Shown here piece by piece: positions 1 through 64,000 of a stretch of DNA of 64,000 nucleotides. A program made the position numbers and the translations under genes. A model generated the notes under the pieces. It saw only the letters and a list, made by a program, of their open reading frames with translations. It had not been told where the DNA came from and did not search any database. Numbering within the stretch: position 1 is the stretch's first letter; every line of letters starts with the position of its first letter. The DNA lies in contig NC_043017.1 of assembly GCF_006345805.1 (NCBI RefSeq), positions 14,012,001-14,076,000 on the forward strand. Direction: 5' to 3'. The stretch is from Octopus sinensis (Eukaryota).

Positions 1-360
1 GTCAGGTTTCTGAGCAGGCCAATCTTTGAATACGGTAACACCTTCATCAGCCAGACTTTGTTGTGCTGCACACAATCTATGGCATGGAGCTCCTTCGTGT
101 TGAAAAGTTTAGTTTCAAATTGCCCTTCAGCAACAAGATGTATTTTGCATTATTCAAGTTACTGTCAATTTTAACCAACTTTCTTGAACCATCACTTTTT
201 ATGTATCCGCAAATCATCAGACTCTTAACCCCAAACTTCACTGTCTTTGTCATGTAGCATGGGTTGTTTTGCTTTCTAATAAGCGAGAATATGTCAGAAG
301 GCCTCCAAGAAGAGTCAAATGCTGGCGCTCAACCACGTGAAGTAGACAAGACTTAAGTAC
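1..360 (-). mobile_element. Tc1-family transposase remnant (frameshifted)
   Basis: Minus-strand frames give MICGYIKSDGSRKLVKID, FQHEGAPCH and DWPAQKPD, resembling the Tc1 QxDNAPxH and WPxxSPD motifs. Confidence 0.75.
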
Positions 361-364
361 AATA

Positions 365-536
365 TGGGTGTGTATGTGTACATGGATATTTACGAGTGTA
401 CATGTGTGTGCTCGTATAGCGTTACACACACACATACACATGTATGTATGTGTGTGTGTATGTATATATATATATATATATATACACATACACATGTATG
501 TATGTGTGTGTGTATGTATATATATATATATTATAT

Positions 537-618
<82 letters not shown>

Positions 619-622
619 CACA
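365..622. repeat. Compound (TG)n/(TA)n/(CA)n microsatellite
   Basis: Seen directly; explains the YI/HT-repeat ORFs in the track. Confidence 0.97.
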
Positions 623-624
623 CC

Positions 625-2335
625 CAGAGCCACGCTAAAATTTTAGGAATGAAATTTAGGATTTCTTGGTTTTCTGTGAATCGATTTTGATAAAACTTTT
701 CCCAGCTGGTTTGCACACTATGGCAACACCATTTTTATGTTTCCATTATTCTGTGATATGTCCTTTCTTTTTTATTCCAGATTCGTCACTTTTTGGGTAA
801 ACCATGCTAATAGCTTTTGAATGAAAATAGCCCATCTAGACATTTTTTTTCTTCAGAAAATGAAGGGTAATGAGTATATATTTAACAGAAAACCATAATA
901 TTATAACATTTATTGACATAATGAATTATTTAGCCACATGAGTGCCAAGAAAGAAACGATCTGATTGTGGGACCTTGAAGACTGTGATTTTAGAAATATT
1001 GGCCACAAGTTACGAGGGAAACCTGAACAAACAAGTAAAGCCGTTTTTACTGCCTCCAGACTTCCTCTTGTACCGCAGACCATGAGAAATCGCATCCTCA
1101 GGACCATGGCTTCCGTGCAAGAACCTCCTCACAGGAGTTTGAGGCCTCATTGAGCCCAAAAGTACATGACGTTAGACGTGAGTTGTGTTCTGTTCACTGA
1201 TGAAACAATGGCAACCCTTGACGAACCTGACGGTTGGGCAAATGGTTAGGTCTGTTTTGGAGATGAGCATCACCAACATTTACGACGTCAACAACAGGAT
1301 AGAGGAGTCATGTTGTGGGCTGGGATCATTGGGGACAGACTTGTTGGCTTAGTCAAGGTGCCTAAAGAGGTTAAAGTGACTGCAGCCACCTGCTGAAGTA
1401 GGTCTTGAATCTTGGCTCGATGACACACTGCCCACCACTTCTAAGGAATCCCGTGTTCATGCATGACAATACTCCTTCCCATTCTGCCAGGACCATCCAA
1501 ACATTCCCAGAGTTTTACAGCATTCAGGGTGAAAGGTTGATGGTGTGGCTGCTAGCATCCCTGGATCTCAGCCCTATCAAAAATCTTTGGTCCATCATTA
1601 AACAAGATGTTTATGCCGATGGACGCCAATTTAAGTCAAAAGATGTCTTATGGGTGACCATCAAAGCTGCATCAGAGGCAGTTCAACCTGCTACTGTTAA
1701 GGAATTGACAGATTCCATGACTAATAGGGTTTTTGAAGTTATCCATCAAAGCGGCACTCATGTGGCTAAATAATTCATTATGTCAATAAATGTTATAATT
1801 TTACTGTTTTTTTTGTTAAACATAGACTCAATGTATGCTTAATAAGTATCATTTTCTGAAAAATAAAATGTCTATATAGGTGCAGGAGTGGCTGTATGTT
1901 AAGTAGCTTACTTACCAACCACCTTGGGCAAGTGTCTTTTACAATAACCTCAGGCCAACCAAAGCCTTGTGAGTGAATTTGGTAGATGGAAACTGAAAGA
2001 AGCCTGTCATATATATGTGTGTGTGTGTGTCTGTGTTTGTCCCCTGCCATCGCTTGACAACCAATGTTGATGTGTTTATGTCCCTGTAACCTAGGGGTTT
2101 GGCAAAAGAGACTGATAGAATAAGTATCAGGCTTACAAAGAATAAGTCCTGAGGTTGATTCGTTCGACTAAAAGTGGTGATCCAGCATGGCCGCAGTCAA
2201 ATGACTGAAACATAAAAGTATACAAGGATATAGGCTATTTTCATTCAAAAGCTATTAACATGGTTCACCCACAAAATGAAGAATCTGAAAGAAATAAAAT
2301 AAAATATAAAATAAATGGACATTACACAGAATAAT
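625..2335 (+). mobile_element. Degenerate Tc1-like element with long inverted ends
   Basis: Transposase fragments at about 947-1773 (VLFTDE, VMLWAGI, FMHDNTPSH, WLLASLDLSPIKNLWS). Segment 733-946 is an inverted copy of 1753-1878 plus 2228-2335. Confidence 0.8.
1876..2225 (+). mobile_element. SINE inserted in the Tc1 right end
   Basis: Shares the gatagaataagta-caggctta...ccagcatggccgcagtcaaatgactgaaaca tail with other copies (about 6335-6520 on +, 32760-32950 on -). It interrupts the Tc1 inverted repeat at a TA-rich site. Confidence 0.75.
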
Positions 2336-2559
2336 CCTTCTACTGGAAGCCCAAGGACTCAAATTTGTGGGGAGTGGGGACTAGCCGATTACATCGACCC
2401 CAATGTTACACTGGTACTTAATTTATGGACACCGAAAGAATGTCTAGTTGTAGTCTTTGTTGGTACCACACCAGGTATCAGCATAAAGCCCATAAATGCA
2501 TTCAGCCTTGTTCTTTCCAGTTGGCAGGAAACCCCGACCTGCGAAGGGTTTGAGCTCGT

Positions 2560-5500
2560 CAAGCACTTCCGGCCAATTATCCTCAAATCGTGCATTTTTT
2601 GGGAAGGACTGCATGTCTAACGAGGTGTTTATGCTTGACACAGGTTTTAGTTGCTCTATTTAGCCTTTGCGTCTTGCTACAGGCAAGCCAAAGCGTTCAG
2701 AGATCCCCTTGCATGTGGTCAATTGGTCTCCCATTGTGACTTATGGTCAAGTTTCCTTACACATTGACATTAATCTTTGCTGGGATTTTAGGTGGATTTT
2801 TGTCCTAGTTGATCTCCTACATCCTATTTTGGGTGCGGATTTTTTGAACAATTTTAACCTGTTGATAGATGTCAGGCAACAAAGACTTGTTGACGGTTCT
2901 ATGTCTTTGTCTACACCTGCAAAGGCCACTACCAACGCTGCTCTCAGTCCTTCATTTTTTGTTGACACTGCTGGTGATGCATTACATTCAGTCCTAGCTT
3001 CTTTCCCAGAGCTGGTAGATTAGCTATTCCAAACAGCAAAACCTAATAACTTGACCCTCCACTATATTACCACCACTGGGCCTGGTCTTTTCATGCTCGC
3101 GGCGACTTGCTCCTGACCGTCTTAAGAAGGCTAGGTCCGAGTTTGAGCATATGCTCCAGCTTGGCCTTATTCGCCCCTCCACCAGCCCTTGGGCATCTCC
3201 CCTTCATTTGCCACAAAAAGAGGATTCTGATTTTCGCCTGGTGGGGGATCATAGATGTTTGAATGTGGTCACTGTTCCTGATCACTATCCCTTAAGATAT
3301 CTCTAGGACTTCTCTAATTTGCATGGTTGTACTATTTTTTCTAAGGTCGACCTTGTTTGTGCCTACCATCAAATACCAGTCAATCCTAAGGACATTCCAA
3401 AAACTGCCATCACTACTCCCTTTGGCAGCTTCAAGTTCCTTTTTATGAGCTTCGGTCTCTGGAAAGGCCATGAGCACGTTCCAAAGATTTATTGATGAAG
3501 TTGATTTTGTGTTCACTTATGTTGATGATGTGCTCATTGCAAGTGACATGCGTGAGAATCACCTCCAACACTTAAATCAACTCTTTCATCATCTTCGTGC
3601 CTACAATGTCCGAATCAACCCCAATAAGTGTGTTTTCTGACAGTCCTCTCTGGAATTTCTGGGGCATTATATCGACTCAAATAGTATCAGACCTCTTCCA
3701 AAGTCGATGCAATTCAGCGCATTGCAACCCTCCACTTCACTATGCCAACTCCACCACTTTTTGGGGGAGTCGTCAACTTCTACAGATGATTCATTCGTGA
3801 TTGCACAGACAAGCTACTTCCCTTGACTCAGCTATTGAAAGCAAACACAAAAAAGAATTCTCCTATTACTTTATCTGCCGAGGTGTTATCTGCTTTTGAG
3901 TCAATCAAGAAAGAAATAGCTTCGGTTCCATTGCTTGCACATTCGGTTCCCAATGCTCCTCTCTCTTAACTGTTGATGCATCCGATTCTGTGGTTGATGC
4001 TGTTTTGCAGCACACCGTAGACAATCAAACTAAACCTTTGGTGTTTTTTTCTCGTTAATTTAATTCAGCTGAATGTTGGTACAGTACATTTGATCACGAG
4101 CTCTTGGCGCTCTACCTGTCAGTTCGTCATTTTCAACATAACTCGAGGGCTGACATTTTGTGATTTATACTGATTACATTTGCCTCTTACATTTGCTCTG
4201 TCATCTAAATCGGACAGACACTCGCCTTGTGCTTTTCATCACCTGGACTACATTTCCCCAGTTCACAAGTGACATTTGGCACATACCTGGATCAGGGAAC
4301 ATGCCTGCTGATGCACTCTCTTGTCTTCCTGTATGCTCCCTTTCATCTCCTGCTGCAATCGATTTACCTGCCATTGCGCAGGATCAGCCAACTCTGGACA
4401 CTTTGGATTTAGCTTCTACCAAGCTGTCCTGTTGCAAGTTTGCCCGTCTCCCACTTCCAACTGCTGAAGGCCCTATTCTTTGTGACACAGCTACTGGTAC
4501 TCCCAGACCGTTTGTACCTGAGAACCACCAGCGCTCCGTGTTTGATGCTTTGCATTCACTGTCACATCCTGACATCGCTGCCTTGGTGAAGCGTCTAAAA
4601 TCCATGCTCCTCTTGGACAGTTTTCTCCTCCGGAGGCTCGCTTTCGCCATGTCCACATTGATCTGGTTGGACCATGGCCTGTCAGTCATGGTGTCTCTTA
4701 CATATTGACATGCTTCGATTGTTTCTCTCATTGGCTAGAGGCCATTCCAATAGTGGACATTTCTGCTGAGTCAGTTGCTTGAGCTTTCGTTTCTAACTGG
4801 ATTGCTCACTTTGGTGTCCCAGCTAAAATAACAAGTGATCACGGACACCAGTTTGAGGTGTCCCTATTTCGTGAATTATCATGAATCCTAGGCATTCATC
4901 ACATTCATACGACCAGCTACCACCCAGCCTCCAATGGAATGGTCGAACGTTTTCACAGGCAACTGGAGGCTGCTCTATGCGCCACTCCTGCCTATCGTTC
5001 TTGGTTGTCGCACTGCTGTTAAAGCAGACTTAGATTTCTCCTCTGCTGAACTCCTATATGGTACCACTCTGGCACTCCCTGGTACAATGTTAGCACTCAT
5101 CGCCTCCTGATCCAACGTTGTATGTCACCAGACTTCACTCATATTTCTCAAGTCTTCAACCCTTGCATCCGCGTGACCAGTCTGTTCCCTCTCACATCCC
5201 CCTGGATATTGACAAATGGACTCATGTTTTTGTTCGGGACGGTTCTGTCAGAGGATCTCTCTTTTCTCCTTATAAGGAACCATTTCGTGTGCTATCGCAC
5301 ACACCCAAAACTTTTAGTCTCAACATCAATGGTCGGGCAGAGACCATGTCAATCGACAGACTTGAAAGGGCACATTTTGAGGTGACCACACCCTTCCATG
5401 ACACCCCAAACACGCCCACCTTTCATCCTTTACAACCACCTACACATTCACCTGCACATGCACCTTTGACCACATCATCCCCTACACCTCCACCTTCGTC

Positions 5501-5839
5501 GCCACTACTTAACATAAACAAACCCTATGTCACCAGGACAGGCTGCACTGTGCATTGGCCCCAAAATCTCACTAAAACTATTTATATCTGACAATCTCTT
5601 TTCTGTTTCCTGTGACAGACAATTGCTTTCTTGTGTTACTGAACAGTCCCACTACTCTGCCGTTGAACATTTTGTCAAATTTTGTGCATTCCAATTTATA
5701 TTTCTTGCAATTATTTTTCTATTTGACTTGTCCCATTTTTGTACCATATCTTGTTGGTTGCGATCAGTTACCATCTTTGCTCTTTCTTGTGCCTGCTCCA
5801 ATTATTCTGTTTCCGCACTGCTGTACTCGGGCAAGCCCT
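2560..5839 (+). mobile_element. Gypsy/Ty3 LTR retrotransposon pol remnant (protease-RT-RNaseH-integrase), many stops and frameshifts
   Basis: Motifs [73 protein letters not shown] in Gypsy domain order. Confidence 0.92.
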
Positions 5840-6255
5840 TGTAGTGGCACAAGCAGTCAGTGCCATATTGGATGAGATCTCGTGGCAGCCAATGCCATCT
5901 CCGAGACTGGAGCAAGACCTCACCTGCATCCATTTGCCATGCGCAAGATCACAACGAGGTTCACGATGGCAAACTGTATAGAAGGGCCCAACAAAAACAG
6001 ATTCATTCTCTTTTCACCACAAGTGCTTGTTGAACACACTTCACTGGCTGGGTTTCCAAGCTAGTCCTGTCTGCATGTTGTATCTCCAGAGGCAATGGGC
6101 TTGAGTTAATGGAGACACAATGAAACGCACACAGCTACAGATGGTTGCTGAGAGCAGCATACTTCACCTATTCTGTGAAACTTGTAAATAAACCAGTTGT
6201 AAATTGCATTTGTACTTAATGACTTCTTTCCTCACCTGCTGGAGCCTGAACTACA
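5840..6255 (+). mobile_element. 3' LTR of the Gypsy element
   Basis: Bounded by TGTAGT...ACTACA inverted termini, directly downstream of the internal region, with an internal AATAAA near 6187. Confidence 0.7.
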
Positions 6256-6698
6256 CGGAAAACAATATTTAATGGGAGAAGGCGATATTCATGTGATATC
6301 GTAAACCTTACCTCCCATTATAGTTCACCACCACCGCTTAACAACTCGTGATGGTTTGTTTACGTCCCCATAATGTAGCGTTTAATGTAGAGACAGATAC
6401 AGTAAGTACCAGGCTTAAAAGTAAGAACTGGGGGTTGATTTGTTCGACTAAAGGGTTTTCAAGGTGGTGCCCCAACATGGCCACAATTTGATGACTGAAA
6501 CATGTAAAAAGTAAAAGAAACATACACACACACACACATACGCACATGTAAGTGCTCAAGGCAAATCTCTGGTGGAAGACATGTCTAAAATGCCGTGCAG
6601 TACAATAAAATATAAAAACAAGGTTGTGAGGTGAACTTGCGAACAGCACAATCTTAACTGCAAACATAGCACATCTTTTATTTACTTTTCCATTGCAG

Positions 6699-6753
6699 AT
6701 GAAGGCTGTTCTGGTGATTATGCTTATATTGCTTATCGTTCCGACTGATGCAG
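6699..6753 (+). CDS. Coding exon 1 (signal peptide) of a predicted secreted cysteine-rich peptide
   Basis: Pyrimidine tract plus cag directly before the ATG. Encodes MKAVLVIMLILLIVPTDA+G (basic n-region, hydrophobic core, T-x-A cleavage motif). Donor CAG|gtttgt, phase 1. Confidence 0.72.
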
Positions 6754-7869
6754 GTTTGTATTCATTTCTCATCTATCGTATAAATATTACTGTGGAACAT
6801 TCAGGACAAGATTATGAAAGAAGACGTGTTGCCACTATAGGATTTACTTCTTGAGTGTCATACGAGAACATGGCCAAAGTCTTCATCATGAGTGTGCTTA
6901 CGGACCACTGTCTTTGTTCATTGCCCAGTCGTTTATTGCACATAAATATCCTCTATTTCCGCTGCTGATACTGCTGTCATCTCTTGAGAGGGACACATCA
7001 ACAGCTGCAGTAATCACCGAAAGTATTGTCTCTGCTACCAATAACGCATCTGGTTCCTTGCATTTTAACTAGAGTAAAGCTGGATACAAGCCACTTCTAT
7101 GCAATACCACCACCTAAAAATATAGCAGCCAAATCTCCCTCAAATTATTCTCGACACTAGTCAAAAAGATGGTCAATTCTTGAATGCCTTTGGTCATATA
7201 TCTGTTATCAGGTTTAACAACAACAATTCCTTTCTTTGGCATCAATTTAATATCAGTCCAAGTTGGTTAAGAAGTTCGCTACTTAATCATTTTGATGCCT
7301 GGTTCAATCACACTCTCTGCCATACTGAGTAAATCTTTTTAACCATCCAAGTTTTCTGATAGAAATGAGATAGACTAAAACTATCCACCAATCTGTTATA
7401 TCATTGACGCTGATCTCTCTCATCTGAGTAGATCATTAATTAAAAGAGAAATGGTTAAATGATTCTCCGTTTATACAAAATACATTCTAAAGTACCAAAC
7501 TGAAATAGGAAAGAGAAACAGAACCGCTGAATAAGAATGAACCACAAACCTAGATATCCACTGGTAAGAATATTTTTCCCCCACATATGTTGTAACCATG
7601 ACTACGATATCCAATATAGTTTTCTTTCCAAATGGAAACCAAGCAGTGTGCTTCTATGGTTTTGCTCAATTTTTAGAAATAACAGCCAAATTTCTCATTA
7701 ATATAAATGAAGAAAACATAACAATATGTATTCTGAGATATACAAAAAGATGGAATAGTCATGGCTGGAACGTCTTTGACCATATGCCTGCTTGATCAAT
7801 CTTTTATGAGCAACAAAGTTAACCTGTATCTTTCAATATATATCAACCTATGGCTTTGTGTCAAAATTT

Positions 7870-8150
7870 GAAGGCAAGGGCAGTGAACTGGCAGAATCTT
7901 TAACATGCCAAACGAAACACTTAACGGTATTTCGTCTGCCGCTACATTCTGAGTTCAAATTTTGCTGAGACCAGTTTTGTCTTTCATCCTTTTGGGGTCA
8001 ATAATCGCTATCTAGGTTGTCCCTCAGGATGCTTCAATGGCATAGGGGTGGGGGGATAAAATAAGTACTACTTGAACACTGGGGTAGAAGAAATCGACTT
8101 AACCCCTCCCCTGAACTTGCTGGCCTTGTGCCAAAATTTGAAACCAATAT
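7870..8150 (+). mobile_element. SINE copy (second family); related copies near 8470-8620, 41240-41420(-), 43975-44120, 48345-48560, 48655-48880, 55700-55830(-)
   Basis: Shared ctggcagaat...ttctgagttcaaatt...ctttcatccttttggggtc-ataaaataagtacc motif with a B-box-like gagttcaaat. Confidence 0.7.
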
Positions 8151-8829
8151 GTATCAACCCACAAATGATAGAACAGTGTTATGATTCCTGTTATTTAGTT
8201 ACCCTTGTTTTGTCTCAGATTGTTGTTTATAATGTCTGGAATTATTTATTTCAACCATTCTTTTGTAATAAAATTATTCAAACAAATGAAACAATATTTT
8301 AATATTTACATCAGTTTGATCTCTGATCATCATCGGATGTCATTTGCATTAATATATGAAGACTGGTGAACTTCTATTTCTAAACTTAAGTGTACTTACG
8401 TTCTTATACATTATTTTTCATTAAAATCATTCCCAACGAAATAAATGTTACCATTTACATAAATAGAAAGAGCAATGAATCGGCAAGGTTGTTGGAGCAT
8501 TGAATAAAATGTCTTGTAATACTCATTCCGGATTCCTGCATACTCAGTTCAAATCGTGTTGAGTTCAACTTTGCTATCGTCCTTTTGGGATCGACAAATA
8601 AAGTATCAGCTGAGGGCAGTGGGGTTTAAGTGTTGTTGCAGAGTCAGGCTATGGGTCATGCTCCTCTGTTTTCGCTGTTTCTGTTCTGAGTTCAAAATCC
8701 GTCGAGATGCTGGTGAGAATGACATCATCAATTTTCAATTTTGCAACTAGTACAAAAAAAAACAAAACAAAACAAGAAAGGAAAAAAGTAAAAACAAGAT
8801 AAATAATATTTAGTTGAACAGTTTTGTGT

Positions 8830-9690
8830 AAATGTGATGAAATTCACCTATTCATTCCTCATGGGCATGATGTTAGTCATTCACAAATATATTTGTCCTC
8901 ATGCATTTTGAGGACTGAAAATGATTTGGAATATTTTTCAGAGACTGCACTCTTAGGTGTTCCTCAAAATTGTAGCCGTTTGATGTAAAATGTTCGGCAT
9001 GTTCTGTTGAACATGCTATTATGCATGACGTCATGCCTGTGCCTATTGAGTCTTTTGTTTAATTGTTCTGTTGTACAACCAATCAAGTTGTTTGGTGCAT
9101 TCTGCTGAGTACACCAAATAAGAAACTTTGCACTTCCAACCTTCCATTAAATCATAACATATTTGTTAAGATTCGTGATGGAATTGACTTGACTCATGCT
9201 GTTGCACAATGAACAGGGATTATCTCTCTTGCAACTGTTTTTCACTGTGCAGCGTTCAGAAACTCCCACGGTAGTTTTCTTGGGGTTAGACGTGGTGGTT
9301 AATATTTCTCATGTTTTATTGTGTCTAAATGCTAAAAATAGGCAGCTGAAGGAATATTTGTTTGAAACGTGGATACGTTTCTGCAATATGCTTGGTAGCT
9401 TTCATGCAACACTTCATTCCACCAAAATTTCGGTGCCAGTTAATCAGTAAAATAACTCTATCCCCTTTGAATATTCCACGTCTGATTATCCGTTTTCTCA
9501 GTTTTTCTTTTCTCTGATCAATTCAGTATTCCAGTGTTTCAGACATTCATTAAGCACTTCCTCCATGTTTTTGCTCTTTCAAACATGCTCATTATTGTAC
9601 TTACACAACTGTGTAGTACTATGTCAAACACTTTTTTGTAATCTAGACTTGCTACATTCAGCCCCGTTGATCTGCGTCTACAATTTCTAA
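8830..9690 (-). mobile_element. Penelope-like element remnant (GIY-YIG endonuclease region)
   Basis: Minus strand encodes CKRDNPCSLC, LIGCTTEQLNKRLNRHRHDV and HEDKYICE...CPxGMN, typical of the PLE Cys linker and GIY-YIG domain. Confidence 0.75.
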
Positions 9691-9699
9691 TTATCATTT

Positions 9700-10085
9700 T
9701 ATCAACTAATAAGTGGTCTTTTGTTGCTCTACTTTGTTTCTTGCATCCGAAAGTAGATTGTTACTTTCCAGATGGTTGCATAAGTTCTCTGCCAAGACAC
9801 TGGTCATAAGTTTCCACATTAGAGGGAAACAGGTAATTTGAAACCAAATTCCCTTCCAAGTGATCTTTGATGCATAGCAGCGTTCATCCACTTGTCATCC
9901 AGGCAAGGATGTTGCAGGCAGATAATCCATTTGTGCTGTGATCCTTTCAGGCAACTGTGTAAAGTTCTTCAGCCAGTAGCCTTGCCCTACATCCAGGCTA
10001 GGTCTGTTCCAATTTCTTGTTTTTTTAAACTTTTGTCTCACAATATATAGATTAATTCTGACGTCGCTTTGTCTTGGTACAGTTG
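9700..10085 (-). mobile_element. R4/Dong-like LINE RT fragment, highly decayed
   Basis: RNWNRPSLD..QGYWLKNF and ITCFPLMWKLMTSVL match the start of the RT in neighbouring copies. Confidence 0.65.
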
Positions 10086-10089
10086 CAAG

Positions 10090-12270
10090 TTGTATTATTA
10101 TTATGTTTTTTCCTTCTTTCTTCAAATTTTCTTCCGTTTCTCGCCGAGTGTTTTCCATACACCTAGGGCAGAGAAGCTTGTTGTATGCATTCCCAGATTA
10201 CATGCGCAAATTCACAGACAAAATATGTATTTAAAAATTAATAAATAAATAAATTCATGGATGGATGTTATTTTCACAGCGATAGTGCTCTTCTCAGTAC
10301 ATGGGCTGTTCCAGTTAATACGATTTTTTGCATTTCCTGTAAGGATGGTAAGCCTGGAATCATTTTCAAATAGGTTTCAGTACCTTTTTTATCATTCCTA
10401 GAGATCCTACAATCACTGGTACTGTAAATGCCACATTTTTTCAATTTCTATTAGCAAGTCTTTATATTTACTAATCTTGTCAAATTCTTTCACCGCTATA
10501 TTGTGATCGCAAGGAATACTCATGTCAATTAATAAACACATCTTTTTTATAATAATATCCGGTTTATTAGCTTTTATAGTCTTGTCGGTCTGTACGGGGA
10601 AGTCCCATAGAATCGACACATTTTCTCCCTCAGTCACAGCTTCAGGATGGTGTTTATACCATTTGTCAACGGTTTTGATTTTATAATGCCGACATATTGT
10701 CCAATGTAAATACTGGCCGACTCTGTCATATCTTGCTTCATATTCTACAGGTGCTAAGACTCTGAGATTAGGTGGTCTATTGTTTCAATCTCATTGTTAC
10801 AGAATCGGCATTTTGGGTCAGCTCCATTTTTTATCACATTGGCTTGGTAGTTCCAGGTTAATAAGCTTTGGTCTTGAGCAGCTAATATGAAACCCTCACT
10901 CTCTGCTTTTAGCCCTGAGCTTCGTAACCATTGGTGCGTGTGTTTCTGGTCGACATCAGCTTGTTTGCTACGGGCCACATACTTGCCACGGAGAGGTTTC
11001 TGTTCCCATCTGCTAGCTAAATTTTCATGTACTTTTGTCTTTGCAATTAATTTTATTTTCTTTGCAGCTGCAGTTGGCGCATTTCCTTCAGCCTGATAAA
11101 TCTGGTGGGTATCTAAGAGATCAGCAGTGAATTTTTTGCTCTCTTTGAGAATAGTGTGAAGTTTTTTCAGTCTTTCATCTTTTTCAACAAGTTTTAGCAT
11201 CCAATCGTTGGTTGCTTCAAGGTATTTCGCCAGTCTGATTGTGATGGTTTTGTATGTTAAGTTCAAACTGGATCAAACCTCAACCTCCCTGAACTCTGGG
11301 AAGGTAAAGGCGATCCACGTCTGCCTTTAGAAGGTGCATCTTATTATAAGTCAGTAGCTTGCGGATTTTTCTGTCAATTTTCATTATTTCACTGGTATTC
11401 CAGTTAAGCACATTGAAGCTATAAAGAACAACTGGTACTGCTAAGGAATTTATGGCTAAAACCTTATTATATGCATTCAGCTCAGACTTCAGGACTGCTC
11501 GAACTCTTCTATAACATTCCTTCCTAACCTTCTCTTTCATGCTTGCATGCTGGATACCGGAGCCTTCATTTATTCCTAGGTATTTATAGGTTTCTTCCTG
11601 CTCAAGTTCCTTTATTACTGTTTCGACATCTAATTCGATTGAACTAGACTTTACCAATTTCCCTTTCTTAAAAGTGGCTTTGGCACACTTTTCAAGGCCA
11701 AACTCCATCCCAATATCATCCCTGAATGTAATAATCCTTCAAGCTCTTCATCATCTTTACCATATAGCTTTAAATCATCCATATAAAATAGATGGCTTAT
11801 TTTCCTGTTGTCAATTTTGTAGCCATATCCTGTTCTATTCAGTTCACTTGAGAGTGGTATTAGTGCTATGCAGAAAATTAGCGGTGAAAGTGAGTCACCT
11901 TGGAAAATTCCACAGTTTATGCTAATGTTGTTTGCGCGCAATACTCCATTAGAATGATGTAATTGGAGCTTCGTGTTCCATAGTGACATATTATACATTA
12001 AAAAATCTGAAATCACAGGTGAAATTTTGAAAATGTCCAGCGATTTCAGAATCCACGAATATGGTATGCTGTCAAAGGCTTTTTTATAATCAATCCATGA
12101 AGAGCTGAGATTTCTGCGCTTGTTATGGCAGTTCTCAAGGATCATGCGGTTAATTTGGAGCTGATCTTTGCATCCGTATGAGCCTCGTCTGCATCCTTTT
12201 TGTTCAGTGGGAAAGAGGTTATTCTCTTCCATAAACATATATATTTTCTCTACTAGAATAGATGTCAAAA
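10090..12270 (-). mobile_element. R4/Dong-clade non-LTR retrotransposon, 5'-truncated (RT, CCHC, restriction-like endonuclease, TAA tail)
   Basis: WIDYKKAFDS, GIFQGDSLSP, FYMDDLKLY, CRFC...ETIDHLIS, ANKPDIII; ends in (TAA)n near 10093-10103. Confidence 0.92.
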
Positions 12271-12294
12271 TTATTATTATTATTATTATTATCA

Positions 12295-13272
12295 TTGAGT
12301 GAGTAAGAGAGCAATGCATGCCATCAAAGTGACACTGGTGTAAAATATACGAAACCCAGTATACCCATCATGACTACCCGTCTGATAAGGGTACACCAGG
12401 CACATGCATCTCAACCATGTGTGTGCGACATGGTGATCTCATATCAAGATAAACAGGCGGGGCCCAGTTAGAATTTTCTTCAGGTTGAGTAGTAGCCCAT
12501 CCCAATCAAAAGGTTTAAGGATTTTGAACAAAATACCTATGTTTCTAAAGGTGACTTATCCAAACCCCAAACAATTCCTTTCAACACATGGCTCTGATGC
12601 TCCCCCACTACTTCTGTTCATGATCAGAGATGCACATGTCGTCAGCCACTAAGGGACATGCTCAACTGGTTATGGTCGAATAACTGACAAGCAAATTTGT
12701 GGTATTATTATTATTATTGAGTGAGAGAGCAGTGCATGCCATCAAAGTGACACTGGGGTAAAATATACGAAGCCCAATATACCCATCATGACTACCCGTC
12801 TGATAAAGGTACACCAGGCACATGCATCACAACCATATGTGCGCGACATGGTGATCTCATATCAAGATAAACAGCACATGACCTTGCAGATGGGGCCCAG
12901 TTAGAATTTTCTTCAGGTTGAGTAGCCCATCCCACTCAAAAGGTCCCTGAACAAGGGTTGTTTAAGGATGTTGAAAGAACCACCCATGTTTCCAGAGGTG
13001 AATTATTCAAACCCCAAAGAATCCCTCTCAACACATGGCTATGATGCTCCCCCACTACTTCTGCTCGTGATCAGAGATGCACATATCGTCAGCCACTAAG
13101 GGACATGCTCAACTGGTTAAGGTCAAACAACTGACAAGCAAATCTTTGGTATTGAGCAGAATATTTGCTGTAGCCCATCTTTTATACCAAGACAAAACAA
13201 TGTACATGATAACACTTCCAGTCAGTTAAGATCAGAAGCCATGAGAGCCACTGCCTGGTACTGCATCAGGGC
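12295..13272 (-). mobile_element. Two tandem copies (about 12295-12705 truncated; 12717-13272 full) of a ~560-bp non-coding retroposon bounded by (TAA)n
   Basis: Highly similar copies, each starting attgagtgag...gcatgccatcaaagtgacac on the + strand and flanked by (att)n. A third copy lies at 27731-28245. Confidence 0.88.
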
Positions 13273-13274
<2 letters not shown>

Positions 13275-13317
<43 letters not shown>

Positions 13318-14972
13318 CATTATTTTCATTATCATTTTTCAATTGTTGCCATTTCTTACCAAGTATCTTCCTGACACCTAGGGCAGAGAAATGTACTGTA
13401 TACATTGGTAGGCCATTTAAATAAACATACCATATTGTTAATTTACAAAGTCATGTGATAGAGAAAAAGTGGAAGACAGAAAAAAAATTAAAAAGTAAAC
13501 AAATAAAATAAAGGGTGTGCAAAAAGAGAAGAAAATTCACAGCGACAATGCTCTTCTCAATATGTGTGATGTACCAGTTAAGATGATCTCTTGCACTTCC
13601 TGCATGGATGGTAAGCCAGGGATCATTCTCAAATAATTTTCAATTCCTTTTCATGATCATTCCAAGTGCTCCTACAATCACTGGTATTGTAGCCGTCTTG
13701 TGATGCCACACCTTTTCGATTTTGATTAGCAAATTCTTATCAAATTCTGAGCTTATCAAATTCTTTTGCTGAATTATTATGGTCACAGGATATTCTCATG
13801 TCAATCAATAAACATACTTTACTGTTTTGGTCTTTCACAACAATATCTGGTTTATTTGCTTTGGTGGTCCATTCTGTACATACTGGGAAGTCTAAAAGAA
13901 TCATTACCTTTTCTCCCTCAGTTACAGCCTCAGGATGATGCTTTTGCCATTTGTCAACAGTTTTGATTTTATAAAGCCGACACATTATCCAATGTAGATA
14001 TTAACCAACTCTGTCATTTTTTGATTTGTACTCTACAGGTGCTAAAACCTTACATCCAGAGACTGAGTGGTTCACAGTTTCAATCCCATCGTTGCAGTAT
14101 TGGCATTTTGGATTTACACCGTTTTTCATCACATTTGGCTTGATAGTTCCGGGTCAATAAGCTCTGATATTGAGCAGCCAAGATAGAGCCTTCACTCTCT
14201 GCCTTTAGCCCTGAGCTGAGTACATCAGCTTATTTGCTGCATACCACATATTTACCATGTAGAGGTTTTTGTTCCTACTACCAGCCAATTGTTCAAACGC
14301 ATTTTGCTTAGCATTTGGCTTCACTTTCTTTGCAGCTACAGTTGCCACACTTCCATAATGCTGTTCAACCAGGGTATTATGCATAAACTCTCTTGAAAAT
14401 TTTTTGCACTTCTTCATAACAGAAGGAAGTTTCTTACATATTTCATAGTTTTCAAAGAGTTTTAGCATCCAGTCGTTAGATGTTTCAAGATATTTTACCA
14501 GCCCAGATTGTGGTGGTTTTGTAAGAGATTTCAAATTGGATCAAGCCTCGACCTCCTTGAGCTCTGGGTAAGTAAAGACAATCTGCGTCTGCCTCTGGGT
14601 GGTGCATCTTATTGCAAGTCAGCAGCTTATGGATTTTCCTGTCAATCTTCCTTATTTCACTCGTATTCCAGTTCAACACATTGAAACTAAATAGCAACAG
14701 GAACTGCAAAGCAATTTATAGCTAACACTTTCTTACATGCATTCAACTCGGATTTTAGGACTGCTCAAACTCTCCTGTAACATACCTCCCTGATTTTCTC
14801 TTTCATACTTGCATGCTGAATGCCAGAGCCCACTTTTATTCTGAGGTATTTGTAAGTTTGTTCCTCTTCAAGTCCTTTTCTGACTGTATTAACATCCAAC
14901 ACCACTGAAAGTGAGGTCTTCAATTTTCCTTTCTGGAAAGTAGCCTTGGCACATTTATCAAGACCAAATTCC
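13275..14972 (-). mobile_element. Second R4/Dong-like copy (3' half), related to 10090-12270
   Basis: MEFGLDKCAKATF, RLYLPR-like motif, KANKPDIVVKD; long (TAA)n at 13273-13320 and (TAA)n at its 5' junction. Confidence 0.9.
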
Positions 14973-15119
14973 ATTATTATTATTATTATTATTGTCATTA
15001 CAAAGCTTCTAACACAGCTGGAGATGTTCTACAGTAAGTAGGAGTGCTGGTTTGCAACGTTTACATATTTTTCAATGTAAATACTGTCCTACCCTCTCAT
15101 TGCAATTTTAATATTCATT

Positions 15120-18000
15120 TGGTGTCAGCACAGGACATCCCAGACGAGATGGTCTATTGTTTCATCAAATGTGTCATAGAATCTGCTCTGCTTGAACTGT
15201 TTTGCTTTTTTTGAGGCAGTGATTTCTAGTTCTTCAACTATTTCAGAGTTAATGCCAAGTTCCCATGCGAATTTGCAAGCTTCCTTGACAATAGAATGTG
15301 AATTTTTGCTGCTTTTGTGTTTGCACACAAGCTGCAGCATCCAGTCCTCTGCACTAAAATAAGTACCTGTTCATTGTTATTGTGGAGGTCTTATAGCACA
15401 CTTCTACCTGCATCATTCCTCTTCCCCCATTACTTCTAGGTAGGTACAGACTATCAACGTCTGCTTTTGGGTGGTGCATCTTCTTAGATGTCAGTATTTT
15501 TCTTGTTTTCTTGTCTAGGCACTGGAACTCTGTAAGATTCCAGTTAATGATGTTAAAACTATATTGGACTACTGGAAGTGCCAGGATGTTAAAGAGTTCG
15601 ATGTGCTTTTTTGAGTTGAGTTCAGTTTTTAGTATGAGTTTTACTCTTCTGTAATACTCCTTTCTTATATTTCCTTCATAGTAGCAATTTGTATATCATC
15701 CCCTTCATTTATCCCCAGGTATTTGTAATTTTCTTGTGGGTCAAGCTCCTTGATGGTAGAGTTGGTATGTAATTTAATGGAAGCTGTTTACCTGAGCTTG
15801 CCTCTTACAAAAGTTTCTTTAGCACACTTATCAAGGCCATCATCCATCCCGATGTCATTGCTAAACTCTTTAACTGTTGCTAGCAGCCTTCATCGTTAGC
15901 TCTTCATCGTTTCTTGCAAACAGCTTCAGATCGTCCATATAAAACAGATGGTTTATTGTCATGTTATAAATTTTGAAACCACACCTTTGTTATTTAGTTC
16001 GTTTGAAAGTGGGACTCAGTGTCATGTAAAAGAATAATGGGGACAGGGAGTCACCTTGAAAGATGCCTCGTTTGATATTGATGTTGTTGGTTTGGCTCAT
16101 CTCATTACTATGGTTTAGAAGGAGATGTGTGTTTCATTTGGCCATGCTGCCTTTAAGAATTTGGAGATGACAGGAGAGAGCTTGTATCTCTCAAGGGCCT
16201 TGAGTATCCAATTATGTGGGACCCTATCAAATGCTTTCCTGTGCTCTATCCATGCCATACCCAGTTTCTTCTTTTTGCTTCAGCACTTCTCTACAGTCAT
16301 TTTACTTATGAATAATTGATCTTTGCACCCATTAGAATTCCTTTTACAGCCTTTTTGAGCTTGTCGAAAGAGAGATTCCTGTTTAAGGAAAGCATATGTT
16401 CTTTCAGTTAATATGGATGTAAGGATCTTGTAGGTGGTGTTCAGACATGTTATTGATAGGTAGTTCTTTGGATTTTTTGTCTTCATTTTTTTGGTTGAAG
16501 GTATGTTGTTCCCTCAGTCTGCCAGGCAGGTATTTACTCTGGGTTCTGGATTACATCATTTAGAGATGAGGCAAACATTTTGGTGTACTTCTGTCAAACA
16601 ATTCAGTCAGAAGTTAGGGATTCAGTCCAGTCCAGGGGTTTTCATTTGTGAGATTTCCTAAGAGCACATCTTAGCTCTTCTATTTTGATTGCCTCCCATT
16701 TCTGCTCTTCAATCTCATTCAGTCTCACTTTCTCACGCTCTGTCCAGTCAGCGTTGTATTCTTTTTCGTTGCTCCATATTTTCCTCCAGAACTCTTCCAT
16801 TTCCTCAGTCTTAGGTGACTCCTTTGCTTCTATCTTATTTTTGCCAATTTTCCTATAAAATTTTTTTGCATCCATCTTGAATATCTTATTTTGTCGACAG
16901 AATTTTATTCTTTTGTCCTACCTTCTAAACTGTTAGGCTTTCAGTTGTATTCATTGTTTCATTTCTTCCTTGGTTGCAAAGAGGATAAAGTTTTCATATA
17001 TAAATCAATAAGTTTACCATTAATGCCATGGAATATTCACAGGTCACGCTAGTTTTATTGTTGTTGTTGTTGTTGTTATTATCATCGTTATTAACTTACT
17101 TTAGATATTTATTATTTTGTAATTTCTCTTTTTAAAGTCTTTTGATTTTATATTTTTGCTTGATTTCTGTAGCAAGGTCATCAAGAACTGATACATCTGC
17201 CTACAGAGATTCGATCTCATTTTGTATTGCTACTTTCCACTTAGGAGGTCTATTGATGTGGTTGGTCCTTTTCGATATCATCCTGATACCTAGTTGAGCA
17301 GTTACAACTTAGCAGTGGTATAGGTGAGGTTATTTTGGGTTGTTAGGTCATTTCCCTTATTTCTTAAGATCTGTCTAAGAGCAACATTATATATCATGAT
17401 TATGTGAACTTTGGTAGCGGTTCTCCATTGATCCTATCAGTAGACTTGATTTGCTGAGTTCTCTCATAATATCTTCTTTTGCTTCTATGATTTTCCCTTT
17501 ATTATTCACCTCAAATTCTGTCATATCCATTCTGATGTTGGTCTTGAGGTAGGTCTACTTTCTCCCCTTTTTCCGCATATCTGGTCTTTGCTATTCATTC
17601 TTCTTCTTCTTCCTTGTTGGGATGTACTGCTCATACACTGGGCTCTGTGCATCTGTTACCTATTTCATCTGCATTGTTGCTGTTTTCATTTGGTCAACCA
17701 CGAAATATTTGTGTTCCAATTTGGCTAATTTTAGCGTCAGTTAACCTTTTATTCTTAATGATGTCTCTACGTACATTATTTAAGTTATTTGCATCTATAT
17801 ATCTGCGTACTTTGTTGCCTACTAAGTTTCTCCATGAGATGTATGTTTGTACAATGAGGTTATTGTTTGGGTCTAGTTGGGCTGTACAGAAAGCTTTCAA
17901 CACATCTCTATAATCCTCTCTCGTCCATTTTATGCATTTTGCTTTAGGTGATGTTTATGGTGGCATTACCACAGGTCTAGGGTTAGAGTTATCCTGGTTC
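15120..18000 (-). mobile_element. Third R4/Dong-like element (longer, degenerate, with deletions)
   Basis: KNPKNYLSITCLNTTYKILT, AFDRVPHNW, GIFQGDSLSP, FYMDDLKLF, and an N-terminal KWTREDY motif. Confidence 0.85.
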
Positions 18001-18547
18001 CAGTTACCTGGAAGATCGTTTTTTTTCTTCTTGAGAGTTTGTTCCAGCAACAGACTTTTCAACCCCACTCTGGTTCCCCACTGGGTAAGGGAAGGCTAGA
18101 GATGGTGGTGGGGGTAGGTGTGTGAAATGTGTAATTTCCTTTTTTTCTAACTAAGTTTTTTTTCTCCGCTACTTAGCCTGTCTGTAACGTTTTCACATGA
18201 TTAGTTGAAGGGAAAGGTGAAAAGGACAGAGAAACAGGCAGTGTTGTGTTTTAAGTCTATAAAATAGTGTATAAAGTATATAAAGTGCAGTAAGTAATCA
18301 TCGTATTTCAATTTCCTTCACTTTTCAATGATTAGCGCAGATAAGCAACTATCTTTTGATACAGACACAACACAGGATACACTTTCAGGTTTTAAGGATA
18401 AAGTTTTGAAATATAAATCAATACGTTTACTATTAATTCCGTGAAATATTCACGGGTCATGCTAGTTGTTGTTGTTGTTGTTGTTGTTATCATTATTATC
18501 GTTATAAACTCACTTTAGATATTATTTTGTAATTTCTCTTTTTTTAG

Positions 18548-18694
18548 AGGTCTATCCATCTTGCAAAGGATGCATGGTTGTGGGTAAATGTGTCTGCGGA
18601 AGGGCGTTTTGGGTTACCATAACGAAACATGATTGCATGAAGAAAGAGTGTCAATGGAGCAGCGTCTTTTGGAGAGAAATTGGTATTTATATAG
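18548..18694 (+). CDS. Coding exon 2 of the predicted secreted cysteine-rich peptide
   Basis: Acceptor tttctctttttttag and donor AG|gtaaga. 147 nt, phase 1-1, open: EVYPSCKGCMVVGKCVCGRAFWVTITKHDCMKKECQWSSVFWREIGIYI. It is a unique island between retroelements. Confidence 0.75.
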
Positions 18695-18719
18695 GTAAGA
18701 TCCCATTACACTACAAAAT

Positions 18720-21700
18720 CTCATGACGATAGTGATGAATGTTACCTTACCTCAGTTTATGAAAGACAGGAGTTTCCGAAGAAACTCTGATTGTAACAGG
18801 GAAAATGAAGCTGGAACTTAATGGAAGGCCTCTTGCTCGGCAGTGGTTCAGTAAAGATACAGGCTGACCACAACTGTTATCCTAATACAACATCAGCAGA
18901 TAATAGAGCAAAGAGGACGAAGTGGACCAGCAAAGAAAACAGGGTAGTGATGCAGTGCTACTTAGAAGTGAACGTAAAAGAAGGGGCTATAGAAAATGAA
19001 TGTTAACACTTTGGGTAGAGAGGGGTATGTTTAAAGTGACTGAGCAGAGATTGATTAATCAAGCTAATACTTTTAGGAGAAGAAAGTGGATGACAGAAAC
19101 TGGAGGTAGAAGAGATCGCAAAAGAACTGGAAAAGGAAGACCAGGCAGTGGGAAAGACAAACAACAACCTAAGAGATACAGCTCAAAGAAGAACCTAAAG
19201 GAAAATATATTAGCGCTACCAATAAGGAAAGGACAACTAGTGCCAAGAACTTAAGAGATTTAGGTGAGGAAGATCAGAAGATTTTAGATGAGTTGCAGAA
19301 AGTAATGAGTAAAGAAAAAGATTGTCAGCATTAAAAGGAACCAACAGAAGGAAGCTGCTAGAAATGACTAGGAAAGAAGATTATGTTATCATTAGGATAG
19401 ATACTAAAAATATAGGAGACACTAACTTATTGATCTATGCAGGAAGAGTAGTAATCACTTGAAGATTAGGTATCTCACAGGGAAAGATTACAAAATAAAT
19501 ACAGTGAAGACTTTGAGATAAGATCTGAGTAGAATAGAAGCTTGGAAACTGAACAAGTTAGGAAATACAAGTTGCAAATCTTGCCTCAAGAAAAGATATT
19601 TAGTCAAAGAGAAAGGATTTGGGACAGTAATAGAAGAGTATCATAGCAGTAGCAGTCAAGCTCTCCAGATATCAGAAAACCAGATCAATATTAGCAGAAC
19701 AGAATATTTGAGACAGACCAGAGGAGATTTTATAACCAAATAAATAGTGGAGAACAAAGTACTGAAGATCGGAAACCTAATGCAGAAGAAGCTAGAAAGT
19801 TCTGGAGTAATATTTGGGATAAACGAGATCATCAAAATGGAGATGCAGTATGGTTAAAGAAAGTGATGGAAGAAGCAGTAAGTGAGAAGCAATCAGATCT
19901 AAGATTAACTAGTGCATTAATGAGTAAAGTGTTAAGGAAAATGCCAAATTGGAAGGGCCCAGAACCAGATTTACTTTAAGGCTAAAGAAACTCAGTAGCT
20001 TACATGAGAGGTGGAAGGAATAACTTCAGGATTACCTTAATGGAGGAATAATACCAGGTTCGATGACTAGAGGGAAGATAATACTCATTATGAAAGATAA
20101 GAGCAAGGGTAATACAGTTAGCAACCAATCACTTGCTTACTATTAGCGTGGAAGCTGTTAACAGGAATGCTTTCAGAAAGCATTTATGAGCATCTGTTTA
20201 ACCTCCCAAACTAGCATGCTATATTTATTGACTTTTGTTTCTTCCTTATAGCATACCTTGTTGTCAGCTGGGCAAGCTATATCTATTTTCCAGCATGAAA
20301 ACAAGTAAGCATCATACTCAATAAAAAACAGGCAAAGGAATATCTAAGTGAATTCCAAATACAATAAATCCCAGAACTTGGCGTACTAGAAACAAGCAAA
20401 GAAAAAGCTAAGCATATGAAAACCCGTGCTAAAACTGCAGCCTTAGATATTGTTACTGATAAATGGCAAGAAGACCCTCTCGATGGCAAATACCCAAAGA
20501 GAGCTAATAGTGTCGATGTTGACAAAGGCCTTACCTATCAATGGTTAGTGGCTTCTGTCTTAAAATCAGAAACAGAAGGGTTTATCATAGTAGCCTACCC
20601 CCAAGGAGCTACAAGGCCAACATGTAAGCTACAGTAGTTGTCCAACATGTTGTGTATGCCAACAACAAAATGAAACCATTGATCATGTTGTTTCCATGTG
20701 CAGTCTTCTTGCACCTACAGAGTATCTCAACAGACGTGACAGAGCACCACAGTATATTCACTGGGTAATTTGCACAGAATTGAACCTGCCCCATGATAAA
20801 AACTTTTGGGAATGCAAACCACCTCCAGTGCTTGAAAATGATCACATCTCACTCCTCTGGAACTTCACCATTCAAACAGACAGAAAGATAGATGCGAATA
20901 GGCTAGACATTATAATGAAAGGCTTCAGACAAAAATCAGGCCTCCTCATTGATATGACTGTCCCAATTGACATAAATGTATCTGTCAAGACCTACCAAAA
21001 ACTGAGCAAGTATAAAAGATCTTGAAATAGAAATTGGCAAAATGTGGAACCTCAAGATATCTGTTGTCATAGATGCCCTTGGAATGATAACAAAAGGGGA
21101 TGATTGCTACCTAGCTCAGATACCAGGAAACTCCAAAATGGCAGAAATTCAAAAGATAGTGCTCATAGGAACTGCCCATATCCTATGTAAAATACTGTCT
21201 CAAATTTTAAAACAAACTCATAATTTTCTTATGTTTTCTTAAACATTCTCTAGAACAATACTATGTACAAAACCAAATATATGAGACCCTAGGCATAACA
21301 CCAACATGAACTTCTAACTTGTCTCTTGAGGTCTCTGAATGAGACTTGGAACTAACTTGTACAAATACAAAGCAAAAGTCAAACATTTGATAATGATGAT
21401 GATGATGAGCAAAAAATTGGTATGACCACAAACCTGAAGGCGTCATCGAAAATAGAAATGCAAAGATCCTATGGGATTTTATGATTCAGTACAACCATGA
21501 GATAGAGAATTTCCTATTCTCTATCAGTCTTAATTGAGAAAGAAAAACTATGCTGGATCATAGACATAGCATACCCAGCTGACAACAAGGTATGCAGTAA
21601 GGAAGAAAGAAAAGTCAAGAGATATGACAGGTTAGCTTGGGAAGTTAAGCAGTTGTGGTCGATGACAAAGGTAGTAGTAGTACCAATGATTGTCGAAGCC

Positions 21701-21920
21701 CTGGGAACTGAGCAAAAATCTCAATAAGTACATGGAACAAATAGGGGCTGCAATAAGGGTGGAGCACTTGCAGAAAACAGCACTGCTTGGAACCGCTTGA
21801 ATACTCTGGAAGGTGTTCGAAAAATAAGAGGTGTTACCTTAGTTCACTGGTAACGAACAGCTGACACTGTAGTACAGCTCCAGCATTAGAAGCTGTGCAA
21901 AGGTAATAATAATAATAATA
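18720..21920 (+). mobile_element. R4/Dong-like element (+), interrupted at about 20200-21405 by the 3' end of another R4-like family
   Basis: KRTKWTSKENRVVMQCY, NWKGP, ITCLLLAWKLLTG. The insert has LKSETEGFII, DANRLDII and a (TGA)n tail. The host resumes with WYDHKPEG and ends in (TAA)n at about 21905-21920. Confidence 0.85.
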
Positions 21921-21921
21921 T

Positions 21922-22300
21922 GTCCCACATAATTGGATACTCAAGGCCCATGAAATATATTAGATCTCTCTTGTCGTCTCCAAATTCTTACACGGTAACA
22001 TGGCCAAGTGGAACACATATCTCCTTCTAAACCATAGTAATGGGATGAGCCAAACTAACAGCATCAATACCAAACGAGGCATCTTTCAAGGTGACTCCCA
22101 CTCCCCATTACACTTTGGCATGTCACTGATCCCACTCTCAATCGAACTAAATAACACCAGGCGTGGGTTCAGATTTTACGATATGACAATAAACTATCTG
22201 TTTTATATGGACGATCTGAAGCTGTTTGCTAGAAACGACGAAGAGCTAGTAGGGCTGCTAACAACTGTTAGAGTTTTAGAAGCTGTGCAAAGACAATACT
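21922..22300 (+). mobile_element. R4/Dong-like RT fragment, inverted relative of 15860-16222
   Basis: GIFQGDSHSP and FYMDDLKLF; nucleotide sequence matches the reverse complement of 15860-16222. Confidence 0.88.
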
Positions 22301-22309
22301 AATTATTAT

Positions 22310-25300
22310 GATTTCTTTTATTTGCCACCAGGGTGAAGGATGAGTGTGGGGATTTACATATAATGGAATGATAAAAGAAAAAAAATATACACAGTATACA
22401 TCAAACTAAATGAAGTATACATAGTATACAGCAATAAGAGAAGAGAAAAGAAAGTGATTGTGATGGGATGTCCTCATGATACAGAAGGACCTCTAGGGAT
22501 GATCGAGGAACCCCATCATCCAAGATCATCCTGAATACCATGGACAACTCCTTTCCTCTGACTCACAGGTCTACACTGTGAGTGGTGGTACCATCCACTC
22601 TTGCCATTTTCACAACTTTTACCTACCTTTTGATAAATTAACTTGAAGACAACACCTCCCTCTCAACTCTCAATTTCCTTTTCAAGTGAAACTTGAAAAA
22701 GTCAATGAGGGCTTTATCAAAGAGGAATGTCTCTATCTCCATTCCATTCCTTCCACCAGACAATTTCTTTCGCCATAGCCACCAGACAAAAGAAAACTGC
22801 CTCACCTGCCTGATTAAAGGAGGGCAATGGGGTAATCATCACTATGACTCGGATGACAGACAGACAGTAACTGTTTGATAATAACTCCACAAGCCAGCAA
22901 TTTCTAGATACTGAATGAGTACATTGAGAATGGTTTTGTTGGTCTGCATACACCTCAGACAATCCCATCTGACAGCACATTTGTGCCTGTAGAGTTTATC
23001 TCGAACCAGTAGTGCTCCCCGATAGCATGGCCAGGCCAAAAGCATCTGGAAATTATCCATAATAGTCCCCGACTGAAAAGTCCTCTTGAACAGACTAGCC
23101 AAATCCGCATAAGCCAACACTGTTCTTCCGAGTCCCAGTTCGAAAGGGATGCCCTTCATTTGTTCCAATTTCAGCAGCAGTGGCTCAAGAGCAAGTACAT
23201 ACAGAAGAGGGGACAGTGGGCAGCCCTGATGGACCAAGTGTGCGATGCTAAACGGATCCGATAGATGACCACTTACTTTGACCACCTCTGAAAACGGGTC
23301 TGAAACCGACCGCTTTAAGGACGGCCTCCAAGTAACAATGGTCGACTCTATTGAATGCTTTTGATTTATCCACTGAGGTTGTCATGGATGGACCTGTTCG
23401 GGATTGTGCATGTTTATGCTTCTATTAAACTACAAATAACAAGCACCAACTTTTTTGCCAAAATCTTAAATTTTTTTTTAGCAGAGTTATGGACCGAAAA
23501 TCCTTTAGTACATTGGCATCCTTCTTCAGTAGTGTCACCGCACCCTGACTAACAGCACTAGGAATTCTCCCGTGCTGTTACCGATTGCAGTAAACATCTG
23601 CCAAGAGGTCACCAAACAAATCTAGCATGAATACAGAGAATTCATAGTGCAGACCTTTTAAACCTGGCGATTTACAACTTGTATTTCAATAGCTGTTATC
23701 GGCTCTTCACAGAATCTGGAGTCTGTTGCCAAAAGCCATGGCAGGCTGTCTAGGTATGAACTAAGGTCCACTACTACCATTGACCCATTGCCCTTCCCAA
23801 AAAAGCCGCACACATCTGCTCAGAACCATGTAGCACACACCCATCCCAATTTGTCAAAGACCCGATCGTGGTTTTGTTGCCATGTCGTGTCTTCACCGTT
23901 TGAGCCCATCGGGCAGTTTTAGTTCCTTCATATTTTAGTGTATGGGGCTTAGCTGTGACAAGACAACCTTCGTGTTTTGCCTCAAAGAAATGGTCAAGAG
24001 CCATTCTCACTGCTAACACATCAGTCGCAATACCTTTACTAATAGCCTCTTCTTGTTTGCTAACTCGTTCTCCCTCTAATCTATTTATTTCTATTGCTAA
24101 CTCTTTGCTAAACGCTATGGATTCTGCTCTAATCGCCCCCTTCAGCACTATCTACCACCGGTTGTTGACTATTACCCCATCAACTGCTGCTTAACTAGTT
24201 TGCTAATTCAGTCCCCATAGTCATTGCGTGCCGGAAACATGCATTCAACTTCCAGTAACTGGGTCCCTGCTTACGCATCTTATCTAAATCAACTGTGTAG
24301 ATCACAAATATGTGGTCTGTGTAGCTCACCAATTTGAATTGTGGACACTCTATGCTATCCTTATCTGCTGACCTAACAAATACTCTATCTAGATATGATC
24401 TGGATGACTCATTGTGGTTACTTCATGTTCACACTGGCACATTGGGGAACTCCAGTCAATACCAGTCAGACAGCTGGAAGTTTTTGAGTAGGTTTCCAAA
24501 GCTTTTAATCCCCCTTCTATATACAAAACCCACACTGTCCTTCCATGCGTCGAAAATACTATTCCAGTTCTCAGCTAGTACTAAAGTGCAAGACTTTCCC
24601 AGGAATGTTTCTAGACACCTGAAGAAATCAGGCCTCTCAACCCCTGAAGAGGCATACATGGCCACCAATCTAAAGGTACCACCTTCACTGCCATTCACAT
24701 CTAGGATCACCAACATACCATCCAGATCCAAGAAGATTGCCCTTACTTTGAGACCTAAGGATTTTTGGAATAACACTGCTACACCTCTGACTGCTCCCAA
24801 CAGACCACAAGATGAGGATACCTCGTACTCTTTGAAAATTAATGCTAGAGCATGTTTCCCGGCAGTTCTTGTCTCATTAATTACTGTTGCCTCTAAATTA
24901 AAGGACCTGAGATCGTTGAGCAGGTGACCCTGCTTCCAAGCCGCACTCAATCCCTGAACATTTACATAGCCAACTCTAAGTGTAGCCATTTAACTTTGAG
25001 GCAAGAGAATGGAGTTAATGTACCTTGTCTTCAAGGGTGACTGTTGATACAGTCTTCTTTTTGATCAAGGTGGGAGTGGGGAGGAGTTTTCAAGAAGGTT
25101 TTTTGTTGCGGGGTACTTACTAAACCCTCTAATGTTCTAGGGGAATTTCTGTTTCAAATCAAGATACGTATCCATATCTGCTTGAATTAACATCCTGCCC
25201 CATGGGGGTTTAGAGAGGATTTCTGCAAAATCTTCTCCACTTGTTACAATGATTTTGTTATTAATTACTTCTTCGATCAATTCAATGTTGCTCTTCTGAA

Positions 25301-26600
25301 CAATAGTGAAGTTGATGAAGGAAGCATGTACCTGAGAATGTGACTGCTGGTCATTTTGTTTTACTTTTTGTTTTCGTGGTTGTGAATGTTTGTAAAAATG
25401 AGTTGTGATGGGTTTTGTGTTTTTTTACTGTTATATTTTAGGGCCTTCAATTGGGCCAGTTTCTATTTGTTTCAGATTCAGGTTTTCTCTTATCTCAGAC
25501 AAAAAGGCCTTTTGGTGTGATATCAATGAAGTCTTTGTTTTTGTGAGGCCTGAGTCAGAAGAAGAAGGCAGATGTGAGGTAGTAGTTTTTTCCCCACCTT
25601 GATGAATTGGTAGTAATGGTGGAGAGCTTCATGCCCTCTCCACCACACAGTAAAAGCTTTGAAGAGGTTTGTATTCCTACACAAAAAACACTTCGGTTTT
25701 TTCCCTTCTATATAAACGGGCATCTGTTGGCATTCCGCGAAACAGAAAAAAATTGGGAATGTGGTTTATTTCCTCTGGAGAAACTAGTATTCCATAAGAA
25801 TTCCAGTCCTGTTCTCCCCACGCTCCTCCAGAATGACTAAAACTCTCGCTGGATCATGGTGAACCAGTACGTTCTTGATTTGAATTCGAGTCAACTTTTT
25901 ACCCATGTAATGGGGAATCATTGCAAAAGCCTGGGACATGCAAGTTTTGTAGCTTTTCTTCTGGTTTCTTGCTCACCGCTGCCTATAACAGCTACCGTCC
26001 CAAACTGCTTAACTTTGAATATGTGTAGCACTGAGGGCCACACATCTTCAAGGCATTTTTTGGTCTCTGCCGGAGTGGGAAATTTAAATTTACTCTCCTT
26101 GCGAGAAAAACATTTATAAACAATTGTTCATCTTTTGGGGGTTTTTTCCCCTTCCCTAAGACACATAACACCTGGTTTCATAATGTCACTCTTGTATCGC
26201 AGTGATTTACTTTTCAAATCATCGACTGAAAGAATAATTCCGTTGCTAACGGCTTTCGAAAAAGAATTAGTTTTGTTCAGGTTCATTATGGTATTATTGC
26301 TGCTCCTGTTGTTGTTTTCTATCTTGTTGTTCATGTTGTTTTCAGTCTTGTTCATGTTGCTAATGTTGTTGATACACTCGCTATTATTGTTGTTTCTGCT
26401 GCAGCTACTGTTCACATTGCCACTGCTACTGTAGTCGTTGCTGCTAGTACTTTTTCATTTGTTAGTTCCATCACAGCAACAAGACGAAATTATATTCCTC
26501 TTTGGCAAGAATGAATTTCAGCTTCAGCTGTGTTTGTGTTTGAAGTTACAATTGAGTCAAATTTCCATAATCTGACACTTTTTTAAATTGGGAAAATAAA
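22310..26600 (-). mobile_element. Tx1/L1-clade LINE, near full-length but degenerate
   Basis: ORF1 remnants (Asn-rich 26128-26415; KKPKCFLC knuckle), ORF2 APE endonuclease starting MATLRVGYVNVQGL at 24989, RT VHQGCPLSPLLYVLALEPLL and YAD. Confidence 0.88.
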
Positions 26601-26719
26601 TGAAATCTTGTCTTCACAAAAATCAAAACAAATGCAAAACAATTATTACACCCCCAAAAGGGAGTGCAATTACTTAAAATGTTACCACCATAATTAAGAC
26701 AATGCAAGCAAAACAATTA

Positions 26720-39300: not shown

Positions 39301-42300
39301 CCAATGAATTTCCTCATTTAATAAAGTGAGTTACAACCAGTGCATGGGTTTTTAATGGCAGAATGAATCTTTTAAAACATCATCATCATCTACTTCTACA
39401 CACAGCATCATATGACAGATCTTACAAAATAAACGATAACATTATATTGTTCTCCCAATAAAAACAGTTGATGGTTTCATCAGTAACATCAGGAAGAAAA
39501 TAAAGGTGGAAGTATTTTATCCTTTCAATTAGTAACTTCAAAGAGGTTCACTAGTCTTCATTTAATTATCACACAACATACCACTTCACCTTGTTCCACT
39601 TGTGATAGTATATTATGGGATGGGGGAAGGCGAGTAGATCTTAAAAATCAACTCCATCCATTATTTATTTACATACATGTTCATTGGTGTGGACATGAAA
39701 ATAAAATTAGTATTTGTTGTTTATCACTGAATTCCTTGATATTCTTTTTTTCCATTCTGTAATCAAAATGACTTGTCACTTTGCTTTAAGTTTGAATCTA
39801 TTCTTTCTGTGTGAACTTCCAATCCTCTTAATTGTGCAGCAAGTGAATGTGTTGACAAATTCCAGAAGATTATCAAACATGAATTAAACTGAAAAATAAA
39901 TTAGAGTAGAAAAACCTTAACAGATTACAGAAAGTTGAAAGAGGATTCCAACCTACATCAGTCCTTCATACTTTTTAATACCACCTCTACTTTTTATGAC
40001 TATGTAGAAGTGGTTTAAAGTAAAGCAATAAAGAACCCTATATGTGATAGCTTGACTTGCTAGAAATAATAGTTAAATTTCACTTAAATATCACTTTATC
40101 ATCTTAAAAATAAAAGTATTTAATACTATATAAGATAAGATATATGTTGTGAGAAAGAAAAAAAAGAGCTGACCATGGTCGCAATGCTTTTATGACCAGG
40201 GTCGAAACAACAACAACCTAACTCTGAACTACAAGATTTACCTGTTTTTTAAATTTTTATTTGAGATTTGATTAAATTTGATCACTCGTTTTACATCCAC
40301 TTTCACATGCCTACATGGATTGGATAAGTTCTCCCCAGCACAGTGATTCACCATCATGTTGTATTCCTTTTTCATCTCTTCTGTGACGTTCAATATCCTG
40401 AAGTCAGTTTTCAACACTCTTGTTTAATTCTTCTTCAACTTTCCTCTTCCACAAATTCCTCCTATTTACATCTTTTGCCACTTATTTACCCTCCTATCCT
40501 GATTAACAATATTTATTAAATGTCCAAACTATGAAGTCATCTCACAATGTTGTTGCCCTTCCTTCTCAGATTAAGGTATTTAACAAAAAAACGAAATGAT
40601 GACAATTATTTCTCAGAAACTGAGTGTTTTATGTGGAAAGGATGAAAGTTAAAATCAATTCTGGCAGAATTTGAATCACGGATAGATGGATTCAAAAATA
40701 TGCCACTCTACTAATTCTCTCAATCCATCACAGCAATTAGTAATAATGAAGAGGACAATAATTAAAACATTTACATATAAGTAAAATTTCAAACTGATAT
40801 TTTCCAGTTTTGGTTTAGTAATTATTCTGTAGAGAGAAGAAGGGCCAATCTCCTGATTCTTCTTTAAGGTCCCTGAGACTGGTGGAAGTTAAACTCGGAG
40901 CAAGGATCTGACCTGCAAAGTGATATTCTGCTAAAGCCATATAAGGACCAGATGACAGTGTTAGATGTTGTGATAGATTAAGTCTATCATCAAAGAGCAG
41001 GGATAGTCAACAGGCTTCCTTACAATTTTCTTGTACCAAATTTTATTCACAAGATTTCAGTCTAACTAAGTCTATGAGAGGAAGACACTCAAAGCCCTGC
41101 ACAAAGGGAGTGAGTTTAAAACTAGATAATTTCAAAGCAAACTTTATTTCACAGCTGTGTCTGTAACCACAATACAACTGAGATAAGAAATACAGCTTTG
41201 TAAAGTATGTAAAACAAAAAAATTAAGGGAAATAATGGTTCCAAATTATGGCAGAAAGCCAGCAGTTTTTTTCAAGGGAGAGAGTATGTCAATTATGTCA
41301 ACCCCAGTACATGACTGGTACTTATTTTATCAACACTGAAAGAATGAAAGGCAAAGTGAACCTTAGTGGAATTTGAACTCAGAATTTAAAGAGCCAGAAG
41401 AAATGCTGCTAAGCACCGTGTCCCGACTTAGCCTCTTGGAAAATGTAGAAAATAATTAAAAAAAAGCAAGGTGGTGAAGCACGACCTTCGAACATTAGGT
41501 CTCACCGAGGCAATGACTAGTGACTTTGGAAGTATGATGTGCGTGAGAAGACCCAGCAGAACAAGTGAGACCATAACCCGCGGCCTCTACCTGGGATGTA
41601 GCCAGTCCACTTATGCATACCTTTCCTTCTTGGGACATAAAACTCTACTTGTGGAGACCTGTTGAGGCAAGTGAAATCGAAATCGATCAAAAATCATGGA
41701 ATTTCCAGTTGTGATACCAGTGCCGGTGGCACGTAAAAGAACCATCTGAACGTGGCCATTGCCAGCGCTGCCTCGACTGGCCTTTGTGCTAGTGGTATGT
41801 AAAAAGCACCAACTGATCGTGGCCATTGCCAGCCTCGCCTGGAACCTGTGCCGGTGGCATGTAAAAAACACCCACTACACTCACGGAGTGGTTGACGTTA
41901 GAAACACTGCCAGATTAGACTGGGCCTGGTGCAGCCTCCTGGCTTCCCAGACCCCAGTCGAACTGTCCAACCCATGCTAGCATGGAAAGCGGACATTAAA
42001 CGATGATGATGAAGTCAATTGAGATATAAAAAAAATGCAAATTCCAGGAAAAAGTGAATAAGTGGCAAATGTTGTTTATTCATAAGCAAACTTATGGCCT
42101 TCCACAACCATGACTATCTAACTTCAGATTCTATTAGCCCATGTATCAGATTTCAAAATGGCAGTGTGATTTAAGAGAGATTTGGCTGCTATTTCTAGCA
42201 GACAAAGCTCCCTAACAGAGATTAACTGTTACCTGTTTACATAAGATTGTGACAAAATGGAAAATATATAGAACAATAATCATTTAAAATTTTAAACAAA

Positions 42301-42384
42301 TTTACCTTTGTTGTGGGTAATGTGAGACTTGCTTGTGAGTTACCCTAACTGCAGTAGGGAACAGATGGCAGATAATAGCGCTAT

Positions 42385-42648
42385 TTAGTAAGAATGGAGA
42401 TCAATAAGTGGCACAGACATTCCTGGTGTTAAAGAACGAAGGAGTAGATTCTTAAGTTCAAGATCCCTGACAGAATACCATTGGTAGTTCTGGTTGACAA
42501 ATTTGTTCAGTTGCTCCTCATCAGATGAATTCAAAGAAAACACACATGTTAAACAAATGCCATCATTAACAGCTGCTGGTAGACCACAATGTTCCACAGA
42601 TAAAATTCCACAGATTTTAGGTTCCATACTATGTTGACCAAAAGCATC
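42385..42648 (-). CDS. NUDT18: NUDT18-like Nudix hydrolase, exon 7 (terminal)
   Basis: Acceptor ttcttctag-like, phase 0. DAFGQHSMEPKICGILSVEHCG...DGICLTC...QWYSV...SVPLIDLHSY* resembles the NUDT18 C-terminus. Confidence 0.9.
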   Translation of the reverse strand, partial: DAFGQHSMEPKICGILSVEHCGLPAAVNDGICLTCVFSLNSSDEEQLNKFVNQNYQWYSVRDLELKNLLLRSLTPGMSVPLIDLHSY

Positions 42649-44371
42649 CTAGAAGATGAAAACATCAAAATATAGTACAATAAGTTGTAATATTAGTGAG
42701 GAACTTCAATATTAAAGAATTTTAAAATAATGCATAATATTTTATATGTGTAGGACAAGGTCATTATCATCATCATTGTTTAACGTCCACCTTCCATGCT
42801 GGTATGGGTGGGACGGAATGACAGGAACCGGCCAGGCAGAAGCTTGCATCAGACTTCTGTGACTGTTATGGCAGGATTTTTACAACTGGATGCCCTTCCT
42901 AACACCAACCACCCAGCAGGGTGGACTTAGTGCTTTTTACATGGCACAAACACAGGCGAGGTCAGTTTTGGCAAGCTTATTACAGCTGGATGCCATTCCA
43001 AACACCAAACACTTTTCAATGTGGAAATGGATGCTTTTTTAAGTGGCACCTGTACTGACAGGGCCACCAAGTAACTTGCAAAACTAAAATCTTTTGAGAG
43101 GGGAGTGGGGCGCTGGAGGAGGTGATCTTGTGTTAGATGATGAAAGGGTATAGTGAGACAGAAACAGGTGTCTGGCTGTAGAGGAGGTATAAGGTTACCC
43201 AGCTGGTGGGGAGAGAGAGATCAGGAATGAATACAGAAACAGGTGTGCCGCTGAAAAAGAGATACATGGTTACCAACCTGAGCGAAGTGCAGGAGAAGGA
43301 GAGAGAGAGAGTGAAAAATTATTCAGATAGACTTAAAAGGAGGCATAAGAGTTATATGGAGAAGTGGCTTAATGTGGACAATGAATGAGACAGTAAAACA
43401 GAGAGTAATCTTGTTTGAAGGGCAACAGAAAAAGATATCTGAGAAAGAAGAGGAGAAAGTGAAGAGTGCTAAAGGAAAAGGGCCATCTGTTGTGGGAGAT
43501 TTATAAAAGGTAGCAGCAAGTTGGAATGAGAAGAAAATAATATCTGTGGGTTTGTGATAAAAATAAGACAGTATTTCAATAGATTGGGAGTTGAGTGTTC
43601 CCATTCTACTGTACAAGGAGAAAAGTGATCCCCTTAAACTATGGCTCATATAGAACAATTAAGTTATTGGAAAGAGTATGAAGGATATCATGAGACCTGT
43701 AATATTAAACCCTACTTTACCAGAAACGATTACCTTAAGACATGTTGTTACTCCAATATAAAAAAAGGAGGATCCAAAGAAACTGTTTCAAATGTAGAGT
43801 TATAGTCAATATCATTGTATAAAATTTAGCTTGTTAATATTTAATTTTTAATTAAAGCCTGCAATTAATAGAGAAAAAAGTAAAATGTTTTGACTAAAAT
43901 ATGAATATTTAATTAAACAAAAGAGTGTAAAGAGGAAATTTCAGTACATTTCAAAATATTGGTAATCTGATAATTTAAGGCAGCAAATCAACTGAGTTGG
44001 TAGAGCATCAGATATTTGTGGTATCCTGCACTCTAAGTTCAAACTGTGCTGAAATCATCTTTGCATTTGGGGTCTAATAGAAGTTGATAAATAAAGTATT
44101 AGTCCAGTACCAGAATTGATTCTTTTCTCTCTCGCTCTGGAGGGAAATGATTTTGGTTAGGCCTGGAAAAAGATGGCACCCTGACAACTACATCAGAAGT
44201 TAAGGAAGGAATTCATTGATTTGTGTGTATGATGAAGAAATATTGAGGTAGAACATAAATATATTCATAATGGAAACAAACGAGTGTTAAACTAGTGATT
44301 AAGACCCAATAGCAAGAAAAAGAGATTTTCAGATGACAAGGCAGAGATAAAGCAATGATACAGGCACTTAC

Positions 44372-44477
44372 TCTTAGAAGAAAAAATACAGACATCAAGA
44401 GAGACCAGTCATCAGGAGCAATATCAGTGACAGGGAGATATGGAAGTGTATTTAACTTCACCAATAACTTCACATCA
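44372..44477 (-). CDS. NUDT18: NUDT18-like exon 6
   Basis: ctttccag acceptor and gtaagt donor; phases 2/0 fit the neighbours. DVKLLVKLNTLPYLPVTDIAPDDWSLLMSVFFLLR. Confidence 0.88.
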
Positions 44478-44756
44478 CTGGAAAGATAAAGTCAACAATG
44501 CCATAAATCTGAATAATGCACGATTGTTAAATATTAAAAACATTACTTGCATTTAGTAACTCAATGTCAAACTACAGCATCATAGATTACAAAAGACAAG
44601 AAATTTAATTAGTTAAAATTGCTCAAACTAGTAAAGAGAACAAAGGATCCTTAGGTTAATGTGCAATGCTGATAAATGTAAGCAAGACAACCTCAGAAAT
44701 TTAACTAATTAAAAATGAAATGGGGGTGAACGAGGTATTGGCAGCAAAGTGAAACA

Positions 44757-44798
44757 ACTCTAGACATGTTTCAGTTTTATTAGACCTCTTCAGCTATA
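44757..44798 (-). ncRNA. Degenerate minimal type I hammerhead ribozyme (Penelope-type)
   Basis: Minus strand reads CUGAAGA-GGU(cuaauaaa)ACU-GAAA-CAUG-UC; stem I pairing is poor. Confidence 0.5.
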
Positions 44799-44846
44799 AT
44801 TTTTACCAGTACTACATACAATGATGACTTGATGTATATATATATA

Positions 44847-44880
<34 letters not shown>

Positions 44881-46097
44881 TGGGTCATCCCATAAATAAT
44901 GCAGCTTTTATTTTTCAAAATTAAGATAAACAAAGTTCTTTTTTAATCTAAAATATACTCTCCTTTATTTTCTACAATGATTTTCCATCTATCTGGTAGA
45001 CTTGCAAGATCCCTCTTCCAAAATTCACTTGTCTGAGATGAAAAATACTCCAGTACTGTTCTGACCACGTCTATAGAATTCATATATTTAGAAGATTGCG
45101 GCATAAATAATAATCAGATAGGAAAATGTCCAGCGAATGTGGTGGGTGGGGCATCATTTCCTATTCAAACTGCTCCGGCTTTTGGAATGTCATCCTGTGT
45201 ATGTGGTTGAGCATCACCCTGATAGAAGAACATCTTTCATCTTGAAAACAAAGATGGTCATTTTTCTTCTAGTGCTGACTTAAGCTGCTTGCAGTAGATC
45301 TTTATTATCATTTGGTTTGGGTTTAAATGTTCAAAGTGGACTAAACCTTTCATATCCCACCAAACAGATAACAACACCTTACGTGAGTGAAGGCCTTTAG
45401 TCTGGGATGCTGATGTTTCTCCTTTCCCTACCCACTGGCTTCGGCACTTGACATTTTCATAGAGAACCCATTTCTCATCACCAGTCACTACTTGGTCCAA
45501 AAAAGGTTCACTTGTGAGATGTGGCAGCAAAGAAGAGCACATATTCACTCTCTGTGCACGACTAGACTTGGAAAGATTGTGAAGAACCCACTGACCCAAT
45601 TTTCTGACCTTTCTGATGGCATGTGGGTGTCGATGAATAGTTGAATGGCCAAATCCAAGCTTCTCTGCTAGTTCCTGAACAATAATGATGGGATTTTGTT
45701 CCACCAAGGTTTGCAGGACATCTTTGTTGAACTCTACAGATCTAGGACAAGGCTCGTCTTCTAGGCTGTAGTTTCCAGCTCAGAATTTCTAGAACCACTG
45801 TTGACACTGGCTTATGCTTATCGTCCGATTCCCATGTACTGCATTAATATTCCTTGCACTTCTGTTCTTGCCTTTATTGAACTCAAAGCAAAATATGCTC
45901 CTTTGTCACTTCCATTATAGCTTTGTAAAAATAACTGTTAAAATCAAACTGTACTTTTTAAAACTTGCATTAAGAATAAGCCAAGGTAAAATTACTACCT
46001 GCGTTTATAACGAGTTGACGTAGGTAGTTTATCCCATTCTCCTCTACTTTTTAGTTCATGCAATTGAAAAAAACTGCATTATTTATGGGATGACCCA
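44881..46097 (-). mobile_element. Mariner element with 24-bp TIRs, transposase pseudogenised
   Basis: TIR tgggtcatcccataaataatgcag at 44881-44904, inverted at 46074-46097. WVLHNL, VTGDEKWVLY and KVLLSVWWD motifs. Confidence 0.93.
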
Positions 46098-46596
46098 TTT
46101 TTTTCTATTTCTTAATTTTTAAAATTTTCTTTTCCCCTTGTTTTGACACCATCACAAACACAAAATATCTAGCTACTAAGAAACTCTCTCACTTTTTAAT
46201 CATTTCTCTTCATTTATTTAACTTGTATTATGAACATGCTAAACAATCCTTTTCTCTAAATTTTTAATCATTCATCATTGTTTACATTCGTCTTGTATTA
46301 TAAACATGCTCATCTTTTGATTTTCTTTTCTTCCATTTCACTATTGTCCTTTGCTGCTATTTCTATTCCTGGCTATAAGACTATACAACACATGGCTTCT
46401 GTCTCCAACCATCTTTCCTCTTGTTTTGACACCATCATATTGCAACACAAAATGACCAGCTGCTGCTAAGCTAAGAAATTCTCACACTTTCTAACCTTTC
46501 ATCATTTCTCTTCATTTATTCAACTTGTATTACTAACAAGCTAAACAATCCTTAAATTAACTTCATGAAGTTAGCCATTACTTCCATTTCTTTTCT

Positions 46597-48045
46597 GCGA
46601 TGCACCCACTCTTTCTCACGCCCACTACCAATACCGGAAATCCACTCTCTCGCATGCCGGTAATCTCATCTCTTTACCGTGAAATCTCTTCCTTCTTCCC
46701 TCATACTAAAACCTTCCACAATGCTCTACCTTACTTCTGCACCAGCAGATCTACATACTTCTGTCCCTCCCTCCCTTCCAAACCATCTTCCTCTCATCCC
46801 TACTTCTCCATCTATTCCCCACTCTCTCTCTCTCTCCAGGTAATGAAGGACACGGAGAGGGTCATAGCCCAACTAATTAGGGAGAGAGTCAGTTTAGATG
46901 AGATGCAGTTTGGGTTCGTGCCAGGGAAAAGCACCACTGATGCTATATTTCTGGTAAGACAGCTGCAAGAGAAATACCAAGACAAAGATAAACCTCTGTA
47001 CCTGGCTTTCGTTGACATGGAGAAAGCCTTTGTGGCAACAAAGGGCCTCTCTCTGAGTGAAAGGCAGATTGTTTGATACCTGTGTGCGAACAGCTATGCT
47101 GCATAACAGTGAAACATGGGCTATAACAGCTAAGGACATGTGTAGGCCTGAGAGAAATGAAGCCAGTATACTTCGCTGGATGTACAATGTCAGTATGCAT
47201 GTTCGACAGAGTGTAAGCATCTTGAGGGAAATGTTAGGCATAAGCGGAATCAGATGTGGTGTGGAAGAGAGATGACTGCACTGGTATGGTCATGCGATGT
47301 GTATGGACAAGGACAGTTGTGTAAAGAAGTGCCGATCTCTAACTGTAGAGGGAACCTGTGGTAGAGGTAGAGTCAAGAAGACATGGAATGAGGTGGTGAA
47401 GCATAACCTTTGAACTTTGAGCCTCACAGAGGCAATGACTAGTGATTGAGACCTTTGGTGATGTACTCTGCTTAAGAGGACCAGTCAAGCCAAGTGCAGC
47501 TGTGCTGGTGACATGTAAAAAAATCGGCCTTCGAATGTTGGGCCTCACTGAGGCAAAGTGGCTGAGTACCTTTTGAGCGTTGGGCCTGGTGGAGGCAAAG
47601 TGGCTGAGTTCCTTTCAAGCATTGGGCTTTATGGAGGCAAAGGGGCTGAGTTCCTTTTGAGAGTTGGGCCTCACAGAGCCGAGGTGGACGAGTTTCTACC
47701 AAAAGTGTTGGGCCTGATGGAGGCAAAGAGGCTGAGCTCCTTTCAAGTGTTGGGCCTCACAGAGGCAATGACCAAGACCTTTGGCATTATGTCGTGCTTG
47801 GGAAGAAGACCCCTCAAGCCAAGTAAAATCAGTCATGGCAGATACTGGTGTCATCCAAATGGTACCTGTGCTGGTGGCATGTAAAAGAACTCGTTACACT
47901 CTTGGAGGGGTTGGCGTTAGGAAGGGCATCCAGCCATAAAAAGCCATGCCAAATCAGACTGGATTCTGGCACAGCTTTCCAGCATGCCAGTCCAGTCAAA
48001 CCATCCAATTCATGCCAGCATGGGCAACAGACATTAGATGATGAT
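46597..48045 (+). mobile_element. Internally deleted RTE copy
   Basis: RT block QFGFVPG...EKAF is fused directly to the C-terminal KGLSL block, followed by the 3'UTR and gat tail. Confidence 0.85.
47530..47770 (+). repeat. ~42-bp minisatellite derived from the RTE 3' end
   Basis: About 6 units of gttgggcctcacagaggcaaagtggctgagttccttt; the core matches RTE gttgggcctcacagaggcaatg (54457). Confidence 0.85.
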
Positions 48046-48939
48046 ATATACACATATATATGTGTGAGTGCATGTGTACATGTGTGTGGACAAACAGACA
48101 GATAGATAAATAGCTTTATGAATAAGTACTGAGTGATATGATGACTGAGGTGGCAGTGGGGAGTGTGGAAATTCCCAGGGGCATAATCTGTATGAAAACC
48201 TAACAAGCTCAGTGTTAACATAGTGAGGTGGTCAAGTAAATTGGAGCCAGTAGGGTTCCATGCTGTTTCTATACACCAGGCTTTCGAAGTGTGCTCTTGA
48301 TCAACGTACACAACTCTGTTTTATGATTATTCTTATTTTTATCATTGAGGGTGCTGAGCTGGCAGAATTGTTAGCACACTGAACAAAATGCTTGGTGGCA
48401 TTTCATCTCTCTTTAGGTTCTGCATTGAAATTCTTCCCGAGTTGGCTTTGCCTTTCATCCTTTTGGGGTCAATAAAATAAGTACCAGTTGAGCATTGGGG
48501 TTGCTGCAATTGACTTGCCCCTTTCCCAATATTGCTGGTCTTCTCTCAAAATTTAAAACCATTATGACGACGAAGAAGACGATGACAACCACCACCACCA
48601 CCACCACTATAATTATTATCATTATTTATTACTATTAATATTATCATCATTATTATTAAGGCAACGAGTGGGGAGAACTGCTAGAATGCTGGTCAAAATG
48701 CTTAATGGCATTTTGTCTATCTCCTCGTTCTGAGATCAAATTCTACAAAGATCTCAGAACATTCCCTTTCATCCTTTCAGGGTTGATAAAGTAAGTGCCA
48801 GTTGAGCAATGGGAATGATGTAGTTGACAACACCCCACCCCCAGGATTTTCAGGCCTTGTTCTTACAGTGGAAAGAATAATGCTTAAGATGAAATGATTA
48901 CATTTTGCTATAGATAAAAAAAGAAATCTCAAAACACAC

Positions 48940-49083
48940 CTGTCTGTCTTCACTGCAATTACCATTCTTAGAAGTAAACGTTTGTGGGGTATCTGAACAG
49001 GAAGGCAATCACCATGACAACTTTCAGGGCTACGTTTCTTGTACTGCAACCCCAATTCTAGTAGAGGAAGGATGTCCTTTGAC
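48940..49083 (-). CDS. NUDT18: NUDT18-like exon 5
   Basis: ctctcag acceptor and AG|gtgtgt donor, phase 2/2. SKDILPLLELGLQY...LPVQIPHKRLLLRMVIAVKTD. Confidence 0.9.
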
Positions 49084-49660
49084 CTGAGAGAATAAAACAG
49101 TGAACAGCTAAATAAACATCATTCTATTTATTTTTCAACCAAAAACAATGTCTATTTATTAAAATTCTGACTTTTGTGGAATAATTCATCAAAGGTGAAT
49201 GGAAGCAAATGAAATAATCATATCTTCTTGATACTACTTGCTCCTCGTCTCTTAATATTTCCTCTTTCTTGCTTACAACCTTGCCCCTTCTCTCTTACCT
49301 CCCTCTCACTCATGCCTCCCCTCCTCCCTTATCTACTTTCTGTTCTCCATACACCCCTACCCCTCACCTTTCCATCTTCCGAAAACAAGTTCTACATGAC
49401 TTTATAAAGACAAGATGGTCATGGCAAGAATGCAGTTGGTCCTAGGTCTGACCAATTAGCAGAACACCTGGGGCTAAACGACAACCATACATATTAAAGG
49501 GATTGTATCTGATAGAATAACTCCATGGTCTTACAAGAAACAATCATATTTTCAATGTTTTTTTAATCATAGTAAATTTTTAAAATAGTTTAGTGTCAGT
49601 AATTTTTAGATTAACATAAAAATATTCATTATAAACATAAAAACCTAAAAAAATAATTAC

Positions 49661-49757
49661 CGCAACCTAATTTTGCCAGTTTTGATGTCGCTATATGAAA
49701 TCCATTTTGCCTGCAGAGATTCACTGTCACTCTGAGAAGAATCTTTTAAAGAACCTC
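49661..49757 (-). CDS. NUDT18: NUDT18-like exon 4
   Basis: ttttcag acceptor and gtaatt donor, phase 1/2. GGSLKDSSQSDSESLQAKW...IRLR. Confidence 0.93.
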
Positions 49758-51009
49758 CTGAAAACAGATGTAAAATTTCCCTTGAATAAAGATAATACTT
49801 ATGATAATTGATGTACTTTGGGAGGGCCATGTTAGCCAATAAACATCCACATTGGATGTAGTTCACTTCAGTTTTAATGTTAAGCAATCAATTTATTATT
49901 ATTGAGCTTTACAATTTCAGTAATTTCCTAAAATGTCCTTCACCAAGTATAATATCAGTTTCAATACAGGATTTAACACAATATTTTTACAAAATAAAAT
50001 CTAAAATAACAATTATAAAAACATGCATTAAAAGATTTAGTTTCATATATTGCTTCAGGTCACCTGAATTGCCTAAGATCAACAAAGTTGCCTCAGGACA
50101 ACTAAATTGTCTGAATAAAATTTGATAAACAGAGACTGTGTTGAAGCCTGTGAAAGGGACTGTAATTTTATGCAAAAGATTTGATGTTTGACAAGGCTCT
50201 TATACCACCATCCACCCCTTGGATGTCTTAAGTAGAATCTACTCTGTTACAAGTACTCAGGCCAAGATCAAGGGATCCAAAGATAAATTCATCCCTTTCT
50301 CTCACCAGTCCTGGAATCCCTGAAAAAAGCCATGAGTGTTGTCCTTTCTCCTCTCAATAAGTTATGTAAAAGTAAATGAATGAATAAATAAATAAATAAA
50401 TAAAGGCTGAATCTGAAAGATTTCCACAAATTATTGGTTGTCAAGCATTTTGAGTGATGTTGAGAGAATAGACTGCATTAGTTTCAATGTAATAAAAATA
50501 GATTAGACCAACCCAGTATATCAGTGATGTTTTAGAGAAGAAAGTAGAAGCCATACAAAGTTGACTATTGATGTAAGTAACGGGTGACAATAATTGCAAT
50601 GGATCATTAAGAAGGTTGTTTCACAGTCTTACTGGTCTGGGTTTGATCTCAGTGTGCAGCACCTGGGAATGGCTTGAACGACAACCTCAAGCCAACCATA
50701 TTACAGAGAGGAGCTTGGTAGATGAAGCGTTGTAGAAACCAGTTGAATGTCTATGTAGTGGTGGGGTGGCTGCCCCCTCGTTATCGAGTATGACCATTGC
50801 ACGAAGCTTAATCAATGTTGTTATGCAATGCCTGTGCAAAAAGATTTTCTTTTAATTGAGGAAAGGCTGTGCACTGAGTCAATCCCACTCACTAAGCAAC
50901 AGCAGCCATAATCTGAAAAGAAGAACAAATCAACATCATCGGTAATCACTGAGTTGCAGGTTTTATGTCGGAGTTATCCCAGTTACCTGAGTTACCATCT
51001 CCTAGAAGG

Positions 51010-51765
51010 CGTAACCTTCACCCAACGCCAAAATAAAGAACATTATTTCATCAAAAAATTTAGACCAAGTTTGAACACAATAGGCCAGGAATATAAAAAC
51101 AAAACATTGGTCTTCCGAAAAGAAAAATGAAATTCTACCACAACCACCATGATCACTACGACTGCTTCCACTATTACTACTACTACAACCACCGTGGTCA
51201 CTACTATTGCTGCTACGATCAACAGTCCTCTACTACTGCTGCTGCTACGGCCACAGCTTAACTGCTACAACCCCAACCACCACCACAGTTGCCAAAACTA
51301 CGACCAACAGTAACTGCTACTACTGCCATTTAAGCCACTGGTCATACTGCTGCTGCTAGGACTGCCACAACTTAGCCACTACAACCAATAAGCTGCTGCA
51401 ACCCCAACCACCACCACGGTTACTACTACTACGACCAACAATCACTACTGCTGCTACCATTCCATTGGAACACAAGGAAACTAAAAAACAAGCACGCGGT
51501 TCCTGTTGATACCACCAAGAAACAATAATGAACTTCTTTAACTATACTCAACTTGAAATTTATAGCTATTATACCTACTACCGACAAGACACCACCACAT
51601 GGATTCTATCGAGACCAGTAAGAAACAATTATGAACTTTTCTATTTCACTTTTTTTTAATAATATTTTTGATAAGGTTCGTTTTTTCAAGAACCGAAACA
51701 TGTAAAATTCATAAGAAAATTAAAATTTATCTAATATAGTGACGTTTTCAAACTTATTTTTTACA
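51010..51765 (+). mobile_element. Penelope-like 3' end (endonuclease tail, ACY-rich low-complexity tract, pLTR-like end)
   Basis: FTQRQNKEHYFIKKFRPSLN matches the GIY-YIG C-terminal E..I...P.LN motif. It is followed by a hammerhead motif and (TA)n. Confidence 0.72.
51664..51708 (+). ncRNA. Minimal type I hammerhead ribozyme, U3-A8 core variant
   Basis: AUUU-[UUGAUAA]-GGUUC(guuuuuucaa)GAACC-[GAAA]-CAUG-[UA]-AAAU. Stems I and II pair and stem III is palindromic. Confidence 0.7.
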
Positions 51766-51817
51766 AATATATATATATATATATAATCAAAATAAGCAAC
51801 AAGGATATCCAGAGGTA

Positions 51818-51906
51818 ATGCAGTACGATCATTTCATGCAGCTCCATTTAATTGAACAATGCAAACATTACATCAATTTAAAATGCAGAGCAATCTTCAG
51901 CTGCAC
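51818..51906 (-). ncRNA. Type I hammerhead ribozyme with extended stem II
   Basis: GUGCAG-[CUGAAGA]-long hairpin-[GAAA]-UGAUCG-[UA]-CUGCAU, with a 6-bp stem I and a near-palindromic stem III. Confidence 0.75.
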
Positions 51907-52061
51907 AAAGACATTGAGTTTAATTAAATTAAATTCTCGTCTGTTTCCAAGCAAGTCCTTCAAACATGAATTTAACAAATGGCTTGACATGTTTTTACAG
52001 CTGGACACATTAGTATAATTTTACCAAAGGAGATAGACAGAGAACATGTTGTACAACATGA

Positions 52062-52104
<43 letters not shown>

Positions 52105-52190
52105 TATAAGTATATCAGGAGTAGTTCATCATACAATTCAACAGTTTTTATTTTTTAAAATTTTAGGTACAATAAAAAGATTGATCTCAC

Positions 52191-52311
52191 CAACAGTTTT
52201 CCCTGTAAATGTAAACCGGTACCAACGACCAGAACCAAATTCAACACAGATAAGGGTAAGAGGATTAAACAACAAGCCTGTCTCTTCCAAAACCTCTCTT
52301 TTCACAGCATC
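52191..52311 (-). CDS. NUDT18: NUDT18-like exon 3 (second half of the Nudix box)
   Basis: tttttcag acceptor and gtgaga donor, phase 0/1. DAVKREVLEETGL...GRWYRFTFTG. Confidence 0.95.

Positions 52312-64000: not shown

What the first reader, a model, noticed from the sequence alone, without database searches (positions are those of the whole stretch)
51818..51906. Hammerhead ribozyme in sense orientation inside NUDT18 intron 3
Seen: intact CUGAAGA/GAAA/GUA core, a 6-bp stem I (GUGCAG/CUGCAU), a near-palindromic stem III (UGAUCG) and an unusually long stem II hairpin (AAUUGA/UCAAUU, GUAAUG/CAUUGU), on the strand transcribed for NUDT18 and about 285 nt past the exon 3 donor. Established: Penelope-like elements carry minimal type I hammerheads that can cleave as dimers. 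Inference: it could cut the pre-mRNA co-transcriptionally. Caveat: the first stem II position is a U-U mismatch.
Basis: partly seen in the sequence, partly recalled or inferred. Interest (0 to 1): 0.7.

Follow-up and report, generated by a model that had tools for sequence, protein, structure and literature searches.

The report
Leftover retrotransposon hammerhead in an intron
The hammerhead self-cutting RNA motif in this NUDT18 intron is real, but it is the tail of a Penelope-like jumping gene and one of over 10,000 related motifs in this genome, and it likely does little to the host gene; the odd part is a long arm carrying what may be a poly(A) signal just before the predicted cut.

Summary
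The type I hammerhead is there as described: minus strand, sense to NUDT18, in intron 3. It is not a host invention. It sits in a ~280-bp 3' stub of a Hydra-clade Penelope-like retrotransposon inserted between (TA)n tracts. Longer copies lead upstream to an RT/GIY-YIG reading frame with Hydra motifs. One pattern finds 10,685 long-stem-II hammerheads in this genome (control 18). Across subfamilies, stems I, II and III and an inner hairpin covary. The U·U 'caveat' is the usual Hydra junction (14 of 26 published rows). Cutting of the host pre-mRNA is unlikely to matter. The gene holds one motif and no partner, and this copy carries two uncommon changes that favour a misfold and weaken the dimer helix. 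The intron is spliced in 4 of 4 runs. Unusual feature: a 50-60-nt stem II insert with AAUAAA/AUUAAA ending 17-26 nt before the cut (16 of 18 representatives) and a U/GU-rich tract after it, which is poly(A)-site geometry. Direct tests of poly(A) use found nothing. The scan noted long-stem-II PLE hammerheads before in other genomes.

The parts
52191..52311 (-). NUDT18 exon 3 (Nudix box REVLEETG)
49758..52190 (-). NUDT18 intron 3, 2433 nt, GT..AG
   Evidence: splice joint in 4 of 4 runs from 3 studies
51782..52060 (-). 5'-truncated 3' stub of a Hydra-clade Penelope-like element (two pieces, 52060-51997 and 51931-51782)
   Evidence: 93-97% to other genomic copies over 51931-51782; 5' piece aligns with gaps; linked to RT/GIY-YIG frame in L064
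52062..52104 (.). (TA)n/(CA)n tract at the stub's 5' junction
51767..51785 (.). (TA)n tract at the 3' junction; family's common 'short' end ~38 nt past the cut
   Evidence: 20 of 50 window-family ends at +38; copies fetched twice are counted twice
51932..52002 (.). 71-bp insert inside the stub, identical to 52985-53055 in intron 2
   Evidence: 100% identity
51901..51906 (-). Hammerhead stem I, 5' strand GUGCAG
   Evidence: 4 of 6 pairs change on both sides across 18 representatives
51894..51900 (-). Core C3-A9, CUGAAGA
   Evidence: invariant except N7
51836..51893 (-). Stem II, 58 nt: U·U junction, basal UGC/GCA, long insert
   Evidence: (3 of 4 basal pairs with two-sided change)
51858..51874 (-). 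Inner hairpin GAUGUAA/UUGCAUU shared by subfamilies
   Evidence: 4 of 7 pairs with two-sided change, 86% paired
51847..51852 (-). AUUAAA hexamer ending 23 nt before the cut (possible poly(A) signal; untested)
   Evidence: AAUAAA or AUUAAA at 17-26 nt in 16 of 18 representatives
51825..51835 (-). GAA core and palindromic stem III (AUGAUCGU here; ACGAUCGU most common)
51818..51824 (-). A17, predicted cut 51824/51823, stem I 3' strand CUGCAU
51788..51802 (-). U/GU-rich tract after the cut, shared by subfamilies

Best explanation
The motif is the hammerhead at the 3' end of a Hydra-clade Penelope-like retrotransposon, left in NUDT18 intron 3 as a short stub between (TA)n tracts, and it likely rides there as a passenger with little or no cutting of the host pre-mRNA. 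Shown: sequence, copy family, element anatomy, covarying stems, splicing of the intron. Inferred from known PLE biology: an active master copy was reverse-transcribed from a start ~38 nt past the ribozyme, integrated into a (TA)n tract and was truncated after ~200 nt. In the element's own tandem or inverted transcripts the ribozyme would fold as a dimer through the 8-nt palindrome, probably helped by the element's protein, and process precursor RNA. In NUDT18 it has no partner, has since gained changes predicted to misfold it, and is spliced out with the intron.
For: 2,251 first-look candidates in the own genome; all 40 scored gave a near-full-length match at 94-100%, the window's own copy included. 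10,685 exact matches of the long-stem-II pattern against 18 for the reversed control; 1,698 with the same U·U junction, control 0. Walking upstream reaches L064: RT with PADKTG, a CNCR..C linker, GIY-YIG with CELC, ~2.9 kb of 3' UTR, the hammerhead, and an inverted 5'-truncated copy at the 5' end. Sister subfamilies have open frames of 842-947 aa with RW(K), DKT, CxCX5C, CxxC and CxH, the Hydra features of Craig et al.; ESM Atlas neighbours carry HTH_animal and RVT_1. Covariation: 13 of 21 pairs change on both sides, score 0.47 against 0.26 shuffled and at most 0.13 slid. This copy: C at 51841 (U in 27 of 31 fetched copies) gives an 8-bp misfold with P 0.63-0.68 and stem I P 0.25-0.31, against 0.97 for the family medoid; U at 51831 weakens the dimer helix from -10.0 to -6.4 kcal/mol; only 3 places in the genome share this 28-mer. 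One motif on the sense strand of the gene. Splice joint in 4 of 4 runs. The Anolis PLE hammerhead did not cut without protein and no reads ended at its site.
Against: No cleavage assay. Folding is predicted only, and several young subfamilies also score low stem I probabilities (0.00-0.36) or -6.4 dimer helices, so these numbers do not prove that this copy is dead. Thousands of other copies are in the RNA-guess runs and could be partners in trans. Spliced contigs cannot show whether part of the pre-mRNA is cut. Pfam did not detect the RT, and the GIY-YIG hit was below cut-off; clade placement rests on motif comparison, with no tree. A preprint abstract reports retrozymes excluded from introns and exons, suggesting genic hammerheads can be selected against.
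Confidence: 0.87

Rival explanations
1. Host-regulatory intronic ribozyme: the motif cuts nascent NUDT18 RNA before exon 4 is made and lowers mRNA output.
For: Sense orientation, intact core, 6-bp stem I; ~2.1 kb of intron still to be made after it. Precedent in the CPEB3 abstract. U·U is natural in this clade.
Against: Needs a dimer but has no partner in the gene; uncommon changes favour a misfold; it looks like any decaying copy of a large family; mature spliced mRNA in 4 of 4 runs; PLE hammerheads cut weakly or not at all alone.
Confidence: 0.05
2. The stub acts on NUDT18 as an intronic poly(A) site (AUUAAA at 51852-51847, U/GU tract at 51802-51788), giving a short three-exon isoform; ribozyme chemistry plays no part.
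For: Canonical geometry, kept across subfamilies.
Against: No poly(A) loose end among the 24 of 70 rows shown; no clear poly(A)-ended genomic copies in three patterns (0, 1 unrelated-looking, 0); the hexamer is paired in this copy's predicted fold; a site ~340 nt from a donor is usually suppressed by U1 (recalled).
Confidence: 0.04
3. Chance look-alike in AT-rich intron sequence.
For: No Rfam hit; unremarkable folding z-score.
Against: 0 hits in 100 resampled windows; 10,685 against 18 genome-wide; covariation in all helices.
Confidence: 0.01

Closest known systems
Hydra-clade C-terminal EN+ Penelope-like elements and their hammerheads (Craig et al. 2021, PMC8557442; seen: passages, section 11, File S1 Hydra sheet, File S2, supplement passages)
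   Same: DKT, RW(K), CxCX5C linker, CxxC/CxH in the endonuclease, (TA)n targets, inverted 5'-truncated partner, sense type I hammerhead near the 3' end, U·U junction (CUGAnGAU...UGAA), palindromic stem III.
   Different: Stem II insert of 50-60 nt with an inner hairpin and A(A/U)UAAA (Hydra loops in File S2 are 3-10 nt); elements 4.5-5.6 kb rather than mostly under 3 kb, with an Asn-rich linker and a 1.1-2.9 kb 3' UTR. Not Hydra-1_Obim: its hammerhead is different and its RT is clearly distinct by eye.
Minimal PLE hammerheads (Cervera and de la Pena 2014, PMC4209133; seen: parts 1-2 of 4)
   Same: Type I, palindromic helix III implying dimers, mostly solitary copies from truncated elements, some in opposite-strand pairs.
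   Different: Their highly conserved G10.1-C11.1 pair is absent here; helix III has 8 nt rather than none; stem II is much longer.
Anolis Poseidon (PAc) hammerhead (Frangieh et al. 2024, PMC11167929; seen: parts 1-2 of 4)
   Same: Genomic copies extend past the ribozyme and end at preferred sites, which fits internal initiation of reverse transcription.
   Different: Different clade; here the 'tail' between short and long ends is ~120 nt rather than 30-40 nt, and the ribozyme lies ~200 nt before the ORF rather than overlapping its start.
CPEB3 intronic ribozyme (Chen et al. 2024, PMC10919898; seen: abstract and outline)
   Same: Self-cleaving motif in sense in an intron.
   Different: CPEB3 is HDV-like, conserved in mammals, with shown activity and effect; this is one of thousands of transposon copies with no sign of host selection.

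Membership tests
Type I hammerhead ribozyme | Core C3-U4-G5-A6-N7-G8-A9, G12-A13-A14, A15.1-U16.1, H17 | tested here: met
   invariant in 18 of 18
Type I hammerhead ribozyme | Three helices, open at stem I, supported by covariation | tested here: met
   stem III pairs fully only as a dimer
Type I hammerhead ribozyme | Canonical R10.1-Y11.1 pair | tested here: not met
   U·U here and in 7 of 18 representatives; also in 14 of 26 Hydra rows of File S2, so a known clade variant
Type I hammerhead ribozyme | Self-cleavage after H17 | not testable with these tools
   Genomic footprint inconclusive: about 8 of 17 non-homologous starts at the cut against 3 loci among 12 matches at a control site
Hydra-clade PLE | DKT in place of DKG | tested here: met
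   PADKTG in L064, L094, L095, L100
Hydra-clade PLE | N-terminal RWK motif | tested here: inconclusive
   RIRWK in sister subfamilies L094, L095 (RWA in L100); the window's own subfamily copy L064 is truncated before it
Hydra-clade PLE | CxCX5C linker; C-terminal GIY-YIG with CxxC and CxH around E and N | tested here: met
   CxH is decayed in L064; absence of CCHH judged by eye only
Hydra-clade PLE | Insertion into (TA)n; sense hammerhead near 3' end; tandem or inverted partner copies | tested here: met
Hydra-clade PLE | Generally short (<3 kb) | tested here: not met
   4.5-5.6 kb; a tendency in the paper, not a strict criterion
Hydra-clade PLE | Placement in an RT phylogeny with published Hydra proteins | not tested
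   published sequences were not held as session proteins
Non-LTR retrozyme | Non-coding tandem units, each with a hammerhead | tested here: not met
   single stub of a coding element
Metazoan poly(A) site | A(A/U)UAAA 10-30 nt before a cut, U/GU-rich element after (definition recalled) | tested here: met
   16 of 18 representatives; per-sequence chance 1-15%, but the sequences are related
Metazoan poly(A) site | Polyadenylated RNA ends at the site | tested here: inconclusive
   none seen in contigs or genomic copies; contigs cannot show ends
Host-regulatory intronic ribozyme (CPEB3-like) | Orthologous conservation and effect on host mRNA | not testable with these tools
   no relative genomes held

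The most novel reading that the evidence does not exclude
This Hydra sub-lineage has built a poly(A) signal into stem II of its hammerhead, so one RNA element offers two exclusive 3' ends at nearly the same place: cleavage and polyadenylation to make mRNA for the RT protein, or ribozyme cutting or read-through to make the template for reverse transcription. Thousands of stubs, this one included, would then be portable intronic poly(A)/cleavage cassettes in host genes.
Probability: 0.18. Interest if true: 0.65.

Novelty: new variant of a known kind. Interest (0 to 1): 0.3.

Why it matters
For NUDT18 it probably does not matter. For mobile-element biology, the genome holds over 10,000 hammerheads of a long-stem-II form that the Rfam scan missed at this locus, in several subfamilies with open RT frames. 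That is a natural alignment for asking what PLE hammerheads are for, which is still open. If the embedded hexamer is a working poly(A) signal, it would show how an element with terminal repeats separates mRNA from transposition template.

Tried and rejected
Rfam at E 10 gave only microsatellite-driven miRNA hits and two weak unrelated ones. Reading the stub as a stand-alone SINE was rejected once copies were seen to extend to an ORF. An antisense ORF over the hammerhead was rejected: shared stops in all frames. RNAalifold recovered only 4 stem I pairs, so a named structure was counted instead; I derived that structure by eye from these same sequences, which favours it against slid controls. 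Pfam and PDB sequence searches did not identify the RT. No RNA holder was listed as RNA on record and all runs were contigs, so strand, ends and levels could not be read. The search for poly(A) loose ends and poly(A)-ended genomic copies was blank. The search for copies starting at the cut gave a weak, non-significant excess (about 8 against 3 loci). Other long-stem-II hammerheads in fetched loci (L009, L023, L109, L112) lack the hexamer, so it is not general. Lunse et al. 2017 was not held and is known only through a review passage (PMC6765202) and recall. PMC3365414 gave only a reference-list mention of exon tethering. Literature searches: Penelope + pLTR + polyadenylation signal, 1 review; hammerhead ribozyme + AAUAAA + retrotransposon + stem II, 0; hammerhead + octopus + Penelope, 4 listed, one relevant. 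These cover only the held library, and bioRxiv supplements were not seen.

Full report
Observation. On the minus strand the window reads stem I GUGCAG (51906-51901), CUGAAGA (51900-51894), a 58-nt stem II, GAA-AUGAUCGU-A (51835-51824) and CUGCAU (51823-51818). The gene is on the same strand: a Nudix-box exon at 52311-52191, a start-codon exon near 57938, and splice joints on both sides of exon 3 in 4 of 4 RNA-guess runs from 3 studies. The motif begins 284 nt into the 2433-nt third intron. A full descriptor gives 1 hit in the window and 0 in 100 resampled windows. Rfam does not see it and the folding z-score is ordinary.

It is a repeat. A search of the own genome gave 2,251 candidates; all 40 scored gave a near-full-length match at 94-100%, the window's own copy included. 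Copies share the window's 51931-51782 and often end at the same point, about 38 nt past the cut, in (TA)n; others run on to about +110 to +165. Several have an inverted truncated partner. The window copy runs from about 52060 to 51782 with (TA)n on both sides, and is interrupted by a 71-bp exact copy of 52985-53055.

Which repeat. Walking upstream led to L064, a ~5.6-kb copy plus an inverted 5'-truncated partner. It has a broken frame with PADKTG, RT motifs, an Asn-rich linker, CNCR..C, a GIY-YIG domain with CELC, then ~2.9 kb of AT-rich 3' UTR made of ~840-bp diverged repeats, then the hammerhead in sense. Its RT finds 149 scored relatives. Of 20 stretches fetched, 17 had a long-stem-II hammerhead and several had open frames of 842-947 aa or more. 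These show RW(K), DKT, CxCX5C, CxxC and CxH, the features by which Craig et al. define the Hydra clade (PMC8557442). That paper lists an octopus family, Hydra-1_Obim, with a different ribozyme; the genome looks octopus-like by this kinship, which is an inference. Pfam and PDB did not name the RT; ESM Atlas neighbours carry HTH_animal and RVT_1. No tree was built.

The ribozyme family. One pattern gives 10,685 exact matches against 18 for the reversed control; 1,698 have this copy's U·U junction. I aligned 18 representatives, picked by hand from 38 clusters of 103 unique matches; I left out unrelated, chance and internally deleted ones. For a structure named by eye, 13 of 21 pairs change on both sides: stem I 4 of 6, basal stem II 3 of 4, inner hairpin 4 of 7, palindrome 2 of 4; covariation score 0.47 against 0.26 shuffled. 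The U·U caveat is void as a sign of decay: 14 of 26 Hydra rows in File S2 have it (my count), as does a subfamily with an 816-aa open frame (L104). Whether U·U ribozymes cut well I could not find tested.

Does this copy cut NUDT18 RNA? Probably not to any effect. Stem III pairs fully only between two molecules, and only one motif lies on the sense strand of the gene. The copy has C at 51841 where 27 of 31 fetched copies have U; this creates an 8-bp pairing of the stem I strand and core with the stem II 3' arm (P 0.63-0.68) and lowers stem I to 0.25-0.31, against 0.97 in the medoid. It has U at 51831 where nearly all family RNA depth has C, which weakens the dimer helix from -10.0 to -6.4 kcal/mol. 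Against this, young subfamilies also show low stem I probabilities and -6.4 helices, so the folds are suggestive only. Published PLE hammerheads showed no monomer activity and low dimer activity (PMC4209133), and the Anolis one cut only with the element's protein, with no reads ending at the site (PMC11167929). The intron is spliced in all runs laid. A cut intron can still be spliced (exon tethering, recalled). On the other side, a preprint reports retrozymes excluded from introns (abstract, introduction and part of the methods seen), and CPEB3 is a precedent for a working intronic ribozyme (abstract).

The unusual part. Stem II holds AAUAAA or AUUAAA ending 17-26 nt before the cut in 16 of 18 representatives; the two without are single decayed copies of the window's subfamily. 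AUUAAA occurs in two separate groups of subfamilies, once by a one-base shift. A U/GU-rich tract follows 15-35 nt after the cut. This is the layout of a metazoan poly(A) site (recalled). The hexamer columns are among the best conserved of the insert and are unpaired in some constrained folds (L098, L100) but paired in others, this copy included. Five of 25 Hydra families in File S2 have such a hexamer just before stem I (my count). But the sequences are related and AU-rich, the hexamer could serve a tertiary contact, other long-stem-II hammerheads lack it, no poly(A) loose end was among the 24 of 70 rows shown, and no clear poly(A)-ended genomic copies were found. Three literature searches found no description of it. 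I put it at about 0.18.

Verdict. Real hammerhead, ordinary origin: a passenger stub of an undescribed Hydra-clade family, as far as the papers seen go. The long, covarying stem II with a poly(A)-like hexamer makes it a variant of a known kind; long stem II in PLE hammerheads was noted earlier by this scan in other genomes (unchecked notes). Interest 0.3.

Noticed in passing
window 51932-52002 and 52985-53055: A 71-bp stretch of intron 2 is copied exactly into the middle of the stub in intron 3, while the stub itself is 4-5% diverged from its family: a recent templated insertion or an assembly artefact.
   Followed up: partly
window ~50500-51130, + strand: 3' fragment of a different Penelope-like element (GIY-YIG end ...EHYFIKKFRPSLN; motif reading recalled, no Pfam hit) in the same intron, antisense to NUDT18; high summed contig depth at 50712-51128.
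   Followed up: no
L061 4900-7300, L063, L064 (oriented to the element): The window's subfamily has a ~2.9-kb AT-rich 3' UTR built of ~840-bp repeats about 70% alike, far longer than described Hydra elements.
   Followed up: partly
L094-L106, L112, L113: Several Hydra subfamilies keep open frames of 800-1100 aa with an Asn-rich insert between RT and endonuclease and near-identical copies, suggesting recent activity.
   Followed up: partly
L009:1036-1122, L023:1876-1975, L109:7886-7982, L112:8928-9025, L102 near 5498 and 5961 (oriented): Further type I hammerheads of unrelated families with 8-nt palindromic stem III and 15-55-nt stem II.
   Followed up: no
L095, L101-L104, L131 downstream of the cut: Copies end mainly at two zones, about +38 and +150-165 from the cut, so the optional 'tail' is ~120 nt, longer than the 30-40 nt described for other PLEs.
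   Followed up: partly
L146, L148, L169-L171: Very short fold-back insertions whose inversion point lies in or beside the stem III palindrome.
   Followed up: no
window 28280-31237, 53729-54523, 46561-47272 (+); 1402-1770 (+), 45779-45261 (-), 36053-35538 (-): Fragments of RTE-like LINEs and of mariner- and piggyBac-like transposases, named from recall of their translations.
   Followed up: no
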